Source: Escherichia phage FL12
Reading direction: 5' to 3' (one strand)
Sequence record: PP400786
DNA: 64,000 bases
In this document: piece after piece, positions 1 through 64,000 of the stretch
How the letters are laid out: the number at the start of each line of letters is the position of its first letter
How positions within the stretch are numbered: the first letter of the stretch is position 1
Program-made: the position numbers and the translations under genes
Notes under the pieces: model-generated
The model's input: only the letters and a program-made list of their open reading frames with translations
Database searches by the model: none
Told to the model about the DNA's origin: nothing

Positions 1-195
1 ATGTAGGTCTTTAGATGCTTTGCCCCACTTATTTTGATATTCATTTTTGAGATTAGCACGTGATTGAGCTAATAAAACATCATTAGTTGGAGGTAAAGAT
101 TCTAACCGCTGAATCTGGCGTCCATAAATCATTGCAGCCATCTCGGATTCATAAATCAATCCTTTGAGATGTTCAAATTGATGCCATGAAATCAT
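1..195 (-). CDS. hypothetical protein, 5' part only (continues past window start)
   Basis: ATG at 193-195 overlaps the stop of the upstream ORF (ATGA); open frame runs to position 1. Confidence 0.4.
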   Translation of the reverse strand, partial: MISWHQFEHLKGLIYESEMAAMIYGRQIQRLESLPPTNDVLLAQSRANLKNEYQNKWGKASKDLH

Positions 196-491
196 TTACA
201 TTTATCCTCTTTTAGCTCTTGACGATAATAACATATCATAGTTTTCTGGTCATGTACATATCGTTTTACATCATTAAGCCAAATACGAAATTCCTGGGAA
301 TCTTCAAATGGCATACCGACCCAAGCTTTACCATCGATAACTTTAACTTGCCAAGATAGTTTAGCTTCATCATATGACTTTATTTGCACAGGCCAATTAG
401 GATGAACTGTTTCTTTCTTTACTTCTAGAGGCTTTGTCGAACAACCAACTAGAAGACCAATAGATAATATTACTGCTGATAGTTTAATCAT
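192..491 (-). CDS. putative lipoprotein
   Basis: 99-aa ORF; N-terminal signal peptide ending in lipobox-like LLVGC. Confidence 0.5.
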   Translation of the reverse strand: MIKLSAVILSIGLLVGCSTKPLEVKKETVHPNWPVQIKSYDEAKLSWQVKVIDGKAWVGMPFEDSQEFRIWLNDVKRYVHDQKTMICYYRQELKEDKCK

Positions 492-841
492 TTAGAAAGG
501 TCCTGGATGTCTTCTGCGAACTTGTTGAAGGAGTTGTTGATTTGTTTTTCAACCAATCCTGGCTTATGAGCCACCACATCCGCCTTCTTTGCGTCTTTGC
601 GCAGTTTTTCATTTTCACGCTCAATAGCAGCAATTGCCTCACGATTTTTATTATTCATCGCATCAATATAATTATACTGAATTCGCAAATTATTTAATGC
701 TAAGGCGTTTTCATTGGCCGTTTTTGTAATTTCTACAACAGACGTTTCTAATCTTTCTACCTTATTTTTTAAAATAATAGATGTTCCGCCTAATGCTATT
801 ACAATTAATAGCAAACCTGCTGTCGTATTACTTAATTGCAT
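488..841 (-). CDS. hypothetical membrane-anchored protein
   Basis: 117-aa ORF; N-terminal hydrophobic helix then charged helical region; coupled to neighbours. Confidence 0.5.
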   Translation of the reverse strand: MQLSNTTAGLLLIVIALGGTSIILKNKVERLETSVVEITKTANENALALNNLRIQYNYIDAMNNKNREAIAAIERENEKLRKDAKKADVVAHKPGLVEKQINNSFNKFAEDIQDLSK

Positions 842-1338
842 AAAGTTTTAATAACCTCTACAATATCGTCTTGAGAAAGACCGTTAATTAAAATATGATG
901 TTCAGCCGGAGATTTAGAAATTTTAAAGCATGCCGCAACATCTTCTGCCATATCTGATGCACTACGATTTGGATTACTAATTCCAAGACGATGCTTTCCA
1001 GTCAAAGGATTAACGATGATATAGCATTTACAGCTATTGATATGAACATTAGGTTGAGTCTGATTAATGAATACTTCGCACTCATACTTAGCGAGTTGAT
1101 TTTCTAAAAAGACTTTCATCTCCTCAACCGCATCAGGAAGCATATCACGGGCTTGCTCAAGACGACGATTTCGATATTCTTTAATGGTCGTTTTCCGCTT
1201 GACTTGCTTAGCTAAATCTTTCTTAAGATCGGTGATATATCCAACTCGACGATTTCCTTTGAATACAGAAATCCCATCTGTAGTATCACCGTATGCTTCA
1301 ACGACCATTTCAGTAGTAATAAGCTGTAAATCCATCAT
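832..1338 (-). CDS. alc: Alc, inhibitor of host transcription on cytosine-containing DNA
   Basis: 168-aa ORF directly downstream of rnlA as in T4; size and sequence recalled as T4 Alc. Confidence 0.75.
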   Translation of the reverse strand: MMDLQLITTEMVVEAYGDTTDGISVFKGNRRVGYITDLKKDLAKQVKRKTTIKEYRNRRLEQARDMLPDAVEEMKVFLENQLAKYECEVFINQTQPNVHINSCKCYIIVNPLTGKHRLGISNPNRSASDMAEDVAACFKISKSPAEHHILINGLSQDDIVEVIKTLCN

Positions 1339-1399
1339 AAAGTCCTCATGTTATGTCAGTAAGACTACTATAACACAACATGAGGGACTTGTAAACAGC

Positions 1400-2987
<1,588 letters not shown>

Positions 2988-3014
2988 AATAAAATGGGCC
3001 TTGCGGCCCACTCC

Positions 3015-3516
3015 TTAAAAGTATTTTTTAAAACTCATCATAACTTTATCATCAACATCATTATCAATCTGTGCAACAAGGTAAGATGACAGTTCTACTT
3101 CTTGTGGCGCGGATTGAACATTATCAGAATTAAGATATTCACGAATCCAAGGATACGGATGTTTAACCGGAGCATCGGTAATTGGGCATGGAAGACCACA
3201 CTGTTTCATACGAGATACAGTTAAGTAATCAATAAAGCTCCACATGCTATTTGTATTTAATCCAGGAACATCACCATCTTTAAATAAATGAACTGCCCAA
3301 TCTTTTTCTTGGCGGTTAACTTCCATGAAAATATCAACTGCTTCTTGTTCACACTCTTGAGCAATTTTAACCCATTCATCACCATCAGTGCCGGATTGAA
3401 GTTGACGAATAATATATTGAGTGCCTTTAAGATGAAGCTGCTCATCACGAGCAATGAACTTCATAATCTTGGCATTACCTTCCATGATTTCCATGTTCTT
3501 ATGGAAGTTAAAGGTA
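3015..3516 (-). CDS. nrdB: ribonucleotide reductase beta subunit, exon 2
   Basis: ...TFNFHKNMEIMEGNAKIMKFIARDEQLHL... is the conserved R2 region that follows ...FYVSFAC; splice acceptor inferred. Confidence 0.7.
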
Positions 3517-4107
3517 CCGTTATGTTCGATTGAGCTCGCTAATTCTCAACCCGTTCTCTTATGAACTGCTACATATTACTATGCAGACCAGACTATATCA
3601 CAATCCCAGAGGGATTCTCCCCATTTCGAGTCGCTTGACCCTACGTCCGAAGACTAGTCGTTGAACCTTGCTTTGCAATTGTCGCCGTGCCATCGTTTAT
3701 ATGTTGATGGTGATAAATCTTTCTTATCACAATATGGACAATTCAATTGAATTCTATTTGGATTTAATTTACATCTGTCATTATGTTTTAGATAAAATCC
3801 AGGACCTTTACCAATGTGCCCGCAGAAATCACATGTGATTTCTTTTTGTGCAGGATGGGTCCCGTTCTTAACCATTTCTAATGTTTTTGCTGATGTTCTT
3901 TTCTTATGGTCCCATCAGAATCTTTAAGTAGGTCCGTCAGCATCTATCCAAATTTTTCTATAGTTCAATTGTGCATCCTCTTAAAAGTATAATCATATTA
4001 TACTAATTAAAGGTGCAAGCAAAACCTTGGCTGCTAGTTTTCCTATAAAGGACTTTCCAGCAATTAAAGGAGTTTTCGATAAACGTTACCGTTTAAAGGC
4101 GCATTTT
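3517..4107 (-). mobile_element. group I intron in nrdB (about 591 nt)
   Basis: Exon 1 frame stops right after ...FYVSFA; exon 2 resumes about 590 nt downstream; inferred junction GCGU|GUACC gives ...VSFACTFNF...; intron ends in G. Confidence 0.6.
3654..3875 (-). CDS. degenerate intron endonuclease ORF (I-TevIII-like, zinc finger)
   Basis: 73-aa ORF inside the intron with CDFCGH...CPYCDKK zinc-finger motifs; too short for a full HNH enzyme. Confidence 0.5.
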   Translation of the reverse strand: MVKNGTHPAQKEITCDFCGHIGKGPGFYLKHNDRCKLNPNRIQLNCPYCDKKDLSPSTYKRWHGDNCKARFND

Positions 4108-4783
4108 ACGCAAAAGATACATAAAAACGAATAGCTTCTAAGGCATTAATAACGTGCAAACAGAGGTAAAGAGATTTCATTAAAGCACGTTTAGCTTCGG
4201 CTTCTTGTTTAATAGCTCGGTTTAAACGAAAGTCGGCATCAGGAGATTCTTTAGCTAGTTCTACAAATTCTTTAGCATTTTCCCATTCACGGGTTTTAAC
4301 CAAGACATCATCATAATAACGTCCAATGGATTCAGCTCGTTTCATAATAGCTTCATCTAATACAATCTCATCAAATACCTTTGACGGATCAGTATAAAGA
4401 TTTCGCATGATATGAGTATATGAACGACTGTGAATAGTTTCACTAAAAGTCCATGTAGCAACCCATGTATCTAATGAAGGATCTGAAAGCAATGGCATAA
4501 GTACCGCAGATGGTGCACGACCTTGAATGCTATCAAGTAACGATTGATATTTAAGATTATTAGTAAAAATATTTTGTTGATACTGAGGAAGTTTATTAAA
4601 TTGAGTAGCATCCATCATCAAGTTAACTTCTTCAGGACGCCAGAAAAACGAGAGCTGACGTTCAATAAGTTCTTCAAATACCCTATGTCGTTGAATATCA
4701 TAACGTGCAATTCCAAGACCAGACCCAAAAAACATGGGTTCTGTTAAAACATCGACCTGTTTAGTATTAAAAACTGTACTCAT
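4108..4783 (-). CDS. nrdB: ribonucleotide reductase beta subunit, exon 1
   Basis: MSTVFNTKQVDVL... ending ...ALEAIRFYVSFA, the conserved R2 radical-site region. Confidence 0.8.
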
Positions 4784-6375
4784 TATTTTGTCCTGTAAAC
4801 TAAATTTCCACAGTCCCAGATTCTTCTAAGACCATTTGCATAACAATTTTCTACTTCAGTTATTGTATCATCATAATTTTTAAGCTTGTTTTTAAGCTTA
4901 TGTTTCATATAGCTTGAGCGGTGAAATACCTCTCCTTTATCGACGTACCAATAACACGGCTCAGAGATATGACTAAATTCCATGACAGAGTCATAAACAT
5001 TTGATAATGTACTGCACCATCTTCGATTGCCATAAGATAGACAATTAATTCCTTTTAATAATTTTGAGACTCCTCCTACAACACAAACCCCCAATTTTGA
5101 ACACATCCTTAAAAGTTCATCACCTGAGCTATATCTAGATTTACCGATAGAAATAATTTGAACTAACTCATTATTGTAATAAAGTCCTTTATACGTATGA
5201 GCTCCCGAGCAAAATCCTTGAAGATGATTCTTATTAATAAATTCTTTTGCCTCATCCTTATTAACAAAACGCGCTTTGCATTTTCGGGCTGGTATTCTTT
5301 CTGATAATCCTAATTTATGCTTTATAATGGATTTCCAGATCTCTCTTTTTGTATCATCAATCCATTCATTTTCGAAGATGTGAAGTAATTGAATTCCTTG
5401 TGCTTCACACATCTCTGTCTTCATCAAATGATAAGTTTCTTTAATTTTATCTGTTTCCTTTGACCCGCTAGAATGCCAATAAATTCCATCGTATTCTATA
5501 GCCAATTTTTTCTCAGGAATGTAAATATCTAATTCATACGGAGGAATAATTTTTCTAGTTTCTACGCAATCAAATCCTAGATCTAAAATGAATTGCTCTA
5601 TAGAACTTTGAGTATAATGAACGTCAATTAGTCCTTTGGATGAAAGAGCTCTATAAGCCGTCATCCGAGAACAATTTGCTAATTGTTGTAGTTCTTCTAT
5701 AGAAATTTTGTAATTGATTTTATCTAGTATATCATGATTAATATGACCGTTATTTTTAATAGATTTTCCTATAGATGAATATAACGATGCCTTATATTCT
5801 TCAGTCCAATTTAATTTGGTCTTCTTAGATTTTTCGCGAGATTTTTTAGAATGCAGAATATCAACTGATTTACCGTTTTCTATAACTTTTCTCGCTTCTT
5901 TCACACTTTCTAATTGTGAATTATGCGTTACCCCATATCGTTCAATTAAAGTTTTTCTATTTTTATTTCTTGAAATTTTTTGATGAGTTGTTCCATATTT
6001 TTCTAAAGAATTTTTGTGTTGAAGTTCAGACAAATATTTTTTATATTTTTCTTTTCCACCAAAATTTGTATCACGGCTTTGAGTTCTCTTATCCGCGAAA
6101 AATATCCCTGCGCAGGATTTACTACATGTTGCTGGAAATACACGTTTCTTTGCTGTTTTCAGAGAAATGAAATTTCCACAAACTGCACATTTTAGATCGT
6201 TAATGTCAATGCCTTCCATAATTTGGAACACATTGAGCTTAAAATCTATTCCATCAGTTAGAAGAGCTTTATCTTCTTCTGTTAGTCTAGATTTAAGTTT
6301 TTCTTCTCCAAATGGAAGAAACTTTCCGTTTTTGTATATATTATCAAACATAGCGTTATTCTTAGTTAACCACAT
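4783..6375 (-). CDS. large nuclease-like protein of unknown type (zinc ribbon, basic repeats, Vsr/DUF559-like motif)
   Basis: 530-aa ORF between nrdA and nrdB; CAVCGNF...CSKSCAG; repeated KYGTTHQ / RYGVTHNSQ; ...LAIEYDGIYWHS...GIQLLHIFENEW. Confidence 0.55.
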   Translation of the reverse strand: MWLTKNNAMFDNIYKNGKFLPFGEEKLKSRLTEEDKALLTDGIDFKLNVFQIMEGIDINDLKCAVCGNFISLKTAKKRVFPATCSKSCAGIFFADKRTQSRDTNFGGKEKYKKYLSELQHKNSLEKYGTTHQKISRNKNRKTLIERYGVTHNSQLESVKEARKVIENGKSVDILHSKKSREKSKKTKLNWTEEYKASLYSSIGKSIKNNGHINHDILDKINYKISIEELQQLANCSRMTAYRALSSKGLIDVHYTQSSIEQFILDLGFDCVETRKIIPPYELDIYIPEKKLAIEYDGIYWHSSGSKETDKIKETYHLMKTEMCEAQGIQLLHIFENEWIDDTKREIWKSIIKHKLGLSERIPARKCKARFVNKDEAKEFINKNHLQGFCSGAHTYKGLYYNNELVQIISIGKSRYSSGDELLRMCSKLGVCVVGGVSKLLKGINCLSYGNRRWCSTLSNVYDSVMEFSHISEPCYWYVDKGEVFHRSSYMKHKLKNKLKNYDDTITEVENCYANGLRRIWDCGNLVYRTK

Positions 6376-6391
6376 CCTTGTGGTAATTATA

Positions 6392-7381
6392 TCATAATTT
6401 ACAGGATGAACAATCTTCAGCTTTTGGAGTTTCTATTTCATAATCATCAGTACCAGAACCATCACGGGTATTATGATAATAGAAATTTTTAATGCCATAA
6501 TACCATCCGTATAGCATGTCATCAATCATTATTGACATTGGAACCTTTCCTTTTGGAAAAATCTGCGGGTCATAATATGTATTCGCTGAAGCTGATTGAC
6601 ATACCCATTTCAGCATAATAGCTACCTGCGTAAGATAAGGTTTATTACCTTTCTTAGCTAATTTCCATGTATAGTCGTAAAGGTCTATGTTATGCTCAAT
6701 ATTGGGCACGACTTGATTAAAGGAGCCCTCTTTTGATTCTTTAACAGAGACTGGTCCACGTGGAGGCTCGATACCGTTTGTACTGTTAGAAACTTGGGAA
6801 GATGACTCACATGGCATAAGTGCTGATAATGTGCTATTACGGATGCCAAAGAGCTTAAGGTCTTCCCGCAGCGCCGACCAATCACAAACGTATTTTGGAG
6901 CTGCGATTTGGTCAATCTTTTTATTGTACCAGTCGATAGGTAATTCGCCTCGAGACCAACGAGTGTCTGAATAATATTCGCAAGGTCCTTTTTCTTTGGC
7001 GAGCTTAATGGATGCTTTAATGAGTCCATACTGTAATCTCTCAAATAGTTCATGTGTTAAATCGTTAGCATCTTCATAAGAAGCAAAGTTACTTGCCAGC
7101 CAAGCTGCATAGTTGGTAACACCTACACCAAGATTTCGACGCTTTTTAGCTTTTTCTGCTTCAGGAACTGGATATCCTTGGTAATCCAAAAGATTATCAA
7201 GAGCACGAACTTGAACTTCTGCCAATTCATTAATTTTATCTTGGTCTTGCCAGTCAAAATTATCCAGTACGAATGCGCTAAGGGTACAAAGCCCCACTTC
7301 TCCCTTGTTTTCAATAACTTCTATTGTAGTATACTCATCATCTTCGTAAAATTCATCTACAAATTCATAATCAATATTCAT
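6392..7381 (-). CDS. nrdA: ribonucleotide reductase alpha subunit, C-terminal fragment
   Basis: ...GLCTLSAF...LSALMPCESSSQ...NTRDGSG...CSSCKL, matching the C-terminal third of class Ia R1. Confidence 0.85.
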   Translation of the reverse strand: MNIDYEFVDEFYEDDEYTTIEVIENKGEVGLCTLSAFVLDNFDWQDQDKINELAEVQVRALDNLLDYQGYPVPEAEKAKKRRNLGVGVTNYAAWLASNFASYEDANDLTHELFERLQYGLIKASIKLAKEKGPCEYYSDTRWSRGELPIDWYNKKIDQIAAPKYVCDWSALREDLKLFGIRNSTLSALMPCESSSQVSNSTNGIEPPRGPVSVKESKEGSFNQVVPNIEHNIDLYDYTWKLAKKGNKPYLTQVAIMLKWVCQSASANTYYDPQIFPKGKVPMSIMIDDMLYGWYYGIKNFYYHNTRDGSGTDDYEIETPKAEDCSSCKL

Positions 7382-8081
7382 TTAATTCTTTTACCTTTTT
7401 TCTAGTAATTCCTAAAGCTTTAGATGCTCGATGTATTGATTGATATTCTATACCGTTTATTTTTACAGCAATTAAGTTATGGGGTTTTAATCCCTTTGGA
7501 TGAGGTTTACTGACGAAAACTAAATTATCAAGCTCTGAAATCTTATCCAATTTCTTACACTTAAATCCTTTGTGATGCGACCGTTTACCTTTACAAACGG
7601 CTGACATTGCAGATGGATTTAAATTATGCTCTTTACAAAATTCGTTAAGACCTCGATGAATTTCCTCATGACCATCAGGAAATGTAAACACCCAAGATGT
7701 TTGAAGTCGAGATTTAACTTCTGGAGACATAGGAATACCTTTGTTCCAAGCTGGTTTGCCTTTATTATTTTCAGATACAGAAATAGCCAATTTTCTTCTA
7801 AGCCACCCATGGCGTTTATTGGTGTTCTTTCGTTCAATATTATCTTTAGAATAAACACACATCATATTAGCGGCAAATATCAATTTATGATTATTTGGAT
7901 ATATCTTTACTAATAATTGATGAGCTATGTAATGCTCTTCTGGCGTCAAATCTACCAGGTTTTCCTTTGTATCAGAACCACCAATACACAGAGGTATAAT
8001 ATGGTGTGATTCGGTATAGCAATCTAATTTTCTATTCTTAGCTTTAGAAATAAGGTTATTGTAAATTTTAAAATAATCCAT
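7371..8081 (-). CDS. HNH homing endonuclease inserted within nrdA
   Basis: 236-aa ORF with ESHHIIPLCIGGSDTKENLVDLTPEEHYIAH motif; stop overlaps the start region of the downstream nrdA fragment. Confidence 0.8.
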   Translation of the reverse strand: MDYFKIYNNLISKAKNRKLDCYTESHHIIPLCIGGSDTKENLVDLTPEEHYIAHQLLVKIYPNNHKLIFAANMMCVYSKDNIERKNTNKRHGWLRRKLAISVSENNKGKPAWNKGIPMSPEVKSRLQTSWVFTFPDGHEEIHRGLNEFCKEHNLNPSAMSAVCKGKRSHHKGFKCKKLDKISELDNLVFVSKPHPKGLKPHNLIAVKINGIEYQSIHRASKALGITRKKVKELNEY

Positions 8082-8126
8082 AACTTTTCCTCTTGTTATG
8101 GATTATTTATTAACGGTCTGTGTACT

Positions 8127-9560
8127 TTATTTGCTTTGAATTATACCGTCAGGATTAGCTTCATAAAACTTAGCTACATCCGACTTCTTAATTTTGATTA
8201 AACGGGTTTGTTGGCTATTCACATCATTTGTTGGAATAGCAATTTCACAACACAAGTTACTCTGACGAATAGGCGCCTTTTCGCGAATAAACGGAGTGTA
8301 GTTATTCGTATTATCAATGAACTGTACATAAATCCTTGCTGTTCCTGAACGTTCAGTCATGAGCAATTCAAATAGTTCACGGGCTTTAATACGCTTTTTA
8401 CGAATATTAGGGTCTTTTTCTGCTGCTTCGTATAATTCACGGAAACGGTCTTGGTCTTTAAAATAAGAATAATAAAGCTCGCCACCCATTTCATGTGGAC
8501 TGAACAAAGTAATGTAATCGTTCTTTCCAAAACGTTCCATCATCAAATCATTCAGCTGAACACCATAATCCATATGACGAATGCGGTTTTCTTCTACGCC
8601 TTTGTTATTTTTCAAAACGAGAAGATTTTCAACTTCCAAATGCCAAATAGGATAATAAGCAGTAGCAGCGCCGCCACGAATTCCACCCTGTGAACATGAT
8701 TTAACTGCAGTCTGAAAATGTTTCCAAAAAGGAATAACACCAGTATGGCGTACTTCACCCATGCCAATCTTAGAACCTTCGGCACGAATCATACCAACGT
8801 TAATACCAATTCCAGCGCGTTTAGAGATATATTCAACAATTGAAGCGGAAGCCTTATTGATAGACTTCAATGAATCTCCTGCCTCAATAACAACACATGA
8901 ACTAAACTGTCGAGTAGGAGTACGACAACCAGCCATAATAGGAGTTGGCAGTGAAATTTGTCGGGTTGATACTGCTTCATAAAAACGAATAACGTGTTTT
9001 AGTCTATCAACAGGTTCATCTTGATGCAGTGCCATTCCAATAGTCATAAATGCAAACTGTGGAGTTTCATAAATTTGACCAGTGGTTTTATCTTTAACTA
9101 GATATTTTTCTTTTAATTGCATCGCCCCGGAATAAGTAAATTCCATATCCCGCTCATGCTTAATTTTTGATTCTAAAAATGTAATTTCTTCTGCTGAATA
9201 TTTTGACAATAATTCAGGGTCGTATTTACCTTCATTTACACAGTAAGAAATATGGTCAATAAATGAACGTGGTTCATACTGCCCATAAACATGCTTACGA
9301 AGAGCGAACATTAGACAACGTGCAGCTACATATTGATAATCAGGCTCTTCAACCGAAATAGAATTCGCAGCGGCCTTAATGACAATAGTCTGAATATCAT
9401 CAGTTGTCATTCCATCACGGAGATAAGATTTAATATTTTCATATAATTCATAAGGATCTACTGATGTTCCTTCAGCTGCCCAAGATAAAACTTTAATAAT
9501 TTTTTGTGGGTCAAAGCTCTGAGAAACACCACTACTTTTGATAACATTAATTAATTGCAT
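8127..9560 (-). CDS. nrdA: ribonucleotide reductase alpha subunit, N-terminal fragment
   Basis: ATP-cone N-terminus; ...MAGCRTPTRQFSSCVVIE... and ...SNLCCEIAIPTNDVN then 26 non-conserved residues and stop. Confidence 0.85.
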   Translation of the reverse strand: MQLINVIKSSGVSQSFDPQKIIKVLSWAAEGTSVDPYELYENIKSYLRDGMTTDDIQTIVIKAAANSISVEEPDYQYVAARCLMFALRKHVYGQYEPRSFIDHISYCVNEGKYDPELLSKYSAEEITFLESKIKHERDMEFTYSGAMQLKEKYLVKDKTTGQIYETPQFAFMTIGMALHQDEPVDRLKHVIRFYEAVSTRQISLPTPIMAGCRTPTRQFSSCVVIEAGDSLKSINKASASIVEYISKRAGIGINVGMIRAEGSKIGMGEVRHTGVIPFWKHFQTAVKSCSQGGIRGGAATAYYPIWHLEVENLLVLKNNKGVEENRIRHMDYGVQLNDLMMERFGKNDYITLFSPHEMGGELYYSYFKDQDRFRELYEAAEKDPNIRKKRIKARELFELLMTERSGTARIYVQFIDNTNNYTPFIREKAPIRQSNLCCEIAIPTNDVNSQQTRLIKIKKSDVAKFYEANPDGIIQSK

Positions 9561-9877
9561 AAGTCCTCAACTTGAAAATCGTCTTTAAACAATCGGTTAA
9601 CTATATGAGCTATTATATCACCATGACACGGCTTTGGTTTACATGTGCATCCTAGCCTCATTCCACGTAAAGGCTCTAAATGTGCTTTAGTTATTTCTCC
9701 GGATTTAATTCGACGTATAAAATCTTTTTTGAATAATTCAATGGCAGCCTCCCGGCTGCCAGCATCTTTACCGACGTAATTTCCCCAAAATGTACCACGG
9801 TGAATATTAACATCAAAGTCGGATTTATATTTATTCACTACCCGACATAGACGGCCCACGCTGGAATAATTCGTCAT
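9551..9877 (-). CDS. hypothetical Cys/His-motif protein
   Basis: 108-aa ORF with [15 protein letters not shown]; stop overlaps nrdA start. Confidence 0.5.
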
Positions 9878-10106
9878 ATTGTTTTTCCGTTAAAACAGTA
9901 ATATCGTAGTAACAGTCAGAAGAAGTTTTAACTGTGGAAATTTTATTATCAAAATACTCACGAGTCATTTTATGAGTATAGTATTTTTTACCATAAATGG
10001 TAATAGGCTGTTCTGGTCCTGGAACTTCTAACTCGCTTGGGTTAGGAAGTGTAAAAAGAACTACGCCAGAAGTATCTTTAAATCGTAAAATCATATATCC
10101 TCGCAA
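9831..10106 (-). CDS. hypothetical protein
   Basis: 91-aa ORF between td and nrdA; start may be an internal Met. Confidence 0.4.
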
Positions 10107-10114
10107 TAATAAAA

Positions 10115-11798
<1,684 letters not shown>

Positions 11799-11808
11799 AT
11801 TATTTTCC

Positions 11809-12051
11809 TCAAACAGACTTTTTCACAATTTTCCAATCAGCTTTAAACTGTTCAACGTCAGAATGGTAAATCCAGAATCCTGCGCTTTCTCCATCCTCAT
11901 AAAGAGGGCATCCATCACATTCATCTTCCCATCCCATATCACGCAAAAGACGTTCAGTTTTTTCAACAAGTTCAGAATCTTTACCGATGATATTAAAATA
12001 CCATTTACCCCTAACTTCTGAATCTTTAATGCTCTGACGTTGTAATCTCAT
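11809..12051 (-). CDS. hypothetical protein
   Basis: Track ORF 11809..12087; shortened to an internal Met because an early promoter overlaps the 5' extension. Confidence 0.4.
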   Translation of the reverse strand: MRLQRQSIKDSEVRGKWYFNIIGKDSELVEKTERLLRDMGWEDECDGCPLYEDGESAGFWIYHSDVEQFKADWKIVKKSV

Positions 12052-12076
12052 TTTTATTCTCCTTAGTTGATAGGGT

Positions 12077-12107
12077 AATAGTATCACACTACTACCCTAC
12101 TGTAAAC
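12077..12107 (-). promoter_or_regulatory. early sigma70-type promoter
   Basis: Minus strand reads GTTTACA, 16-nt spacer, TACTATT; plus-strand tgtaaac at 12101-12107. Confidence 0.45.
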
Positions 12108-12487
12108 TACTTTTTGAAAGTTTTTCGTAAAAGTTCAATGATTTCATCTACATTGTTTTCATCTACAATGCAGTGAATTTTTGTTACGCCAGAAACTGTG
12201 TCTTCGGTTTCATCTTCTTCAGAAGTCGGTTCTTTATACTCACGAAAACAATGAAATTCGTCTTCGCAAATTTCTAAAAGTCTATCTTTGAGATAAAAAT
12301 GCTTTCCATTTGCGCATTCAATGTGTTTTACTGCTTTGTATCCATTGGCGACGGAAACTTCTTTAACTTCAAACCATCCGCCATTATCTCGAATAGCTTT
12401 AACTATTGATGAATTAGAACGTGGACTATAATTAATAAATGTATCAATAAGTCTTGGAACAAGTTCATACTTTCTACCGGTATACAT
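12107..12487 (-). CDS. hypothetical protein
   Basis: 126-aa ORF. Confidence 0.5.
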   Translation of the reverse strand: MYTGRKYELVPRLIDTFINYSPRSNSSIVKAIRDNGGWFEVKEVSVANGYKAVKHIECANGKHFYLKDRLLEICEDEFHCFREYKEPTSEEDETEDTVSGVTKIHCIVDENNVDEIIELLRKTFKK

Positions 12488-12531
12488 TGCGTTTTCCTCA
12501 TTTTAATAGGGGCTTGATAGCCCCTTGATAA

Positions 12532-12783
12532 TTACTGCTCAATAAATCCAGTGTAAAATTCTACATCTTCAGCATCCATACCGTCACAATATTCATTAAC
12601 CATAAATTGTTTAAGACGATTTAAAGGACCTTCAATAACAACTGAAACATTGCAGTTAGGATCATTTAGTGCGCTTGTAATACGGAGTTCAGGATAACGA
12701 TTACGAATAATTTCTTCAATATATTCAAAATCAACAACATCAATATCAATTTTAGCCATGTTATTTTCCTCTTTAATCATCAT
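12532..12783 (-). CDS. hypothetical protein
   Basis: 83-aa acidic ORF just downstream of an early promoter. Confidence 0.5.
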
Positions 12784-12802
12784 CAGCAGTATTGCCGATA
12801 GT

Positions 12803-12835
12803 TGTATAGTACCATAGTCCTTGTTGTATGTAAAC
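12803..12835 (-). promoter_or_regulatory. early promoter
   Basis: Minus strand GTTTACA, about 17 nt, TACTATAC; part of repeated hairpin-promoter cassette. Confidence 0.5.
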
Positions 12836-12859
12836 TGTTTTGTGAAAAAATTTTGAAAT

Positions 12860-12885
12860 AAAAAAGGGGACCTCTATGGTCCCCA
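12860..12885 (-). terminator. intrinsic terminator after gene 32
   Basis: Minus-strand hairpin GGGGACCAUAGAGGUCCCC followed by U6. Confidence 0.6.
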
Positions 12886-12906
12886 ATTAATTAGTAATAT
12901 AATCTA

Positions 12907-13815
12907 TTAAAGGTCATTCAAAAGGTCATCCAGGTCCGTGTCATCAGCACTAGATGAACTACCAGAGCTTGAGCTCATAAAATCATCTTCAGTTTTTGTA
13001 TTGAAGTCATCAACATTGAATGCATCCAAATCATCAGCAACTTTATCAGCTTTCTTAGCAGCAGTTGCTGCGGCACCACCCATCACAGCAGTTCCCATAA
13101 CTTGACTGAACTTAGTGCTCAGTTCTTCGAACGATTTGAATTTATCTTTAGAAGTCATTTCAGAAAGGTCAACCATTTGTTCGAACAGTTCTTTCTGGAA
13201 AGATTCGTCATCAATGTTTGGAATCGCAGATTGATTCAGGAATTTAGATTCGTCGTAGTTACTAAATCCGGAAACTTGTTTAACTTTCAGTACAAAGTTA
13301 GCACCTTCCCACGGACAAGTTACATCAACCGGAGTTTCACCCATTTCAACATCAACTGCAATCATCGCGTTGATTTTATCCCAGATTTTCTTACCGAAAC
13401 GGTATTTAAATACTTTACCTTCATTTTCTGGAGCAGCTGGGTCTTTTACAACAAGAATATTAGCCCAGTAAGAAGTTTTACGTTTAACAAGACTGTACTC
13501 TTTATTGTCAGTGTTGTACAGATCATTTTTACTGATGTATTGACATACTGGGCAAGAATCGTAATCACCGTGGGTAGATGAACATGTTTCAATATACCAT
13601 TTACCATTTTTCTTGAAACCGTGATTTACAAGAATTGCGAATGGTGCTTGTTCATCATTTTTAGACGGAAGAAAACGAATTACTGCTTGACCGTTACCCG
13701 CATTGTCGAGTTTCAGTTTCCACTCGCCTTTATCTTCAGAAGAAAAACCACCTTTATTTCCAGCCAGTTTAGCCATTTGTGCAGCGAGTTCAGCAGTAGA
13801 TTTACGTTTAAACAT
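12907..13815 (-). CDS. 32: single-stranded DNA-binding protein
   Basis: 302-aa ORF with Zn site ...[14 protein letters not shown]... and acidic Ser/Asp-rich C-terminus. Confidence 0.9.
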
Positions 13816-13898
13816 TTTTATTTCCTTTTTAATTTAATTAACAGTTGGTGCTATGACGATGTATGACCTCATAGCTGGTCAGTGAGATAATTATAATC
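13816..13898 (-). promoter_or_regulatory. gene 32 leader / autoregulatory operator
   Basis: AU-rich leader ...UUAAUUAAAUUAAAAAGGAAAUAAAAAUG before the start codon. Confidence 0.5.
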
Positions 13899-13906
13899 TA
13901 TTTATA
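13899..13906 (-). promoter_or_regulatory. late-promoter-like TATAAATA box
   Basis: Plus strand tatttata equals TATAAATA on minus strand, 84 nt upstream of gene 32 ATG. Confidence 0.35.
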
Positions 13907-13914
13907 ATAAGCAA

Positions 13915-14568
13915 TTAATACTTGCAAGATTTCACAGTTTCAATGAAAACATTTTTAGCTTTCTGTGAATCAATATTTAAAATTTTTCTATAAGCCTTTA
14001 ACTTTATAGAATAATTATTCCAGACTAAATTATCAGTCTGTTCATCGTGTTTATCAATTATATTTAAAAATGAATCAAGCAAGATAAACGTCTCAAACGA
14101 AATTATGTTCGATTGCAGAAGTTTAAAAATATAACTTGACTGAACTTTTGGATTATACTCAAAAATTTCTTTAAAAGCAGAAACTTCAACTTTTTTACTA
14201 AAATAATAAATGTTACGAATATCTTCTTCAAACTTAAATTTAATTTGCTTTAAGCGTCCGATATATTCACGATAAAACACAAGTGCATCAGCGTCAGAGA
14301 TGTCACCAATCCAAGCATCCTGGTTAGCAACCAGATTGCTTATAAAGATTAAAGCAAGTTCCTTTAATTTATATTTTTCTGATAACTTCTGGAAAAAATA
14401 CTTATCCCTTCGCTTTTGATAAGCGGCATCAGACACCCGCATGCACCAATTATACTTAATTACATCATACTTTCCATTCATATGTTGTTTTATCATTAAG
14501 TATAATTTATAAACTGATTTACCATCAATATATCTTTCACCACCAGCAGGCATGCGGAGTTTAATCAT
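13915..14568 (-). CDS. 59: helicase loader
   Basis: 217-aa ORF MIKLRMPAGGERYIDGKS...; T4 gene order 32-59-33. Confidence 0.9.
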   Translation of the reverse strand: MIKLRMPAGGERYIDGKSVYKLYLMIKQHMNGKYDVIKYNWCMRVSDAAYQKRRDKYFFQKLSEKYKLKELALIFISNLVANQDAWIGDISDADALVFYREYIGRLKQIKFKFEEDIRNIYYFSKKVEVSAFKEIFEYNPKVQSSYIFKLLQSNIISFETFILLDSFLNIIDKHDEQTDNLVWNNYSIKLKAYRKILNIDSQKAKNVFIETVKSCKY

Positions 14569-14903
14569 AGTAGAAAATCTAATGTATTAGTTTTTTCGCA
14601 ACGAACAACAGAAGGACGTAAAAGATTTTCATCAATAGCTTCTGACTGAATTTTTTCAATTATACCCGAAGGAATAAATTTAGCAAATTGAGTTTCAGGA
14701 ATAGAGTTTTCTTCCAAGAATGCTGTCGTAGCTTCAAGATAACTCATTCCAAACTCTTCTACCATTTTTTCAATAATAAATCCATTTTCTTGACGATCAA
14801 GAAGCTTTGCTATTTCATCCTTTTCTTTCTTAATTGAAAGTTCTTTTTCTGAAAGACCGGTCTCATCGACCGGACGAATATCATTTAGAGAAAACTGTGT
14901 CAT
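14565..14903 (-). CDS. 33: late transcription co-activator
   Basis: About 112 aa from internal Met of track ORF 14565..14912; position between 59 and dsbA. Confidence 0.75.
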   Translation of the reverse strand: MTQFSLNDIRPVDETGLSEKELSIKKEKDEIAKLLDRQENGFIIEKMVEEFGMSYLEATTAFLEENSIPETQFAKFIPSGIIEKIQSEAIDENLLRPSVVRCEKTNTLDFLL

Positions 14904-15150
14904 AAAGTTCAACTACCTCTTCAGTTTCAGCTTCAAACACATCACGGTTATCTTTATGATACAAAGCTAACAGACGATTAAACATCTTGCCATCAACACC
15001 AAGTTCATCTTTAGCACGAATTCGAATATCTTTAATCAATTCATTATAACCGGAAATTTTCAGTTTATGATCAGATGCTTCTTTAATAAATTTAGCCAAG
15101 TCTTCGCCGTGGATAGCTTCATCAAATTCAACCATTTCTTTTTTAGCCAT
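14881..15150 (-). CDS. dsbA: double-stranded DNA-binding protein
   Basis: 89-aa ORF MAKKEMVEFDEAIHG... Confidence 0.85.
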   Translation of the reverse strand: MAKKEMVEFDEAIHGEDLAKFIKEASDHKLKISGYNELIKDIRIRAKDELGVDGKMFNRLLALYHKDNRDVFEAETEEVVELYDTVFSK

Positions 15151-15158
15151 TATTCACC

Positions 15159-16076
15159 TCAAAATTCATTAATGCTATTAGTTAATTTAGAAAGACCCGC
15201 TTTTACAAAATATGAATAAATTTTGCCACGCGGTGGTAATTTATATGAATTATAGTAATTCACAATGTTTGAAGCAATATTATCAGGAATATAATCAAAA
15301 TCAATTAGAACTAGATTTTCTTTATAACGATTATATTCAGATTCTGTGAGAAGCACCTTAGCTTGCTCACGGTCATTAGCAATAGCTTCAACGATTGAAG
15401 TTTTCATTGAAGGAGTTCGTTCACCTTCAACTTTGGTAAACCAAAAGTCAGATCGTACTTTAACTGAAGCAACGTTATCCTTTTTGTCACCTTTAAGGAT
15501 TTTAGTCATACAGTCAATTTCAGCAGAACCGCTTTTAATTTTAACCCATTTCTTGTGCATCGGTGACCATTGCTTAACATTTGGATATTTGTGAAGCTGT
15601 GTAAAGTCACCATCCGACGAAATGATTAAAATCTTATGTCCTTCTAAAGAGAACTTTTTAACAAGAACAGCAATATGGTCATCTGCTTCATACTTATCAA
15701 TATCCATAACAATGTATGGCATATAAGCTTTCAATTCATCTATAACTTTATGGCTGGATTCAAAATAACCTTCCCAGTCCCAAGTAGATTCTTCTCGTGC
15801 TTTTCCACGGTTTTTCTTGTAATAATACGCAAAATCACGACGCCAGTATCCAGATTTCGCGTTATCAATACACAATACAATTTTAGTGTATCCAAGAGCT
15901 TTTGCTTTTTTGACATTAAACTTAATTGAGTTCAATATCAAATGACGAACCATTGATAAATTAATTTTTTCTTTATCTGGGAAGTTTACCAAAGCAGTTG
16001 AAAGCGCAATTTGACTAAAGTCAATTAAGCAGATTCCTTCTTTGTAATCTTCATCCAGCATCATTTCTAAATCCAT
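15159..16076 (-). CDS. rnh: RNase H (5'-3' exonuclease, FEN family)
   Basis: About 305 aa from MDLEMMLDED...; track ORF 15159..16091. Confidence 0.9.
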   Translation of the reverse strand: MDLEMMLDEDYKEGICLIDFSQIALSTALVNFPDKEKINLSMVRHLILNSIKFNVKKAKALGYTKIVLCIDNAKSGYWRRDFAYYYKKNRGKAREESTWDWEGYFESSHKVIDELKAYMPYIVMDIDKYEADDHIAVLVKKFSLEGHKILIISSDGDFTQLHKYPNVKQWSPMHKKWVKIKSGSAEIDCMTKILKGDKKDNVASVKVRSDFWFTKVEGERTPSMKTSIVEAIANDREQAKVLLTESEYNRYKENLVLIDFDYIPDNIASNIVNYYNSYKLPPRGKIYSYFVKAGLSKLTNSINEF

Positions 16077-16138
16077 ATGAACCTCGTTCAATTAGTGAGA
16101 TTTCTATTATATACCATCCGAATCTTAAAGTAAACAAG

Positions 16139-16146
16139 TATAAATA
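16139..16146 (+). promoter_or_regulatory. late promoter
   Basis: Exact TATAAATA about 35 nt upstream of gene 34 ATG. Confidence 0.7.
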
Positions 16147-16180
16147 CTTATTATTGAAAACACAATAGGAGCCCGGGAGA

Positions 16181-19100
16181 ATGGCCGAGATTAAAAGAAA
16201 GTTCAGAGCAGAAGATGGTCTGGACGCAGGTGGTGATAAAATAATCAACGTAGCTTTAGCTGATCGTACCGTAGGAACTGACGGTGTTAACGTTGATTAC
16301 CTAATTCAAGAAAACACAGTTCAACAATACGATCCAACTCGTGGATATTTAAAAGATTTTGTAATCATTTATGATAACCGCTTTTGGGCTGCTATAAATG
16401 ATATTCCAAAACCGGCAGGAGCTTTTAATAGCGGACGCTGGAGAGCATTACGTACCGATGCTAACTGGATTACAGTCTCATCTGGTTCATATCAATTAAA
16501 ATCAGGTGAAGCTATTTCGGTTAACACTGCAGCTGGTAATGGTATTACATTTACTTTACCATCTACTCCAATTGACGGTGATACTATCGTTCTCCAAGAC
16601 ATTGGAGGAAAACCTGGAGTTAATCAAGTTTTAATTGTAGCTCCAGTGCAAAGTATTGTAAACTTCAGAGGCGAGCAAGTACGTTCAGTACTAATGACTC
16701 ATCCAAAGTCACAGTTAGTTTTAATTTTTAGTAATCGTCTGTGGCAAATGTATGTAGCTGATTATAGTAGAGAAGCTGTAGTTGTAACACCAGCGAATAC
16801 TTATCAAGCGCAATCCAACGATTTTATCGTACGTAGATTTACTTCTGCTGCACCGATAAATATTAAACTTCCGAGATTTGCTAATCATGGCGATATTATT
16901 AATTTCGTTGATTTAGATAAACTGAATCCACTTTATCATACAATTGTTACTACATACGATGAAACGACTTCAGTACAAGAAGTTGGAACTCATTCCATTG
17001 AAGGCCGTACATCTATTGACGGTTTCTTGATGTATGATGATAATGAGAAATTGTGGAGATTGTTTGACGGGGATAGTAAAGCGCGTTTACGCATTATAAC
17101 GACTAATTCTAATATTCGTCCAAATGAAGAAGTTATGGTATTTGGTGCGAATAACGGAACAACTCAAACAATTGAGCTTAAGCTTCCAACTAATATTTCT
17201 GTTGGTGATACTGTTAAAATTTCCATGAATTACATGAGAAAAGGACAAACAGTTAAAATCAAAGCTGCTGATGAAGATAAAATTGCTTCTTCAGTTCAAT
17301 TGCTGCAATTCCCAAAACGCTCAGAATATCCGCCTGAAGCTGAGTGGGTTACAGTCCAAGAATTAGTTTTTAATGGTGAAACTAATTATGTTCCAGTTTT
17401 AGAGCTTGCTTATATAGAAGATTCTGATGGAAAATACTGGGTTGTACAGCAAAACGTTCCAACTGTAGAAAGAGTAGATTCTTTAAATGATTCTACTAGA
17501 GCAAGATTAGGCGTAATTGCTTTAGCTACACAAGCTCAAGCAAATGTCGATTTAGAAAATTCTCCACAAAAAGAATTAGCAATTACTCCAGAAACGTTAG
17601 CTAATCGCACTGCTACTGAAACTCGCAGAGGTATTGCAAGAATAGCAACTACTGCTCAAGTGAATCAGAACACCACATTCTCTTTTGCAGATGACCTTAT
17701 CATTACTCCTAAAAAGCTGAATGAAAGAACTGCTACAGAAACTCGTAGAGGTGTCGCAGAAATTGCTACGCAGCAAGAAACTAATACAGGTACTGATGAT
17801 ACTACAATCATTACTCCTAAAAAGCTTCAAGCTCGTCAAGGTTCTGAATCATTATCTGGTATTGTAACTTTTGTATCTACCGCAGGTGCTACTCCAGCTT
17901 CTAGCCGTGAATTAAATGGTACGAATGTTTATAATAAAAACACTAATAATTTAGTTGTTTCACCTAAAGCTTTGGATCAGTATAAAGCTACGCCTACTCA
18001 ACAGGGTGCAGTAATTTTAGCAGTTGAAAGTGAAGTAATTGCTGGACAAAGTCAGCAAGGATGGGCAAATGCTGTTGTAACGCCAGAAACGTTACATAAA
18101 AAGACATCAACTGATGGAAGAATTGGTTTAATTGAAATTGCTACGCAAAGTGAAGTTAATACAGGAACTGATTATACTCGTGCAGTCACTCCTAAAACTT
18201 TAAATGACCGTAGAGCAACTGAAAGTTTAAGTGGTATAGCTGAAATTGCTACACAAGTTGAATTCGACGCAGGCGTCGACGATACTCGTATCTCTACACC
18301 ATTAAAAATTAAAACCAGATTTAATAGTACTGATCGTACTTCTGTTGTTGCTCTATCTGGATTAGTTGAATCAGGAACTCTCTGGGACCATTATACACTT
18401 AATATTCTTGAAGCAAATGAGACACAGCGTGGTACACTTCGTGTGGCTACACAAGTTGAAGCTGCTGCAGGAACATTAGATAATGTTTTAATAACTCCTA
18501 AAAAGCTTTTAGGTACTAAATCTACCGAATCGCAAGAGGGTGTTATTAAAGTTGCAACTCAGTCTGAAGCTGTGGCTGGAACGTCAGCAAATACTGCTAT
18601 ATCTCCAAAAAATTTAAAATGGATTGTGCAGAGTGAACCTTCTTGGAGAGCAACTACTGCGGTAAGAGGGTTTGTTAAAACTTCATCTGGTTCAATTACA
18701 TTCGTTGGTAATGATACAGTCGGTTCTACCCAAGATTTAGAACTATATGAGAAAAATAGCTATGCAGTATCACCATATGAATTAAACCGTGTATTAGCAA
18801 ATTATTTGCCGTTAAAAGCAAAAGCTGCTGATACAAATTTATTGGATGGTCTAGATTCATCTCAGTTCATTCGTAGGGATATTGCACAGACGGTTAATGG
18901 TTCACTAACCTTAACCCAGCAAACGAATCTGAGTGCCCCTCTTGTATCATCTAGTACTGCTACGTTTGGTGGATCAGTTTCGGCAAATAGTACATTAACT
19001 ATTTCTAATACTGGAACGGCAACTCGTCTGATTTTTGAGAAAGGACCTCAAACTGGAACTAACCCAGCACAGACGATGACTATCAGAGTTTGGGGAAATC

Positions 19101-20053
19101 AGTTTGGCGGCGGTTCAGATACAACACGTTCTACTGTATTTGAAGTTGGTGATGAAACATCTAATCACTTTTATTCTCAACGTAATACAGCTGGAAAGAT
19201 ATTGTTTAATATCAATGGTACTGTAATGCCGATAGATGTAAATGCTTCTGGTTCATTGAATGCGAATGGCGTTGCAACATTTGGTAATTCAGTTACTGCT
19301 AATGGAGAATTTACCAGTAAATCAGCAAATGCTTTTAGAGCAATAAATGGAAATTACGGATTCTTTATTCGTAATGCTGGTAATGACACCTATTTTATGC
19401 TCACTGCAGCCGGTGATCAGTTTGGTGGATTTAATGGATTACGTCCATTATCAATTAATAATCAATCCGGTCAAGTTACAATTGGTGAAGGGCTTATCAT
19501 TAGTAAAGGTGGAGCAACAATTAACAGCGGTGGTTTAACTGTTAACTCGAGAATTCGCTCTCAGGGTACTAAAACATCTGATTTATATACCCGTGCGCCA
19601 ACATCTGATACGGTAGGATTCTGGTCAATTGATATTAACGATTCAGCCACTTATAACCAGTTCCCGGGTTATTTTAAAATGGTTGAAAAAACTAATGAAG
19701 TGACTGGGCTTCCATACTTAGAACGTGGCGAAGAAGTTAAATCTCCTGGTACACTGACTCAGTTTGGTAACACACTTGATTCGCTTTACCAAGATTGGAT
19801 TACTTATCCAACTACCCCAGAAGCACGCACCACTCGCTGGACACGTACATGGCAGAAAACCAAAAATTCTTGGTCGAGTTTTGTTCAGGTATTTGATGGA
19901 GGTAACCCTCCTCAGCCGTCTGATATCGGTGCTTTGCCATCTGATAATGCTACAATGGGGAATCTTACTATTCGTGATTTCTTACGAATTGGTAATGTTC
20001 GCATTATTCCTGACCCAGTGAATAAATCTGTTAAATTTGAATGGATTGAATAA
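16181..20053 (+). CDS. 34: long tail fibre proximal subunit
   Basis: 1290-aa ORF MAEIKRKFRAEDGLDAGGDKIINVALADR...; internal ...ITP(E/K)(T/K)L..R.ATE... repeats. Confidence 0.9.
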   Translation: MAEIKRKFRAEDGLDAGGDKIINVALADRTVGTDGVNVDYLIQENTVQQYDPTRGYLKDFVIIYDNRFWAAINDIPKPAGAFNSGRWRALRTDANWITVSSGSYQLKSGEAISVNTAAGNGITFTLPSTPIDGDTIVLQDIGGKPGVNQVLIVAPVQSIVNFRGEQVRSVLMTHPKSQLVLIFSNRLWQMYVADYSREAVVVTPANTYQAQSNDFIVRRFTSAAPINIKLPRFANHGDIINFVDLDKLNPLYHTIVTTYDETTSVQEVGTHSIEGRTSIDGFLMYDDNEKLWRLFDGDSKARLRIITTNSNIRPNEEVMVFGANNGTTQTIELKLPTNISVGDTVKISMNYMRKGQTVKIKAADEDKIASSVQLLQFPKRSEYPPEAEWVTVQELVFNGETNYVPVLELAYIEDSDGKYWVVQQNVPTVERVDSLNDSTRARLGVIALATQAQANVDLENSPQKELAITPETLANRTATETRRGIARIATTAQVNQNTTFSFADDLIITPKKLNERTATETRRGVAEIATQQETNTGTDDTTIITPKKLQARQGSESLSGIVTFVSTAGATPASSRELNGTNVYNKNTNNLVVSPKALDQYKATPTQQGAVILAVESEVIAGQSQQGWANAVVTPETLHKKTSTDGRIGLIEIATQSEVNTGTDYTRAVTPKTLNDRRATESLSGIAEIATQVEFDAGVDDTRISTPLKIKTRFNSTDRTSVVALSGLVESGTLWDHYTLNILEANETQRGTLRVATQVEAAAGTLDNVLITPKKLLGTKSTESQEGVIKVATQSEAVAGTSANTAISPKNLKWIVQSEPSWRATTAVRGFVKTSSGSITFVGNDTVGSTQDLELYEKNSYAVSPYELNRVLANYLPLKAKAADTNLLDGLDSSQFIRRDIAQTVNGSLTLTQQTNLSAPLVSSSTATFGGSVSANSTLTISNTGTATRLIFEKGPQTGTNPAQTMTIRVWGNQFGGGSDTTRSTVFEVGDETSNHFYSQRNTAGKILFNINGTVMPIDVNASGSLNANGVATFGNSVTANGEFTSKSANAFRAINGNYGFFIRNAGNDTYFMLTAAGDQFGGFNGLRPLSINNQSGQVTIGEGLIISKGGATINSGGLTVNSRIRSQGTKTSDLYTRAPTSDTVGFWSIDINDSATYNQFPGYFKMVEKTNEVTGLPYLERGEEVKSPGTLTQFGNTLDSLYQDWITYPTTPEARTTRWTRTWQKTKNSWSSFVQVFDGGNPPQPSDIGALPSDNATMGNLTIRDFLRIGNVRIIPDPVNKSVKFEWIE

Positions 20054-20061
20054 GAGGTATT

Positions 20062-21177
20062 ATGGAAAAATTTATGGCAGAGTTTGGACAAGGATATGTC
20101 CAAACGCCATTTTTATCGGAAAGTAATTCAGTAAGATACAAAATAAGTATAGCGGGTTCTTGCCCGCTTTCTACTGCAGGACCATACGTTAAATTTCAGG
20201 ATAATCCTGTTGGAAGTCAAACATTTAGCGCAGGTCTTCATCTAAGAGTTTTTGACCCTTCCACCGGAGCATTAGTTGATAGTAAGTCATATGCTTTTTC
20301 TACTTCAAATGATACTACATCAGCTGCTTTTGTTAGTTTCATGAATTCTTTGGCGAATAATAGACTTGTTGCTATATTAACTAGCGGAAAGGTTAATTTT
20401 CCTCCTGAAGTAGTATCTTGGTTAAGAACCGCAGGAACGTCTGCTTTTCCATCTGATTCTTTATTGTCAAGATTTGACGTATCATATGCTGCCTTTTATA
20501 CTTCTTCTAAAAGAGCTATTGCATTAGAACATGTTAAACTAAGTAATAGAAAAAGCACAGATGATTATCAAACTATTTTAGATGTTGTATTTGACAGTTT
20601 AGAGGACGTTGGAGCCACAGGATTTCCTAAAAGAACATACGAAAGCGTTGAGCAATTTATGTCGGCGGTTGGAGGAACTAATAACGAAATTGCACGTCTA
20701 CCAACTTCAGCTGCCATAAGTAAATTATCTGACTATAATTTAATTCCTGGCGATGTTCTTTATCTCAAAGCACAGTTATATGCTGATGCCGATTTACTTG
20801 CGCTTGGAACTACAAATATATCTATCCGTTTTTATAACTCATCGAATGGATATATTTCCTCGACACAAGCTGAGTTTACCGGGCAAGCTGGTTCTTGGGA
20901 ATTAAAAGAAGATTATGTGGTTGTTCCAGAAAACGCTGTCGGATTTACGATATATGCACAGAGAACTGCGCAAGCTGGTCAAGGTGGCATGAGAAATTTA
21001 AGCTTTTCTGAAGTGTCAAGAAATGGCGGTATTTCAAAACCCGCTGAATTTGGCGTCAATGGTATTCGTGTTAATTATATCTGTGAATCCGCTTCACCTC
21101 CGGATATAATGGTACTTCCTACACAAGCATCGTCTAAAACTGGTAAAGTGTTTGGGCAAGAATTTAGAGAAGTTTAA
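20062..21177 (+). CDS. 35: long tail fibre hinge protein
   Basis: 371-aa ORF directly after gene 34. Confidence 0.85.
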   Translation: MEKFMAEFGQGYVQTPFLSESNSVRYKISIAGSCPLSTAGPYVKFQDNPVGSQTFSAGLHLRVFDPSTGALVDSKSYAFSTSNDTTSAAFVSFMNSLANNRLVAILTSGKVNFPPEVVSWLRTAGTSAFPSDSLLSRFDVSYAAFYTSSKRAIALEHVKLSNRKSTDDYQTILDVVFDSLEDVGATGFPKRTYESVEQFMSAVGGTNNEIARLPTSAAISKLSDYNLIPGDVLYLKAQLYADADLLALGTTNISIRFYNSSNGYISSTQAEFTGQAGSWELKEDYVVVPENAVGFTIYAQRTAQAGQGGMRNLSFSEVSRNGGISKPAEFGVNGIRVNYICESASPPDIMVLPTQASSKTGKVFGQEFREV

Positions 21178-21182
21178 ATTGA

Positions 21183-21207
21183 GGGAGCCTTCGGGTTCCC
21201 TTTTTCT
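21183..21207 (+). terminator. intrinsic terminator after gene 35
   Basis: Hairpin GGGAGCC-UUCG-GGUUCCC followed by U5. Confidence 0.6.
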
Positions 21208-21208
21208 T

Positions 21209-21216
21209 TATAAATA
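21209..21216 (+). promoter_or_regulatory. late promoter
   Basis: Exact TATAAATA 24 nt upstream of gene 36 ATG. Confidence 0.7.
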
Positions 21217-21239
21217 CTATTAAAATAAAGGGGCATACA

Positions 21240-21929
21240 ATGGCTGATTTAAAAGTAGGTTCAACAACTGGAGGCTCTGTCATTTGGCATCAAGGAAATT
21301 TTCCATTGAATCCAGCCGGTGACGATGTACTCTATAAATCATTTAAAATATATTCAGAATATAACAAACCACAAGCTGCTGATAACGATTTCGTTTCTAA
21401 AGCTAATGGTGGCACAGATTCTCAAGGTTTCCAAAAAGAAGTAGAATTTAAAAAAGGTGTTAAGATTTCTGCAACGTTTCCTGGCGGTTCAAACCTGAAT
21501 GGGTTATATTCTGGCAATGGAGATGGAGCTTCCAGAGAAAAAGCTAACATGGATTTACGTTCATGGTACGGCATTGGTATTTGGAACTCATGCACAGGTG
21601 ATGGGTTCCAGGGACGCACAATCTGGTTTAATGTCAGGCGTGGTACAGTTGAAACACTTGGCGATATTGTTTCGGGCCGGCAAGTTATTTCTAATGCTTC
21701 AGGACCGACCGGCCCAGCACACTTAACTCGCAAAGATTATGTTGATGGAGCAATAAATAATGTTACAGCAAATGCGAACTCTAGAGTGTTGCGTTCTGGT
21801 GACACTATGACAGGTAATTTAACGGCGCCAAACTTTTTCTCGCAGAATCCCGCATCTCAACCTTCACATGTTCCACGATTTGACCAAATCGTAATTAAGG
21901 ATTCTGTTCAAGATTTCGGCTATTATTAA
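21240..21929 (+). CDS. 36: long tail fibre distal connector
   Basis: 229-aa ORF between 35 and 37. Confidence 0.8.
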   Translation: MADLKVGSTTGGSVIWHQGNFPLNPAGDDVLYKSFKIYSEYNKPQAADNDFVSKANGGTDSQGFQKEVEFKKGVKISATFPGGSNLNGLYSGNGDGASREKANMDLRSWYGIGIWNSCTGDGFQGRTIWFNVRRGTVETLGDIVSGRQVISNASGPTGPAHLTRKDYVDGAINNVTANANSRVLRSGDTMTGNLTAPNFFSQNPASQPSHVPRFDQIVIKDSVQDFGYY

Positions 21930-21937
21930 GAGGACTT

Positions 21938-24900
21938 ATGGCTACTTTAAAACAAATACAATTTAAAAGAAGCAAAACCGCAGGTGCACGTCCTGCTGCT
22001 TCAGTATTAGCCGAAGGTGAATTGGCTATAAACTTAAAAGATAGAACAATTTTTACTAAAGATGATTCAGGAAATATCATTGATCTAGGTATTGCTAAAG
22101 GCGGCCAGGTTGATGGTGATGTGACTATCAATGGTAAATTAACATTAAATGGCGCGTATGTTCAGACGCTGGCTGGTATTAATACCACGGGTGGTATTAA
22201 TTCTGGGGCCGCTATAAGTGCAACAACTTATTATGCTCGGTCTGGTTCTTTTTATGCTCGTGCTCCAGATGCCAATGCGAATACACATATTTGGTTTGAA
22301 AATAACAATGGTATAGAACGTGGTGTGATTTGGGCTGTTCCGAACACTTCAGACCTTGGCCAGGTCAAAATTCGTGCAAAAACTACAGGTGGTGTTTTTG
22401 CCGGCGAGTACAGTTTCCGCTCTGATGGCCAATTTGAGGTTCCTGTAGCAGTTAAAATCGGCGGGGCCGCGATGCTAACCAAAGACGGTAACATTACATC
22501 GGGTTCATTGTTTGGTGGTAATCTTAATAACTATTTGAATACCATTAAAAATGACATTGTTACTGGTGATAATAAGAAAGTGAGTAAAACCGGTGACACG
22601 ATGTCCGGTAACTTGACTATTAACGCTAACTTAAAAGTCGAAAACTCTAACGGAACGTTTGTTGATTTAGGTTCAGAGAACTCTGATAAGAATAGCAGAT
22701 TAACTCTTGCTCGTAAAATTGGCGATGGCGCTGGTGTAGCAATGCTTAAAGTTACTCCTGAAGGAAACGTGCAATTTGGTTATCAACCTACAGTTGCTAC
22801 TCCATCTCCTACCAAGTATATTCTAATTAAATCTAACGGTCTTGAAGTAGAAGGGGATTTAGTTTTTAAGCAAACTTACCGTGGTGTTGAAGAAGCAGTT
22901 GATATTACTAATCAGACTATTGACCTTAATAGCCTTATTATTAGAGGATCAGATTTAGGTACTCGTAAGCTGTATAAATGCAGATCATCTGGAGGTGGTT
23001 CTAATATATTGAACAAACCTACATCTGATGGCAACTTTACTCTTGAAGTTCTGTCTTTACGCAAGGTTTCTGATACCGATTGGTCATGTAAGCAGACCTT
23101 TACTACAAAGAACAATAATGTTGTAGGCGTATATGTTCGCTACGGGCAAGTCGGCTCATGGACTGAGTGGAAAGAGGTTGTTGCTGGTGTTCAACCAATT
23201 AATTTAGGTGGTACTGGAGCAACTTCTGTAGCTGCTGCCCGTAATAACCTTGGTGTTGGTGAAGGCCAAACTGTAACATTCGGTAATTTAGTTACCAACA
23301 ATTTAAATGCAAACGGACAAGTTAAAATCGGCAGGACCGGCGATGCATTAAGAATTTGGAATGCTGAATATGGTGCTATTTTCCGTCGCTCAGAAACAGC
23401 ATTACATATTATCCCGACTCCTAAAGACGCCGGTGAAAGCGGTGGAATAAGTAATCTTCGTCCATTAAGTATCGGCCTTAATAATGGTATGGTGCAAATG
23501 CGTCATTCTGTTGAGTTAGGCGATGATGGAGCTGGCGGTAATATGATTACTGTTGATAATGATAGTAAAAATGTTGTGATAACTTCTAATGCCAGATTAA
23601 GCCCTAATTTCCGCATGCAATTAGGGCAGGCGTCGTACATTGATGCCGAATGCACTACCTCTGTTCGCCCTGCTGGAGCTGGTTCATTTGCTTCACAGAA
23701 TAATGAAAACGTTCGTGCCCCGCTCTATATGAATATTGATAGGACTGATAATAGTACTTATGTTCCTATTTTAAAACAACGTTATGTTCAAGGAAATAGC
23801 TGTTATTCTTTAGGTACTTTAATAAATAACGGTGATTTTCGTTTACATTACCATGAAGGCGGCGACGGTTCTTCGACAGGTGCAGTTATAAAAGATATTT
23901 CCTGGGAATTTAAACGTAATGGTGATTTCTATTCTCCGGGGCGTTTGCGCACTGCAAACGTTTATATCGGAACTGATGGTAACATTACAGGTGGTTCTGG
24001 TAATTTTGCCAACTTAAATACCACGTTAAACCGTAAAGTTAATGTTGGCGGTTGGGCTGGTAGTTCTTATGGTGGATGGTACAAATTTGCTACGGTAACA
24101 ATTCCTCAAGGTACTGGTACAGTAACTTTTAAGATTTCTGGTGGTGCTGGTTTTAATTTTAAAAGATATAGCCAAGCTTCTATTGCTGAGATAGTTCTTC
24201 GCACAGGTAATAATAATCCTAAAGGCATAAACGCTGTACTATGGAACAGGTCAGACCTAAGTTTTAATCAGATAGCTACTATGAATACATCTGGTGATAC
24301 TTATGATGTATACGTGTTCTGTGACGGTTATACAAATGCATTAGTGGTTGAATATTCTTGTAGTGAAAACTCTTCGGTAACTGTAGTCGGTCTTAACGGA
24401 GGCATTCAACCGGCTGTTGATGCATTGCCTGAGGGACATGTTGTAGGTAAAACAGTTCGTCTGTTAAATAATATTGGCGGAACTTTCGCAGCCGGCGAAT
24501 CTGACATTGTTACTCGTGGTGAATACGTTACTGATAATCAAAAAGGCATGCGTATTAAATCTAACGGTAATAATATCGGTTCTAATGCTGCTATACTTCG
24601 AAATGACGGCAGAAGTTTTTATATTTTAGCTACAGATAAAAATACAGCAGAAAAATCCGATGCAGCTAATGGTGATTGGAACTCATTGCGTCCTTTTACA
24701 ATAAGCATGACTACCGGTGAAGTATCAATGAATAACGGCATAACTGTTCGTAACTATGCCACATTCTATAATGATATTGTTCTCAAAGATAATGGTTATA
24801 TTCACTTTAATAAGTCTGGCAATAATCCAAGAAACATGAGTATATTCCATGCCGGAGATGCCACACGTGGTAACCGTATTGAAATTGCTGATGATTCAAG

Positions 24901-25477
24901 TTATTTAGTTTATTTTCAACGTTTACCGGGCGGCGCTAACCAGTGTACATTTAACTCTGCTGCTCTTTCTGGTATAACGCAGACTAACTCTTTTGGTGTC
25001 AATACATCAAACGCACTTGGTGGAAATAGTATAACGTTTGGTGATAATGACACTGGTATTAAGCAAAATGGTGATGGATTATTAGACATATATACGAACA
25101 GCGTACAAGTGTTCCGTTTCCAAAACGGTGATTTGTACTCATACAAAAATATAAATGCTCCAAACGTTTATATTCGTTCTGATATTCGTTTAAAATCCAA
25201 CTTTAAACCTATCGAAAATGCACTCGATAAAGTTGAAAAACTTAACGGTGTCATTTACGATAAAGCTGAATACATCGGTGGAGAGGCAATTGAAACTGAA
25301 GCGGGTATTGTGGCTCAAACGTTACAAGACGTTTTACCAGAAGCTGTCCGTGAAACAGAAGACAGTAAGGGTAATAAAATACTCACTGTTTCTTCTCAAG
25401 CCCAGATTGCTCTTCTGGTTGAAGCTGTGAAAACACTTTCTTCTCGTGTAAAAGAACTTGAATCTAAACTTATGTAA
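21938..25477 (+). CDS. 37: long tail fibre distal subunit with C-terminal intramolecular chaperone domain
   Basis: MATLKQIQFKRSK...; conserved ...RIWNAEYGAIFRRSE... and ...RMQLGQASYIDAECT...; C-terminus ...SDIRLKSNFKPIENALDKVEKLNGVIYDKAEY... Confidence 0.85.
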   Translation: MATLKQIQFKRSKTAGARPAASVLAEGELAINLKDRTIFTKDDSGNIIDLGIAKGGQVDGDVTINGKLTLNGAYVQTLAGINTTGGINSGAAISATTYYARSGSFYARAPDANANTHIWFENNNGIERGVIWAVPNTSDLGQVKIRAKTTGGVFAGEYSFRSDGQFEVPVAVKIGGAAMLTKDGNITSGSLFGGNLNNYLNTIKNDIVTGDNKKVSKTGDTMSGNLTINANLKVENSNGTFVDLGSENSDKNSRLTLARKIGDGAGVAMLKVTPEGNVQFGYQPTVATPSPTKYILIKSNGLEVEGDLVFKQTYRGVEEAVDITNQTIDLNSLIIRGSDLGTRKLYKCRSSGGGSNILNKPTSDGNFTLEVLSLRKVSDTDWSCKQTFTTKNNNVVGVYVRYGQVGSWTEWKEVVAGVQPINLGGTGATSVAAARNNLGVGEGQTVTFGNLVTNNLNANGQVKIGRTGDALRIWNAEYGAIFRRSETALHIIPTPKDAGESGGISNLRPLSIGLNNGMVQMRHSVELGDDGAGGNMITVDNDSKNVVITSNARLSPNFRMQLGQASYIDAECTTSVRPAGAGSFASQNNENVRAPLYMNIDRTDNSTYVPILKQRYVQGNSCYSLGTLINNGDFRLHYHEGGDGSSTGAVIKDISWEFKRNGDFYSPGRLRTANVYIGTDGNITGGSGNFANLNTTLNRKVNVGGWAGSSYGGWYKFATVTIPQGTGTVTFKISGGAGFNFKRYSQASIAEIVLRTGNNNPKGINAVLWNRSDLSFNQIATMNTSGDTYDVYVFCDGYTNALVVEYSCSENSSVTVVGLNGGIQPAVDALPEGHVVGKTVRLLNNIGGTFAAGESDIVTRGEYVTDNQKGMRIKSNGNNIGSNAAILRNDGRSFYILATDKNTAEKSDAANGDWNSLRPFTISMTTGEVSMNNGITVRNYATFYNDIVLKDNGYIHFNKSGNNPRNMSIFHAGDATRGNRIEIADDSSYLVYFQRLPGGANQCTFNSAALSGITQTNSFGVNTSNALGGNSITFGDNDTGIKQNGDGLLDIYTNSVQVFRFQNGDLYSYKNINAPNVYIRSDIRLKSNFKPIENALDKVEKLNGVIYDKAEYIGGEAIETEAGIVAQTLQDVLPEAVRETEDSKGNKILTVSSQAQIALLVEAVKTLSSRVKELESKLM

Positions 25478-25479
25478 AA

Positions 25480-25495
25480 GAGGGCTTCGGCCCTC
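25480..25495 (+). other. RNA hairpin between genes 37 and 38
   Basis: GAGGGC-UUCG-GCCCUC; weak U-tract, so more likely a structure element than a strong terminator. Confidence 0.35.
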
Positions 25496-25507
25496 TAAGG
25501 ATTTTTA

Positions 25508-26287
25508 ATGGCAATTGTAGGTGTTCCTGGCTGGATTGGCGAATCTGCCGTGAATGAAACCGGACAACGTTGGATGGATGCTGCGATGAGAGCTGTTCGT
25601 GTTTCAGTTCCCGGTTGGATGAGCTCAATGGCTGGACAATCTAAAGAAATTATTCACACGCTTGGAGCAGACCATAACTTCAATGGTCAATGGTTCCGAG
25701 ATAGATGTTTTGAGGCAGGTAGTACACCTATAGTGTTTAATATTACAGGTGATTTAGTATCATATTCTAAAGATGTTCCTTTATTCTTCATGTATGGAGA
25801 TACACCGAATGAATATGTTCAGTTGAATATACACGGCGTAACGATGTATGGACGTGGCGGTAATGGCGGTAGCAATAGTCCTGGCTCAGCTGGAGGTCAT
25901 TGTATTCAAAACGATATTGGTGGGAGACTAAGAATTAATAATGGTGGAGCTATTGCAGGCGGCGGCGGCGGCGGCGGCGGCGGTAACAGGGGTAGACTAG
26001 TATTTGGTGGCGGCGGTGGTCGTCCATTTGGTGCTGGTGGGTCTTCCTCTCATATGAGTGCTGGTGCAACCGCTGGCACCATTTACGCTCCGGGTGCAGG
26101 ATCTGTCGGTGAGGGGTCTCTTAGTGCATATACAGGCGGGTCTGGTGGTGAAGTTGGCTCCGCAGGAGGTAGATGTAATACTCACGGTGCCGGTACAGAA
26201 TATAACGGCGGTGCTGCCGGTTATGCCGTCATAGGATCTACACCGACATGGCAAAACGTTGGAGCAATATATGGTCCAAGAGTATAA
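25508..26287 (+). CDS. 38: T2-type receptor-recognising adhesin with glycine-rich motifs
   Basis: [23 protein letters not shown]... N-terminus; poly-Gly segments [28 protein letters not shown]. Confidence 0.85.
25958..25984 (+). repeat. (GGC)8-GGT trinucleotide tract encoding Gly9 within gene 38
   Basis: Read directly: ggcggcggcggcggcggcggcggcggt. Confidence 0.9.
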
Positions 26288-26317
26288 TTTGAATAAATAT
26301 CCTTAAAAGGAGGGTCT

Positions 26318-26974
26318 ATGGCAGCACCTAGAATATCATTTTCGCCCTCTGATATTCTATTTGGTGTTCTAGATCGCTTGTTCAAAGATAACGCTACCGG
26401 GAAGGTTCTTGCTTCCCGAGTAGCTGTCGTAATTCTTTTGTTTATAATGGCGATTGTTTGGTATAGGGGAGATAGTTTCTTTGAGTACTATAAGCAATCA
26501 AAGTATGAAACATACAGTGAAATTATTGAAAAGGAAAGAAATGCACGCTTTGAATCTGTCGCCCTGGAACAACTCCAGATAGTTCATATATCATCTGAGG
26601 CAGACTTTAGTGCGGTGTATTCTTTCCGCCCTAAAAACTTAAACTATTTTGTTGATATTATAGCATACGAAGGAAAATTACCTTCGACAATAAGTGAAAA
26701 ATCACTTGGAGGATATCCTGTTGATAAAACTATGGATGAATATACAGTTCATTTAAATGGACGTCATTATTATTCCAACTCAAAATTTGCTTTTTTACCA
26801 ACTAAAAAGCCTACTCCCGAAATAAACTACATGTACAGTTGTCCATATTTTAATTTGGATAATATCTATGCTGGAACAATAACAATGTACTGGTATAGAA
26901 ATGATCATATAAGTAATGACCGCCTTGAATCAATATGTGCTCAGGCGGCCAGAATATTAGGAAGGGCTAAATAA
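26318..26974 (+). CDS. t: holin
   Basis: 218-aa ORF MAAPRISFSPSDILFGVLDRLFKDN... with one TM segment. Confidence 0.9.
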   Translation: MAAPRISFSPSDILFGVLDRLFKDNATGKVLASRVAVVILLFIMAIVWYRGDSFFEYYKQSKYETYSEIIEKERNARFESVALEQLQIVHISSEADFSAVYSFRPKNLNYFVDIIAYEGKLPSTISEKSLGGYPVDKTMDEYTVHLNGRHYYSNSKFAFLPTKKPTPEINYMYSCPYFNLDNIYAGTITMYWYRNDHISNDRLESICAQAARILGRAK

Positions 26975-27247
26975 TTATTTGTTCGTATACATCTCTAGAT
27001 ATCGATATACACCCTCAAAACCCTCGTTGAATTCGTCGATGAGGGTTTTCTTATCTTTTTGAGTTAATTCAGAAACAATTTTACGGAATGAATTCTGATT
27101 TAATTTTCTACCTTCATGCGTTACTCCAATCTCATTCAGAAATGCAATAAAATTAGCACGATTTTCAACAATATCTTCTCTGGAAAATTTAATCAAAATA
27201 GACGCAACAGTAATAATTTCACGAACTGTATCAATATTTTTATTCAT
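26975..27247 (-). CDS. asiA: anti-sigma70 factor
   Basis: 90-aa ORF MNKNIDTVREIITVASILIKFSREDIVENRANFIAFLNEIGV... Confidence 0.9.
   Translation of the reverse strand: MNKNIDTVREIITVASILIKFSREDIVENRANFIAFLNEIGVTHEGRKLNQNSFRKIVSELTQKDKKTLIDEFNEGFEGVYRYLEMYTNK
27019..27055 (+). terminator. candidate terminator for plus-strand late transcripts, inside asiA coding region
   Basis: Imperfect hairpin CCCUC...GAGGG followed by a U-rich run. Confidence 0.3.
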
Positions 27248-27276
27248 TAACTATACCACTCAATTAGTTGACTTTG

Positions 27277-27307
27277 TTATAATATCATCAGACGCTTGAT
27301 TTGTAAA
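27277..27307 (-). promoter_or_regulatory. early promoter upstream of asiA
   Basis: Minus strand GTTTACA, 16-17 nt, TATTATAA. Confidence 0.4.
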
Positions 27308-27408
27308 CTGGTCTGTGTTATTTTCTTCAAAAATTTTTTCTACGAATTCTTTGAACGACTCACGTTCCTGAGCTACATTATGCTCGATTACCTTTTCAAG
27401 ATTATGAC

Positions 27409-27687
27409 TCATTCAAAATAATCTTCAATTTCGTAATCATGGACATAAATCATTATAGTTTTTAATACATCATCAATACTTTTTCCTGGAGCTGGAATTA
27501 CGTAAAAATATCCTGCTTTTGAGAGGTCTTTATAAGTTCCAACCAAGAAATCATTATTCTCGAGATGTAGTTCTTCAACTAATTCATTAACAATTGAGTG
27601 GTATAAATTTGGTAGAAACTTATATAGCTTTTCTAGAATATCAATTTTGATTGTGTATTGAACCACAGATTGAGAATCAATAATCAT
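27409..27687 (-). CDS. arn: Arn, inhibitor of McrBC restriction
   Basis: 92-aa acidic ORF; T4 arn-like sequence and position. Confidence 0.8.
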   Translation of the reverse strand: MIIDSQSVVQYTIKIDILEKLYKFLPNLYHSIVNELVEELHLENNDFLVGTYKDLSKAGYFYVIPAPGKSIDDVLKTIMIYVHDYEIEDYFE

Positions 27688-27770
27688 AGACCTTCCCCTT
27701 ATGTTTCTGTTTGCGATTAGATTCTTTAAACGCTTTCTTCTTATCCTTATGGACAGAAGCTTTATTAAAA

Positions 27771-27989
27771 TTATGTTTTGCGACTAAATTGTTCATAGTG
27801 CTGAATTACCTCTCTCAAACATTTGCATGTGAATGAAAACTTTTTAGCTACACCACATTCAAATATATGTTCTCTTAAATCACGTGTATCAGTATATCCC
27901 ATCTCAACGATAAAATGCCGTATTAGATTTTTATCTTTATCATTGAGAGAATTAAAATAATCGGATTTTGAATTAATTTCCCTGGCCAA
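27771..27989 (-). CDS. hypothetical protein
   Basis: 72-aa ORF with Cys pair (CGVAKKFSFTCKC). Confidence 0.45.
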   Translation of the reverse strand: MAREINSKSDYFNSLNDKDKNLIRHFIVEMGYTDTRDLREHIFECGVAKKFSFTCKCLREVIQHYEQFSRKT

Positions 27990-28269
27990 ATTGAATCACC
28001 TTCAGTTGACGTTTTAGCTCTTTTATCATCTCTTCGTTCATCGCAATATAAAGATCGCGTAAAGCAGGTTTTAGCATTCCATTTACTGGAGAACTAAATG
28101 GACATACATAATCTTTTCCTACGAGCTTTTTAGTGAATTCCATATCACAGAACTGAAATGCCGGTTCATTAGCATAAATTCCCCAATTAGTTGACATCAT
28201 TTTATTGGCATATTCTAGTGCCTGGATTTGATTCATAATTCCATCAATTTGAAACTTTTTAATATTCAT
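27973..28269 (-). CDS. hypothetical protein
   Basis: 98-aa ORF. Confidence 0.5.
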   Translation of the reverse strand: MNIKKFQIDGIMNQIQALEYANKMMSTNWGIYANEPAFQFCDMEFTKKLVGKDYVCPFSSPVNGMLKPALRDLYIAMNEEMIKELKRQLKVIQFGQGN

Positions 28270-28730
28270 TAGTAAAGGTCCTCAGAGTAAAGTTCTTTTT
28301 CACTACCACCACGTTCAATACGTACTTGTCCAGCGTAAGTTGCAATAATCATTGCTTCTTCACGTGTCCAATAATTACTATATTGGTCAATAAACCCTTG
28401 GTCATCATCACAAACTTGTTGAGTAACTAATTGAGGTTTAACTACATCTAAAACTTCTGCCATATCTTTAGAATAATGACGAGCACCTGGAATAACAAGA
28501 GTTCGTCCATCTTTTAATTTAAAACGGTTGGCTGCGCAAACAATTCGTCGTTGATACTTTTGGTTTTCATCCCAGTATGCAGACTGCCAACAGATTTCAG
28601 GAACTTCATCTAAAACATTTTGTTCTGTGTATTCACCACTGTAAGAAGCTAATTTAGCCGCCAAACTTTCTGGAGTCTCACGTGACAAAGCTTTATCTAA
28701 CAGAGCTAAACGTTCTTTAAAAGTTTTCAT
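28269..28730 (-). CDS. hypothetical protein
   Basis: 153-aa ORF, stop/start coupled. Confidence 0.5.
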
Positions 28731-29056
28731 TTAAACCATCCTTTAATACGCCGCCACAAAGTTTTCTGTTGAGCTTTGTTAACACCAATTGAGCGAATAA
28801 CTGGTTGAGATTCCTGGAATTCTTTATAATCAGCAAGGTAAATTTCGTAAGCTGAATCCGTAAAGGAACTTATCGCTGCCATAAAATTATTGCGAATACC
28901 TACTGGAGCATCTTTACTTTCACGAATAATCATGTATTTACCAGTCTTAATCTTTACGATAGTTCCAAGATAAGCTCCGTGGTACCAAATATCCCAACCC
29001 TCTTGAGTAGGTTCTGCGCAACGACGGAGTTCATTAACAATTTCTAACTTGTTCAT
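28727..29056 (-). CDS. hypothetical protein
   Basis: 109-aa ORF. Confidence 0.5.
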
Positions 29057-29066
29057 TATTTATTCC

Positions 29067-29702
29067 TCACAGTTCAGATGCTACAGTGATTACGGCTTCA
29101 ATGTTTTCTGCCGAGCGTTTAATGTCAAGATACACATTACCGTTTTTAGCGATTTTACATGACATTCCGATGTCAGTAAATTTCTGAATATGATGTTCCA
29201 TCATTTTGTATCCAAAAATTCGCATATTTCCATTGTTGTTAATTTCAAAATTACGAATTCCGTTAGTGCGTTTTTCTAAAATAGCAAGATAATTACTACG
29301 ATAAATTTCAACCTTTTTAAGAACAAATCCATTTTTATCTAAAAGTTTTAACACGAAGTCTTTATCTTCTTCCATATCGGAAGTAATCTCGCGAGCTTTA
29401 CGAGTTGCTCGTTTTTTCAGTAGTTCCGGAGCATTTTCCTGTGCGTATAAAGTAGCTGCATTTGAAATAATATCCTGGGCTTCACCTGTAATGATTAATC
29501 CATCACCAGATTTCTCCACCAGGCCTTTTTTGATCAATACCCCAATATTACTATTAACTACTGCGTTACCTAAATCTGGATGCACCTCACGAACTTCTGC
29601 AGCTGTAATGAAATCTTTCTTAGCAATGGTAATTAAAATCACAGCAGTTTTTTCATTCAGAACATCGTTAGAAGCTTTGATGATGTAAGTTACTTTAGAC
29701 AT
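29067..29702 (-). CDS. motA: middle-transcription activator MotA
   Basis: 211-aa ORF MSKVTYIIKASNDVLNEKTAVILITIAKKDF... Confidence 0.9.
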   Translation of the reverse strand: MSKVTYIIKASNDVLNEKTAVILITIAKKDFITAAEVREVHPDLGNAVVNSNIGVLIKKGLVEKSGDGLIITGEAQDIISNAATLYAQENAPELLKKRATRKAREITSDMEEDKDFVLKLLDKNGFVLKKVEIYRSNYLAILEKRTNGIRNFEINNNGNMRIFGYKMMEHHIQKFTDIGMSCKIAKNGNVYLDIKRSAENIEAVITVASEL

Positions 29703-29741
29703 TTTCTAATCTCCGTAATTCTGTATCAGTAGTTGATAGTT

Positions 29742-29773
29742 GTATAGTACCACAGTATGCTTTGGTTGTAAAC
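29742..29773 (-). promoter_or_regulatory. early promoter upstream of motA
   Basis: Minus strand GTTTACA, 17 nt, TACTATAC; part of repeated cassette. Confidence 0.5.
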
Positions 29774-29805
29774 CGTTTTGTGAAAAAAATTTTTGAAATA
29801 AAAAA

Positions 29806-29825
29806 GGGAGAGCCGAGGCTCTCCC
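29806..29825 (-). terminator. intrinsic terminator
   Basis: Hairpin GGGAGAGCC-UCGG-CUCUCCC followed on the minus strand by U6. Confidence 0.55.
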
Positions 29826-29830
29826 TAAAA

Positions 29831-29980
29831 TTACTGCATGACAGTTATCACAGTCATGATAACACGTTGAATTCCGAACGCAAGAAGACCTCCTGCTATG
29901 GCTGGAACAACGCCTAAACCCGCCAGTAAAATGCTACCAGATACTAATGCAGCGCTTGTAATACCTATGAATGGACTCAT
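29831..29980 (-). CDS. small hydrophobic membrane protein (49 aa)
   Basis: MSPFIGITSAALVSGSILLAGLGVVPAIAGGLLAFGIQRVIMTVITVMQ; ATGA overlap with gene 52 stop; below track cutoff. Confidence 0.45.
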   Translation of the reverse strand: MSPFIGITSAALVSGSILLAGLGVVPAIAGGLLAFGIQRVIMTVITVMQ

Positions 29981-31305
29981 TTGATTTCCTCTAAATCTTT
30001 AGTGTATTCTGTAACTACATCAGTAGTTTTCCAATATTCGTTTTCTTCTTTTTTAGCTTTAGCTTCTTCAGCAAGTTTCTTTGCTTCGTCGGAAGTCATA
30101 TGAAAAATATTCATACCAACTAGTTTATCAACATAAGAAGAATACATATCGATTTTCGAAAGTTCTTCGGTCAGTTCTTTACGAGTTTTACCCTGCACAA
30201 CGATTTCACCTGAAATTACTTTCTTAATGAAATGCGCCTTGGCAAAGGCTAAACGAAAAGCTGATTCAGTTTCTTTAATTTTGTTATCAATTCGTTTTTG
30301 AACATAAGTTTTACGAACTTCAACAAAGTCTTTAATTAAATCAACTACGTTATCGTAAACTTGTAGTTTTCCTTTCTCATTAATAACCGTAATATTCTGA
30401 GAACGACGCTCAATCAACCCGAAGTCTTTCATGATTTTTGCATGGCGTTCTTCTTCATTATCACTCAAAGAGTATTCTTTGCGGAATTTAATTTTAAAGC
30501 CAAAACCATGCTCACCACAAGCATCATCCCATGTAATGAAGCCTTTATCTTCAAGCGGGTCTAAGATTTTACTCACATAAGTTTCACGATCATACTTATA
30601 TGGAATCTCAGTGATATGCATTTGAGTTCGTGAAGTAAACTTATATGTTCCACGAATTTCATACTGCCCATCAATTTCAACGACTTCACCACGAAATTCT
30701 GGGAATTCTACCTTCGGTTTAGTTACTTTCTTTCCTTGAAGAGCTTGTAATACAGCTTTCTTAACAGAAGAAACACTATGAGGAAGAATGTAAGTTGCAT
30801 AACCAGTTGCAATACCGGAAACGCCATTAAGAAGAACAGTAGGAATAACAGGCAAATAGAAAGCAGGCGGAATGTGTTCTTTATCTTGATGTACCGGAGC
30901 ATATTCAGTATCTTTATATACGTTATAGAAATTTTTACTTACACGAGCAAAAATATAACGACTTGCTGCTGCTTTTTGAACGGTACGAGAACCAAAGTTT
31001 CCTTGACCATCTAACAGAGGAAAGTTATTATTCCAAGTGTTAGCCATCAAAGCACCTGCGTCTTGCGCAGAGTTTTCACCGTGATGATATCCAAGGTCCG
31101 CTACACCACCTGCAATAGAAGCGAGTTTGTGAAACTTATCTTTATTTCCCCGTGCCAAATCAAGAGCTCGAGCAATAACAAATCGTTGAACTGGCTTAAA
31201 TCCATCAATCATATTTGGGATAGCACGATTTTCAACCGTGTACATAGCATAAGCCAATGCTTCATTATCAATGATACTTTTTAAATCGCGATTATTCAGT
31301 TGCAT
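29977..31305 (-). CDS. 52: DNA topoisomerase II medium subunit (GyrA-like)
   Basis: 442-aa ORF with ...FKPVQRFVI... and ...ASRYIFARV... (active-site Tyr region). Confidence 0.9.
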   Translation of the reverse strand: MQLNNRDLKSIIDNEALAYAMYTVENRAIPNMIDGFKPVQRFVIARALDLARGNKDKFHKLASIAGGVADLGYHHGENSAQDAGALMANTWNNNFPLLDGQGNFGSRTVQKAAASRYIFARVSKNFYNVYKDTEYAPVHQDKEHIPPAFYLPVIPTVLLNGVSGIATGYATYILPHSVSSVKKAVLQALQGKKVTKPKVEFPEFRGEVVEIDGQYEIRGTYKFTSRTQMHITEIPYKYDRETYVSKILDPLEDKGFITWDDACGEHGFGFKIKFRKEYSLSDNEEERHAKIMKDFGLIERRSQNITVINEKGKLQVYDNVVDLIKDFVEVRKTYVQKRIDNKIKETESAFRLAFAKAHFIKKVISGEIVVQGKTRKELTEELSKIDMYSSYVDKLVGMNIFHMTSDEAKKLAEEAKAKKEENEYWKTTDVVTEYTKDLEEIK

Positions 31306-31309
31306 AAAT

Positions 31310-31450
31310 TTACCATACTAGTGAATGTAGTGCCATAATAACATCAGAAATGAAAAGCACGACTTGAATTAATCCGAACATTACTCCATAATATAGTGCT
31401 ACCAATAAAGTAGCAAGGGCTAATGAATAGCCCAAGATTTTCTTAATCAT
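31310..31450 (-). CDS. small hydrophobic protein (about 47 aa)
   Basis: MIKKILGYSLALATLLVALYYGVMFGLIQVVLF...; between stp and 52, the position of T4 ac. Confidence 0.35.
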   Translation of the reverse strand: MIKKILGYSLALATLLVALYYGVMFGLIQVVLFISDVIMALHSLVW

Positions 31451-31601
31451 TGGTAGATAACAACACAAATGTTAAATATGCACACATACCCTGGGCTAAA
31501 GCTTGTGAAAACACACTGCTAGCATCGATACAGATAGTTAAAACACATGCTACTATCCAACAAATAAATGAAATAACTCCTAATAGTTTTGCAATATTCA
31601 T
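31443..31601 (-). CDS. small hydrophobic protein (about 52 aa)
   Basis: MNIAKLLGVISFICWIVACVLTICIDASSVF...; GAGGA Shine-Dalgarno before ATG. Confidence 0.35.
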   Translation of the reverse strand: MNIAKLLGVISFICWIVACVLTICIDASSVFSQALAQGMCAYLTFVLLSTND

Positions 31602-31608
31602 ATTTTCC

Positions 31609-31689
31609 TCACTGGCGTCCGAAGACGCCTTTAGTTTTAAGATTATTACGATAGAACTGCATCACATGTTCGTTGTGGAAATTACTCAT
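31609..31689 (-). CDS. stp: Stp peptide, activator of the host PrrC anticodon nuclease
   Basis: 26-codon [29 protein letters not shown]; start overlaps ndd stop (TAATG). Confidence 0.8.
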
Positions 31690-32147
31690 TAATATGCCTG
31701 CAAAACGAATTTAAAATTATCAGCCAACATACGGTTCATTTCTTCAAGTGTTTGATACTCAGAATGATGATTACGAGTAAACGCTAAAGCTAACTGTCCT
31801 TTTCCAAATCCCGTCGTCAGAGGTTTCATCTTAGAAGCAGGCAGATAAAATACTGTGTATGGAACATTGTTATTTGCAATAGTACGTGCAAGCTGAGACC
31901 GACGTTGACGAATATGACTTAAAACCGCACTGAATCCTTGCTTAGAACGCTGATTACCTACATAAAATCGTGCAGACACGCACGGATTACTAAATGGACG
32001 ACCATCTAATTTACACACTAAAAAGTAAAATCCAGGTTTAGATAAAATATCTTTATGCGGAGTTCCCAAAAACCATTCACCGTTCTTGATTGTACCAATA
32101 ACGGTAGCGCCTGCGTTGTTCAGATCAGTAACAGTCATATATTTCAT
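31689..32147 (-). CDS. ndd: nucleoid disruption protein
   Basis: About 151 aa from [18 protein letters not shown]...; internal Met of track ORF 31689..32195. Confidence 0.85.
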
Positions 32148-32207
32148 ATTAATTTCCTCTAAATTATTTTCTACTCCAAGGCCGCATGAATACACACGGC
32201 CATTAAA

Positions 32208-32423
32208 TTAATCGTCGCAGTCGACGCTCAATTCCCAGAATTCTTCTACGGTATAAGTTTCAGTATCATTTTCAATACAGAAACGTTCATTACTGTTATT
32301 TGCTAAAGTAGCGTTAACTGTCATTTTCTCGCTGGTGCTCTTGAGAGGTGAAATACGAATTAACTGATCACCACTATCCAAGCAAAAAATTTCACCAACT
32401 TTTACATCTTTAAAACTTTTCAT
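32208..32423 (-). CDS. hypothetical protein
   Basis: 71-aa ORF. Confidence 0.5.
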   Translation of the reverse strand: MKSFKDVKVGEIFCLDSGDQLIRISPLKSTSEKMTVNATLANNSNERFCIENDTETYTVEEFWELSVDCDD

Positions 32424-32538
32424 AATTCACCTCAAGGAGTATAAAATCCAAATGCAGTTGTTGACCATCCCATCCAATATGGAAAATTTGCGCCAATGTA
32501 AAACATAAGAATATAAAACCAAATGTTTAGTAAATTCA

Positions 32539-32757
32539 TTATTTTACACCATTCCAAATTGTTTCAACCACAGATTTTAAACCATTTTGATGAATATCAA
32601 TTCCGACTACCGCCATCAAATAGATTCCAACTACAACTGAACCCAAGGCGAAAATCAACATGAAAATGAATAAAGCCGGAAAAATATTATCGAAAAACCA
32701 TTCCATAAATGTAAAAGCACTGCGTTTACGCTTCATATTTTCCTCACATAAATCCAA
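32539..32757 (-). CDS. hypothetical membrane protein
   Basis: 72-aa ORF with one long hydrophobic helix. Confidence 0.5.
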   Translation of the reverse strand: MDLCEENMKRKRSAFTFMEWFFDNIFPALFIFMLIFALGSVVVGIYLMAVVGIDIHQNGLKSVVETIWNGVK

Positions 32758-32857
32758 AGTAAGCGTTTAATACATCAATCATTAAAACGATTGGGAATAT
32801 ACTCAAAACTACTAGTATTATAACTACATTCCATATAGCTTTAACAATCTTTTTCAT
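32744..32857 (-). CDS. small membrane protein (about 37 aa)
   Basis: MKKIVKAIWNVVIILVVLSIFPIVL...; the longer track ORF 32744..32992 is overextended across an early promoter. Confidence 0.4.
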   Translation of the reverse strand: MKKIVKAIWNVVIILVVLSIFPIVLMIDVLNAYFGFM

Positions 32858-32883
32858 TTTCTGTTCCTCCGTAGTTGATAGGG

Positions 32884-32915
32884 TAATAATACCACAGAGG
32901 AACAGTCTTGTAAAC
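32884..32915 (-). promoter_or_regulatory. early promoter
   Basis: Minus strand GTTTACA, 18 nt, TATTATTA. Confidence 0.5.
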
Positions 32916-33100
32916 AACTTTTTTAAAAATATTCGTAATAAATGTGAATACCAATCACTACTGCCGAAACTTGCGCAACCCACCACGCACAAGCAATAAG
33001 TACAGAATTCAAAATCTTCATAATAACCTCATCACAAAAGTAAATGTTAAACAAATTAATGGAATACTAATTAACCAAACAAAACACCACCATAATGAAC

Positions 33101-33364
33101 TCATAGTTCAATCTCAGCGATTTTCATTTCATTACTATTAATAGCCGCTTTAAGACTATCTGAAAGAATTACATTCCAGTGGTCATTCATATGACCATTA
33201 ACTAAGCGTGTAATTTCTTCAGGAGTTGAAAAATAAGGCGTATCAGACTCCCAATGCGATAGTCCCAAGCGAGTATAAATCATACCTTCATCATCGCTAG
33301 AATATTCAACTGACACAAACTCATCAGTTATTTTATGTTTAGCGTAATAAAATTTAAATTTCAT
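33101..33364 (-). CDS. hypothetical protein
   Basis: 87-aa ORF with GGAGG Shine-Dalgarno, just downstream of an early promoter. Confidence 0.5.
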   Translation of the reverse strand: MKFKFYYAKHKITDEFVSVEYSSDDEGMIYTRLGLSHWESDTPYFSTPEEITRLVNGHMNDHWNVILSDSLKAAINSNEMKIAEIEL

Positions 33365-33388
33365 TTTTACTCCTCCGTAGCTGATAGT

Positions 33389-33420
33389 TGTATAGTACCA
33401 CAGTCCTTGTGGTTTGTAAA
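33389..33420 (-). promoter_or_regulatory. early promoter
   Basis: Minus strand GTTTACA, 17 nt, TACTATAC. Confidence 0.5.
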
Positions 33421-33436
33421 CCGTTTTGTGAAATTT

Positions 33437-33994
33437 TTAAATGGAAAGATACCATCCGTTGTAGTTGCTTTTTCTTACAACTTTACGAAGGTCTTCTCTA
33501 TCACCGATGAACTTCGGAGTGTACTGGATGACACCTGGATGAATTTCTTTAGTGTTGAATATAATTATACAGTCAGCGACTTGGTGATTCAGAATGGGCC
33601 CTAGATTTATTCCAGAACCATATGGATACTCTCCGCTGCATCCGGTTGTTACCGAAATCCAACGTGAGTCAGTTTGATGTGTTTTGACTTCTACACGAAG
33701 CCCACAGTATTTTGGATGCGCCAGTACATCCCATGCGTACGTATACGGGTCATTAACATCCTCTTGGCCTTTGTTAACATACCCACTCAGCCAATCTGCT
33801 ACAAAAAACTCTGCATACACAGCGATACGGCATCTTTCGATAACTTCTGCTTTATCCTGGTTCGGGTTTTGTTTTAAAGAGTATCTTGCTGTATCAGCAA
33901 TTTTGACCTTCATTTCACTAGTCAAGTCACTGTTCGATAGGGTAAATGACGGAATCTGAAATAGTCTCTGCAAACCCGGATTCGTTTTCTGCAT
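33437..33994 (-). CDS. denB: probable endonuclease IV
   Basis: 185-aa ORF at the T4 denB position between ndd cluster and rIIB; assigned from size and synteny. Confidence 0.55.
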   Translation of the reverse strand: MQKTNPGLQRLFQIPSFTLSNSDLTSEMKVKIADTARYSLKQNPNQDKAEVIERCRIAVYAEFFVADWLSGYVNKGQEDVNDPYTYAWDVLAHPKYCGLRVEVKTHQTDSRWISVTTGCSGEYPYGSGINLGPILNHQVADCIIIFNTKEIHPGVIQYTPKFIGDREDLRKVVRKSNYNGWYLSI

Positions 33995-34049
33995 TTAAAC
34001 TTTCCTTTATGTCGGAATCACTGATATTCATATAAATCATAATTTCTCT

Positions 34050-34073
34050 TAAAACAAAAGGGCCGAAGCCCTT
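34050..34073 (-). terminator. candidate intrinsic terminator
   Basis: Hairpin AAGGGC-UUCG-GCCCUU followed on the minus strand by a U-rich run. Confidence 0.45.
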
Positions 34074-34076
34074 ATT

Positions 34077-34271
34077 TTATTTGAATTGTGCAATTCTTTT
34101 CTCTAAACAGTCAGCATAAGATTTCATTGAGATAAACTGCGAAAGTAACAGTTCTTGCTCAACTGCACTAACTGTTAGAAACTTTGTGCTTTCTAAAAAT
34201 TTGCTCAGTGCATTAATTTTGAGCATTAATTGATCGTATTCTTCTTTTACTCGTGCTTGATAACCTAACAT
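34077..34271 (-). CDS. hypothetical protein
   Basis: 64-aa ORF downstream of rIIB. Confidence 0.5.
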   Translation of the reverse strand: MLGYQARVKEEYDQLMLKINALSKFLESTKFLTVSAVEQELLLSQFISMKSYADCLEKRIAQFK

Positions 34272-34279
34272 AATTTTCC

Positions 34280-35218
34280 TTATTTAAATTGTTCAGTAAC
34301 GTCTTCAACTACTTCGTATTGGCAGGTACGCATTTTAGCATCGTTGTAATCAATTGGAATTGATACTACATCACGAGGATGCACTTTAACTTTTACAACT
34401 CGGCTAGTTGAACTGCCAAAGTGACGAATATAAGATTTAGAACACACATGCAGACCACGAGAACAAGTTTGTGTATCATCGTCATTCACACGAGTGCGTG
34501 GCATTTTAACTACTTTACCAGGACTGTTATCAAAGGTATTTGAGTGACAGTCAAAGTAATTGCTGCGAACTACTTTCCAAGCATAGAAGTAGCCGTCTTC
34601 TGTAATTTCAATATCGTTTGCTACCAAGAAATCAAAGAGTCGAGATACCGCTTTTTGGCTCGGGTTTTCCAACAGATTTTCCAAGAACGGAAAATAAAAT
34701 TCAAAGTTTTCGCCTTTTTCCATCGAATCGAGAATACGATCAACTAAACCAGACCGCAATTCAATATTTTGATAGAACAGGCTTCCACCTTCAATTCGAA
34801 CATCACCGGAAATATATTTTTCAACAGCGCGACGAACGTTAATTTTTTGCGCAGCTTCTTCTAATTTATCTGCAACAAGCAGATTAAGAATTTCCTGGAA
34901 GTTTGAATGAGTATTAGGAGTTGCGTTATAAGTTACACCATCAACAGTAATTGAAATGAATTTTTTAGATGCATTCCAAATAATGTCAGATTTAGCAACT
35001 GGAGCAATAGCTACATCACTCTTAACTTCAACTGTAATGTCACCGCTAATGGTAACTTTGGAGCGTTCAGCTTCTTCAGCATTTTTCAAAACACGACGGA
35101 TTGTGTCAACAGATACACCTTGCCAATCAGCCAATTCCTGTTGGGTGTAATTACCACTTGAATACAGTTTGACAATTTCAGCTTGTTCGTTTTTGGTCAG
35201 GCATTTAATATTGTACAT
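34280..35218 (-). CDS. rIIB: rIIB protein
   Basis: 312-aa ORF MYNIKCLTKNEQAEIVKLYSSGNYTQQELADW... (HTH N-terminus). Confidence 0.9.
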   Translation of the reverse strand: MYNIKCLTKNEQAEIVKLYSSGNYTQQELADWQGVSVDTIRRVLKNAEEAERSKVTISGDITVEVKSDVAIAPVAKSDIIWNASKKFISITVDGVTYNATPNTHSNFQEILNLLVADKLEEAAQKINVRRAVEKYISGDVRIEGGSLFYQNIELRSGLVDRILDSMEKGENFEFYFPFLENLLENPSQKAVSRLFDFLVANDIEITEDGYFYAWKVVRSNYFDCHSNTFDNSPGKVVKMPRTRVNDDDTQTCSRGLHVCSKSYIRHFGSSTSRVVKVKVHPRDVVSIPIDYNDAKMRTCQYEVVEDVTEQFK

Positions 35219-35229
35219 AATTTTCCTTA

Positions 35230-37407
35230 TTAGGCCGCAAGGGCCTTCATAGTTTTAGCGATTTGGGAAACTTCATCATCACTTAAAGAGTTGCGATAAC
35301 CGATGAAGTCGGAAACAATACGGAATTTCTTGGTAAACTCAGCAACCATTTTATCACTGTTTTTTGAAGCATTATTTGATAATACATCAAAAAGATTAGT
35401 TACTGTCCAGATGTCATGACCGATGGTATCTTTTCCACCGTTGAAATATATACCCTGCAATGAACTAACCATATTACCAAGGCGAGTATATTCTTCGGAA
35501 ACTTCATCTACACTGAAGTACTTCATCATAAAATCTAGTTCAGGATACTTAATAATTTTATCAATATATCGTTTAGCTGAACTTGAATAACCTACATACT
35601 TATCATAATCTACAGCATCAAAAGCATCTACATATAAATCACGCAGAGTTTCAAAAATACATTGGCACTGACCGAGTTCTTTTACCTTTTTCTGTAAAAG
35701 CGGACGAATAACATAAAATTCATTAATGCCAATAAGATTAGCCATACGAGTCAAAATACTCGTAGACGGATTACAAAGCGATGTAGTACCATCCATAGAG
35801 AAAATATCAGAACGATGCATGTATGCTACATAACCAGTAATTTCATCTGCTTCTGACGTAAGTGTAAACAGTTCCTCTTTTTCCCAACGCCCGTCTTTAA
35901 TTTCAAACTTAAATGCTGTAGCAGCTTTAGGACGAGGAGCTTTACTTTTAACTACCTTTGGAATATAGCTTTTAACTAAAGCTTCAATTTCTGACAAATA
36001 ATGAATGTTAACTTCATCACTTTCAAACATTGCCATAATATCAGGGAGTAAATCAATCTGCGATTCTACTTCCGGATTAATAAACAGAAGACGCTCATTG
36101 TGATGAATATTCAAAGTGTTATTAAATTCACTATCATCTAATGCACGTGCTAATCCACGGACAATATTAACACGATTTTTAATATTATCAATAACAATAT
36201 TAATTTTTGTCGTATTAATACCAAACAGACGATAACTTGATGCAACGGCTGAAGTTTCATGGCTTTGCTTAATGCGTTTCAGTCGAGGGTCAAGATTTAC
36301 TTCATACACAACCCCTGCATTGCATAACTTACTGTCAGGTTCAAACATGCTCTGCATCTTTTTATATGACAGATTTTTAGTCGTGAATTTGACTGAATTA
36401 CTAATCATATAATCTCGAGCAGAATACCCCATCTTCATTAATTCACGATATGTGTGACGAGGAGATGTAGATTCTTTAAATCGTTTTACATCTTCATTAA
36501 ATGCTTTCTCACTGAGTTCTTTAACTCGTTCAATAATATTTTTACGAGTGCGATCGTCTAATGAAAGAGCTTCGCGTGATGGGGCAATATCAAGTGAACC
36601 CATTGGAAATTTAATGTAATTCACTTCATTGCGAATGCTTAGCCAGTTACGGTCTCTAATAACACCATCGATAGGATAAACAATACCGCCATAGATAGCA
36701 TATAATCCACCGCGATCAGGCCAGTATCTTTCTGGATTTACACCGTAATAGTCATCAAAATCCGGAAAATAATCAACTTCACGGTCAAGACCATTAATGA
36801 TAGCCAAATCTTTGAACGGTCGCATGATATAAGAAACTTCATAAGCAAAGTTTCTAAAGTCTTTTTCTTCAACTGGAACTACGATTTCAATACCAGTTTT
36901 ATCATCTGGACCCATTTCTTTTACGAATGTAGGTTTAATCTGTGGACCATCACCGTCCATATAAGCTACATAACCACGAATTTCACCTTTATGGTATGAA
37001 GTAATACTAAACGTATCAGTATAACTAAATGGAGATTTAGAACCTAAACCAAATCCGCCAATAAAGTCATTAGATTCAGCCTTAGATGAACTAAAGTATG
37101 AATTATACAACCCAGGAGAATTATCATCACCTTGAATATCAAAATCACTCATACCCGGACCAAAATCTCGACAAACAAATCGTGGGTCTAAACGTCCAGG
37201 AACTTGTATGATAAATTTTTCAGGATTTCCATTAAGTGCATGGGCATCAATCATGTTAGTAATTAATTCACGGACTACTGCGCGAATCTTGTTTGTATAC
37301 AAATCAGATGACAGAATTTTAAATACTTTAGGAGATGCTGTGATGCTAAATGCTTTTGATTTAGAACCATTACCAAGAATTGTTTCTTTTTCAGTGGTGA
37401 TAATCAT
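35230..37407 (-). CDS. rIIA: rIIA protein
   Basis: 725-aa ORF with GHKL-ATPase-like N-terminal region. Confidence 0.9.
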
Positions 37408-37417
37408 AATTTCCTCA

Positions 37418-37621
37418 TTAATTCATATTACGCTTAATAACTTCGGCAACTTCTAGTAGTTCATCTTTAGTTGCGGTGTCGGATTGAATTTTATCTCTAA
37501 TATCCTTAAAGCGGTTTTTAAATTCTTCGGCTTCTCCCATATCGAAAAAGCGTTGAATGATTCTATATTCTCGATGAACTGCTTTATCAAAAAGTTCTAA
37601 ATTTACTTTATATGATTTCAT
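37418..37621 (-). CDS. hypothetical protein (rIIA.1 position)
   Basis: 67-aa ORF preceded by an early promoter. Confidence 0.5.
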
Positions 37622-37646
37622 TTCAATATCCTCATTTGCCCAATTA

Positions 37647-37677
37647 ATTATACCACATCCTTGTGGTAAAGTAAACT
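37647..37677 (-). promoter_or_regulatory. early promoter
   Basis: Minus strand GTTTAC, 18 nt, TATAAT. Confidence 0.5.
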
Positions 37678-37771
37678 ACTGGCTCATCCATTCTTTACGA
37701 AGGTCAGGATTAAATGGGACTGCACGAGATGGGATAAACATAACTTTCATAATTAAGCCTTATTAAAATTA

Positions 37772-37789
37772 AAACGAAGCTCCCGAAGG
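37772..37789 (-). terminator. candidate terminator after the HNH gene
   Basis: Hairpin AAGCUCC-UUCG-GGAGCUU followed by a U-rich run. Confidence 0.4.
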
Positions 37790-37792
37790 AGC

Positions 37793-38605
37793 TTAGGACA
37801 TCCAACACATTTTATAACCTTTGCAGGTTCTGTTAGGATTATTTAATGCTTTCAATATATTAGAAGACCCTATATCTAAATACTCCCTTAATTCATAAAG
37901 ATAGTTAAAATCAACAGTTTCACCTGTTTTTACACTTGTGATTCTTATAGGCCTTCTTTCATATTTAGATTTATACAACTCTCTAGTCTTAGCTTTAGTT
38001 TCTTCTGACCTAGGAGTGTATGGTTTAAATCCTTTTGTTTTAAATGTTTCCATTCTTGATTTAGTTATTTTATCCTGGTGTTCTTTTGTTTTTACAGGTG
38101 CTTTTCGCCCATTCTCCCAAGATAACTTGTTGGCCTGTATTATTTTATCTATTGCTTCTTGCGTATGAGTTTTACCATAAAATGGATTTAATTCGCCTAT
38201 ACGTTGTGAAGCAATATGTGACATTAATTCTCTTGTTGCTTTAGTATGTTTTTTACCTTTAAATGGGTTGCCATTTTTAGCAATCCATTCTTTCATAAAT
38301 CTAGAGTGCTCTTTAGAGAATTCTTGTTTAAGCCAATCATAATCTCTAGAATTTCTAGCTCCCATGTAAAAAGCTCTAATAGCCATAAGCATAGAACGGT
38401 TCTTATGAATTTTATAAAGCAATAAATGGGCGATAAAATGCTCTCTAGGGGTCATTTTAACTAGATTTGATTTAGCATTACTCCCGCCCATAGATTTAGG
38501 CAAAATATGGTGAGTTTCAGTATAATTAGGAATAGTGCTGCGGTTTTTAGCCGCAGCGATAAGTTTATCATAAATTTTACGATAATTCATTATCGTAGCA
38601 TCCAA
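37793..38605 (-). CDS. free-standing HNH homing endonuclease with NUMOD-like repeats
   Basis: 270-aa ORF; ETHHILPKSMGGSNAKSNLVKMTPREHFIAH; repeats NPFKGKKHT and NPFYGKTHT; 5' end overlaps gene 39 3' end by 16 nt. Confidence 0.8.
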   Translation of the reverse strand: MDATIMNYRKIYDKLIAAAKNRSTIPNYTETHHILPKSMGGSNAKSNLVKMTPREHFIAHLLLYKIHKNRSMLMAIRAFYMGARNSRDYDWLKQEFSKEHSRFMKEWIAKNGNPFKGKKHTKATRELMSHIASQRIGELNPFYGKTHTQEAIDKIIQANKLSWENGRKAPVKTKEHQDKITKSRMETFKTKGFKPYTPRSEETKAKTRELYKSKYERRPIRITSVKTGETVDFNYLYELREYLDIGSSNILKALNNPNRTCKGYKMCWMS

Positions 38606-40410
38606 TCTTTACGGAGTTCAGGGTCGTTACCCATGAGCATTTCAAATAGTTCTTTCCAATTTTCAGGAAGTTTAACTACGTCGTACACAGGGTTTTGAAT
38701 CATTTCTTTATATTCATCCCGCTGAAGTGAGCCCAATCCCTTGATGTATCGAATACTATGCTTAGGCAGTGTATCTTTAGCTTCTTCATACTCAGCTACA
38801 GTATAAAACCATTTTTGAGTTTTGCCAATTTGTGCAATAATTACAGGCGTTTTAACAAAGCGAATACGTCCTTGTTCAAACAATTCAGGCCAATTACTAA
38901 AGAAAGCAAGCAAAGCCGGATAAATACTTCCAAGTCCGTCATGATCGGCATCGGTCATAATAGCAATATTATGATAATTCAAGTTTTCAGCTTTTTCACC
39001 GAGAACTAATCCAGTGATTGCGCAAATATCAAATAGTTCTTTGTTTTTAAGCATATCTGCATAAGACATACCCCAACTGTTGAGAACTTTACCACGCAAT
39101 GGATAACCACCGTGAAGTTCTTTATCACGAACATCAATAAGATATCCGATAGCAGAATCACCCTCAGTCAAGAAAAGAGTAGTGTCAGCATCTTTACCAC
39201 AAAGATTCGCTTTGATATGTTTATGAACCTTAGCTTTAGAAGCCTTTTTAGCTGCCTTTGTTTCTGCTGCTTTTTCTGCCGCCAATTTACGAGCTAGTGC
39301 AGCTTCAATAATCGGCATTAAAATTGCTTCATTATTCAAAATAGCACGTGAAATCTTTTTAGCATCAAGTTGAATATGACTACGGATTTCACCAAATGGA
39401 GAAGTCAAACGCTCTTTAGTTTGAGAATCAAATCGCATGTTTTTCATATCACGAACAAACATAACGATAGTCAAACATTCTTTGACACGCGCTTTAGTTA
39501 CATCAATTTTGAACTTGCGTTTGATTTGTGGAATAAGGTCTTCACAAATATCATCCATAACACAGTCAATGTGATGGCCACCATTCTTAGTATGAATGTT
39601 ATTCACATAAGTTAATTGACGAAAACCATCCGGTGAACGACCAACCGCAATAGAACAGTTTTCTTGTTCTTGAACGATAGCATGCTCATCATACTGCCGT
39701 GCATATTTCTTAAAATTGCCCTGAACCTTTTTACCATTAAAGGTAAATTGAATATCAGGATAAACAACAGCAAGTGTCTGGAGACGATCCAGTGTAATGT
39801 CAAGATAAACCTGAGACAGCTCATTAGTTTCAAATGACATAAAATCAGGAATGAAAGTAACGCGAGTTCCTTTCCATTTTCCAGGAATATCTTCCCATGA
39901 TTTATTTTCCATGCCGTTTGAACAACGAACTACAATATTATTTTGACCATCGCCAGTTTCACCAACAAACATCACAGAAAAAATGTTTGTCAAACTAGAA
40001 CCAACACCATTCATACCACCGGTGACACGTTCTTTATCATCACCAAAGTTACCACCTGCTTTTGGAATAGTCCATGCAGCAACAGGACCAGGAATTTCTT
40101 CACCGGTAGGTGTTTTAACCATCGCTTGTGGAATACCACGACCGTTATCTTCAACTGTTACTTGATTGTTTTTAATAGTAACATTAATTTTATTTGCGAA
40201 TTTAAACTTAGTACGAATACCTTCATCTACTGAGTTATCGATAATTTCATCAATAAGCTTAACAAGACCAGGTACATACTGAACACTTTCCCATTTACCA
40301 AACAGAAAGCGCTCATGCATTTCATTAGCTGAAGAGCCAATGTACATGCCGCTACGCTTTTTGATATGTTCAATATCGCTCAGAATTTTAATTTCATTCT
40401 TAATCATCAC
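38590..40410 (-). CDS. 39: DNA topoisomerase II large subunit, uninterrupted (T4 39 plus 60 equivalent)
   Basis: 606-aa ORF with GHKL ATPase N-terminus and Toprim C-terminus (...IAIMTDADHDGLGSIYP...) in one frame. Confidence 0.9.
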   Translation of the reverse strand: MMIKNEIKILSDIEHIKKRSGMYIGSSANEMHERFLFGKWESVQYVPGLVKLIDEIIDNSVDEGIRTKFKFANKINVTIKNNQVTVEDNGRGIPQAMVKTPTGEEIPGPVAAWTIPKAGGNFGDDKERVTGGMNGVGSSLTNIFSVMFVGETGDGQNNIVVRCSNGMENKSWEDIPGKWKGTRVTFIPDFMSFETNELSQVYLDITLDRLQTLAVVYPDIQFTFNGKKVQGNFKKYARQYDEHAIVQEQENCSIAVGRSPDGFRQLTYVNNIHTKNGGHHIDCVMDDICEDLIPQIKRKFKIDVTKARVKECLTIVMFVRDMKNMRFDSQTKERLTSPFGEIRSHIQLDAKKISRAILNNEAILMPIIEAALARKLAAEKAAETKAAKKASKAKVHKHIKANLCGKDADTTLFLTEGDSAIGYLIDVRDKELHGGYPLRGKVLNSWGMSYADMLKNKELFDICAITGLVLGEKAENLNYHNIAIMTDADHDGLGSIYPALLAFFSNWPELFEQGRIRFVKTPVIIAQIGKTQKWFYTVAEYEEAKDTLPKHSIRYIKGLGSLQRDEYKEMIQNPVYDVVKLPENWKELFEMLMGNDPELRKDWMLR

Positions 40411-40476
40411 TTATCCTCGTTTGGTTTCGGGAATATTATACTCCAATAATCATAAAGCTAAAGGCCCGAAGGCCTT

Positions 40477-40746
40477 TTATTTAAAACGAATAGTCGAATC
40501 CTTGAAGAATAGTCCAGAACATACTGTTCCTTCTACTTTCTGCCCGGTAGGTCCAATAGCACGAAATCCAGTATGCTGGAAATCATTTTCAGAGCAACCG
40601 AACCAATTATATCCAGTGATTTCAATATTAGTAAAACCACTTGAAGACAAAACTTTGGTTGCATTATCAGCATCAGTACATCCTATTAAAGACACTGCTA
40701 ATACTAATGCTGCAATAGAACGATTAATATATTTCATAATTTTCAC
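40477..40746 (-). CDS. putative lipoprotein
   Basis: 89-aa ORF; signal peptide with lipobox LIGC. Confidence 0.5.
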   Translation of the reverse strand: MKIMKYINRSIAALVLAVSLIGCTDADNATKVLSSSGFTNIEITGYNWFGCSENDFQHTGFRAIGPTGQKVEGTVCSGLFFKDSTIRFK

Positions 40747-41114
40747 TTAAATTTAATGGCTTGAAGGAGACTAATAACTCTCAAGCGACTTCTTTCATCT
40801 TTAACTGTAAAAGAAAGAGGGTCACCAGACTTCATAGTAATAGTGCATTCAAAATCAAAATCTTCAGGAACTTCTTCGAAGAAGTCAAATTCTTCATCAT
40901 AAATTAGAACATTACTCTGAAAACTGTGAAGAATTTTTCCATCATTTCCAGATGCTGTACTAATCATTGTAACATTATTACCTTTCATATCTTCAACGAT
41001 AAATTCGCTTGTAGATATTACAGCATTAATAGAACCATTCCTATAAATAGCAGACATTAGATATTTCTTTTCTTCGCCTTCGCGAATACGATATTTCTTA
41101 CCGATTTTAAACAT
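40743..41114 (-). CDS. hypothetical protein
   Basis: 123-aa ORF. Confidence 0.5.
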   Translation of the reverse strand: MFKIGKKYRIREGEEKKYLMSAIYRNGSINAVISTSEFIVEDMKGNNVTMISTASGNDGKILHSFQSNVLIYDEEFDFFEEVPEDFDFECTITMKSGDPLSFTVKDERSRLRVISLLQAIKFK

Positions 41115-41116
41115 AA

Positions 41117-41293
41117 TTACCCTTTAAGTAAGTCGTAAAATCCGCCATTCACATGCTTAGGGGCAGAGACTAACCGAATAGCAATCCGATGACAATCAGG
41201 ACATACATCAGTATCTCTTTCAGAAATTTTCTTGATTTTTTCGTATTCTTTTGCGCAGTCTTTTGATTGACATTTATAATCATAAAGCGGCAT
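41117..41293 (-). CDS. small zinc-ribbon protein (about 58 aa)
   Basis: MPLYDYKCQSKDCAKEYEKIKKISERDTDVCPDCH... (CxxC...CxxC); below track cutoff. Confidence 0.45.
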   Translation of the reverse strand: MPLYDYKCQSKDCAKEYEKIKKISERDTDVCPDCHRIAIRLVSAPKHVNGGFYDLLKG

Positions 41294-41295
41294 AA

Positions 41296-41709
41296 TTATT
41301 CCTTAAAGTGAGCTTTCAACATCTGATACAAGGACCATGCCTGTTCATCATTTTCAATAGTAACTTTCATTACAGGGAATTTAGATTGATCAGTTATCGG
41401 TGCAGATTCTTCCTGCTCTTCAGCTGCCTGGTATGGATTTTCAACTTCATTAAAGAATTCAGCTTCATTCGATGAAAGCCAAATAAAATCTTCATCCAAA
41501 ATATCTTTACCAGAAGATAGTACTAAATTTCCAGCAAATGACATAATTTTAATAGGACGCCCAAGAGCATCCACATCTAAAATTTTAAAAGGATGCATAC
41601 CTAAACGGCGTGCATAGATTCCGTTATCAGTATGGTCTTTAATAAAATTTTCTTGAGCTTGTTTATTTTTAAATTGATACCATTTATTAACTTCAAATTT
41701 AATAGCCAT
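41296..41709 (-). CDS. hypothetical protein
   Basis: 137-aa acidic ORF. Confidence 0.5.
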
Positions 41710-41927
41710 TAATAAATTTCCTTCCAGTAAGTTGTACCATCTTCAGTGATTTCACGAAATACACCGTAAATTGGTTGTTTATCCCCAACCTTTTCATACA
41801 CATAAACCGAAGTCAAGTGAGTAAACTTAGCAGTGTGTTCCTTTTGAACTACTACCAAATCTGGATCGAATAACACATCTTCAAATTCGTCATTAGTGCA
41901 ATTCTGAACAATTTTACGTTTCATCAT
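41709..41927 (-). CDS. hypothetical protein
   Basis: 72-aa ORF. Confidence 0.5.
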
Positions 41928-42097
41928 AATTTCCTCATTAATTGAACATTGGAGCGATGCGTTTCAGAAGAGTATCAGCGCACCTTTAACGAATTATTCA
42001 TTTTATTCTCCAAGTTGTTTTCTGTATCAGTAGTTGATATTGATATAGTACCATAATCAACTACTGATGTATATAGTTTTATGAAAAAATTTAAACT

Positions 42098-42589
42098 TTA
42101 TGCATAGCGAGCTTTGCTGTAGTGTTTAATCCAACTTTCAGGAATGACTTTGTATGTTCCTAAAAATACCGCGTTGTATAACTTAACGCCATCTTCTACC
42201 CATTGATCAGTAATGTATGCACACATAGCGCGAGTACGGTTAACAACACCTTCCTCACCTTCAGTAAATTCAAACTCATAAGGAGCAACGAACTTGATAG
42301 CTTGACCGAGTTTCCACTTAAAGTCTACACCTACATGCGAAGTATCAATCGTTTCAATTCCTTTAGCAGGAACAGCTTTCAAAAACGCAGATTCAAGAAA
42401 TTTCGCGCGAACATAACCAAACTGAGGTTTAGACTTTCCATCTTTAGGAATGATACGAACTTTTACTTCAGAATCTTCATCTTTAACGCCGTGTTTAAGC
42501 TGAATGCTTACAATTTCGACCAATTTTCCTGCTGCTTTAGAACGGGATTTATCAGATACACGAGCAATTTCACCAATATTAATAATCAT
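42098..42589 (-). CDS. hypothetical protein, tandem paralog A
   Basis: 163-aa ORF; C-terminal motif ...AYITDQWVEDGVKLYNAVF shared with neighbour. Confidence 0.5.
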   Translation of the reverse strand: MIINIGEIARVSDKSRSKAAGKLVEIVSIQLKHGVKDEDSEVKVRIIPKDGKSKPQFGYVRAKFLESAFLKAVPAKGIETIDTSHVGVDFKWKLGQAIKFVAPYEFEFTEGEEGVVNRTRAMCAYITDQWVEDGVKLYNAVFLGTYKVIPESWIKHYSKARYA

Positions 42590-42633
42590 AGTTATCTCTC
42601 ACTTGTTAAAAAGATTTTATACTCCACAGGACC

Positions 42634-42663
42634 ATTATACTCTGGTCCCAAGAGTTTGTAAAC
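42634..42663 (-). promoter_or_regulatory. early promoter
   Basis: Minus strand GTTTACA, 17 nt, TATAAT. Confidence 0.5.
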
Positions 42664-42705
42664 TATTAATTCAAAATAGCTACCACCGCACTACGAGGTA
42701 CTACA

Positions 42706-43209
42706 CTAAAATCTCCTTGCATGGACAACGTTCAGAAGCTCAACACCATCTTCAATCCACTGGTCTGTTACCCAACCACAGACCGAAATAAATGGGGTCT
42801 TGATAGCTACTGCACGAGTTAGAAGGTCAGTAGGATCAACTTCTTTGAAGAGGATAAGCTCTGCTTCAAAGACTATAGTTTTAATTACTTCATCATTATC
42901 TAAGCGATGTGCTCGAATCACGTAAGCTTTATTCTTATCATACCAATTACTTTTTGAAAAACTTTTAACCACAAACTCACCTTCACCAAAAACACTGGTC
43001 AATGCTTTATAACCCAAATTTAATTCAGTAGTTTTAATTTCAGTTTCAACCAGTTTGTAGGTTTTGCCAGTTTCGATGGTCCGAGCAGTCATAAATGTTT
43101 CCTTAATTTCCAGTGGTTTAACAGGGCATACATAAGTGCTTACAACATCAAAATCAATCAGTTTAGCTACCGGATTTGGTATGTATTCAAGATTATAATT
43201 AAATTTCAT
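42706..43209 (-). CDS. hypothetical protein, tandem paralog B
   Basis: 167-aa ORF; C-terminal motif ...GWVTDQWIEDGVELLNVVH. Confidence 0.5.
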   Translation of the reverse strand: MKFNYNLEYIPNPVAKLIDFDVVSTYVCPVKPLEIKETFMTARTIETGKTYKLVETEIKTTELNLGYKALTSVFGEGEFVVKSFSKSNWYDKNKAYVIRAHRLDNDEVIKTIVFEAELILFKEVDPTDLLTRAVAIKTPFISVCGWVTDQWIEDGVELLNVVHARRF

Positions 43210-43211
43210 AA

Positions 43212-43751
43212 TTATCTCATTTCAATAAAATCTACGAGTTCAGCATGCGATTTGCGGAACATTACTTGATGCCCACCAATGATAACTTCATCTTCAGGAA
43301 CTTCGTATACAGCGAGATAAAATCCTTTAGAAGATAATTCTTCCCGCTCTTCTCGTGTGAACCATCTCATCATATCATATTCGCTAGCGAAAGCAAAATG
43401 ATAAAGAGCTATAAACCATCCTGGAATATGATATTCTACTCCAACATAATCTTTCTTGAACTTAGTATTAATTACTATATTAGCGTTTTTAACTAATAGT
43501 TTATCTTCGTGTGGTAAAGGAATTCTTTTATTATTATCGCTATGATGCATAAAATTAGGTCTGTCATAACCTACGTGTAATAGCCACTCTTCGCTCCATG
43601 AATCTATTATACTCCTGTATGGCGTTATTTGAACACAAAGATTTCGACGTATTGTTATAGCATCTTCACAATTAAGAATACTAAACGATGATTCAACACG
43701 GTAAATTTTCATTTTATTATCCTCAGTAGCTATGGTGTTATAATACCACAA
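43212..43751 (-). CDS. hypothetical protein
   Basis: 179-aa ORF. Confidence 0.5.
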   Translation of the reverse strand: MWYYNTIATEDNKMKIYRVESSFSILNCEDAITIRRNLCVQITPYRSIIDSWSEEWLLHVGYDRPNFMHHSDNNKRIPLPHEDKLLVKNANIVINTKFKKDYVGVEYHIPGWFIALYHFAFASEYDMMRWFTREEREELSSKGFYLAVYEVPEDEVIIGGHQVMFRKSHAELVDFIEMR

Positions 43752-43771
43752 CTAACCGAGGAAGTAAACAA
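43738..43771 (-). promoter_or_regulatory. early promoter
   Basis: Minus strand GTTTAC, about 19 nt, TATTATAA. Confidence 0.4.
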
Positions 43772-43775
43772 CTTT

Positions 43776-44459
43776 TTATCGTTTTGTTGGAAGAGATAGA
43801 GGATCGCATTCTTCCTCTGATGGAGCATCTTCAAGACCCATAGCATAGCGCAAAGCATACTTCATCATCAGGATGTCTTTCGCACAGTCATGAATAGAAT
43901 CATGTGCAACGAATCCATCTAAAGTTCCCTTTGGAAGGGGGCATGTGGTCATATCACGAACAAGCAGAAGTGCTTCAATTCTGGTACGAATATCACGCTG
44001 ATTCCAAAATTTACAAGGTTCTAACTTAAATGTATCAAGCTCATTCTCAGAAACGCCATTAAGACGTTGAATATCACGAATGAGATCGACTAAAATTGGA
44101 AAATCAAACGACATTCCACGGCACCAGCCTTGAGATTTCCAAGGATCGATATTATGTGCATTGATGTAATCATTAAATTTTGCAATACCATCGATAGTGC
44201 TTACATCTTCATCGGATGGTGCAATATTTTTTCGAGCTTCAGGAGACTGATTTTTCCACCATTCGATAGTGCTTTTAGTAAAAAGACGATGTCCTTTTTG
44301 GCTTTTTAAATCAAATTTGATTTTAATGCCACGTGAAACTAATTCATCAAATGTTTCAACTACTTCTGGGTTAGGGTCAAAAGCAATTACAGCCAAATCA
44401 ATAACAGCTGCTTTTTCACCGCTTCCCATTGTTTCAAAATCTATAATAAAATCAAACAT
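43776..44459 (-). CDS. dexA: exonuclease A (DEDDh 3'-5' exonuclease)
   Basis: 227-aa ORF MFDFIIDFETMGSGEKAAVIDLAVIAFD... (exo I motif). Confidence 0.85.
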   Translation of the reverse strand: MFDFIIDFETMGSGEKAAVIDLAVIAFDPNPEVVETFDELVSRGIKIKFDLKSQKGHRLFTKSTIEWWKNQSPEARKNIAPSDEDVSTIDGIAKFNDYINAHNIDPWKSQGWCRGMSFDFPILVDLIRDIQRLNGVSENELDTFKLEPCKFWNQRDIRTRIEALLLVRDMTTCPLPKGTLDGFVAHDSIHDCAKDILMMKYALRYAMGLEDAPSEEECDPLSLPTKR

Positions 44460-44734
44460 TAAATTTTCCTCGCTAAATCACGAATTTGGCCTACAGTATA
44501 GTCTTGAATATAAACTTTATTAATAGGTTCATCAATAAATTTTGCCATAGATTCAATGTCTTTTTGCATCTCTTCAAGACTGTATATTATCTTTAAAGCT
44601 TTTTCGCGAATAGTAACATTATCAGGTCCTGAATTTTCTTGAATGACAGCTTTAACATTTGCCGTAAGAGATTTAAACTGATGCAAACTTAATTCAATCA
44701 TTAATAACCGCCTTATAAAGATGGCTAATTTCAC
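44459..44734 (-). CDS. hypothetical small protein
   Basis: 91-aa ORF; resembles next ORF (SLEE...DY.VGQI pattern). Confidence 0.4.
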   Translation of the reverse strand: MKLAIFIRRLLMIELSLHQFKSLTANVKAVIQENSGPDNVTIREKALKIIYSLEEMQKDIESMAKFIDEPINKVYIQDYTVGQIRDLARKI

Positions 44735-44954
44735 CTAAAACATAATCACTGATTGTAACAGTTTTCACTTCGCCGCAAAAGAATTCTAACGCAATCAAAT
44801 CTCGTTCAATTTCTTCCAATTGAAGCATTAACTTGCCTGATTCAATTTTCACGTTTTTGCGATTTTTACTATAAGCTATTTCATAAATTTCGCTCACTTT
44901 ATCTTGAAGCAGATAAAACTGGTCTTTAGTTATTTCCACGAATAGCTTCCTCAA
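44694..44954 (-). CDS. hypothetical small protein
   Basis: 86-aa ORF; pattern QLEEIERDL...ISDYVLGEI. Confidence 0.4.
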   Translation of the reverse strand: MRKLFVEITKDQFYLLQDKVSEIYEIAYSKNRKNVKIESGKLMLQLEEIERDLIALEFFCGEVKTVTISDYVLGEISHLYKAVIND

Positions 44955-45186
44955 ATTTAATCAGCAACTTACAGACACTTTCATCTAATGTAATTACCGT
45001 ATCTGTATTACTGTGATATGATTGTTTTTCAATTCGTTTAATTGCTAGTATAGTATCACTTATAAGATTAAGCTTATAAAGGAGCTCAGCTCCTGTTACC
45101 ATAACACTGAGGTTATCTTGCTTATCAGTGTGCTTCTTTATACCATCTATTAGACGATTTAAATATTTTGAATTGATGTTAATCAT
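44926..45186 (-). CDS. hypothetical small protein
   Basis: 86-aa ORF downstream of dda. Confidence 0.4.
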   Translation of the reverse strand: MININSKYLNRLIDGIKKHTDKQDNLSVMVTGAELLYKLNLISDTILAIKRIEKQSYHSNTDTVITLDESVCKLLIKFEEAIRGNN

Positions 45187-45192
45187 ATATCC

Positions 45193-46512
45193 TCACACAT
45201 AAAACACATCATAACGACCACGAGTGACACCAACATAAAGAAGCTGCTGAGCCAATTCAGCATCTGCATAATGAATACAAGGCGTATAGATGAAAGCACG
45301 GTCTACAGACATACCCTGCGCTTTATGGAATGTTGATGCAGGAAGTGCTTTCACTTTACTAAACTGTGATTTAGCATCCCAAAAATCACTCCACGGAGCT
45401 TTTCCACCTTTATTCCAATTTTTATAAGTTTCTGCTGTTTTACCTAAAAATAGGTTAAACTTATATAGCTCTTCATCAGATGAAATTATTTTAATCTTTT
45501 CACGATAATATTCATCATCGCCGTAAGTTTCTACTGTTAAATCCCAATGACGAATTAGATATTCTCCAGGAACACCACGAGCTTTAACAAACGTTGATGT
45601 ATACTCTGCTTCTATAATACGAACTAATTGTCCGTTATTAAAAATAATTTCTGACACAGGCTTTCCATCAATTTTATATGTTTTAATTAATGGTTCCTGC
45701 ATTACAATAATTTCACCGACAATAAAATCTTTATCAGTTTCAAAAATCTTTTTACGAATAATGCTATTTAACTTGTCAACAGATTTATTCGTAAATGCCA
45801 TTACGCGATTTTCAAACAAATCATCTAAAGATTTGACGATTGAAAAATAATTTACCATAAAATCGCGTAAAGCGGTATCACCAGTAAATCCACGTACTCC
45901 ATGCCCGTCAACAACTTTATCATAAATCCACTTACCGTTACGAACATCAGTAGCTACATCAATAATAGGAGCATTACTGCGTTTAACTTCAGTGAGTTCA
46001 CACTGATAAAAATCTTTGTGTGTAAAGAACGGACTGATATAAGCAGTGTTTTCTCCTGGGTCAACAGGTCTAATTTGCTTATTATCGCCTATTCCAATTA
46101 TAGTACACCAAGGTGGGATAGTTGAAAGCAGAATTTTAAATAGCTTTCTATCATACATTGACACTTCATCGCAGATTAATACTCTGCATTTAGCTAAATC
46201 TGGTACTTCCTTCTGTTCAAAAAGAACATTTTCTTCATATGTTACTGGGTTAATTTTAAGAATACTATGAATAGTACTTGCTTCTTTCCCTGATAGTTTT
46301 GAAAGAATCTTTTTAGCTGCATGAGTAGGAGCTGCCAAAATGATACCAGTTTCACCCGTAGATATTAAAGCTTCAATGATGAACTTAGTAAGAGTAGTCT
46401 TACCGGTACCAGCAGGTCCATTAATAGTTACATGATGTTTCTTTTCTTTAATAGCCTTCATAACAATGTTAAAGGCATTTTTCTGGCCTTCGGTCAAATC
46501 ATCAAATGTCAT
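45193..46512 (-). CDS. dda: Dda DNA helicase (SF1B)
   Basis: 439-aa ORF with Walker A GPAGTGKTT and Walker B ...LICDEVSM... Confidence 0.9.
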   Translation of the reverse strand: MTFDDLTEGQKNAFNIVMKAIKEKKHHVTINGPAGTGKTTLTKFIIEALISTGETGIILAAPTHAAKKILSKLSGKEASTIHSILKINPVTYEENVLFEQKEVPDLAKCRVLICDEVSMYDRKLFKILLSTIPPWCTIIGIGDNKQIRPVDPGENTAYISPFFTHKDFYQCELTEVKRSNAPIIDVATDVRNGKWIYDKVVDGHGVRGFTGDTALRDFMVNYFSIVKSLDDLFENRVMAFTNKSVDKLNSIIRKKIFETDKDFIVGEIIVMQEPLIKTYKIDGKPVSEIIFNNGQLVRIIEAEYTSTFVKARGVPGEYLIRHWDLTVETYGDDEYYREKIKIISSDEELYKFNLFLGKTAETYKNWNKGGKAPWSDFWDAKSQFSKVKALPASTFHKAQGMSVDRAFIYTPCIHYADAELAQQLLYVGVTRGRYDVFYV

Positions 46513-46820
46513 CGTAAATTCCCTGCAATTGGAATACTAACAATACGCCCAGTATCTAAAATTCGCTGATATAATCTTTGTGTGTCTACGTCAGGCTTAA
46601 CATGTTTAACTTCTATTTTATTAAACCAAAATTTACGTGGAGTCTCAACTAATCTCGGAATTCCCATACCTAAAGCTAGTCGATACTGCTCTTTAAGAGT
46701 TGTAAAAACTTTATCAGCAATCTCCCTTTCAAAAAATACAGCAGGGCGGTGTTCATCAAGAGGAACTGGCGCCGTAAATCCGTCTTTGTCTCGGTAAACT
46801 ATCGCGTATACATAAACCAT
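46509..46820 (-). CDS. hypothetical protein (dda.1 position)
   Basis: 103-aa ORF coupled to dda. Confidence 0.5.
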   Translation of the reverse strand: MVYVYAIVYRDKDGFTAPVPLDEHRPAVFFEREIADKVFTTLKEQYRLALGMGIPRLVETPRKFWFNKIEVKHVKPDVDTQRLYQRILDTGRIVSIPIAGNLR

Positions 46821-46821
46821 A

Positions 46822-47568
46822 TTATCCTCGGATAAGTTTAAAAATTGAACAATTTAGCGGGTATCCTCTTTTCAGTTTAAGTTTATCAATAAAAGACAAA
46901 TTTTGATACCGCTCTACACCTTGAATAATTTTATCACACATATCATATTGCATTTCTGCTTCTGACAACTTTTTCACAATTTTCCAATCCGAGCCTTTAA
47001 GAAGAACATTCAGTTTAACAACTTCAGCGCCTTCTGCTATGCGAGAACCATCAATACGTGCTTTAAGTGCTATAATCCTTAGCTTAATGTCAGAGGTCTG
47101 TTTTGATTTAGAAAGCTGAGAAATGTGTTCAATTCGGTTTTCACGTTTTTTCTGTATAGCTTTAATTTGATTATAAGTCTTTTTGATTTTAGCCCATTTC
47201 TTTTCATCTAAATTTAGTTTATGAACTTTTTTCGCAGATGAACGACCAATTCGCAAAGCAAATAAATCCCGTTTTTCAATCAACTCCTCTAAAGTATAAT
47301 CAGAACGAAATGTATTATACTTTTTCTTTACTGCAATAACATTCCCTTTAATGTATCCAACGTTATTATCAAAACGTTCTAATGATAATTTCTCTCCTTC
47401 AATACGATTATCAAAAGGTTCTCCCGAGTAAGCACAAACTTTTTGATCTAAAATGTTCTTAATGTAATTGAAGTCTAAGTTAAAATCTTTAGAACGTCTT
47501 TTTGCAGATGCCTGAGTATGCTCTAAACGACGTTTAATTTTACGAATTTGGTTATTAGACAGCTTCAT
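46822..47568 (-). CDS. srd: Srd-like protein
   Basis: 248-aa basic ORF upstream of dda and downstream of modA; assigned mainly by synteny. Confidence 0.55.
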   Translation of the reverse strand: MKLSNNQIRKIKRRLEHTQASAKRRSKDFNLDFNYIKNILDQKVCAYSGEPFDNRIEGEKLSLERFDNNVGYIKGNVIAVKKKYNTFRSDYTLEELIEKRDLFALRIGRSSAKKVHKLNLDEKKWAKIKKTYNQIKAIQKKRENRIEHISQLSKSKQTSDIKLRIIALKARIDGSRIAEGAEVVKLNVLLKGSDWKIVKKLSEAEMQYDMCDKIIQGVERYQNLSFIDKLKLKRGYPLNCSIFKLIRG

Positions 47569-47602
47569 ATTTTTCTCACATCTTACGGACGGTTAACTAC
47601 TT

Positions 47603-47635
47603 ATACTATAACATTTTTACTTTAACTTGTAAACA
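47603..47635 (-). promoter_or_regulatory. early promoter
   Basis: Minus strand GTTTACA, 18 nt, TATAGTAT. Confidence 0.5.
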
Positions 47636-47691
47636 ACTTTATGTAAAAATGCTTTAAAAATTTCATGGTATAATGAATCTAAGTCCTTCCA

Positions 47692-48294
47692 TTATAGATT
47701 AAATCCTTCAAAATCAAGAGTATAGATAGTGTATGTTGAATACTTTTTGTACTCATATCTATCTGCAATTCTAAATACACTTCCAGCTGGTATCATTACT
47801 TCTTGTTCATCTGAAACTAATTCCATATTACGATAACGATGGCTATCTGGAAACTTAAAACTTGGACTATATTCTTTACAACGTAGAGCTTTTATAGCAT
47901 ACTCCTGGAAATTAAACACCATAGGAGCTTTGAATTCAAAAATAACTTGTGTGTTGTATTCTAATCCAGAAGCAAAATGTAGAGCTATATTTTTATCATA
48001 TGAAGCTGATACTACTTTATCAAATGTAATAATATCAATTCCTTGATTTAACACCTGTTTAGTCTCAACTGGAACACCTCTCCAAAGAGGTTTATCGTTT
48101 GGAACCAAACGAGATTTGATTATTTCATTTAACCAAGAATGATCGTCTGGCTTATTAGTAATACAATGAATTAAAAGTTCAATTTCGGATAAATTAAATC
48201 CTTCAGAAAGTAATTCTTCACGAATAGAAGCACGCACCGATGCATCCATTGATTTGATTTTAAAATCTTTTAATTGCATTGCTGAATATTTCAT
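47692..48294 (-). CDS. modA: ADP-ribosyltransferase ModA
   Basis: 200-aa ORF; ART-like features (R...S.S...EQE); tandem with a paralog as in T4. Confidence 0.7.
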   Translation of the reverse strand: MKYSAMQLKDFKIKSMDASVRASIREELLSEGFNLSEIELLIHCITNKPDDHSWLNEIIKSRLVPNDKPLWRGVPVETKQVLNQGIDIITFDKVVSASYDKNIALHFASGLEYNTQVIFEFKAPMVFNFQEYAIKALRCKEYSPSFKFPDSHRYRNMELVSDEQEVMIPAGSVFRIADRYEYKKYSTYTIYTLDFEGFNL

Positions 48295-48926
48295 TCAACT
48301 ACCTCAATATCATACACTTTAAATGTTCCAAACGAATCGTGTAATTTTTCTTTTGAAATAGAAGTTATTTTATACTTTCCAATTGGAATCATCCATTCTT
48401 GTTCACGTACAATCATCATTAAGTTATCAGTACGTTCTGAATCTAATCCATCTGTATCTTCATATGTATACTTAAACTCAGTATTAGGAGAAGAAAGTAT
48501 AATATCGCTGATATGGTCAGAATAATTAAAAGCTTTATCAGTTTTTAAGCGAAATATTATTTCAGTGAAATACTCAAAATAAGAAAAACCACATGCTGTG
48601 TGCAAACTAGTAGTAAATGAATCTACTCTGTTCGTTGAAAACACTTCTCCGACTTGTAAATCTTTAATGAGTTCTTTTGTCGATTTTGATATACCACGAT
48701 ATAACTGATAAGGCGATTTAGTTAAATGCTTTTTAACGATTTTATTCAACTGTTGATGAAGAGCTTCATTCTTTTTGGCTTCCATACATTGCCAAAGAAC
48801 TGACTGTTCAAAGTCAGTAAATTTTTCACAGACCTTTTTATACATATCATATTGAAAATCAACACTTTCAGCTTTTATAGATAATTGTTCAACATCTGCA
48901 AGATTAATAATCATGATAGCCTCCAT
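48291..48926 (-). CDS. modB: ADP-ribosyltransferase ModB
   Basis: 211-aa paralog of the neighbour; R-S-EQE pattern. Confidence 0.7.
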   Translation of the reverse strand: MEAIMIINLADVEQLSIKAESVDFQYDMYKKVCEKFTDFEQSVLWQCMEAKKNEALHQQLNKIVKKHLTKSPYQLYRGISKSTKELIKDLQVGEVFSTNRVDSFTTSLHTACGFSYFEYFTEIIFRLKTDKAFNYSDHISDIILSSPNTEFKYTYEDTDGLDSERTDNLMMIVREQEWMIPIGKYKITSISKEKLHDSFGTFKVYDIEVVE

Positions 48927-48940
48927 ATACTTCAGAAGCT

Positions 48941-48972
48941 ATCATATCATTGTTAGGAAGGAAAGTAAACAA
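48941..48972 (-). promoter_or_regulatory. early promoter
   Basis: Minus strand GTTTAC, 17 nt, TATGATA. Confidence 0.5.
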
Positions 48973-48981
48973 CTTTTTGAA

Positions 48982-49164
48982 TTATTTTGCCCAGGGAGCC
49001 CAGGGCGGAGGGTCAAGATGGTATGAAGCTAGTTCTTCTAGAAGAGCATCTGGGGCTTCAATTCCATAATTCTGTAATACTATACGGTACTCTTTCTTAT
49101 AATCACTAGAATCATTCTGGATATTCGTAGAATGATTATCTTCTAACATCTCAAATAAATCCAT
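48982..49164 (-). CDS. hypothetical protein
   Basis: 60-aa acidic ORF. Confidence 0.4.
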   Translation of the reverse strand: MDLFEMLEDNHSTNIQNDSSDYKKEYRIVLQNYGIEAPDALLEELASYHLDPPPWAPWAK

Positions 49165-49172
49165 ATTAATTC

Positions 49173-49655
49173 CTAGCGATAAAAACCAAACCGACGATTA
49201 GTTTCAATAATCTTTCTTTCTTCTTCGGACATTCTCCAGCGTAGTCCAACATCAAAATGAGCCCAGACCATCTTAACAAATGCATTTATATCTTTAATAT
49301 CTTCAATAATGAATGTTTTACTTTTAGAAGGTTGACCTGCTAAATTAAGTGCTAATTTAACTTTATCGTCTTCAAACATGTCAAAAAGACCATATTCATG
49401 AGCTCTTTTATAGCCTTTAATAGTTAAAGCTTCGGAAGAAGAAAACGGTGAATCTGTATTCTGCAAAATATCTTCAGTATGCTTTATAATTAGAATAACA
49501 TTTTCTGGATATTTTCTTTCTTTTATATCTTTAATTAAAATATCCGGATTTTCTGCTAAAGGAATAATTAACGAGCATTTTTTATCAAGTGTATTTACTG
49601 ATTTACCTTCTTTAGACATAAATTCTATTGAATAATGTTTTGCTACTTCAATCAT
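49173..49655 (-). CDS. hypothetical protein
   Basis: 160-aa ORF. Confidence 0.5.
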
Positions 49656-49808
49656 GGGATTTCCTTTTGCCTACTAATGGACCATCGGGAATTTTGTTTT
49701 CCTGAATGTATTTCTCATTTTCTTCCATCATTTTACTACCGATTTTAAGAAGCAAATCCAAGGCTTCATTTGCTTTTGCTTTGGCCTCTTCTAACGTCAT
49801 ATCTTTGC

Positions 49809-50012
49809 TCATGATTTATCACCGTAAATATCTCTCATTAATTTAAGAGCTGAGCGCTCTAATTTCTTTTCTTGCTCAGCTTTAATCATAGATTTCATCC
49901 ACTCTTCTGATTCGTTCTGCATTTCTTTATTTGCTTGTTCAACCCAGCCATCGTCAATATACATTGAGTTTGATCTATTGAACCATTCAAGCATTTTCTT
50001 CAGAACTTTCAT
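49809..50012 (-). CDS. hypothetical protein
   Basis: 67-aa ORF. Confidence 0.45.
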
Positions 50013-50021
50013 TTGTTTTAC

Positions 50022-50489
50022 CTAAAACAATAGTAGGAGCATCGTCAAATTCATGAATTTTAGCAATTTTGGATTTAAATTATTCCATACATAATAAATA
50101 AAGTATGATAAAGCATCTTCACTCGCAATTATAAATTTATTTCCTTTATCTATTTTCCAACTATATAATGAATCGTACGAATAGAAAGATAAAGGTTTAT
50201 CATTATATTGTTCTGCGCTAACATTAATGTATTCGGATTTAGTAAATGCTTCAATTGCTCTAAACGGAATATTTGGTACAGTTTCAATAATACCAATCTT
50301 TTTAAGTTTTATTTCAGCATCTTCTGGAACTGGCATTGAAACGAAATTTTCTACGAGATACATAGGGTTACAATAACCCTTATCAATCACTACGGCTACA
50401 GTAATTGGAACATCTTTAGCAAACGACATGCTATTACTGCTAATATACATTTCAAACAAAATCGCTTCCATAATTTTCCTCAATCGCAA
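50022..50489 (-). CDS. hypothetical protein
   Basis: 155-aa ORF. Confidence 0.5.
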
Positions 50490-50821
50490 GATGTAGATGA
50501 ACAGCCAGAATCACAAGAACTTCCACATGAATCGCCCATCCATACATGAACAGGAACATTAGTATCATATGAATCAGAACTAGACTGTGTATTCTGTGCA
50601 TTAGATGATGTAGTAGGTACTGACCAGCGCCAAGGATTTTTATAATATTCTTGGGCTTCTTCATAAGTCATAGTAACTGCTTCTACTGTTCCATCTCCCA
50701 TATAAACATACTCAACTACAGTTAAAGGAAGATAGTCATTTGAAATAGGAACTACACCTTCTCCGGGAGTTGTAGAGAAAAAATCTGTAAAGAAACTTTT
50801 AAACCAATTAAAGATAAACAT
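50480..50821 (-). CDS. hypothetical protein with Cys/Ser-rich C-terminal tail
   Basis: 113-aa ORF ending ...[20 protein letters not shown]. Confidence 0.5.
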
Positions 50822-51027
50822 TACAAAAAGCCTCTCTTGAATTCGACTTGCTTTTCGCCATAATCATATCGAATCTCTGCATTAAATTCGACAGAACCAT
50901 CTGCGTACATCATAAATGAATGCACAACAACTTCTGTGGACCATGGCTGCAGTTCATATTTCTTCATTACATGCCGTGAAATGATAATATCTAAATCTTC
51001 ATTTGGTTTAATCCAACGATTTAACAT
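50821..51027 (-). CDS. hypothetical protein
   Basis: 68-aa ORF preceded by an early promoter. Confidence 0.5.
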   Translation of the reverse strand: MLNRWIKPNEDLDIIISRHVMKKYELQPWSTEVVVHSFMMYADGSVEFNAEIRYDYGEKQVEFKRGFL

Positions 51028-51053
51028 AGTGCTCTCCTCTATAAGATAATTCT

Positions 51054-51083
51054 ATTATACCATACTCATTTTGATATGTAAAC
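51054..51083 (-). promoter_or_regulatory. early promoter
   Basis: Minus strand GTTTACA, 17 nt, TATAAT. Confidence 0.45.
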
Positions 51084-51091
51084 TGCAAAAA

Positions 51092-51120
51092 CGAAAAAAG
51101 GAACCCCGAAGGATTCCTTA
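51092..51120 (-). terminator. intrinsic terminator after soc
   Basis: Hairpin AGGAAUCC-UUCG-GGGUUCCU followed by UUUUUUCGUUUUU. Confidence 0.6.
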
Positions 51121-51124
51121 AATT

Positions 51125-51382
51125 TTAACCACCAATACCTGGAGTTGGCGTAACAGTCCAAAGACCTTCATTAGCAGTAATCCATTCAGTACGCTGATTT
51201 TCTTCATATACTGTAGAATATGCTGCTTTTTCAGAAGGGAATGTCTGATAATGAGCACCAGAAATTTTGTGAACATCAGAATAAAGAGGGAAAGCTACAG
51301 AAATTTCTTTACCCTGAATTGTACCACCATCAACTGCTTGGTCAAATGTTTTGATATTAACATAACCGCGAGTACTAGCCAT
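51125..51382 (-). CDS. soc: small outer capsid protein
   Basis: 85-aa ORF MASTRGYVNIKTF...ISVAFPLYSDVHKISGAHYQTFPSEKAAYSTVYEENQRTEWI... Confidence 0.85.
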   Translation of the reverse strand: MASTRGYVNIKTFDQAVDGGTIQGKEISVAFPLYSDVHKISGAHYQTFPSEKAAYSTVYEENQRTEWITANEGLWTVTPTPGIGG

Positions 51383-51398
51383 GTAATTCTCCTTTTAT

Positions 51399-51608
51399 TT
51401 AAATTACATGATTATTTATAATAAATTCTCGCGGAACGTTAAAATATCCGATTTTAGTTAATATAACAACATCACCGTTAATAATTACCGGAGAATAATC
51501 TTCTGGAGCATTAAATTTCCAATGGGCTCTAATATTATATCCATCAGAACCAAATGCTCGAGTAGCCGGTCTCCCGGCTTTTTGCCACGCGTAGAAATCA
51601 AATTTCAT
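51399..51608 (-). CDS. hypothetical protein
   Basis: 69-aa ORF. Confidence 0.45.
   Translation of the reverse strand: MKFDFYAWQKAGRPATRAFGSDGYNIRAHWKFNAPEDYSPVIINGDVVILTKIGYFNVPREFIINNHVI
51413..51420 (-). promoter_or_regulatory. late promoter for soc
   Basis: Plus strand tatttata equals TATAAATA on minus strand, about 30 nt upstream of soc ATG. Confidence 0.55.
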
Positions 51609-51805
51609 TTTGAATGCTCTATAATTAATTTTAAGGCTTCTTCGCTGACAAAAATTTCGTCAGGACCTTCTTCTATAACCCAATCAACCATACGAAGTTG
51701 ATTAGTTAAGAGCTCACATACGAGCTCCTTGTTATAATCTTTAAATAGCTGGTTAATACGTTTCTTATGGGCTTTCTTAAGCTGACGCTTATTTAAACGA
51801 GCCAT
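51605..51805 (-). CDS. hypothetical protein
   Basis: 66-aa basic ORF. Confidence 0.45.
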   Translation of the reverse strand: MARLNKRQLKKAHKKRINQLFKDYNKELVCELLTNQLRMVDWVIEEGPDEIFVSEEALKLIIEHSK

Positions 51806-52323
51806 TAATAACCTCGGTCTTGACGAGCGAAGTTTTCAGCATTTTTCAGGTAATAAAGTTTAAAGATTTCTTCAGCTGACATTCCAAGAGCAATAAATTT
51901 ATTCATGAAAAAGTGAAATTGGTCAATCAGTTCAAATTTAATTTCAAGCTGATCTTCGGGAGATAAATCTTGAATTTTCTTGGATTGCATTTCAGAATAA
52001 CGTTTCTTCCAAGGTTTCCATACAGCAGAAGCTTCTTTTTCACCATTACTCATACCACCAAGAGAAGTATATAGTTCGCGAGTTTCATCTGCGATATAAT
52101 CGTCTTGGTTTCGCAACCAAGCAAGAACTTCTCCTGCGGTTTCAAGTGAATCAGGATGACGATTTGTTTCTGGTTTATCATTAGCCAAACGAATCTGTAA
52201 ATGCCGCTGCATATCAAGCATAACCTGCAGTGGGTCAATATTGTGCATAATATTCTCAGCATATGCACGATTTGCTTTATCAACACCTTCGATCAAATGA
52301 GCACATTCATTAAAGTAAGCCAT
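51805..52323 (-). CDS. 56: dCTP pyrophosphatase (MazG-like)
   Basis: About 172 aa from MAYFNECAHLIEGVDKA...; ...EASAVWKPWK...KLYYLKNAENFARQDRGY; internal Met of track ORF. Confidence 0.8.
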   Translation of the reverse strand: MAYFNECAHLIEGVDKANRAYAENIMHNIDPLQVMLDMQRHLQIRLANDKPETNRHPDSLETAGEVLAWLRNQDDYIADETRELYTSLGGMSNGEKEASAVWKPWKKRYSEMQSKKIQDLSPEDQLEIKFELIDQFHFFMNKFIALGMSAEEIFKLYYLKNAENFARQDRGY

Positions 52324-52358
52324 TATTTTTCCTTTCAATTCATGGGTTAGTAGATTAA

Positions 52359-52384
52359 TTATACAATAAATATATAAAGCAATA
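52359..52384 (-). promoter_or_regulatory. possible MotA-dependent middle promoter for gene 56
   Basis: Minus strand ATTGCTTTA (MotA-box-like), 11-12 nt, TATAAT. Confidence 0.3.
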
Positions 52385-52394
52385 AGGAGGACAT

Positions 52395-52595
52395 ATGGTA
52401 CAAAAATTAATGGCACTTGTTAATGCCATAAAAGGTAATAAAAAACGTATAGCTTTTACTATTTCTGCTATGGTAGGAATTTTACTCTGGAACTTTATTC
52501 TATCACCTGTTGCAATTGCGCATGGTATTAATATTCCAGTAGTTACTCTTGATACATTTGTAGATTTAGCATTTGCTTTAGTTGGGTTGATTTAA
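52395..52595 (+). CDS. small membrane protein on the plus strand
   Basis: 66-aa ORF with two hydrophobic helices; AAGGAGG Shine-Dalgarno 7 nt upstream; convergent with gene 61. Confidence 0.45.
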   Translation: MVQKLMALVNAIKGNKKRIAFTISAMVGILLWNFILSPVAIAHGINIPVVTLDTFVDLAFALVGLI

Positions 52596-53620
52596 ATCTT
52601 AGCATATTTAGATAGCCGCATTTTAGCCATCAACCCCTGGGCAATATTATTTTTCATATATTCCATAATTTGTTCAGGGGTTGCACCTTCCTTTCTAATC
52701 ATATCATTGACATCTTTTGATTTCCAGGGAGATTTATCCCAAAACATAACCCTTTCTCCTGCATCAACTAATTTAGTCATTCGTTTGATAGTGTCAGGGT
52801 GACGAGGTTCATTATCTAAAACCCACACTCGTCTATCTTTAAATGGAACAACTTCTAGGTCTAATTGACCACCTGTAATAGCTATACCATTTTCAATAAA
52901 AAGTGAATCTATAGGTCCTTCTAGAACATATACATCACCATCTTTAACTCGTTCAACTCCATAGATTTTTGTTGCCTCAGGATAAGCTTTGATGGTGATA
53001 TATTTTTGAGGAGCATCTTTCTTTAATGCACGTCCTTGAAAAGACTCAGCTTTTCCATTAGCATTATAAATTGGAATAACAAGACGAGGCTCAGATATTT
53101 CCTTTTTATATGTTCCCGGTGCTATACTATTAACTAATTTAGGCCATTCGGTTGTAAACCAAAGATATTTCCATTTATCCTTTGGAATACAACGAGCTTT
53201 TACGTATTTTATAATTGGGTGGTCTTCCGCCAGTTTATCTAATCTAACACATGACGGAAGAGATTTAATTATTTTCTTCTCAGGTTGTTTAGGAAGTTCT
53301 TTAGGTTTTTCTACTGGACGACTTTTACCTTTTTCTTTTCTTATTTCAAAGATATACTCACGATATAAATCAGGTTCAAACTCCTTTAAATATATTCCGA
53401 TTGGTGCATGATAGTTACAGTTATAACAATGAATATTTCCTTCATTATTATCACCATAATACCATCCACGAGCTTTATTCTGGTCGGTTTTTGAATCTCC
53501 ACAAACAGGGCATCTAAACCGCAATTTAAAAGTTGAACTATTATTTACTTGTGTGAATTTAGGTAAATGAGCTAATGCACGGTATGCAAACTCATTATCA
53601 ATCCAAGGTATTGATGACAT
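52592..53620 (-). CDS. 61: DNA primase
   Basis: 342-aa ORF with zinc ribbon ...FRCPVCGDSKTDQNKARGWYY...HCYNCNYH... and Toprim region. Confidence 0.9.
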   Translation of the reverse strand: MSSIPWIDNEFAYRALAHLPKFTQVNNSSTFKLRFRCPVCGDSKTDQNKARGWYYGDNNEGNIHCYNCNYHAPIGIYLKEFEPDLYREYIFEIRKEKGKSRPVEKPKELPKQPEKKIIKSLPSCVRLDKLAEDHPIIKYVKARCIPKDKWKYLWFTTEWPKLVNSIAPGTYKKEISEPRLVIPIYNANGKAESFQGRALKKDAPQKYITIKAYPEATKIYGVERVKDGDVYVLEGPIDSLFIENGIAITGGQLDLEVVPFKDRRVWVLDNEPRHPDTIKRMTKLVDAGERVMFWDKSPWKSKDVNDMIRKEGATPEQIMEYMKNNIAQGLMAKMRLSKYAKI

Positions 53621-53622
53621 TT

Positions 53623-53787
53623 TTACTCTTCTTTTTCTTTAGATTCCTCTTTTTTCTTTTTAGGAATCTGCTCAGGACCTTTATTTACTACAGCGCCTGA
53701 CGTTGTTCCAGTAGAGATATTTTCAGGATTACCACCTGAATCTCCAGCGACCATATCTTCTTTGATAAATTCTTTATATGTTTTCAT
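53623..53787 (-). CDS. small hypothetical protein (61.1 position)
   Basis: About 54-aa ORF MKTYKEFIKEDMVAGDSGGNPENI...; below track cutoff. Confidence 0.4.
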   Translation of the reverse strand: MKTYKEFIKEDMVAGDSGGNPENISTGTTSGAVVNKGPEQIPKKKKEESKEKEE

Positions 53788-53788
53788 A

Positions 53789-54138
53789 TTAACCTCTATT
53801 CATAAAAGCATTAAAAATTTGGTCATCAATAGATGGCGCAGTAATATTTTCTGCATCATTTAGCAAATCATTAATTTCATCAGATAGCATAACACATGTA
53901 CCTTTATTTCCTGTAATTGTTACTGCACAATTACGAACGTTTTCTTTATCAAATTTTAGGTTAATATTTTCGTAGTGAAAATCCTTTAATGCCGAATATA
54001 TCTTTAAAATGAAATTGTCTTTTACTACAATAAACCCAACCTCACTATTAAAACGTGGTTCATGGAAACTGTAATAAACCTTTTCATCTATAAAATCGTA
54101 TGAAATTTTTCCATTTTTAAATATGAAAATTCAGAACT
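53789..54138 (-). pseudogene. frameshifted, truncated paralog of the upstream 210-aa gene
   Basis: Frame encoding ...FIVVKDNFILK...SIDDQIFNAFMNRG has no usable start; an ATG in another frame stops after 18 codons; last about 40 nt nearly identical to 54141-54190. Confidence 0.5.
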
Positions 54139-54145
54139 ATACATA

Positions 54146-54778
54146 TTAATCTCTATTCATAAAAGCATTAAAAATTTGATCGTCAATAGAAACTTTTACT
54201 TTAGGCTGTTCTTCAAACGGTAATTCATATCCACATATTACAATTTTGTGATCGATACCAAAATACACAGAAGCAATATTATTAATATTATTTTCAGTGA
54301 AATCTAAATCAACATCAATATCTTTTTGACTAACGCTCAAAGGATAATTAATACGAATAATTCGATTATCTTTAACAAAGATTCCACCGACATACTCTGT
54401 GCTGCGTTTAAAGTTTACACGTTTCCTAAATGAAAAATATTCAGGTTCTTTATGGGCTCGACTCATAGGGCTTAAAGTGTATTCCGAATATGAAATATCA
54501 AATCCTACACCTTCAATATGAGCCAAAGTGTCATGATTAAACCAATTATAATCGTATGCCAAATCCATTAAATTGTAATATGTGAAAGGCACCGGATTAA
54601 CATCATATGTTGTACCTTTAAAATCTGCCCAGGCAACGATTTCGTTATCTTTAACAATTACAAAAATTGTGCCAATAAGATATCCACGGTTATTTTCATC
54701 AGGCGTTATATTATAACATTGTGCATCAGGAAATTTACCGTATTTAAACGGTGGATTTTTGTGCATATAATAAATCAT
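54146..54778 (-). CDS. hypothetical protein (61.2 position)
   Basis: 210-aa ORF ending ...SIDDQIFNAFMNRD. Confidence 0.55.
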   Translation of the reverse strand: MIYYMHKNPPFKYGKFPDAQCYNITPDENNRGYLIGTIFVIVKDNEIVAWADFKGTTYDVNPVPFTYYNLMDLAYDYNWFNHDTLAHIEGVGFDISYSEYTLSPMSRAHKEPEYFSFRKRVNFKRSTEYVGGIFVKDNRIIRINYPLSVSQKDIDVDLDFTENNINNIASVYFGIDHKIVICGYELPFEEQPKVKVSIDDQIFNAFMNRD

Positions 54779-54779
54779 A

Positions 54780-55073
54780 TTATTCGCCTGTGATTTCGGT
54801 TACGATATTTTTATTATTGAAGTTTTTATCACAATACAGAACGTAATTATACTGCATTACCCCACCAGACTTAAGCTGTTTTTGTACTTCAGCTTTCATT
54901 TCAGGACGATCACGCTCAACGATATTCATAATATCTGCTTCAATTTGAGTTTCAACCTCAGTCTGATCCGCAGTCATAGACCATTCGCACAAATCTTTAT
55001 CATAGCCTGCCATAGCAGGCTGAGCAGCACAAGAAGATAAAGCAAAAATTGTAGCAAAGATAAATTTTTTCAT
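54780..55073 (-). CDS. sp: Spackle periplasmic protein (superinfection exclusion)
   Basis: 97-aa ORF MKKFIFATIFALSSCAAQPAMAGYDKDLCEW... with signal peptide. Confidence 0.85.
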   Translation of the reverse strand: MKKFIFATIFALSSCAAQPAMAGYDKDLCEWSMTADQTEVETQIEADIMNIVERDRPEMKAEVQKQLKSGGVMQYNYVLYCDKNFNNKNIVTEITGE

Positions 55074-55098
55074 GATAATCTCCTCAGTAGTTTATGTT

Positions 55099-55130
55099 TA
55101 TAGTATCTCAATTTCCAACAAAAGTAAACA
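55099..55130 (-). promoter_or_regulatory. early promoter upstream of sp
   Basis: Minus strand GTTTAC, 18 nt, TACTATA. Confidence 0.5.
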
Positions 55131-55131
55131 G

Positions 55132-55389
55132 TTATTTTAAAACTTCTGCATAATCACATGTTACAAACTGTTTCTCTAACTTGACGATTTTACGAAAGTA
55201 TCTTTTGCATTGGCGAATCTGCCGCTTCGTAGGGCGAACAGCAAACTTAATAAATTCCACTCGACCAAATGGAGGGTTTTCTTCTGCTGGAATATCTAAC
55301 ACCAATTCCCACGTATCCGCAATAAGTGCTTTGAATTGAGTATTTTTCCTAACGTTATACGGAGTAGGTTTAAATAAAACAATATGCAT
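55132..55389 (-). CDS. hypothetical protein
   Basis: Track ORF 55132..55443, shortened to internal Met to avoid overlap with dmd. Confidence 0.45.
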   Translation of the reverse strand: MHIVLFKPTPYNVRKNTQFKALIADTWELVLDIPAEENPPFGRVEFIKFAVRPTKRQIRQCKRYFRKIVKLEKQFVTCDYAEVLK

Positions 55390-55390
55390 A

Positions 55391-55573
55391 TTATCCTCGG
55401 CAATCCACTTCACATACTTTCTTGTCATCAATAAAAGCTTCAACTAATGCTTTATTAACTTCAGCATACTGAGTAGTAGCCCATTGAACGTCATCTTTCA
55501 TCATTGTGGTTTCTTTAGTAAACATGCTTTCATTCTTAAACCACCCCATAAAAACTACCTTTACCAATTCCAT
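55391..55573 (-). CDS. dmd: Dmd antitoxin
   Basis: 60-aa ORF MELVKVVFMGWFKNESMFTKETTMMKDDVQWATTQYAEVNKALVEAFIDDKKVCEVDCRG. Confidence 0.85.
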   Translation of the reverse strand: MELVKVVFMGWFKNESMFTKETTMMKDDVQWATTQYAEVNKALVEAFIDDKKVCEVDCRG

Positions 55574-55601
55574 AACAATCTCCTCATTTAACCAACAAGA
55601 C

Positions 55602-55632
55602 TACTATACCATAGTCTCGTCAGCTTGTAAAC
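55602..55632 (-). promoter_or_regulatory. early promoter upstream of dmd
   Basis: Minus strand GTTTACA, 17 nt, TATAGTA. Confidence 0.45.
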
Positions 55633-57059
55633 TAAAATTTTAATTCATTCGCCAAAGCATCTAACTGAGCTCGAGCTGATTCGTTTCTTTGATAGCGATT
55701 CTGTTCAGCCTGAATCTGTTGTGAACCTGCTACTTCGTTCACTTCAGTTGGAGTAGAATCTTGTTCAATTTCTACCCATTTCTGATTTCCCTTTTGAACA
55801 CCCATCAAAAACTTATTCCATTTGTTCTTATCGCCATATCGTGATTTGATTTGCTTAATGAGTTGTTGTTCAGCAGCTGCTAGCTCCTCGGTTTCAATGA
55901 CTGCAAGCATAAAATCAGCTGTTGCTGGAAGACCGGCAGATTCTGCAATATCGCTCATGTTAACATCGGAAGAGTCCCAAGCTTGTTTACCAACCTGTGC
56001 TGCAGTCCAAAGAACAGTTTCGGTTTCAACAGCCAGAGCACGCAATTCCTCGGCAATAGCTTTAACAGTTGTGTAACTATTTTCTGAATAAACTCTAATG
56101 CGGCAAGATTTACAAATACCTAGATAGTCGACAATAATGATTGTTGGAACAAAATTCTTCTTGAGCTTCAATTCGTTTAAAAGTGATCGAAATGTATTAG
56201 CATCTGCTCCACCAGTAGGATATTGTTTAACGATTAAACGACCGAGAGTAGATTTCTCACGCCATTTTTCCATTTTTCCTTTATACTCAGCGTAAGAAAT
56301 ATGCCCATCATCAATGTCATCAAGAGAAACATCAAGCATATTAGCGTCAATACGTTTAGCACAGACTTCTTCTGCCATTTCCATGGAGATATAAAGAACG
56401 TTATGACCAAGCTGTAAATAATCTGCTGCCAATGAACACAATCCTAATGATTTACCAACGTTAACGCCAGCCATTAAAACGTTCAGTGTTCCAGTCTCAG
56501 CTCCGCCTTTAGTAATTTTGTTTAGAATTCTGAGTTTAAATGGAACCTTACGAGCTTTATTCATATAAGATAGCCAGCGTGCTTCGTAGTCATCCATCCA
56601 ATCATGACCAACGTAGCTATCAAATGAAATTGATAATGCTTGACGCATGATGTCAGGAATAGCACCAACATCCGGCATTTTCTTATTTCGTTTTTCCGGA
56701 GGAAGCTCAGCATTAGTTTGAATTTCGATTATTTTAGACGTAGCATTAAACATCGCCCTTTGCTGAACATATTTTTCTGTTTCTTTTACTAACCAGCTGT
56801 GGTCTTCTGGAGAATCGGCTAGTTTTGAAATAAGTGTTTTTACACCAGAATATTCCGTTTCAGTAAATGAACTATTTTCTAATGCAACATTTAACGCATT
56901 AATAGATGGAACGCTATGATACTCATTGACATGAGATTTAATTAATTTGAATGTATTTTTAGCTGGACCACTTTCAAAATATTCTGAATCCATATATGGC
57001 CAAACTTTTGAAAAATAAGCTTGATCAAATATGAGATGAGAAAGAATAATTTCTACCAC
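55632..57059 (-). CDS. 41: replicative DNA helicase (DnaB-like)
   Basis: 475-aa ORF with Walker A ...LMAGVNVGKSLGL... Confidence 0.9.
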   Translation of the reverse strand: MVEIILSHLIFDQAYFSKVWPYMDSEYFESGPAKNTFKLIKSHVNEYHSVPSINALNVALENSSFTETEYSGVKTLISKLADSPEDHSWLVKETEKYVQQRAMFNATSKIIEIQTNAELPPEKRNKKMPDVGAIPDIMRQALSISFDSYVGHDWMDDYEARWLSYMNKARKVPFKLRILNKITKGGAETGTLNVLMAGVNVGKSLGLCSLAADYLQLGHNVLYISMEMAEEVCAKRIDANMLDVSLDDIDDGHISYAEYKGKMEKWREKSTLGRLIVKQYPTGGADANTFRSLLNELKLKKNFVPTIIIVDYLGICKSCRIRVYSENSYTTVKAIAEELRALAVETETVLWTAAQVGKQAWDSSDVNMSDIAESAGLPATADFMLAVIETEELAAAEQQLIKQIKSRYGDKNKWNKFLMGVQKGNQKWVEIEQDSTPTEVNEVAGSQQIQAEQNRYQRNESARAQLDALANELKF

Positions 57060-57068
57060 ACTTACTCC

Positions 57069-57413
57069 TTAAAAGAATTTAAACTTTTTCTTTGACCTTT
57101 TATTAAATGCATCTTGTAGTTGCATTGTAATACATTTTTCTACATGAGGAGCTAACTCAGCTTTTCTTTCTTGGTCAAGAACAGCAAAGTCCATTACGAC
57201 TTTTCCATCAACCCAATCTAATTTTGTCACATACACAATGTGCGTAGAACCATCTTCTAGTTTAATGACAATCTCCTGGATAACATTTTCCATGGCAGAT
57301 TTAATTATCTTAAGAGACTCATTAAAAAGACGTTCTTTTCTTTCTTCTTCCCCCTCCGAAGAGGGGGATTCATCGATAATTTCTAGATCTAAATCTAAAT
57401 CATCTTTATTCAT
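57069..57413 (-). CDS. 40: head vertex assembly chaperone
   Basis: About 114 aa between uvsX and 41; assigned mainly by synteny. Confidence 0.55.
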   Translation of the reverse strand: MNKDDLDLDLEIIDESPSSEGEEERKERLFNESLKIIKSAMENVIQEIVIKLEDGSTHIVYVTKLDWVDGKVVMDFAVLDQERKAELAPHVEKCITMQLQDAFNKRSKKKFKFF

Positions 57414-58581
57414 TAAATTCTTCCATATCACTTAACTGTTCGAGGTCAGTTTCTAAATTAGCAGCTGATTTACTTTTACTTTCTGGAGATTTAAATTTTT
57501 CAACCTTTGAGTTAATCAATTCATCAACTTCAGCTTCAACAATTTCATTACTATCAATAGCACCTAACTGATAAGCACGTTTAATAGCATCTCGGAATGG
57601 TTGATGCTTAAATAAAGGACCCCAGAATGTAGTGCAGTTGGTATCTTTTGCACGCCAAGATTTTTCTTCGCGAATCATCTCGCCGGTTTCTTCATCAAGA
57701 AATTCACGAGCATACCAGCCATTTTTAGGTTTTACCACGAATCCTAATTCTAGAGCCATATCTAACAATCCAGAATAAGGATCGATACCACCGTCAAATT
57801 TAACATCAATAAAGAATTTACTTTTTTCTTTAACGGTACGAGATTTTTCTACATTTAGAACAAATTGATACCCTTGAAGATCAGAACCATCTTTAATCTG
57901 GCGTTTACCGATAATGAATACGGTATCAGCCGAATACATCGGTCCAGTACCACCTCCCATAACTGTTTTACTAAACATTTCTTGTGTTTCGTATGTATGG
58001 TTAATAGCAATACATGGAATATTTTTAGTACTAAAATAGGGAGTTACGATACGAAATAAGCTTTTCATTGTTTTAGCTCTAGTCATATCACTAACAACTT
58101 TTTCATTTAAAGCATCTTCAGTTTCTTTCTTAGAAGCTAAGTTACCAAGTGAATCGATAAAAACGACTACCTTTTCGCCACGTTCAATTGCATCCAATTG
58201 ATTAACCATGTCAATACGTAATTGCTCAAGTGATTGAACCGGAGTATGAATTACTCGTTCTGGATCGACTCCCATAGACCGCAAATAAGCAGGAGTAATA
58301 CCAAATTCACTATCATAAAACAAACATACTGCATCAGGATATTGACGCATGTAAGATGACACCATTGTTAATCCAAAGTTTGATTTAAATGATTTTGATG
58401 GACCTGCCAAAATTAACAGACCAGATTGCATACCACCAGTAATTTCACCAGAAAGTGCAATATTCATCATAGGAATTTTTGTTCGAACTACATCTTTTTC
58501 ATTAAAGAATTTAGATGCTGTTAATTCTGCAGTCAATTTAGAAGTAGAAGCTTTAATCAAACGAGATTTTAAATCAGACAT
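57406..58581 (-). CDS. uvsX: UvsX recombinase (RecA-like)
   Basis: 391-aa ORF MSDLKSRLIKASTSKLTAELTASKFF... with Walker A ...GPSKSFKS... Confidence 0.9.
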   Translation of the reverse strand: MSDLKSRLIKASTSKLTAELTASKFFNEKDVVRTKIPMMNIALSGEITGGMQSGLLILAGPSKSFKSNFGLTMVSSYMRQYPDAVCLFYDSEFGITPAYLRSMGVDPERVIHTPVQSLEQLRIDMVNQLDAIERGEKVVVFIDSLGNLASKKETEDALNEKVVSDMTRAKTMKSLFRIVTPYFSTKNIPCIAINHTYETQEMFSKTVMGGGTGPMYSADTVFIIGKRQIKDGSDLQGYQFVLNVEKSRTVKEKSKFFIDVKFDGGIDPYSGLLDMALELGFVVKPKNGWYAREFLDEETGEMIREEKSWRAKDTNCTTFWGPLFKHQPFRDAIKRAYQLGAIDSNEIVEAEVDELINSKVEKFKSPESKSKSAANLETDLEQLSDMEEFNE

Positions 58582-58589
58582 ATAATACC

Positions 58590-59267
58590 TTATAGTAGTG
58601 TTCTTGTTCCACGAAATACTTCGAGCATTCTTGCATAAGATTTATTTGGAAATCCAGCTTCAATTGCTAATTTTTTAAGCTTAATAGCACCGGGTTTTCC
58701 AGAGTTTTCCCATATTTCTTTAATCTTTTCAATGTTATCCCACATTATTGGGTCACGTTTATGTGATGGTTTATTTCTATTATAACCATATGGATTATTA
58801 AGCAAAGCTTCTTTTCGTTTTGCTTTAGTTTCTTCTGACTGCTTTTTGCCTAGCTGGGCTTTCCGGCAAACATCACTAAATCCAAGATGTTTTGGTTTTC
58901 CTTTTTGAGCTTTTGAAATTTTTTCTTTGGTTTCTGATGAAACTCTATAACCAATTCTTCTACCACCCTCTCCACCAATTTTTAAATTATAAGTCATAGG
59001 ATCATTTACCACATCTATTGTTACTAATTCTCTTTCAGCATCACGGGCTGATTTAAAATCTTTATAAAACCCAAGAATGCTTAAATTAAAATTTTTCTTA
59101 CCATACTTTTTCTTGGCTTGTGCTAATAAAGTTCCTGATCCCATATAACCATCATTTAAATCATCGGTTGAATGAGTTCCATAGTAAATTTTATTATTAA
59201 CTAAATTAGTTATAACATAAGTATAATTATATTTCTTTTCTTTATGTCTTTTCATGTCATTAATCAA
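58590..59267 (-). CDS. segA: GIY-YIG homing endonuclease (SegA-like)
   Basis: GIY-YIG motif YNYTYVITNLVNNKIYYGTH...; between beta-gt and uvsX as T4 segA. Confidence 0.7.
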   Translation of the reverse strand: MINDMKRHKEKKYNYTYVITNLVNNKIYYGTHSTDDLNDGYMGSGTLLAQAKKKYGKKNFNLSILGFYKDFKSARDAERELVTIDVVNDPMTYNLKIGGEGGRRIGYRVSSETKEKISKAQKGKPKHLGFSDVCRKAQLGKKQSEETKAKRKEALLNNPYGYNRNKPSHKRDPIMWDNIEKIKEIWENSGKPGAIKLKKLAIEAGFPNKSYARMLEVFRGTRTLL

Positions 59268-59419
59268 CTGCTATTCGATGAACTTCTCTCTTTTCTAATC
59301 AATATAACAAAAGAAGTCCCAAAAAGCAAACAGACCTAAACCGATAATAAGCAATAAAGGTCCTAACATTTATTCCACCGGTTAAAGATAAATAACTTTC
59401 TAATAATAGTTCATAATTT

Positions 59420-60475
59420 TTATAAATCAATAGCTTTTTTGAACGCATCTTGCCATTCGGCTTTCTTTGCACGGGTTTTATTTAAAATATCATGTTGAAT
59501 AGAAAGCATCTCTTTACGTAAAACATCACTGTGTTTTAACTCATTGACTCTATCAATGAGTTCAGCACGATTATTTACATAAAAACGAGCATCATTAATA
59601 ATTCGATGTTTGGTATCAAATTCTTCGTCAATTAGCATCACTGCATCAGATGCCATTGTTTCCCAGACGCGTAAGGTAATAAAGTTGTCATTATAATTCT
59701 TGTCACCAATAATTAATGCAGCAATAGCTTGACTATTCTTTTCAGATACCATGTTCATAGGAATTTTTCCAGTAAACGCCGGAGCTTTGGTCCAAGGATA
59801 TTTAGGATTTTTAAACTGTTTTTCTCGTGCATTGCCAAAAAACTCAATATTTAAACCGGTGTCAAATAAGAATTCTACCATCTTGGATTCGCGTTGACCG
59901 GACCGAAATGAACCGCCATAAATAACATCCAAAGTTTTCTTGGTAGGCTTAGATAATTGAAAATCGTTCATATGAATTTTATATTGTTCAATAGGAAAAT
60001 ATTCAAATTCAATAACATTATCAACTTTCTTATGCGCAGCCTTAGCAATGTCTAAATTTATACCTTGGGAAATCACTTTAATTGGTGATTTAATTAATAG
60101 CTCTTCTTCAGTGTACAAATATGCCCATGGTCTATTTTTAACATTTGGCCAAGACTGCGAAAACGGCAAACGTATATCTGTAAATAAATAATAAATTTTA
60201 CTTTTGTATTTTGCCATAAATTTTTGCGCAGATAAAATTGCTAAATTAAGTTTACCGCCAAAAAAGTTAATAGAAGAATTAACAACTATCAAACGGTCAT
60301 AATCATTAACATCTACTTCATCAAAAGATTTAGTGTAAACACCATTTTTAAGAGAAATAATGTCGACATTAAGACCCATTTCAGAAATAACTTTAAAAAG
60401 ATAAATAGTTTCAGAAGATGGAACAGTTTTAAAATTAATAACATTATTACCCATATTAATTATAGCAATTTTCAT
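59420..60475 (-). CDS. bgt: DNA beta-glucosyltransferase
   Basis: 351-aa ORF MKIAIINMGNNVINFKTVPSSETIYLFKVISEMGLNVDIISL... Confidence 0.9.
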   Translation of the reverse strand: MKIAIINMGNNVINFKTVPSSETIYLFKVISEMGLNVDIISLKNGVYTKSFDEVDVNDYDRLIVVNSSINFFGGKLNLAILSAQKFMAKYKSKIYYLFTDIRLPFSQSWPNVKNRPWAYLYTEEELLIKSPIKVISQGINLDIAKAAHKKVDNVIEFEYFPIEQYKIHMNDFQLSKPTKKTLDVIYGGSFRSGQRESKMVEFLFDTGLNIEFFGNAREKQFKNPKYPWTKAPAFTGKIPMNMVSEKNSQAIAALIIGDKNYNDNFITLRVWETMASDAVMLIDEEFDTKHRIINDARFYVNNRAELIDRVNELKHSDVLRKEMLSIQHDILNKTRAKKAEWQDAFKKAIDL

Positions 60476-60498
60476 ATTATTCCTTTTATGTTAAACGA

Positions 60499-61239
60499 TT
60501 AAGCGTATTTTCCTACATAATCTTTTTTCGAAATATGTGTTTCGCCAGTTTTCCACCAATGATCAACCAAATAAAAATGACGAGAATACACATGTAGGCT
60601 TCCAACATTCCATATAATGGAACCTGCTTTATACTGGCGAGTTGAATCACCTGCATTCAAATCAGATACTAATTTATCTAATACGTATTTTTGCCATGCA
60701 TAATCATTACGGAATCCGAAGACCACGTCATTTGAGCGCATGCTTACTACTGCATTGACTTTCTTGTCACGAATCAGGTATTGTACTGTATTCGTGCACA
60801 TGAAATCTGACATACCATCTTTATTATAGTCAAACTGCATAGATGGACGAGTATAAATCATGATACCACGTCGAGAATCAGGATTTTGACCAAGTTCAGC
60901 TAAACACATGTCATATTGAGCATAGTTATCTTCTGACCAGATAGCCCAACCATAATTCGAGTTAATTTCACCTTTAGAAGATGCTACTTGTTGCCAAATC
61001 TTCGGTGTTTCACCTGGAATATCTTTAACAAACAAACTCTTAGATTTATACCATTCAAGTTCACGCTGAATGTATTCATCATTAAGAGCGCCAAAAATAA
61101 AAGGTTCATCTGCTACAAATGATGCGCCAATAATTTCAATAGTTTTAACACCAGTTTTATCAACTACGAAATCTTTTTCTTTTAATGCAAGCCCCAAATG
61201 AAGACGGATTTCTTCAACTGTCATAGAGTCACTAATCAT
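60499..61239 (-). CDS. 42: dCMP hydroxymethylase
   Basis: 246-aa thymidylate-synthase-like ORF. Confidence 0.9.
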   Translation of the reverse strand: MISDSMTVEEIRLHLGLALKEKDFVVDKTGVKTIEIIGASFVADEPFIFGALNDEYIQRELEWYKSKSLFVKDIPGETPKIWQQVASSKGEINSNYGWAIWSEDNYAQYDMCLAELGQNPDSRRGIMIYTRPSMQFDYNKDGMSDFMCTNTVQYLIRDKKVNAVVSMRSNDVVFGFRNDYAWQKYVLDKLVSDLNAGDSTRQYKAGSIIWNVGSLHVYSRHFYLVDHWWKTGETHISKKDYVGKYA

Positions 61240-61392
61240 TTAAACCTCAATTGATACATTCATATTTAACTTGTAACAGTAATAAACCCCAACCTAAAAT
61301 AATAGTTGGAATCATAAGAGGAACCGTTACACTATAGTATATACTTATTATAACCATCAAGATTAAAAGCAATGCTGCTATAATTTTGCTTT

Positions 61393-61644
61393 TCATTCCT
61401 TCTCTCTGATGATAATTACCTGATTTGGCTGTGCAGACTTTTTAGTTTCACCTGCAATTGACCAAATAAATGTAATAAACCAACCAATAATTGACCAGTT
61501 AAACAGTAAAGATGTGAAAAAGATTCCTACTGTCGATTTTGACCCACGCATCAAGGCGATAAACCATGGAAGCATGTATATAATAATAGCCAACACACCT
61601 GAAACTAAAACCATAAAAATTGAACCTGCTACTAAAGTTTCCAT
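61393..61644 (-). CDS. imm: superinfection immunity membrane protein
   Basis: 83-aa ORF with two TM helices, between 42 and 43. Confidence 0.7.
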   Translation of the reverse strand: METLVAGSIFMVLVSGVLAIIIYMLPWFIALMRGSKSTVGIFFTSLLFNWSIIGWFITFIWSIAGETKKSAQPNQVIIIREKE

Positions 61645-61651
61645 CTTTTCC

Positions 61652-62032
61652 TCACTTAGTCAAATTTTTTACACATGAATTATAAGAATTCACTACATAC
61701 TCCATCGGAGCAGTTTTACCTGTGCGCCATTGGTAATTATTAGCCCAATTTGCCCAAAGTTCAGCGCAGTAGTTTTCAATTTTTTCTTCGCGTGTAATTA
61801 CATCAGAATTACGATATGCTTGAGCAGATTCATCTGGACGAATAGCTTCGTCAAAATTCGCCTGCATTTGTTCTACTGTCTGTTTTGGAGCTTCTTTATA
61901 ACACTTGACATTAGGATTATAAAATTTGCTTGAACAGTTTACAATTTTTCCTACATCAGACTGATTTACTACCGGTCCTTGAGCTACACAACCAGCAAGA
62001 CCTAATGCAATAACCAAAATAGCGATTTTCAT
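61652..62032 (-). CDS. putative lipoprotein (imm.1 position)
   Basis: MKIAILVIALGLAGC... signal peptide with lipobox; internal Met of track ORF 61652..62044. Confidence 0.5.
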   Translation of the reverse strand: MKIAILVIALGLAGCVAQGPVVNQSDVGKIVNCSSKFYNPNVKCYKEAPKQTVEQMQANFDEAIRPDESAQAYRNSDVITREEKIENYCAELWANWANNYQWRTGKTAPMEYVVNSYNSCVKNLTK

Positions 62033-62064
62033 TTCATTCTCCAAATCCGTATCAGTTGATAGTT

Positions 62065-62096
62065 GTATAGTACTATAGAAGAGCAGGGATGTAAAC
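62065..62096 (-). promoter_or_regulatory. early promoter
   Basis: Minus strand GTTTACA, 17 nt, TACTATAC. Confidence 0.5.
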
Positions 62097-62178
62097 AGTT
62101 ATGTGAAAAAATTTTTAGGGAATCCAAAGGGTCCAGAATCATCTCTTTTTCATAAGTATAGATTTATATTACTTGTAT

Positions 62179-62200
62179 GAAAAAGGGACCTGGAGGTCCC
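62179..62200 (-). terminator. intrinsic terminator after gene 43
   Basis: Hairpin GGGACC-UCCA-GGUCCC followed by U5. Confidence 0.55.
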
Positions 62201-62213
62201 TAGATTTATTCTA

Positions 62214-64000
62214 TCAGCCAAACAGGAAGTCTAACGAAGCTTTTTCTTCATAGTCCATGCCAGCCGATTCACACATACCCGCAAGCGGTTTAACAAACGA
62301 TTTTTGGAACAAAGTTGAGTAGTCAATCCAAGACAATACATCAGAACGAATTTCTTTTGGAAGTTCTGTACCCGACGGCCAAGCAATGCACTTATCACCA
62401 AATGGATTTCCTTCACGCAATGGAAGAACCATTACCTTATTTCCATCCAAAATTGGAGCTACACCTAGACCACTAACAGCTCGACGATAAGTTAGCACCC
62501 CACGAATGTGGAACGGGCATTTAAATCCTGGCCAACCTTTATCATCATATTTCGCTATATCGTTCGCAGTTTTTACTTCAGCAATAACTTTATAGTCAAG
62601 TTGACGATATTCTTTCTCGAAGTTCTTGTAATATTCTTGGACAGACTCTTCACCTTCCTGAAGAATACGACGAATACTTTCTTCGAGAGCTTCTTGTACT
62701 GCTTTTGGTGTTGAACTCTGTTGAGTTTCCATACCCATGATTTTTAGATGCGGTTCAGCAAATCGCTTATCTTCCATATCATAAACGTTCAGAGCATAAC
62801 GCTTTTTCGCTTTCCAAAATCCACCAACGCCCTTTGAACCAAGCGGAGGGCAAGAAATAGCTTCACGGTCCATATGCATCAGATGCTCGCGGTTATTCAT
62901 ATAATCACATAACTCGCGATATGCAACATCAATCATAGGTTCCATCTTTTTCTTACCGAACTGATTCATGAATTCAACTAAATCGTTCTGCTCTTTGAAT
63001 CGGTCAAGACCAGCTTTTTCAATAACTTTATCTACACAAACATATACCGAATCAGTATCACCTGCTGCGATGAAATCTTCATCATTAGTTCCGCATACTT
63101 TATTCAGATATTCATTAATTTTGCGAGCAATCCACTGAATACCAACTTGACCGAAAATTGTGATAGCAGTAGCATTTCGCAAATCATAGTAGCGGAAATG
63201 AATATTACCAAGAGCACCATAAAGACTGTTAATAAGAATTTTACGGTTCAGCTGATTTGTGTTAGCAAGTGTAGCAGCTTTTTCACATTCTTCAATCAGA
63301 CTATTAAGAACAGATTCGGTGTAATTCGATAATTCGTTTAAGAAATCATCACTGAACTTAACATATCGTTCAACTTCCGGTTTAGTTGAACAAGACCCTG
63401 CACCTTTCATAATAATTTTTTTAATAGCTTCGGCATTCATTTCTTCCGCGAACATTTTCTTTTTCCAGTCTTTACGCTGGAAAAATACTTTAGCGATTTC
63501 CTTTGGAATGATACCTTCTTGATGCTTATCATACATCCATCCATTCGGAGAACAAGAATATTCATCACTCGGTTTAGGAGCTGTTCCTGCAATATATTCA
63601 TGAATTGGATGAACTTTAAACTGCCCACGAATAGTCTCAGGACTAATGTTAACCTGACGAATAATGCTAGGATACAGAGACGTCAAGTCAAAACTCATAA
63701 TATATCGACGAGCAATTGGTTTAGGTTCAAACACAAATGCACCCGGAAAACTTTGTTTAACGTGCGAACCCTGTTGAGGAATAACCTTATGTTCACCTTT
63801 CAATGAGTTAAAAATAATAGCATCCCAAGTTTTAATAGGACTCATTACACCAGAAAAAGGCATTTTAGCATAATAAGACATACTTAAAACTAGATCGATA
63901 AACCCGCGAATTTTATCAATTGCTTGAACTGATTCTACGTCAATGATGTTATAACTAATGTATCGTTGATGATTAGTCTCACGAAGTTTATTAATAGGAC
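62214..64000 (-). CDS. 43: DNA polymerase (family B), C-terminal part; 5' end beyond window
   Basis: Open frame to window edge; ...SFDLTSLYPSIIRQ... (motif A), ...YGDTDS... (motif C), ends ...KASLDFLFG. Confidence 0.9.
   Translation of the reverse strand, partial: PINKLRETNHQRYISYNIIDVESVQAIDKIRGFIDLVLSMSYYAKMPFSGVMSPIKTWDAIIFNSLKGEHKVIPQQGSHVKQSFPGAFVFEPKPIARRYIMSFDLTSLYPSIIRQVNISPETIRGQFKVHPIHEYIAGTAPKPSDEYSCSPNGWMYDKHQEGIIPKEIAKVFFQRKDWKKKMFAEEMNAEAIKKIIMKGAGSCSTKPEVERYVKFSDDFLNELSNYTESVLNSLIEECEKAATLANTNQLNRKILINSLYGALGNIHFRYYDLRNATAITIFGQVGIQWIARKINEYLNKVCGTNDEDFIAAGDTDSVYVCVDKVIEKAGLDRFKEQNDLVEFMNQFGKKKMEPMIDVAYRELCDYMNNREHLMHMDREAISCPPLGSKGVGGFWKAKKRYALNVYDMEDKRFAEPHLKIMGMETQQSSTPKAVQEALEESIRRILQEGEESVQEYYKNFEKEYRQLDYKVIAEVKTANDIAKYDDKGWPGFKCPFHIRGVLTYRRAVSGLGVAPILDGNKVMVLPLREGNPFGDKCIAWPSGTELPKEIRSDVLSWIDYSTLFQKSFVKPLAGMCESAGMDYEEKASLDFLFG

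Follow-up and report, generated by a model that had tools for sequence, protein, structure and literature searches.

A T4-type group I intron with a decayed I-TevIII gene in nrdB of Escherichia phage FL12

The nrdB gene of Escherichia phage FL12, a T4-like phage (Tequatrovirus), is interrupted by a 590-nt insert that is the nrdB group I intron of T-even phages, of subgroup IA2, and as such an ordinary textbook feature. We hold with high confidence the fuller reading of a T4-type IA2 nrdB intron with a dead gene for the homing endonuclease I-TevIII, kept because its splicing is harmless and probably also through co-conversion driven by the neighboring hef gene. An nrdB intron with a decayed I-TevIII gene was already known, the T4 intron and its deleted I-TevIII since 1986-1991 and its mobilization in trans since 2009. 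The addition made by the FL12 allele is modest and consists of more steps of decay, namely the loss of a promoter motif and two further 2-nt deletions. Together with its relatives, whose introns measure 1091, 1083, ~590, 420, ~300 and 0 nt, it shows the cycle of invasion, decay and loss of a homing endonuclease within one phage genus. The split gene and its intron were recognizable from the sequence alone, without tools. Positions are those of the window, the whole stretch of 64,000 nucleotides that was analyzed (record PP400786), and all features of nrdB, its intron and hef lie on the minus strand (-).

Results

The first nrdB open reading frame in the ORF list (4783..4106) terminates with ...RFYVSFA followed by TAA, and the continuation of the protein (...TFNFHKNMEIMEGNAKIM...) is found downstream in another frame, up to a stop at 3015. 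This interruption, with its gap of about 590 nt and its change of frame, had been described in the initial annotation and is present in both the ORF list and the sequence. Exon 1 (4108..4783) spans 676 nt, that is codons 1-225 and base 1 of codon 226, and has a 3' end (...UUUGCGU) that is common to T4, RB3 and Lv5cm in the alignment. Exon 2 (3015..3517), of 503 nt with the stop, begins with GUACCUUUAAC. Joining T4108 to G3517, which brings GCGT directly before GTACC, produces a 392-aa protein with zero internal stops that reads ...FYVSFACTFNF... across the junction. The proposed join of GCGU to GUACC does restore the NrdB frame, and intron-less alleles agree with it: those of RB32, RB33, LZ2 and others span the junction in one piece at 96-98% identity. 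RB32 has TTTGCAT followed by GTACC with no insert, and the nrdB gene of N2 is contiguous over 1179 nt.

The intron itself (3518..4107) starts with AAAAUGCGCC and ends with ...CAUAACG, so that GCGU of exon 1 is followed by AAAAUGCG and the final AACG by GUACC of exon 2. The exon was predicted to end in U and the intron in G, and these bases are found at 4108 and 3518. An earlier placement of the intron at 3517..4107, with a length of about 591 nt, was right in that the size is close to the 598 nt of T4 but slipped by one base, the true span of 3518..4107 being 590 nt. When T4 is cut at the equivalent boundaries, its annotated 598-nt intron and 388-aa NrdB are recovered exactly. Once spliced, the FL12 NrdB is 97.2% identical to that of RB3 and 91.9% identical to that of T4, and it matches Pfam PF00268 at 127 bits (cut-off 33.6 bits) over residues 33-335, junction included. 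From the homology with T4 we infer that splicing would yield a normal class Ia RNR small subunit (NrdB) of 392 aa.

The insert folds as P1-P9.2 of a group IA2 intron. Comparison with this group had been suggested in the initial annotation, and all the helices can be drawn; P2, P5 and P9 show compensatory changes. In P1 (4099..4111), which was assigned by hand, the exon sequence GCGU (4111-4108) pairs with the guide GCGC (4102-4099) across the loop AAAAU and places a U.G wobble at the splice site; its four pairs are present in 8/8 alleles and all are invariant. The 5' half of the core (4014..4095) contains the P2 hairpin (4080-4095), the 5' strand of P3 (4067-4072), P4/P5 (4031-4063) and the 5' strands of P6 and P6a (4014-4030). 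The P6a loop (3678..4013), delimited by alignment with RB3, T4, PD112, CJY920 and SP21535, holds the decayed I-TevIII gene, and natural nrdB introns without an ORF, 300-309 nt long, lack nearly all of it. The 3' half of the core (3518..3677) begins with P6a'/P6' (3666-3677), P7 (3655-3659 with 3591-3595), P7.1 (3645-3654) and P7.2 (3628-3641) and continues with P3' (3617-3622), P8 (3603-3615), P9 (3569-3586), P9.1 (3553-3566) and P9.2 (3528-3551) up to the terminal G at 3518. A hallmark of subgroup IA2 is that two additional hairpins, P7.1 and P7.2, separate P7 from P3', and both are present here, as GUC-UUCG-GAC and GGGUC-AAGC-GACUC respectively.

Unconstrained minimum free energy folding reproduces 11 of the 14 helices (z = -2.5), among them P2, P3, P4, P5 and P6 as well as P7.1, P7.2, P8, P9, P9.1 and P9.2. 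Across 8 distinct alleles, 99.8% of the cells of the hand-drawn P1-P9.2 structure are paired, against 33-42% in slid controls. Compensatory double changes affect four pairs, two in P2, one in P5 and one in P9 (A-U to G-C), and none occur in the slid controls. The P3-P8 core helices, including the P3/P7 pseudoknot, are 100% paired in the 8 alleles; P3, P4, P6, P7 and P8 are invariant among them, and covariation therefore speaks neither for nor against the core helices. Support for the core comes from homology, covariation reaching the peripheral helices only. A permissive scan with Rfam RF00028 aligned 3569-3809 (-) at 34 bits (E = 1e-6), for a gathering score of 50, and this alignment places J6/7-P7, P3', P8, J8/7 and P9. 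No Rfam matches were obtained at gathering thresholds over the whole window. The low RF00028 score is likely due to the 336-nt loop insert, the model misplacing the 5' half within the ORF-holding loop.

The insert is no chance feature. At a coverage of 80% or more, the whole 1769-nt nrdB stretch is matched by 119 phage records, the best at 97% identity. The intron is 96-99% identical to the nrdB introns of T4, RB3 and FL23 (~96% for T4), and its ribozyme core equals that of RB3 save for 6 nt deleted from the P6a loop; in RB3 the intron both functions and is mobile (PMC1865063). The 3' half of the core is similar to group I introns of many other phages, and a scan of IMG/VR with a 34-nt invariant core motif returned no contig. 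The initial identification of a group I intron in nrdB is thus upheld by a T4 homologue, by splice sites placed as in T4 and RB3, and by intron-less alleles that confirm the junction. Among relatives, nrdB introns of 1091/1093 nt have an intact endonuclease gene, which is frameshifted in those of 1083 nt; introns of 587-599, 420 and 300-309 nt carry stepwise shorter endonuclease remnants, and alleles of 0 nt are intron-less. Such a series is what is expected of the invasion, decay and loss of a homing element, and several of its alleles adjoin a near-clonal hef gene.

The only sizeable sense-strand ORF of the intron (3654..3875) encodes 73 aa that include two CxxC pairs; it is as previously described and corresponds to the C-terminal part of I-TevIII. 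Alignment with the RB3 enzyme, which had been proposed as a check, gave 100% identity to its residues 197-269, and a single nucleotide, at a synonymous position, differs between the two. The ORF also matches positions 197-269 of 269 of PHROG 12324, as well as PHROG 27406. Its zinc fingers, from 3833 and from 3740, have the forms CDFC-x12-H-x3-C and CPYC-x13-H-x3-C, in line with the tandem CX2CX12-13HX3C zinc fingers of the I-TevIII C-terminal domain (PMC1865063). The last eight codons overlap P6a', P6', J6/7 and P7.

The rest of the endonuclease gene is lost or broken. A Pfam search of the 73-aa ORF found no HNH match, and the DNA for the HNH motif (...EIHHKDGNRENNDLDNLMCLSIQEHYDIH..., in the N-terminal ~50 residues of I-TevIII) is absent from the intron. 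The motif and the linker were removed by a ~500-nt deletion, whose junction (3903..3916) lies between GAUGG and GACCAUAAG and is of the T4 type, at the GAAGAAC/GAAGACC repeat; a further AA is missing at this junction, in this window alone of all the alleles compared. The remnant of the native start (3924..3968) consists of TTG and 13 codons (LNYRKIWIDADGPT) followed by TAA, the native frame having been closed after 14 codons by the loss of 2 nt (TA) together with a C>T substitution. Upstream of the endonuclease gene, a loss of 6 nt relative to RB3 and T4 (3991..4003, between GUAUAA and UAUG) takes out the late-promoter-type motif TATAAATA, whose role as a promoter is well established for T4. 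No Shine-Dalgarno-like sequence precedes the ATG at 3875. Only residues 197-269 are kept out of a length of ~269 aa, without the minimal DNA-binding region that starts at residue 166, and a construct of I-TevIII known as 194C fails to bind the homing site (PMC1865063). With no HNH domain, no late-promoter motif and no open native frame left, I-TevIII is dead here, and the 73-aa ORF is, judged by its sequence, a remnant of the family and not a working member. That the ORF is defunct had been argued from its shortness; its equivalence to RB3 residues 197-269 without the HNH domain, and the loss of the linker, native frame and promoter motif, make the case on more than length.

Directly upstream of nrdB lies the free-standing homing endonuclease gene hef (4783..6375), with 99.6% nucleotide identity to the annotated hef of phage U5 (AY262133) and a match to the homing endonuclease family PHROG 3339 (E = 2e-150). 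According to a statement in a review, hef cleaves nrdB (PMC2988022). The expectation of three endonuclease-type elements around the RNR genes was borne out, these being the intron remnant, hef (the "large nuclease-like ORF") and a mobE-type HNH gene in nrdA.

Separately, we observed that this HNH gene is homologous to mobE and of the Aeh1 type, and that it splits nrdA in the manner known from Aeromonas phage Aeh1. We considered a second group I intron as the nature of this insertion and rejected it, given the lack of any Rfam signal even at E <= 10, the HNH gene's own ribosome-binding site and the overlap of its stop codon with the ATG that opens the downstream piece of nrdA. An intron was also sought in td (10115-10975), which is uninterrupted and gave no group I signal. 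The split nrdA is a more noteworthy by-product of this work than the nrdB intron.

Discussion

We propose that the intron RNA would fold after transcription into P1-P9.2, and that a free guanosine would then attack 3' of the last U of exon 1, held in place by the U.G pair of P1. The freed exon would in turn attack past the terminal G of the intron, and the joined exons would form the mRNA of the 392-aa NrdB. Guanosine-dependent self-splicing of this kind is suggested by the homology with T4 and by a core identical to that of RB3. The T4 nrdB intron self-splices according to Gott 1986, as cited in PMC2790892, and splicing of the T4 element is documented (PMC2790892, PMC2988022).

The P6a loop formerly held the HNH homing endonuclease gene of I-TevIII, and with that enzyme dead the intron is unable to home by itself. 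It would persist because splicing renders the insert harmless. The adjacent hef, which targets nrdB, would moreover carry the intron into intron-less phages by co-conversion, and such assisted inheritance of an immobile intron seems probable when set beside T4, where I-TevIII was inactivated by an internal deletion and mobE mobilizes the intron in trans (PMC2790892). The presence of hef in N2, whose nrdB lacks the intron, counts against this assistance.

It is quite unlikely, in our view, that the 73-aa zinc-finger ORF is still made and functional, either as a dimer that poisons or titrates the I-TevIII of a co-infecting phage or as a regulator. Slightly less likely still is selection on the remnant, for example as a dominant-negative blocker of cleavage by a competitor's I-TevIII, which would turn the "defunct" ORF into an anti-homing device. 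Its perfect protein identity to RB3 I-TevIII despite a nucleotide difference fits a functional ORF, as does the excess of synonymous over non-synonymous changes (~7 versus 3) in the 222-nt segment among the compared alleles (binomial P ~0.004 against neutrality), but without AV114 the count falls to 3 versus 2, which has no power, and most of the substitutions, especially those of AV114, may be older than the deletions. The last ~25 nt of the ORF are moreover constrained by RNA pairing rather than coding. In the work of Robbins et al., residues 194-269 of I-TevIII formed a dimer that bound zinc and withstood protease (PMC1865063), yet the 194C fragment showed no binding to the homing site. FL12 has lost both TATAAATA and the native start, and nothing like a Shine-Dalgarno sequence accompanies the ATG at 3875. 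Elsewhere, ESh36 lacks 12 nt of the segment, SG1 has it in part, and three phages have the intron without it.

Other readings concern the interruption itself. That the insert stays unspliced, with nrdB a pseudogene in a phage using the host RNR or encoding two separate polypeptides, is very improbable. Exon 2 does have an in-frame ATG (ORF 3015-3494), many relatives in GenBank are annotated with two nrdB coding sequences, and the adjoining nrdA is split without an intron. A split nrdB would however omit ...CTFNFHKN..., and it has neither a ribosome-binding site nor interaction tails; both exons are intact and joined give a protein 97% identical to RB3 NrdB, the ribozyme core is base for base that of RB3 save the loop deletion, and the T4 element, 96% identical, is known to splice. 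We give next to no credence to removal of the interruption as an intein or to its being passed by translational bypassing or frameshifting. Bypassing does occur in T4 gene 60. RNR genes are also frequent intein hosts (PMC3653736), but here exon 1 runs directly into the stop TAA at 4106-4108, 590 nt is not divisible by three, the group I core marks the insert as an RNA element, and a search of the intron ORF turned up no intein-like domain. Intein, bypass and frameshift are thus refuted by the sequence itself, and we retain the reading of a spliced T4-type intron with a dead I-TevIII gene.

Comparison with known systems

The closest system is the nrdB intron of T4, with which the FL12 intron shares the gene, the insertion site, the splice junctions and the helices at 96% nucleotide identity, together with the large deletion junction (GAAGAAC/GAAGACC repeat) and the zinc-finger tail. 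That intron and its defective I-TevIII were reportedly described by Sjoberg in 1986, Gott in 1986, and Eddy & Gold in 1991, as cited in PMC2790892. It measures 598 nt in T4 and 590 nt in the window, where three more losses have occurred: 6 nt, and with them the TATAAATA motif; the dinucleotide TA from codon 13-14 of the native reading frame; and the dinucleotide AA where the large deletion was joined. As a result of these extra losses, the longest ATG-initiated ORF is 73 aa, against 97 aa in T4. Small differences from T4 in the core (P5 loop, P6a, P8 loop, P9 and 3' tail) follow the RB3 allele, and the ones located in helices keep the pairing.

RB3 has the same core but for the 6-nt loop deletion, and its I-TevIII (residues 197-269) and NrdB (97.2%) are matched by the window. 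Its intron of 1091 nt is mobile and encodes an intact, active, dimeric HNH I-TevIII of 269 aa (Robbins et al. 2007, PMC1865063), whereas the window misses ~500 nt. With them went the HNH motif and the minimal region for DNA binding (166C), so that the remnant can neither cleave nor bind the homing site. At the other end of the series, the introns of SG1 (420 nt), CJY920 (309 nt), PD112 (304 nt) and SP21535 (300 nt) have the same site and core and are further decayed, while the window retains the zinc-finger coding segment.

Homing in trans by T4 MobE (Wilson & Edgell 2009, PMC2790892) likewise involves an nrdB intron that is itself immobile and, no more than ~0.7 kb away in the space between nrdA and nrdB, the gene of a free-standing endonuclease directed at nrdB. 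The window differs in having hef at this place and the mobE-type gene inside nrdA, and hef is proposed to help by analogy. The td intron of T4 with I-TevI is likewise of group IA2, with an endonuclease ORF looped out of the core and a nucleotide-metabolism gene as its host (PMC2988022); it differs in residing in another gene, which is uninterrupted in the window, and in encoding a GIY-YIG enzyme.

Splice junction and exons of nrdB

The nrdB gene (3015-4783, minus strand) is split as described in the initial annotation: a first ORF runs from 4783 to 4106 and ends in ...RFYVSFA-TAA, and the conserved continuation lies in another frame, down to 3015. We aligned the region with those of T4, RB3 and Lv5cm and applied a single splice rule to all four, in which ...TTTGCGT ends exon 1 and GTACCTTTAAC starts exon 2. 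The inserts measure 590 nt in the window, 598 nt in T4, 595 nt in Lv5cm and 1091 nt in RB3, and the spliced NrdB proteins 392, 388, 392 and 392 aa respectively, all free of internal stops. An intron of 598 nt and a NrdB of 388 aa are the textbook values for T4, and the T4 lengths obtained with the rule fit the span of its annotated two-piece nrdB CDS. The intron of the window is therefore 3518-4107, between exon 1 (4108-4783) and exon 2 (3015-3517); the first proposal (3517-4107, about 591 nt) was nearly right in position and size but one base off.

A 400-nt query built across the proposed junction, with the adjoining 200 nt of each exon, gave one-piece alignments at 96-98% identity to RB32, RB33, LZ2, HP3 and others. 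The intron-less RB32 reads TATCTTTTGCAT followed by GTACCTTTAACT with zero bases between, and nrdB of N2 is contiguous (1179 nt). The Pfam model for the RNR small chain accepts the spliced protein in a single stretch across the junction, and the protein is 97.2% identical to NrdB of RB3 and 91.9% to that of T4. The split of nrdB is confirmed, and its interpretation as a group I intron with a dead endonuclease is supported; an nrdB intron with a decayed I-TevIII, its HNH homing endonuclease, is an already known feature.

At the end of exon 1 (4108-4111), intron-containing alleles read GCG-U, the G pairing with the P1 guide sequence, whereas the intron-less RB32 has GCA-U (position ~497-500 in L007, the RB32 sequence). 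The difference is synonymous and is in line with co-conversion beside the insertion site or with selection there for pairing in P1.

Structure of the intron RNA

No Rfam model matched anywhere in the window at gathering thresholds. A permissive scan placed the group I model at 3569-3809 (minus strand; 34 bits, E = 1e-6), with J6/7-P7, P3', P8, J8/7 and P9 positioned correctly and the 5' half misplaced inside the ORF. Folding was done after cutting out the ORF-containing loop, in imitation of the natural 304-nt intron of PD112. The helices of a group IA2 intron, P1, P2, P3, P4, P5, P6, P6a, P7, P7.1, P7.2, P8, P9, P9.1 and P9.2, could all be written out. Unconstrained folding (z = -2.5 relative to shuffles) found 11 of these 14 helices again; P1 and P6a took another register, and P7 is not recoverable in this way because it forms a pseudoknot. 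When eight distinct alleles were aligned, 99.8% of cells were paired, versus 33-42% in a slid-partner control. Changes on both sides occur in four pairs among these alleles (two in P2, one in P5, one in P9), and the catalytic-core helices do not vary, so that support for the core comes from homology and not from covariation. The core is that of RB3 minus six bases in the P6a loop, and the 3' 150 nt of the intron are similar to group I introns found in other phages, among them those of Staphylococcus, Bacillus and Yersinia.

A remnant of I-TevIII

The 73-aa ORF in the intron (3654-3875) reproduces residues 197-269 of RB3 I-TevIII with 100% identity, and its match to PHROG 12324 covers positions 197-269 out of 269. 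It keeps both CX2CX12-13HX3C zinc fingers, as noted initially and as defined by Robbins et al. (PMC1865063), and a Pfam search of it returned no HNH match. The protease-stable core of I-TevIII (residues 194-269) binds two zinc ions and dimerises but fails to bind the homing site, for which the shortest binding construct begins at residue 166 (PMC1865063). Relative to RB3, the window carries four lesions: a 6-nt deletion at 3991-4003 (minus strand) that removes the TATAAATA motif; a TA deletion and a C>T change at 3924-3968 (minus strand), which shut the native frame after 14 codons; a deletion of about 500 nt that took out the HNH motif, at a GAAGAAC/GAAGACC repeat, with the same junction as in T4; and an extra AA deletion at that junction (3903-3916, minus strand), found in no other compared allele. 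No Shine-Dalgarno-like sequence precedes the ATG at 3875. The endonuclease is thus defunct, as had been proposed, and its gene in the window is a remnant.

That the zinc-finger remnant still has a function is possible but unlikely. In its favour, the protein is fully conserved, and the segment has more synonymous than non-synonymous changes. However, the substitution count is powerless once pre-deletion changes are set aside, the segment is partly or wholly lost in several relatives, and its expression signals are gone. The final codons of the ORF also overlap P6a', P6', J6/7 and P7. The insert as a whole could instead be a dead, unspliced intron, an intein or a bypass element, but this is contradicted by the intact core and exons, by the stop codon closing exon 1 and by an insert length that is not a multiple of three.

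Relatives of the window display the whole decay path of I-TevIII. The intron measures 1091 or 1093 nt with an intact endonuclease gene in RB3 and NP4, 1083 nt with a frameshifted gene in U5, 587-599 nt in T4, Manna, Lv5cm, FL23, FL18, ESh36, LH2, G8, F26, AV114 and the window, 420 nt in SG1, and 300-309 nt without the ORF in SP21535, PD112 and CJY920; RB32 and N2 have none (0 nt). The deletion junction in AV114 is a different one, which implies at least two independent large deletions.

Gene neighbourhood

The minus-strand order rnlA, denA, nrdB, 530-aa ORF, nrdA is like that of T4 and its relatives. In all, 119 phage records match 80% or more of the 1769-nt stretch 3015-4783, the top matches being Tequatroviruses at 97% identity (e.g. 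Salmonella phage Lv5cm and Escherichia phages F26 and FL23). In a number of these top records, the interval between two pieces of nrdB is labelled "defective intron-associated endonuclease". Many relatives' genomes (e.g. FL23, FL18, ESh36) have nrdB deposited as two separate CDS, with the intron filled by short opposite-strand "hypothetical proteins"; this is an annotation artefact from gene callers that have no model for group I introns.

The thymidylate synthase gene td (10115-10975, minus strand; 286 aa) is uninterrupted in the window, and no group I signal was found near it. In contrast, td of T4, RB3 and Lv5cm contains an intron with I-TevI, so intron content varies gene by gene among close relatives.

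Free-standing endonucleases around the RNR genes

The HNH gene reported in nrdA lies between the two nrdA pieces (7371-8081, minus strand; 236 aa), and its product is MobE-like, sharing 46% identity along its entire length with the MobE of Aeromonas phage Aeh1. It separates a 477-aa N-terminal ORF (8127-9560, minus strand) from a 329-aa C-terminal ORF (6392-7381, minus strand), whose ATG is overlapped by the HNH stop codon. The split falls between ...NDVNS and ...EVGLC..., the same position as in Aeh1, and no intron signal was found in the insertion. The added nrdA tails align with those of Aeh1 (LIKIKKSDVAKF with LFKVKKSEVDKF, EFYEDDEYTTIEV with EVYEDEEYTTVEI) and are opposite in charge (basic C-tail, pI 9.7; acidic N-tail, pI 4.05). 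Such tails, which lack database matches, are essential for assembly of the Aeh1 RNR (Crona et al., 2011; PMC3045599). About 32 Tequatrovirus records have the same nrdA-HNH-nrdA arrangement, and our literature search found no description of it outside Aeh1. This suggests that mobE and the tails form one mobile "genes-in-pieces" cassette rather than a one-off accident in Aeh1.

The large nuclease-like ORF of the initial annotation (4783-6375, minus strand) turned out to be hef, with 99.6% DNA identity to the annotated hef of U5. Hef, a homing endonuclease of the free-standing kind, was originally reported from U5. Its sole Pfam signal here is a weak match, under the cut-off, to PF18741 (restriction-endonuclease-like domain). 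The gene was found in only 16 phage records of the collection, every one at least 99% identical, while the nrdB beside it differs by 3-6%, a contrast that marks hef as an element of recent spread. In the hef-carrying phages sampled, I-TevIII decay extends from 1083 nt, frameshifted (U5), through 587-599 nt, 420 nt and ORF-less 300-309 nt to no intron (N2). None of them has an intact I-TevIII, which fits relaxed selection on the intron's endonuclease when a neighbour cuts. The linkage of hef and intron is not obligatory, since N2 has hef but no intron.

The I-TevIII of T4 is inactive through an internal deletion (Eddy and Gold, 1991, cited in PMC2790892), yet its nrdB intron is still inherited at high frequency, as nicking of nrdB by the neighbouring free-standing MobE leads to co-conversion of the intron (PMC2790892). 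Hef is reported to cleave nrdB (Edgell review, PMC2988022). Whereas T4 has mobE between nrdA and nrdB, the window has hef, and we infer that hef is the counterpart of T4 mobE and would fill its role here, the co-conversion of an immobile nrdB intron.

Follow-up and report, generated by a model that had tools for sequence, protein, structure and literature searches.

The likely hef gene between nrdA and nrdB of Escherichia phage FL12: a Vsr-like nuclease followed by a relative of phage Mu Mom

The gap between nrdA and nrdB in the 64,000-nt stretch of Escherichia phage FL12 DNA analysed here (PP400786; the window) contains an ORF that is very probably hef, a free-standing homing endonuclease gene known first from the T-even phage U5, and that encodes a Vsr-like nuclease together with a Mom-family domain. 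hef has already been described in T4-like phages, and is a selfish homing endonuclease gene and no new type. An under-appreciated point is that the C-terminal third of Hef is a conserved relative of Mom of phage Mu.

Identity of the ORF

In the ORF list of the window, a single uninterrupted reading frame of 530 aa plus stop occupies 4783-6375, between the nrdA fragment and nrdB, as described in the initial annotation; the strand, which had not been given, is minus. Over 1593 nt its DNA is 99.6% identical to the annotated hef of phage U5 (GenBank AY262133.2, gene label hef, product Hef homing endonuclease; protein ABI48935.1). The two proteins differ at 4 of 530 residues, and the conserved catalytic positions are unaffected. 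The U5 annotation is 14 codons longer (544 aa), starting from an upstream ATG. The same codon is AAG in the window, thus translation must begin here at the internal ATG, giving 530 aa. The intact ORF is present in 16 phage records (U5 and 15 other T4-like phages) at 99.1-99.7% identity, and the protein matches PHROG 3339, "homing endonuclease" (E 2e-150). It has more than 2,100 homologues, several of which carry the name Hef-like homing endonuclease. A paralogue search of the window found no second Hef copy. The features of the locus are as follows.

6392..7381, minus strand: C-terminal fragment of nrdA, upstream flank (ORF list; homology to the mobE phage RB3 stops at 6396)
4783..6375, minus strand: hef ORF, free-standing homing endonuclease gene (identity to the 16 phage records, U5 annotation, PHROG 3339)
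6196..6375, minus strand: aa 1-60, small N-terminal domain with a beta-hairpin and short helices (AF2 secondary structure, pLDDT >90 after residue 10)
6091..6195, minus strand: aa 61-95, zinc-ribbon-like CxxC...CxxxC cluster C63/C66/C84/C88 (Cys conservation; weak Zn_ribbon_TFIIB match)
5746..6090, minus strand: aa 96-210, K/R-rich helical region with a KYG...YGV tandem motif, DUF7487 (DUF7487 match, charge, BFVD)
5614..5745, minus strand: aa 211-254, helical, weakly HTH-like linker domain (sub-threshold HTH_11; AF2 helices 214-246)
5302..5613, minus strand: aa 255-358, Vsr-like/EDxHD nuclease with E260, E281, D283, E294, D296, H301 and D309, also H316, K319 and T320 (3R3P, Pfam, conservation, BFVD)
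4786..5301, minus strand: aa 359-530, Mom-family GNAT-fold domain with H384, E420, R423, S437, N450, R452, Y461 and R486
3912..4794, minus strand: nrdB exon 1 and intron start, downstream flank (homology to RB3 resumes at 4794)

Canonical GIY-YIG and HNH motifs are missing, as had been noted: no Pfam match to GIY-YIG, HNH or LAGLIDADG was found in the protein at E up to 1. The ORF had also been thought more than three times the size of typical free-standing phage homing endonucleases, which overstates its length; it is about 2.2 times that of the 243-aa MobE of RB3. The missing motifs and the unusual size and architecture would suit the initial proposal of a new type of mobile endonuclease. 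Of this proposal the mobile (homing) endonuclease stands, and the novelty does not. A previously undescribed type is highly improbable, since the gene is the hef of U5 (Sandegren, Nord and Sjoberg 2005), is found under that name in AY262133.2, is treated in reviews and genome papers and has belonged to the EDxHD family since 2011.

That the ORF is a fusion artefact of two genes, which the initial annotation had named as something that would refute its reading, or a decaying pseudogene is hardly credible. Nothing beyond the unusual length points in this direction. Against it stand the 16 records with the same intact ORF, a nuclease and Mom core of uniform length among relatives, and an AF2 model that is confident throughout (pLDDT 93.6). 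A search with the C-terminal domain recovered 12,811 cluster representatives, and the architecture of nuclease plus C-terminal domain recurs through the best 150 of these.

The slot between nrdA and nrdB

hef starts 16 nt past the stop of the C-terminal nrdA fragment, and its own stop overlaps the ATG of nrdB (ATAATG). The hef gene of U5 has the same position, its stop likewise overlapping the nrdB start. In T4 this slot is filled by mobE, as had been noted initially, and RB3 likewise has mobE there. Comparison with RB3 places the boundaries of the cassette at 6396 and 4794, and no DNA similarity was detected between the hef and RB3 mobE cassettes across the cassette. The tract 3912-4794 is 91% identical to RB3, versus 98-99% in the adjoining DNA. 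Such a divergent tract in nrdB exon 1 beside the cassette fits co-conversion or target-site polymorphism near a homing gene. In both T4 and RB3, MobE resembles Hef in filling the identical slot and in having nrdB as its target, but it has an HNH catalytic fold and a sequence unrelated to that of Hef. nrdA is further split by an HNH gene in this phage, and two neighbouring ORFs have Pfam matches of their own, to HNH (7371-8081) and GIY-YIG (2577-3011).

As told by papers that cite Sandegren et al. 2005, Hef replaces mobE and cleaves nrdB. In second-hand reports (the review PMC2988022, and PMC3322345), U5 Hef has endonuclease activity and cuts in nrdB, near the hef locus; these reports attribute to it site-specific cleavage of nrdB and, when infections are mixed, preferential inheritance of its gene. 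The suggestion that the nuclease was recruited for another role has found no support, and domestication for a non-mobility function of the phage, e.g. regulation of the nrd operon or degradation of host DNA, is very unlikely. The gene does lie in line in the nrdA-nrdB unit, with its stop on the nrdB start, and a promoter and terminator scan gave no separate signal above chance near hef, all of which a domesticated gene might display. A search for T4 late promoters near hef likewise found nothing above chance. However, only 16 records match hef, compared with 822 for the neighbouring nrdA and 959 for nrdB, and one and the same site holds hef in some phages and mobE in others. Moreover, the literature describes phage genomes that each carry several of its free-standing, Hef-like relatives. 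Sparse presence, alternation with mobE and multicopy relatives typify selfish elements.

A Vsr-like nuclease behind variable N-terminal modules

The segment at aa 255-358 belongs to the restriction-endonuclease-like superfamily and is of the Vsr/DUF559 type, with an active site that sequence comparison assigns to the Vsr type. The resemblance to Vsr and DUF559 seen initially is borne out by Pfam matches at aa 258-351 (MTES_1575, DUF559 and Vsr), all below gathering thresholds in the window protein and found in 32, 3 and 4 of 56 relatives, respectively. The only meaningful match in a sequence search of the PDB is I-Bth0305I (3R3P), with E 0.029 for the single sequence and 8.7e-4 for the family profile. 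BFVD structural matches include DNA mismatch endonuclease and DUF559 proteins. When the full-length model was compared with the PDB by Foldseek, GNAT structures dominated and no nuclease structure was among the matches listed; thus, structural support for the nuclease fold comes from the BFVD matches and from sequence profiles. Hef-type enzymes have been placed with I-Bth0305I in the Vsr-like "EDxHD" family of homing endonucleases (Taylor et al. 2011).

Conservation centres on a few positions. Among 56 homologues D283 and H301 are invariant (56/56 each) and position 296 is N or D only. In a wider set positions 283, 296 and 301 are kept in 126, 121 and 125 of 135 sequences, and 123 of 135 diverse relatives retain the whole D283/E294/H301 triad. 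D196, N208 and H213 of I-Bth0305I align to D283, D296 and H301 of Hef, and the positions mutated in D196A and H213A of that enzyme correspond to D283 and H301. The first E of EDxHD (E170 of I-Bth0305I) is displaced: E256/E258 of the family are Q256/S258 here, with E260 one helical turn on. The last D (D222 of I-Bth0305I) may be represented by D309, which 39 of 56 relatives share and which the HMMER alignment places 2 residues away. The expectation of a PD-(D/E)xK fold is borne out at the level of the superfamily, but not in the canonical D...(D/E)-x-K signature: the sequence is D283...E294-Y-D296 (296 being N in most relatives), the K position has no Lys, and H301 is placed as in Vsr. I-Bth0305I, the EDxHD/Vsr-like prototype, has a nuclease domain homologous to that of Hef, and both enzymes have modular N-terminal repeats, in Hef presumably DNA-binding. 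I-Bth0305I is intron-encoded and 266 aa long with the nuclease domain at its end, whereas Hef is free-standing and has a Zn ribbon, DUF7487 repeats, the displaced first E and an extra 172-aa Mom-like domain.

Five parts follow one another in the protein: a Zn ribbon, K/R-rich KYG repeats, a helical HTH-like segment, the Vsr-like nuclease and the Mom-family GNAT domain. N-terminal modules differ between Hef relatives, whereas the part made up of nuclease and Mom-like domain, a core of about 250 aa, is fixed. Profile family scans, including Pfam, gave no family match for aa 1-60. Every motif quoted in the initial annotation was found in the protein and is conserved among relatives, the N-terminal Cys cluster and the Lys/Arg-rich tandem repeat included. 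C63, C66, C84 and C88 are kept in 50-53 of 56 homologues, with a weak match to Zn_ribbon_TFIIB (E 0.21) in the window protein and with treble-clef and zinc-ribbon Pfam matches in relatives. The region aa 96-210 has a net charge of +17; DUF7487 is matched weakly in the window protein (E 0.005, aa 93-160) and strongly in 30 of 56 relatives (best 4.8e-30). BFVD returned a match to one NUMOD3 protein (E 1.2e-4), and no direct NUMOD Pfam match was found in the window protein. The KYG...YGV/DUF7487 region presumably consists of DNA-binding repeats. In the linker that follows, HTH_11 is matched sub-threshold at aa 222-244 (E 0.05-0.13).

The Mom-family domain and its possible roles

The C-terminal region, which had been set apart in the initial annotation as one that could not be placed, can now be assigned to the Mom family: it has a GNAT fold, with Mom as the nearest structure. 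A comparison of the family profile with the Mom family profile (hhalign) gave E 6e-5; against a single Mom sequence the hhalign match was weak (E 0.02), and pairwise BLASTP between Hef and Mu Mom was not significant. Scanned with a limit of E 10, the window protein gave no match to the Pfam Mom family (PF25680, gathering threshold 27.1 bits), which is matched by 15 of 56 relatives, six of them at 27.3-32.2 bits. Pfam and NCBIfam scans of the isolated domain gave nothing meaningful, and the full window protein likewise had no NCBIfam match.

Mom of phage Mu (PF25680; PDB 8BV8) is a standalone, dimeric, 241-aa, tRNA-dependent GNAT enzyme that modifies adenine at N6. The modification of dsDNA is Gly-tRNA-dependent, and residues R111, S124 and R151 are essential for momylation (PMC13219725). 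When Hef was set against the published Mom mutagenesis data, these residues mapped to R423 (kept in 135/135), S437 (120/135) and R452 (126/135). H384 (Mom H58) and Y461 (Mom Y159) are each kept in 135/135. The invariant D149 of Mom is N450 here; the position is strictly N or D in the family (N 86, D 49), so that the window protein and 64% of relatives have N. Unlike the standalone Mom, the Hef domain follows a nuclease on the same chain, and further differences from Mom are seen at Y59 (L385), W181 (V483; V/L) and the dimer residue W48, which is absent (D374). The domain has a net charge of +11 and always lies directly C-terminal of the nuclease, the core spanning 220-266 aa after D283. In about nine relatives the nuclease is decayed or absent and the Mom-like signature persists.

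In a mixed infection, the N-terminal modules would bind the DNA of a phage that lacks hef, at a site within nrdB or close to it, and the metal-dependent Vsr-type active site (D283, E294, H301) would cut there. Recombinational repair from the hef-bearing genome would then copy hef together with flanking nrdA/nrdB markers and displace mobE. Residues of the Mom active-site pocket are kept in Hef, and thus the Mom-like domain most likely engages a flipped-out base of the target DNA, probably adenine, a proposal that derives from residue conservation. Its role might be to modify this base, for self-protection, or only to read it, for specificity or positioning.

It is a serious possibility that the domain is catalytically silent, and that as a DNA-reading, base-flipping, positioning or oligomerisation module it sets the specificity of the nuclease or the geometry of double-strand cutting. 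The change of D149 to N and the loss of the Y59 and W181 equivalents are consistent with such a role, as are the fixed distance behind the nuclease and the basic charge; the pocket and insertion of Mom have themselves been proposed as DNA-binding surfaces. By contrast, the catalytic-type Ser/Arg/His/Tyr set is invariant across sequences that are only 28-55% identical, which exceeds the usual needs of simple DNA binding, and the relatives with a Mom signature and a decayed or absent nuclease suggest an autonomous function.

Alternatively, and more doubtfully, the Mom-like domain might be an active transferase that marks the phage's own genome on adenine at the Hef sites, the nuclease then cutting the unmodified DNA of a co-infecting phage or the host, as in a restriction-modification system on a single chain. 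An arrangement of this kind extends the homing reading without excluding homing. Hef is reportedly able to cut the DNA of its own phage in vitro, and this would create a need for self-protection in vivo. Near-universal retention of the counterparts of R111, S124, R151, H58 and Y159 and the strict N or D at position 450 argue for an active enzyme. Exactly such logic has been predicted for Mom-REase fusions of jumbo phages (Iyer et al. 2021), and the PA5oct fusion is structurally related to Hef. Against activity are N at the position of the invariant D149, here and in most relatives, and the loss of counterparts of W48 (needed for dimerisation in Mom), Y59 and W181. We also know of no modified base at Hef sites, which counts against modification. 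The donor would be Gly-tRNA, acyl-CoA or another molecule.

The pairing of nuclease and Mom seen in Hef has been noted in group 2 jumbo phages (Iyer, Anantharaman, Krishnan, Burroughs and Aravind 2021), where the Mom-REase fusions were read as restriction-modification-like conflict systems and homing and Hef were not mentioned. PA5oct is said to carry five momylating enzymes, and a PA5oct protein annotated as a putative homing endonuclease is related to Hef in structure over the full length (E 5e-28, BFVD). A literature search of incomplete coverage found no paper that ties Mom or GNAT to Hef, Vsr or homing endonucleases. We infer that the literature on Hef homing and that on Mom-REase fusions concern linked proteins. 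In the homing field, Hef is a Vsr-like endonuclease whose last 170 residues pass without comment; in the DNA-modification field, Mom-nuclease fusions are familiar, but it is not recognised there that they include a homing gene with mobility seen in experiments.

In practice hef is the label that the ORF should carry, as a free-standing homing endonuclease of the Vsr-like/EDxHD type, and the gene call itself changes little. U5 and T4 are tractable, and the chemistry of Mom is now solved (modification of adenine that depends on Gly-tRNA, 2026), so that the role of the strongly conserved domain is directly testable, in a family of thousands. It is rather unlikely that the Hef-like homing endonucleases, which make up a very large phage family, are single-chain "cut and mark" elements, in which an active Mom-type transferase modifies adenine at the enzyme's own target site. 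If so, the genome of the carrier would be immune to a nuclease otherwise able to cut it, homing endonucleases would be joined to restriction-modification logic, and Mom-type hypermodification would be extended to site-specific use.

The hef gene and its surroundings

The gap between nrdA and nrdB in Escherichia phage FL12 is occupied by a single uninterrupted ORF of 530 codons, as the initial annotation had stated; that it lies on the minus strand is added here as a correction.

Features of the nrd region
2577-3011, denA, GIY-YIG
3015-4783, minus strand, nrdB, intron-interrupted
3654-3875, minus strand, ORF within the nrdB intron, 73-aa I-TevIII remnant
4783-6375, minus strand, hef, 530 codons (ORF call)
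6392-7381, minus strand, nrdA, C-terminal part
7371-8081, minus strand, 236-aa ORF for an HNH and I-HmuI-NUMOD-like endonuclease, ends overlapping both nrdA fragments
8127-9560, minus strand, nrdA, N-terminal part

The ATG of the ORF is 16 nt past the stop codon of the C-terminal nrdA fragment, its TAA overlaps the nrdB ATG (ATAATG), and its G+C content of ~30-32% is slightly lower than that of the flanking nrd genes. The Cys cluster, the K/R-rich KYG...YGV repeat, the Vsr/DUF559-like segment and the unplaced C-terminal region were all found as quoted. The ORF was thus correctly described, but the gene is already known. By megablast against 50,697 phage records, the whole ORF is present at 99.1-99.7% identity in 16 T4-like (Tequatrovirus) records, among them AY262133.2 (phage U5), where the gene between nrdA and nrdB is annotated as 'hef: Hef, homing endonuclease'. 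The FL12 and U5 proteins differ at four positions (A89S, T98I, S417T, V436A), none of them a conserved catalytic one, and PHROG 3339 ('homing endonuclease') covers the protein end to end (E 2e-150). A size of more than three times that of a typical phage homing endonuclease was an overestimate, the factor being ~2.2 relative to the 243-aa MobE of RB3.

The 2005 abstract on Hef reportedly states that the enzyme can cut both the DNA of its own phage and that of phages without hef. Papers that cite the original description of Hef (Sandegren, Nord and Sjoberg, Nucleic Acids Res 2005, 33:6203) report that it cuts nrdB near its own gene. A Campylobacter phage paper credits Hef with endonuclease activity, with cleavage near the hef locus and with no resemblance to the homing endonucleases known at the time (PMC3322345). 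The Vsr-like 'EDxHD' family, defined from I-Bth0305I by Taylor et al. 2011, is said to include 'bacteriophage Hef type homing endonucleases' (PMC3239194), and more than one free-standing Hef-like gene per genome is recorded in several phage genome papers (PMC3296691). Given the U5 annotation and this family assignment, the ORF is not the new type of mobile endonuclease once suggested.

In U5 and many database copies the annotated start is an ATG 14 codons upstream. This start of the 544-aa Hef (U5; database cluster P0001) is AAG in FL12 (region 6376-6420, minus strand), so that the 530-aa form must be made in this phage; the sequence suggests that all of these phages in fact use the shorter start. 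The change from ATG to AAG also alters the overlapping nrdA codon.

Within 2577-11553, ~6 kb of the nucleotide-metabolism cluster is packed with the HNH gene in nrdA, hef, the nrdB intron with its defective I-TevIII, and denA. nrdA is in two pieces (6392-9560, minus strand) with the HNH ORF between them, the break falling directly after the conserved SNLCCEI active-site stretch. This arrangement, common to ~32 phage records (e.g., Yersinia phage fPS-2, vB_EcoM_112), resembles the mobE-split nrdA of Aeromonas phage Aeh1 (PMC3045599). The nrdB interruption is like that by the group I intron of T4, U5 and RB3; compared with RB3, the I-TevIII remnant lacks 493 bp. An Rfam scan at gathering threshold reported no group I intron at nrdB. 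td (10115-10975) has no interruption in FL12, whereas in the hef-positive phage N2 it contains the I-TevI intron.

A Vsr-type nuclease and its conserved partner domain

The proposal of a Vsr/DUF559-like nuclease is borne out for residues 255-358. Pfam matches were all sub-threshold (MTES_1575, E 1.5e-5 with the isolated segment; DUF559, 1.7e-3; Vsr, 0.14), every one to a restriction-endonuclease-like family, and MTES_1575 is matched by 32 of 56 relatives. Among all PDB sequences the sole meaningful match was 3R3P, the nuclease domain of I-Bth0305I (E 0.029 with the single sequence, 8.7e-4 with the family profile). The residues mutated in its crystal construct, D196A and H213A, align to Hef D283 and H301, and N208 to D296. 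All 56 relatives keep D283, H301, H316, K319 and T320, and E281 and E294 each occur in 55; of 135 more diverse cluster representatives, 123 have an intact D283/E294/H301 triad. D309 is only moderately conserved, and the family residues E256/E258 are Q and S in the FL12 protein, with E260 one helical turn further on. A fold search of the full-length model against BFVD returned proteins named 'DNA mismatch endonuclease', 'DUF559' and 'Csr/MutH/archaeal HJR family nuclease' (E 1e-4 to 2e-6). The active site is Vsr-type, with acidic residues and His, rather than a canonical D...ExK site.

The C-terminal domain (residues 359-530) is the only part of Hef where the present analysis adds to the known picture. 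AlphaFold2 models were confident (pLDDT 93.6 for the full length, 94.4 for the isolated domain), and Foldseek of the full-length model against the PDB placed Mom (8BV8), the DNA-modifying enzyme of phage Mu, at the top (E 8.6e-6), ahead of ordinary GNAT acetyltransferases. PF25680 ('Mom protein family') had no match in the FL12 protein in a Pfam scan; it matches 15 of the 56 relatives exactly on this domain, and for 6 of these the score reaches or exceeds the gathering threshold. When the Hef family profile was aligned with that of 28 Mom proteins, E was 6e-5 over 131 columns.

In Mom, mutagenesis found R111, S124 and R151 essential and H58 and Y159 important (PMC13219725). Their Hef counterparts are R423, S437, R452, H384 and Y461. 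H384, E420, R423, Y461, R486, D521 and G523 are invariant in the 135 representatives, which are 28-55% identical to the query, and S437 and R452 are kept in 120 and 126 of these, respectively. In contrast, L385, V483 and D374 stand in place of Mom Y59, W181 and the dimer residue W48, and N450 in place of the invariant Mom D149, in a column that holds only N (86) or D (49). The (D/N)PPY motif of N6-adenine methyltransferases likewise tolerates D or N while contacting the target amino group, and by analogy the alternation at position 450 would be compatible with an active base-binding pocket.

A protein search found >2,100 homologues. An exhaustive phmmer search with the Mom-like domain alone gave 12,811 cluster representatives at E <=1e-3 (7,028 at <=1e-10); in nearly all of the best 150 of the 12,811 the protein is 450-800 aa long and ends with this domain, which makes up its last 170 residues. 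From D283 to the C-terminus the length hardly varies (median 249 aa, range 220-266), while N-terminal regions differ in length and content (DUF7487, DUF723, treble-clef, other zinc ribbons). Nuclease and Mom-like domain therefore form the conserved unit, joined to exchangeable DNA-binding heads, an arrangement in keeping with modular homing endonucleases. A few members consist of the core alone (~300 aa), and ~9 keep the Mom-like signature with the nuclease decayed or missing. The minority of relatives with an intact signature and a degenerate, missing or displaced nuclease includes P0243, P0252, P0267, P0318, P0339, P0346 and P0358; in P0346 the domain lies at residues 106-275 of 614.

Spread of the cassette and role of the Mom-like domain

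At this one site hef alternates with mobE, the HNH homing endonuclease gene found there in T4 and RB3. Homology to RB3 stops at 6396, 4 nt before the nrdA stop, and nothing similar follows until it restarts at 4794, which is 11 nt short of the nrdB ATG. Over the first 880 bp past the cassette (3912-4794; nrdB exon 1 and intron start), identity to RB3 is only 91%, as against 98-99% on either side of this tract. Such boundaries and a diverged flank are the pattern to be expected of a homing cassette whose flank is co-converted or target-polymorphic. The tract directly adjoins the cassette, and nrdB is the reported target gene of Hef and MobE. hef is found in only 16 records, compared with 822 matching the neighbouring nrdA and 959 matching nrdB, a patchiness typical of a selfish element. 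In homing, the Zn ribbon, KYG repeats and HTH-like segment would bind the target, the Vsr-type site would cut it, and recombinational repair would copy hef with its flanks.

The Mom link of Hef is partly known already. In the proposal of Iyer et al. (PMC7824862), momylation would shield the DNA of the phage and leave that of the host or of competitors open to attack by the nuclease; phage PA5oct, they pointed out, has five such enzymes. Their Mom-nuclease proteins and Hef probably belong to the same family, since the BFVD search gave, as a structural relative of Hef over its full length, a PA5oct protein that carries the annotation 'putative homing endonuclease'. A link of Mom or GNAT to Hef or homing was not found in a literature search of incomplete coverage, nor in two papers on the Mom mechanism. 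Tentatively, the Mom-like domain may have a non-catalytic role in reading or positioning. Active, self-protective adenine modification, following a single-chain restriction-modification logic, seems rather unlikely, and the remaining probability falls to some other role. Hef of FL12 is thus a known element that poses one testable question, the role of its conserved Mom-type domain.

Follow-up and report, generated by a model that had tools for sequence, protein, structure and literature searches.

The nrdA gene of Escherichia phage FL12 is divided into two separate open reading frames (ORFs), nrdA-a and nrdA-b, with an HNH endonuclease gene between them, and this locus is very probably a T-even coliphage copy of the 'genes-in-pieces' nrdA cassette of Aeromonas phage Aeh1. 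The arrangement itself is known, having been characterized previously only in Aeh1, and FL12 provides a new instance of it. The Aeh1 system is described, in part, by Friedrich et al. 2007 (PNAS), and by Crona et al. 2011 (NAR, PMC3045599) and Gibb & Edgell 2007, 2009. We analyzed a stretch of 64,000 nt of FL12 DNA (sequence record PP400786), hereafter the window, whose relevant features are given in Table 1. A preliminary description of this DNA had proposed a genes-in-pieces nrdA in a T4-type backbone, and our analysis supports this reading: all three of its minus-strand ORFs are present with unchanged coordinates, the HNH gene does occupy the gap, and its stop overlaps the start of nrdA-b by 11 nt. 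The split is real and yet less novel than was thought, as the cassette is found in about 34 of ~825 T-even GenBank records and these already annotate the split. A 2022 preprint also mentions such nrdA copies as unpublished (bioRxiv 10.1101/2022.08.31.505936).

Table 1. Features of the interrupted nrdA locus, in window coordinates.
Feature	Position	Strand	Size or content	Basis
nrdA-a ORF	8127..9560	(-)	477 aa	ORF list and Pfam
HNH ORF, free-standing homing endonuclease gene	7371..8081	(-)	236 aa	
nrdA-b ORF	6392..7381	(-)	329 aa	ORF list and Pfam
nrdA-a core	8217..9560	(-)	NrdA residues 1-448	Pfam and E. coli numbering
nrdA-a C-terminal tail	8127..8216	(-)	29 codons and TAA stop (8127..8129)	without counterpart in intact nrdA
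Spacer, nrdA-a stop to HNH start	8082..8126	(-)	45 nt	sequence
RNA hairpin over HNH start	8071..8108	(-)	14 bp	folding and covariation
nrdA-b N-terminal leader	7301..7381	(-)	27 codons	without counterpart in intact nrdA
nrdA-b core	6392..7300	(-)	second barrel half and stop codon	aligns with E. coli R1 452-751
3' exon patch, adjoining the cassette	7253..7300	(-)	~48 nt, dense cluster of almost exclusively silent differences	
Whole cassette (tail, spacer and hairpin, HNH gene, leader)	7301..8216	(-)	916 nt	FL18 alignment

The two fragments jointly constitute one class Ia NrdA. Based on Pfam matches, nrdA-a carries the ATP-cone, the all-alpha domain and positions 1-221 of the 523-position barrel family, and nrdA-b carries positions 219-523 of the same family. 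We aligned the locus to the uninterrupted nrdA of the related phage FL18 and to that of E. coli to fix the insertion point. The cassette takes the place of 12 nt coding for NPDA, and the replaced loop corresponds to D454-G457 in E. coli numbering. The break had been placed between the conserved Cys-x-Glu and the next conserved Cys, and this is where it falls: the equivalents of C225, N437, C439 and E441 (E. coli numbering) are all in the nrdA-a core, and nrdA-b holds the equivalent of C462 (its Cys32), two adjacent tyrosines (YY) that align with Y730/Y731 of E. coli, and the CSSCKL motif at its C-terminus.

The parallel to Aeh1 drawn in the preliminary description is closer than claimed and amounts to homology of the site, the HNH protein and both tails. 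Indeed, the same gene is split in Aeh1 at the same point (between the equivalents of C439/E441 and C462), and the three ORFs follow in the same order with lengths of 473, 237 and 323 aa, compared with 477, 236 and 329 aa in the window. The spacer and the overlap measure 46 nt and 14 nt in Aeh1 versus 45 nt and 11 nt in the window. Aeh1 MobE and the HNH protein of the window share 46% identity across their full length (227 aa aligned; E = 2e-59). Each tail can be aligned with its homologous counterpart on Aeh1 NrdA-a or NrdA-b, and the basic/acidic polarity is the same. The surroundings of the cassette differ: the NrdA cores of the two phages are only 49-58% identical, and the backbone of the window is that of a Tequatrovirus/Mosigvirus-type coliphage, unlike that of Aeh1. 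In Aeh1, the nrd operon is found at 41-45 kb and td and frd lie ~160 kb from the nrdA-nrdB cluster, whereas frd, td, nrdA and nrdB are found together in the window. The window also encodes a second homing endonuclease, of 530 aa, between nrdA-b and nrdB.

The HNH protein matches the Pfam family I-HmuI_NUMOD-like (1.5e-9) and the homing endonuclease family phrog_655 (6e-59); its match to the HNH family of Pfam is weak and falls under the cut-off. Residues H26, H27, N41, H50 and H54 are invariant in its family, and the gene presents a pN of 0.20-0.42 versus a pS of 0.65-0.80. T4 MobE belongs to the same HNH (Mob) family through its N-terminal nuclease domain and is encoded in the same RNR operon, but T4 mobE is intergenic (between nrdA and nrdB) and splits nothing, a canonical layout that is common among IMG/VR relatives. 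For the C-terminal DNA-binding half of the window's protein, close matches are found only in nrdA-internal copies. The informative relatives came from a protein search with this C-terminal domain, which yielded five additional diverged proteins from metagenome assemblies (48-65% identity in that domain), all located at the same nrdA point and accompanied by the same tails. All full-length relatives for which we inspected the genomic context reside within nrdA. When IMG/VR was scanned with the HNH alignment, most hits were intergenic mobE genes of the canonical type, along with Aeh1 itself. A further likeness is offered by T4 gene 39/mobA/gene 60, where a Mob-family HNH insertion splits the topoisomerase and the resulting C- and N-terminal extensions follow a similar pattern of charge (PMC3045599; bioRxiv 10.1101/2022.08.31.505936). 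In that case, however, the target is another gene, the tails are unrelated, and gene 60 contains a 50-nt translational bypass to which nothing in the window is comparable.

The extensions of the two fragments had been called non-conserved. This holds relative to intact NrdA only; within the cassette family they are conserved and selected, and the extension of nrdA-a measures 29 residues rather than the 26 first reported. We compared the tails across a family of seven diverged copies, all found at the same nrdA site. The nrdA-a tail (SQQTRLIKIKKSDVAKFYEANPDGIIQSK) has a net charge of +3 (+3 to +7 across the family) and follows the family consensus K.L[IV]KI[KR]KSD[VI]..F, and the nrdA-b leader (MNIDYEFVDEFYEDDEYTTIEVIENKG) has a net charge of -9 (-7 to -13 across the family) and contains the family motif EFYED[DE]EYTT. 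This basic/acidic complementarity is kept across the family, and all members present a purine-rich Shine-Dalgarno-like element 8-16 nt upstream of the nrdA-b start. Synonymous sites are saturated among these copies (pS of 0.5-0.96), with a pN of 0.07-0.34 for the leader, which is similar to that of the NrdA core, and of 0.22-0.55 for the nrdA-a tail. These substitution patterns indicate that the tails are under purifying selection in the seven diverged copies. Hydrophobic moments calculated for the tails did not discriminate between strand and helix.

These data also bear on the possibility that the insertion inactivated nrdA and that the fragments are decaying pseudogenes in a phage relying on the host NrdAB or on its own anaerobic NrdD. 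Under laboratory conditions T4 can do without nrdA, such that the presence of the gene alone does not show function, and RefSeq leaves the corresponding fragments of phage HY01 unannotated. Nevertheless, we consider decay unlikely: the NrdA-a core protein is 100% identical over its length to the intact 754-aa T-even NrdA, the catalytic residues are all kept, pN is well below pS in the fragments as well as in the tails although the copies have diverged to synonymous saturation, and all seven copies preserve the lengths of the fragments as well as their stops and starts. Moreover, the Aeh1 homolog works at full specific activity (PMC3045599).

The same stops and starts are found in independent records and in metagenome contigs, and the split is therefore not a sequencing artefact. 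Some annotations of split nrdA genes probably do have such an origin. The 397-aa NrdA fragment of SHFML-26, which we evaluated as a second kind of split, corresponds to two abutting CDS without any insert and probably reflects a frameshift or stop in the record. For the present locus, an error of sequencing or assembly, or a programmed recoding event (frameshift or read-through), has a practically negligible probability, since 32-34 phage records of independent origin, as well as several metagenome assemblies, show an identical layout with a complete 711-nt foreign gene.

The 'fractured' nrdA genes described by Dassa et al. 2009 (PMC2677866) are interrupted in the same active-site stretch and likewise have an endonuclease gene flanked by the two ORFs of the divided gene. 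Two metagenomic loci (L033 and L028) are split in this fashion at C439/C440, ~14 codons upstream of the insertion point of the cassette, and possess split inteins that enclose an endonuclease gene. One could imagine that the tails of the FL12 fragments are likewise the halves of a split intein and that protein trans-splicing ligates the fragments. Charge complementarity is typical of split inteins as well, and Crona et al. speculated that the Aeh1 tails are possible intein remnants (PMC3045599). The fractured genes, for which trans-splicing is presumed, encode Hint halves of ~100 and ~35 aa, however, whereas tails of 29 and 27 aa are far below any Hint fold. Searched in isolation against Pfam, the tails yielded no match at E<=10, and the fragments of the window bear no Hint domain or signature; by contrast, the Pfam families listed for the L093 product do mark an intein in that relative. 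The nrdA-a tail begins with Ser-Gln-Gln, which is no intein context, and the leader ends with Lys-Gly instead of the terminal His-Asn and is followed at the +1 position by Glu, where an intein calls for Cys, Ser or Thr. Finally, the Aeh1 tail peptides were found in the mature proteins (PMC3045599). Taken with these observations, a split intein appears extremely improbable.

It is also very improbable that a group I intron containing the HNH ORF accounts for the 916-nt insert and is spliced out to yield a continuous nrdA mRNA, as for T4 td, nrdB and nrdD. T-even phages do carry such introns in neighboring nucleotide-metabolism genes, including the nrdB of the window, and the parts of the insert outside the ORF total ~200 nt, which is in principle not too short. 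Broad Rfam scans of positions 4000..12000 and of the whole window gave no intron hit, but such scans also missed the ORF-bearing introns of phage F26, so one negative result of this kind carries little weight. We therefore relied on narrow searches with matched controls. The preliminary description had suggested looking for an intron core in 7300..8210; a permissive Rfam search of 7250..8270 returned no Intron_gpI match at E<=10, and the same settings recovered both the nrdB intron of the window (34 bits, E = 8e-7) and the ORF-containing td intron of F26 (37 bits, E = 1e-7). In addition, the sequences flanking the HNH gene are in frame with the exons and present a conserved stop, a conserved ATG and an SD-like element. 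These flanks are conserved at the protein level across seven diverged copies whose synonymous sites are saturated, and four exon codons (NPDA) are replaced rather than preserved. As far as sequence signatures can tell, the insert is neither an intron nor an intein. The cassette does resemble the T-even td, nrdB and nrdD introns in placing a mobile endonuclease in a nucleotide-metabolism gene, under the control of a hairpin and a late promoter in the case of these introns (as reviewed), but it differs from them in presenting no ribozyme core, and the rescue would act on proteins, not on RNA.

The spacer of the Aeh1-type cassette contains elements that may control the endonuclease. The hairpin that covers the HNH start in the window has a dG of -14.5 kcal/mol (z of -4.5 to -5.5), and none of 200 shuffled sequences was as stable. 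Its loop contains the Shine-Dalgarno sequence AAGAGGAAAA and its 3' arm contains the HNH AUG. An equivalent hairpin is found in 7/7 family members, and the four members with the same hairpin layout present three compensatory pairs and no broken pair. We predict that the hairpin represses translation of the endonuclease from read-through transcripts. At 8104..8111, a late-promoter-like box (AATAAATA) agrees with TATAAATA at 7/8 positions, and two relatives (L091 and L093) have an exact TATAAATA as their box. The spacer also holds a GTACA motif, and GTAC[AG] is found in all seven spacers of the family. Scans of the region for TATAAATA, sigma-70 promoters and terminators did not reveal any enrichment, and the box is best viewed as a putative promoter. 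Control by a hairpin and a late promoter has been reported for Aeh1 mobE (review PMC2988022). There too, a hairpin masks the endonuclease start near a late-type promoter box; the Shine-Dalgarno sequence is located in the 3' arm of the Aeh1 hairpin, whereas in the window this arm contains the AUG and the Shine-Dalgarno sequence is in the loop.

The cassette presents two traits of a homing gene, a patchy distribution and an element that is better conserved than its host gene. Phages F2, AV111 and PTE-Eco05 carry cassettes that are 88-100% identical to that of FL12, but their nrdA exons are only ~77% identical to those of the window. This sharing spans Tequatrovirus and Mosigvirus. Because the identity of the cassette far exceeds that of the exons, the cassette moves horizontally as a unit. 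Downstream of the insertion, the first 60 nt of the 3' exon, which include the patch, are 76-90% identical among carriers, whereas the remainder of the gene is 95-98% identical in close relatives. We regard this patch as a candidate zone in which the endonuclease recognizes and cuts its target or in which co-conversion takes place. It does not constitute proof of a recoded target, because the cassette-free intact alleles vary there too, with two silent haplotypes in 7253..7300.

Together with the findings on Aeh1, these observations suggest the following scenario. A free-standing MobE-family HNH gene sits in the loop that separates the Cys439/Glu441 strand from the Cys462 strand, and it probably brought with it the basic 29-aa tail of NrdA-a and the acidic 27-aa leader of NrdA-b. 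Two polypeptides would be made without RNA or protein splicing, translation of NrdA-b beginning at a start codon of its own that lies within the 3'-terminal part of the HNH gene, and the fragments are expected to form a composite active site and an active enzyme, as has been demonstrated biochemically for Aeh1. In that phage, the tails are basic and acidic, are retained in the mature proteins and are essential, being needed for dimerization and NrdB binding (PMC3045599). By analogy, the tails of FL12 probably let the NrdA halves reassemble, and would aid or even be required for the assembly of a (NrdA-a/NrdA-b)2-NrdB2 holoenzyme. The endonuclease would remain silent on early and middle read-through transcripts, whose hairpin buries the start codon, and would probably be made late from a late-type promoter starting inside the 5' arm of the hairpin. 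In mixed infections, it may cut cassette-free nrdA, and the tail-HNH-tail unit would then be copied in by repair.

We lean, by a small margin, toward the view that the tails are an old, conserved and portable pair of assembly peptides belonging to the mobile element rather than accidental by-products of a single transposition event, the origin proposed for the Aeh1 tails, and that tail, endonuclease and tail form a self-contained 'split-and-rescue' cassette. If so, the cassette would be able to invade any nrdA allele and neutralize the damage at once without splicing, a third strategy alongside introns and inteins. At another locus (L032), an unrelated GIY-YIG-like insertion occupies the same point of nrdA and is accompanied by other tails, whose charges are reversed; this hints at more than one origin of the solution, possibly through the decay of split inteins. 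The conservation of the tails, their selection and their co-travel with the endonuclease sharpen the earlier view of unique sequences created at the insertion, and such a short basic/acidic pair may serve as a natural tag for the assembly of split proteins. The rescue of a broken essential-enzyme gene by assembly peptides that the invader itself would deliver would now extend to T4-type phages infecting E. coli, which form the most fully developed genetic system among phages and where the existence of close relatives with and without the cassette makes tests of homing, cleavage mapping and tail function straightforward.

The nrdA region of FL12 comprises three minus-strand open reading frames (ORFs), nrdA-a, an HNH gene and nrdA-b, located where a preliminary description of this sequence had placed them (see table). 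Pfam profiles place the ATP cone and the all-alpha domain in the first ORF, together with positions 1-221 of the RNR barrel profile (523 positions in total); positions 219-523 fall in the third. The middle ORF matched the I-HmuI NUMOD-like domain, and its HNH match was weak, falling below the cut-off; its stop does overlap the start region of nrdA-b, by 11 nt. The nearest records are Tequatrovirus phages (e.g., vB_Eco_F26, 97.6% identity over the region), and the source of the window is a T4-type phage.

Aligning the coding strand to nrdA from phage FL18, which is uninterrupted, revealed an insert of 916 nt that replaces the 12 nt encoding NPDA, the intact allele reading ...PTNDVN-NPDA-EIGLCTLSAF... 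Alignment to E. coli R1 structures fixed the insertion point, with D454-G457 (E. coli numbering) as the replaced residues. Fragment a (NrdA-a) holds C225, N437, C439 and E441, and C462 corresponds to Cys32 of fragment b (NrdA-b), which also presents a YY pair aligned with Y730/Y731 and terminates in CSSCKL. The break thus falls between the conserved Cys-x-Glu and the next conserved Cys, as had been proposed. Over its core, NrdA-a matches intact 754-aa T-even NrdA at 100% protein identity. The N-terminal extension of NrdA-b (the leader) has the 27 residues first described, but the C-terminal extension of NrdA-a (tail-a, or N tail) has 29 rather than 26.

Features of the FL12 nrd region and identity of the cassette parts to those of phages F2, AV111 and PTE-Eco05
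Feature	Position	Strand	Details
nrdA-a ORF	8127..9560	-	477 aa
HNH ORF	7371..8081	-	236 aa
nrdA-b ORF	6392..7381	-	329 aa
Insert	7301..8216		916 nt
Hairpin	8071..8108		14 bp; dG -14.5 kcal/mol, z -4.5 to -5.5
GTAC[AG] motif	8118..8122	-	also in spacers of loci L005, L091-L093, L095 and L096
Silent patch	7253..7300		~48-50 nt of exon immediately 3' of cassette; codons EVGLCTLSAFVLDNFD
Tail-a			97-99% identity
Spacer			98-100% identity
HNH gene			88-99% identity
Leader			94-99% identity
nrdB	3015..4783	-	interrupted
nrdB exon ORFs	4106..4783 and 3015..3494		around group I intron
nrdB intron (Rfam match)	3569..3809		34 bits, E 8e-7
nrdB intron ORF	3654..3875		73-aa remnant
Homing endonuclease ORF	4783..6375	-	530 aa
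td	10115..10975	-	286 aa; uninterrupted

The comparison to Aeromonas phage Aeh1 made in the preliminary description holds in operon layout, in the endonuclease and in both tails. The Aeh1 nrd operon (41.5-44.6 kb of NC_005260) has the same layout, with ORFs of 473, 237 and 323 aa against 477, 236 and 329 aa in FL12, a spacer of 46 against 45 nt and an HNH/nrdA-b overlap of 14 against 11 nt. The HNH protein is 46% identical to the Aeh1 endonuclease MobE over 227 residues (E 2e-59), and the two tails align between the phages (..TRLIKIKKSDVAKF.. with ..KMLFKVKKSEVDKF.. and ..EFYEDDEYTTIEV.. with ..EVYEDEEYTTVEI..). In Aeh1, one tail is basic (pI 10.4) and the other acidic (pI 3.8); they are essential for activity and are required for heterodimer dimerisation and tight NrdB binding, and database searches with them found nothing (Crona et al., PMC3045599).

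Searching a collection of 5.8 billion proteins using a profile of the HNH protein's C-terminal half yielded a graded series of full-length relatives with 45-99% identity to the FL12 protein. All five relatives checked for genomic context (48-65% identity) lie inside nrdA, between an N fragment of 474-476 aa and a C fragment of 324-328 aa; the exceptions are L093, whose N fragment of 614 aa includes an intein, and L095, whose C fragment is shortened by the contig end. The extensions had been described as non-conserved, but both are present in all seven copies (FL12, Aeh1 and these five metagenomic loci), with the consensus K.L[IV]KI[KR]KSD[VI]..F for the N tail (net charge +3 to +7) and [I]EYE[IF]V.EFYED[DE]EYTT[IL].[VI] for the leader (-7 to -13). 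Synonymous sites are saturated between copies (pS 0.5-0.96), and pN is low: 0.07-0.34 for the leader and 0.22-0.55 for tail-a, with 0.07-0.36 for the NrdA cores. The tails are thus translated and under selection, and are neither junk nor intron RNA.

A sequencing artefact is excluded, as 32 phage records with full query coverage share the nrdA-a/HNH/nrdA-b architecture; the HNH protein occurs at at least 80% identity in 34 records. A group I intron was also considered. A first, broad Rfam scan returned no intron match, but in a control such scans also missed ORF-bearing introns, and we therefore searched short stretches again, under permissive filters. No Intron_gpI match was then obtained for the insert, even at the E<=10 threshold, while the nrdB intron of FL12 (34 bits) and the F26 td intron with its full endonuclease ORF (37 bits, E 1e-7) were recovered, and we rejected this explanation. 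Finally, an intein was rejected: Pfam returned neither Hint nor intein matches for the fragments or for the tails in isolation, and the junction, with Glu at the would-be +1 position, rules out protein splicing. For L093, precomputed Pfam matches do indicate an intein, at another point of its nrdA.

The nrdA exons of phages F2, AV111 and PTE-Eco05 are ~77% identical to those of FL12 at the nucleotide level, and all parts of their cassettes (tail-a, spacer, HNH gene and leader) are far better conserved (see table). Cassette carriers represent ~4% of T-even records and belong to both Tequatrovirus and Mosigvirus. Thus, the tail-HNH-tail unit has been transferred as a whole between divergent nrdA alleles. 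We also compared the exon patch adjoining the cassette with the same region of loci L099-L102 and L001. Differences between carriers are almost exclusively synonymous there. Cassette-free T-even alleles present two silent haplotypes, the T4/FL18 type and the phage 107/Nami/NBG2 type, separated by ~10 synonymous substitutions over 35 nt in genes that otherwise share ~99% identity; in carriers, the first 12 nt show a third variant, which includes an Ile-to-Val substitution. We infer that endonuclease targeting and co-conversion have left their footprint in this patch.

The HNH AUG lies in the 3' arm of the spacer hairpin and its Shine-Dalgarno sequence in the loop. A stable hairpin covers the endonuclease start site in all seven family members, in two layouts (z of -2.1 in L092 and -5.3 to -7.4 in the others). 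Comparison of the four members sharing the FL12 layout reveals compensatory substitutions at three base pairs and no disrupted pair. The 5' arm overlaps with a late-promoter-type box (AATAAATA in FL12; exact TATAAATA in L091 and L093), so that a late transcript would lack this arm. A review (PMC2988022) describes this arrangement for mobE of Aeh1 and for the intron endonucleases of T4. Late promoter use may be inferred for FL12, and consensus scans for the promoter revealed no enrichment. Each nrdA-b start is preceded by its own purine-rich Shine-Dalgarno-like element, located within the 3'-terminal part of the HNH gene, and fragment b could therefore be made during endonuclease repression, being translated from its own start. 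In addition, the spacer of 7/7 members contains a GTAC[AG] motif, in most cases as GTGTACA[CT]A, at 4-28 nt past the nrdA-a stop codon.

Other elements also occupy the same nrdA stretch. Seven IMG/VR loci (L033, L035-L038, L040 and L028) present a "fractured" nrdA interrupted at the C439/C440 codon by a split intein, which precedes the MobE cassette site by 14 codons (..QSNLC/CVTGE.. and ..ILVHN/CEI.., slashes marking junctions); a free-standing GIY-YIG or HNH gene lies between the halves and a canonical mobE-like HNH gene after nrdA. L093 (1107..4687, ENA ERZ14207129) possesses a contiguous mini-intein at C439 (QSNL/CLSGDSL...ILVHN/CLEIA) and, 14 codons downstream in the same nrdA, the MobE tail cassette. 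Locus L032 (757..3444, IMG/VR contig 3300042400_000402) carries a 235-aa ORF exactly at the MobE point (..DDEGE / IALCTL..), GIY-YIG-like by motif and without Pfam support. Its tails are unrelated and reversed in charge: the N tail is acidic (43 aa; weak Intein_splicing match, E 0.013), and the leader is basic. Farther upstream, this gene also has a split intein whose N part has only ~19 aa. Separately, nrdA of Shigella phage SHFML-26 (L098, 237..2501) is annotated as two abutting CDS (1071 and 1194 nt) with no insert, which probably reflects a frameshift or stop codon in the record rather than an endonuclease split; the 397-aa fragment belongs to a 90%-identity cluster with 50 member sequences in the protein collection.

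GenBank records of these phages already annotate both nrdA pieces and the endonuclease. For Escherichia phage HY01 (NC_027349), RefSeq lists the HNH gene and leaves both nrdA fragments unannotated, though their ORFs are intact. Our analysis adds documented family-wide conservation and selection of the tails, cassette transfer as one unit, hairpin covariation and the silent-polymorphism patch adjoining the insertion site.

The neighbouring nrdB is also interrupted, by a group I intron whose remnant ORF matches intron-type endonuclease families of PHROGs at their C-terminal end. The nrdA-b/nrdB intergenic position, which holds mobE in T4, is occupied in FL12 by the 530-aa homing endonuclease ORF (phrog_3339 at 2e-150; weak Pfam REase MTES_1575 match), whose end abuts the nrdB start; phage SG1 has a 'Hef-like homing endonuclease' annotated there. 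With the HNH gene and the nrdB intron remnant, the RNR operon thus contains three endonuclease-type ORFs. The thymidylate synthase gene td is uninterrupted in FL12, and close relatives possess a td group I intron, with a degenerate endonuclease ORF in FL18 and an intact one in F26. Intron and endonuclease content is freely variable among phages with near-identical exons.

Follow-up and report, generated by a model that had tools for sequence, protein, structure and literature searches.

The site under study lies between gene 32 and frd.3 in a 64,000-nucleotide stretch of Escherichia phage FL12 (record PP400786), which we refer to as the window. By local BLAST, the window is Tequatrovirus DNA, ~95% identical to and collinear with a T4 span from ~134.9 kb to ~29 kb that crosses the end of the T4 record, with the early genes on the minus strand. 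A 1-kb probe around the site matched 705 phage records at 90-98% identity, mostly T4-like phages of Escherichia, Shigella and Yersinia. The surrounding open reading frames correspond to gp59, gp32, frd.3, frd.2, frd.1, frd and td. The original prediction, made from the sequence alone, had described a terminator hairpin after gene 32 followed by a promoter cassette on the minus strand, and all coordinates and strings that it gave are present. Downstream of the hairpin come a T-run, AAAATTTTTTCACAAAAC, GTTTACA (with its G at 12835) and TACTAT at 12806-12811. The site is composed as follows:

12866-12884, minus strand: intrinsic terminator hairpin of gene 32, GGGGACC-AUAGA-GGUCCCC and then a U-run (dG -14.8, z -2.9), with an orthologue in T4.
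12836-12865, minus strand: T-run and AT-rich, UP-element-like block TTTTTTATTTCAAAATTTTTTCACAAAACA, the first homologous segment of the repeat by alignment and repeat search.
12806-12835, minus strand: core of the frd.3 early promoter, with GTTTACA (-35), a 17-nt spacer, and TGG plus TACTAT (-10).
12757-12805, minus strand: conserved initial transcribed sequence ACAACTATC, 5'UTR, Shine-Dalgarno (SD) sequence GAGG at 12768-12771, and frd.3 ATG at 12757-12759.

The frd.3 transcript is predicted to start near 12799, and the TTTTTTATTTCAAAATTTTTTCACAAAACA block, by count, closely matches the UP-element consensus of E. coli. The orthologous site in T4 is 93% identical, with nearly all differences falling within the promoter spacer: the hairpin differs by one loop base, and the spacer haplotype in the window is of the ndd.6 type, unlike that of T4. 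Little else distinguishes this site from the classical T4 early promoter and gene 32 terminator. Rfam 15 gave no matches anywhere in the window at the gathering score, and only a chance-level match (E = 0.64) in 12700-12950 at E <= 1. A strict 28-nt pattern joining the gene 32 terminator to the UP block was found in one IMG/VR contig only, and the 17-mer GGTACTATACAACTATC occurs in 34 copies in about ten T4-like IMG/VR contigs.

Several observations concern the gene 32 hairpin elsewhere. Three plasmid records each carry two copies of the T4 version of the terminator fragment, which ends exactly at a HindIII site in the T4 spacer. These inserts are engineered-looking and consistent with the Omega interposon; our literature search gave no supporting text for a link between the Omega interposon and the T4 gene 32 terminator. 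In phage teqhal the hairpin reads GGGGACCTCTAGGGTCCCT, versus GGGGACCCTAGAGGTCCCC in T4, so that this imperfect palindrome appears to have been inverted in place. In phage SP21535 (L038 ~640-770, corresponding to 12817-12932 of the window), where gene 32 is unannotated, 114 bp are missing, a stretch that takes in the final codons of gene 32, the terminator, the UP block and the frd.3 -35; the deletion could be real, at a CCT microrepeat, or an assembly artefact.

The comparison with T4 also brought out differences away from this site. On the minus strand at 6392-9560, nrdA is split into a 477-aa N-terminal ORF (8127-9560) and a 329-aa C-terminal ORF (6392-7381), with a 236-aa ORF that carries an HNH-like motif (7371-8081) between them. 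The interruption amounts to 936 bp, versus 32 bp in T4, where nrdA is uninterrupted, and none of the group I intron models searched matched it. Next to it, at 4783-6375 (minus strand), a 530-aa ORF takes the place of the T4 nrdB.1/mobE segment (1593 bp versus 682 bp in T4). The td intron with I-TevI, segG, segF and the T4 mobA/gene 60 arrangement are absent or different in the FL12 window. In the window itself, several families of short direct repeats (30-45 nt, at spacings of 108-681 nt) lie on the plus strand at 17585-18507 within the proximal tail-fibre gene 34, and are presumably the known internal peptide repeats.

A near-identical unit had been reported upstream of motA, and the two copies indeed share 82% identity across ~140 aligned columns. 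The motA copy is the orthologue of the T4 motA promoter, has the G of its GTTTAC at 29773, and consists of two parts:

29805-29826, minus strand: motA.1 intrinsic terminator hairpin AGGGAGAGCC UC GGCUCUCCCU and U-run (dG -19.5, z -5.4).
29700-29804, minus strand: motA early-promoter cassette, with T-run/UP block, -35 at 29767-29772 and -10 TACTAT at 29744-29749; its 3' part holds the initial transcribed sequence ACAACTATCAACTACTGATACAG, SD GGAG at 29711-29714 and motA ATG at 29700-29702.

We considered whether the hairpin stems of these two long copies are themselves homologous and rejected this, as they share no sequence beyond G/C richness. Since the gene 32 and motA.1 stems are unrelated in sequence, the homology of the repeat starts at the T-run.

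Five shorter copies had been proposed as well, and each lies where it was predicted, on the minus strand:

33362-33456, minus strand: Family-A cassette downstream of denB, with -35 at 33415-33420, -10 at 33392-33397 and SD GGAG at 33373-33376.
32855-32938, minus strand: Family-B cassette upstream of ndd.4, with -35 at 32909-32914, -10 TATTAT at 32886-32891 and ATG at 32855-32857.
62030-62131, minus strand: Family-A cassette between gene 43 and imm.1, with -35 at 62090-62095 and -10 at 62067-62072.
12049-12130, minus strand: Family-B cassette at the frd.2 end, driving frd.1, with -35 at 12101-12106 and -10 at 12078-12083.
41999-42109, minus strand: Family-A variant between motB and cef, with a weak -35, ATATACA, at 42068-42073 and -10 at 42045-42050.

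Two of these carry no significant hairpin. One is the denB-downstream cassette (33421), whose ATG at 33362-33364 opens an 87-aa ORF (33101-33364); the other is the imm.1 cassette (62096), with SD GGAG at 62039-62042 and ATG at 62030-62032. The frd.1 cassette (12107) has SD GGAG at 12059-12062 and ATG at 12049-12051, and a 12-14-bp stem (12071-12082 with 12088-12099; dG -17.8, z -4.1) overlaps its -10. At ndd.4 (32915), a 15-bp stem with arms at 32891-32905 and 32861-32875 surrounds the -10 and pairs the spacer with the SD GGAGG (dG -23.2, z -6.4); its three stem substitutions all preserve pairing. The motB/cef copy (42074) contains a 20-nt inverted repeat (42026-42045 and 42049-42068) centred on the -10 (dG -20.2, z -5.6), followed by SD GGAG at 42008-42011 and an ATG at 41999-42001. 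From this ATG, 8 aa are left of an ORF that has its full 89 aa in CJY920 and teqhal. Because the T4 GenBank record carries no promoter features, we set T4 promoter positions with our own weight matrix, which placed the counterparts of the seven sites at ~146.9 kb (frd.3), 163.7 kb (motA), 167.1, 166.8, 146.1, 6.6 and 27.1 kb.

These copies also emerged from an unbiased search, in which the top dispersed repeat of the window comprises five copies of 78 nt at 12793-12870, 29731-29808, 33379-33456, 42032-42109 and 62054-62131. We term these Family A (promoters 12835, 29773, 33421, 42074 and 62096); Family B (12107 and 32915) corresponds to a second subfamily, 12059-12130 plus 32867-32938, which ranked third. 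Two halves of the unit, 24-25 nt long, each match four sites at <=3 mismatches, where none are expected from 100 dinucleotide shuffles. A position-weight scan identified 18 early promoters in the window, all on the minus strand, and applying the weight matrix to both strands at a much lower threshold added no site to these 18. By T4 orthology they precede alc, frd.1, frd.3, rnh, asiA, motA, ndd.4, the 87-aa ORF/ndd.6, rIIA.1, cef, motB, motB.2, srd, modB, mrh.2, sp, dmd and imm.1, and the seven named copies make up the two most repeated subfamilies among them. Outside the hexamers, ungapped flank identity is 56-76% within the subfamilies, versus 25-45% among the other early promoters, so the similarity of the copies exceeds what a generic -35/-10 would give. 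In other records, the 85-nt motA unit occurs at 3905 places in 567 phage records, almost all of them Tequatrovirus and usually without annotation, with seven to nine copies per complete genome.

The blocks that the copies have in common are the T-run plus AAAAATTTTTTCACAAAAC, the TGn/-10, a start region ACAACTATCAACTAC and GGAG-type ribosome sites. By our own count, we take the T-run plus AAAAATTTTTTCACAAAAC to be near the E. coli UP-element consensus. The ribosome sites of several cassettes read GGAGAATAAAA, which fits the consensus for strong RegB cleavage, GG*AGRAYARAA (PMC3014915). Selection for promoter strength accounts for some of this similarity, since the positions conserved among the copies are those of functional promoter parts. 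In its full form this argument would make the copies independent strong early promoters, alike through convergent or purifying selection on an extended consensus and unrelated to recombination or modular shuffling. It gains from the coincidence of the conserved blocks with known RNA-polymerase contact regions, and from published work in which T4 early promoters combine UP, -35, TGn and -10 elements with further shared consensus outside the hexamers (Hinton 2010; PMC2988021). Against it, extended similarity is missing from the window's 11 other early promoters, and we return to the argument below.

Comparison with published elements places the FL12 repeats in a family that is already known. Comeau et al (2014) extended the term PeSL (promoter-early-stem-loop) to phages PST and T4, with the promoter consensus TTTACW-N17-TAYWAT and examples in the ndd region (PMC4122927); the ndd region of the window is that of their Fig. 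6A. Six of the seven copies have GTTTACA, a 17-nt spacer and TACTAT or TATTAT, with the 42074 copy reading ATATACA. All seven have AAAAATTTTTTCACAAAAC or TTTTTAAAAAAGT upstream as an AT-rich region, and in all seven GGAG or GAGG lies 5-9 nt before the ATG, giving an SD and start codon at the 3' end. A stem-loop is present at five of the seven, as an upstream terminator in two and as a hairpin enclosing the -10 in three, and is missing from 33421 and 62096 (z near 0); weak or degraded stems are tolerated in the family definition. As in PST and T4, phages of the same genus, the elements adjoin small variable ORFs and lie near indels, with breakpoints at six of the seven cassettes in comparisons with five genomes. 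The FL12 repeats thus match the T4-phage early-promoter cassettes of PMC4122927 in every sequence-level feature and in their association with indels. They differ in the position of the stem-loop, which lies just upstream of the promoter in that description; here three of the 18 promoters have it upstream and eight around the -10. Exchange of spacer haplotypes between loci, described below, is an addition to it. The original prediction had called the cassettes PeSL-like and mobile; the first designation holds, and the second overstates the case, as they occupy the same orthologous loci in all genomes examined.

A second comparison is with the PeSLs of the original definition. Arbiol et al (2010) described the PeSLs of RB49 and phi1 as strong early promoters with stem-loops that flank ORFans and mediate their shuffling (PMC2839356). 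Those elements are likewise composites of promoter and stem-loop, proposed as linkers for homologous recombination, and their stem-loop mostly lies between -35 and -10 or overlaps the -10, as it does at eight promoters here. They differ in that RB49 has a near-perfect TTGACA/TATAAT promoter and polyG/polyC stems, and their authors called the T-even elements analogues rather than homologues (PMC2839356).

To relate the cassettes to module boundaries, as the original prediction had proposed, we compared the window with five genomes, T4 and ~50 kb each of CJY920, LF73P1, teqhal and SP21535. The proposal was borne out for six of the seven named copies, which lie at an indel breakpoint in at least one of these five relatives. 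Out of 50 unique indel or replacement events, seven fall at named cassettes, with 0.96 expected (P ~0.0007); for all 18 cassettes the count is eight, versus 2.4 expected for random positions (P ~0.008). Among the repeated cassettes, six out of seven have a breakpoint; among the unique early promoters, one out of 11 does (hypergeometric P ~0.002). This comparison controls for location because both sets are intergenic promoters. The remaining 42 events lie away from cassettes, and many are homing-endonuclease or tail-fibre events. One segment away from any early promoter, 308 bp long and missing from T4 and CJY920, is bracketed in the window by a 49-nt direct repeat (94% identical; 53785-53833 and 54142-54190) of which those two phages have one copy only; it looks like an ORF gained or lost via recombination between the repeats.

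Junctions at the cassettes fall at the 3' edge or at SD-ATG repeats, and several consist of 8-nt ATG-proximal repeats and not of cassette-to-cassette homology. Immediately 3' of the 33421 cassette, a 240-bp stretch of the 87-aa ORF has been lost from T4, with AAATGAAA repeats at its two ends. Behind the 12107 cassette T4 is longer by a micro-ORF of 84 bp, which has a CTAA(T)GGAG site on either side. The 89-aa ORF that follows the 42074 cassette has lost 205 bp in the window as well as in T4. A 78-aa lipoprotein-like ORF separates imm.1 from the 62096 cassette in LF73P1 and teqhal, and the repeat at its junction is ATGAAAAT. In LF73P1, an insert that consists of a 75-aa ORF and a further early promoter separates the motA cassette from its gene, and 23 nt of the cassette's 3' segment are directly repeated on either side of it. 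In CJY920 a promoter plus 84-aa ORF is inserted at the sp promoter (55129), joined at the -35. A "half cassette" lacking T-run, UP block and -35 is found at motA in SP21535 and one IMG/VR contig.

Two of the ORFs involved merit a separate description. The 87-aa ORF at 33101-33364 (minus strand; MKFKFYYAKHK...), directly 3' of the 33421 cassette, is intact here and in several relatives, and in T4 eight codons are left of it (MKIAEIEL), overlapping the start of ndd.6. The T4 micro-ORF (L002 16060-16143, corresponding to 12049-12066 of the window) is unannotated and encodes a hydrophobic 24-codon product, MFAPYIMAAVMLVCLYLLIKAC, between the frd.1 promoter and frd.1.

Such insertions could mean that the cassettes are truly mobile, as in the strong form of the Arbiol et al (2010) model, in which mini-circles of promoter and ORF excise between neighbouring cassettes and re-integrate at others, possibly aided by a dedicated protein. 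The motA insert of LF73P1, an ORF with its own promoter between direct repeats, and the CJY920 insert joined at the -35 both resemble the expected products; cassette pairs 506 and 728 bp apart bracket small-ORF groups in the window; and mini-circles have been detected experimentally in RB49/phi1 (PMC2839356). Three points weigh on the other side. No recombinase is implicated; no cassette was found at a new locus among the genomes compared, all of which carry them at the same orthologous loci; and several indels end at an SD-ATG microrepeat within an ORF, which suggests slippage or short-homology deletion. We consider mobility of this kind improbable. What moves are adjacent ORFs and short internal segments, and the cassettes are recombination substrates, not transposing elements.

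The exchange of internal segments is seen most clearly at frd.3. Across nine phages, identity is 92-97% over ~130 flanking columns, and a 14-nt block of the spacer diverges by 50-71% compared with 3-8% around it (Fisher P from 2e-4 to 2e-9). This block exists as three to four unrelated haplotypes among the nine phages, and each haplotype matches another locus at 16-18 of 18 positions: that of the window at the denB-downstream cassette (16/18), that of T4 at a locus outside the window in three contigs (18/18), that of LF73P1 at a locus outside the window (16/18), and that of a further contig (L018) at the imm.1 locus (L016; 18/18). Variants of the 5'UTR are also common to different loci, and the unique early promoters have one spacer per locus in all genomes compared. 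That different loci have spacer haplotypes in common indicates gene conversion between copies of the repeated cassette. The same data bear on the reading of the copies as independent promoters shaped by selection alone. The constancy of their positions, at orthologous loci throughout the genomes compared, fits that reading, but the reading does not accommodate discrete haplotypes that recur at different loci in a spacer that the polymerase does not contact, a strongly divergent block in an otherwise conserved frd.3 region, or the concentration of breakpoints at repeated over unique promoters. We therefore regard it as very unlikely, and favour cassettes that exchange sequence by recombination.

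The original prediction had also treated a terminator hairpin plus early promoter as the unit of the cassette. This applies to two of the seven copies, those at gene 32 and motA.1; the other five have no upstream terminator. Weak terminators hidden upstream of these five were considered and rejected, as candidate structures scored no better than shuffles (z -0.3 to +0.8). Among all 18 promoters, intrinsic terminators abut the UP block at 12835 (z -2.9), 29773 (z -5.4) and 51083 (z -2.5).

A different structure, absent from the original prediction, came from inverted-repeat search and folding: the -10 box lies within a strong stem-loop at copies 32915, 12107 and 42074. Folding the segment from -35 to start codon for each of the 18 promoters revealed such hairpins at eight, those of alc, frd.1, ndd.4, cef, motB, motB.2, modB and dmd (z -3.3 to -6.6); in four of them (alc, ndd.4, motB.2 and modB) the Shine-Dalgarno sequence is part of the 3' arm. 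Among six genomes, the stems contain nine distinct substitutions, all of which keep pairing through G-U, with no pair broken. At motB.2, more distant phages (70-77% protein identity) have a different spacer and 5'UTR, yet UUCUCCUCAUG pairs with CAUGAGGAGAA, once more as a hairpin between spacer and SD. For this hairpin we used independent folds and abandoned a covariation count, because in the MAFFT alignment the helix register differs by three columns between phage groups and the pairs are not positionally homologous.

These inverted repeats are centred on the promoter itself, and Arbiol et al speculated that PeSL stems may be targets of a DNA-binding protein (PMC2839356), so the stem-loops might instead act as DNA cruciforms or protein-binding palindromes, in promoter regulation or recombination. 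This we find highly doubtful: all nine stem substitutions are transitions that pair only if G-U is allowed, which makes sense for RNA and not for DNA. Moreover, the four hairpins whose 3' arm is the Shine-Dalgarno have the layout of the translational hairpins of T4 e, soc, 49 and I-TevI, in which the ribosome-binding site is sequestered on read-through RNA, the promoter lies inside the hairpin, and the shorter transcript from that internal promoter is translatable (PMC3014915). The internal promoter in those T4 genes is late (or middle), in contrast to the early sigma-70 promoter of the hairpins described here, whose own spacer forms the 5' arm. Our observations on the hairpins that enclose the -10 point to a selected RNA structure.

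Overall, these elements are very probably composite early-expression cassettes that double as recombination patches for the gain and loss of small ORFs. The sequence anatomy, the repeat, the stability and conservation of the hairpins, the clustered breakpoints and the shared haplotypes are direct observations. Promoter and terminator activity we infer from T4 orthology and the literature, with indirect support also from the T4 gene 32 terminator fragment in the plasmid inserts; RegB cleavage, SD sequestration and the recombination mechanism are predicted. In such a cassette, an intrinsic terminator, in some copies only, would end the upstream transcript. A T-run would merge into a near-consensus UP element, and GTTTACA, a 17-nt spacer, and TGn plus TA(C/T)TAT would recruit host sigma-70 RNA polymerase immediately post-infection. 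A conserved initial transcribed sequence would follow, and then a GGAG-type SD, typical of early mRNAs that RegB can cleave, and a start codon that opens a small early gene. Given their close similarity, the copies may serve the recombination system of the phage as short homology patches: gene conversion would swap short internal segments (spacer, 5'UTR) between loci, and small ORFs would be inserted or deleted at the cassette 3' edge. In place of an upstream terminator, about half of the early promoters would have as their stem-loop an RNA hairpin around the -10, often with the spacer paired to the SD that follows. Read-through transcripts from upstream would have the ribosome site hidden in this hairpin, and a transcript started inside the loop, without the 5' arm, would be free for translation.

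The core phenomenon has been published for T4 and PST, so our result mainly confirms and refines known biology. It adds a census of 18 promoters, a repeated subfamily that is prone to breakpoints and exchanges haplotypes, and promoter-embedded RNA hairpins that pair with the SD. For T4 itself, the literature searched describes neither haplotype exchange nor insulation by an early promoter within a hairpin. We hold the evidence to be evenly balanced on the fuller proposal, in which the seven to nine cassettes of Tequatrovirus evolve in concert, the repeated subfamily, and not early promoters at large, nucleates small-ORF gain and loss, and hairpins insulate translation so that it proceeds from the gene's own promoter only. 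If hairpin insulation is true, each small gene would be silent on read-through RNA, which would explain why promoter and ribosome site travel as one unit. For the window, the analysis provides annotation of 18 early transcription units, predicted recombination hot spots and a testable idea of translational insulation. More broadly, the cassettes would serve as "linker" sequences for the exchange of small accessory genes among T4-like phages, with expression around them left undisturbed, one proposed mechanism of modular phage evolution and host adaptation.
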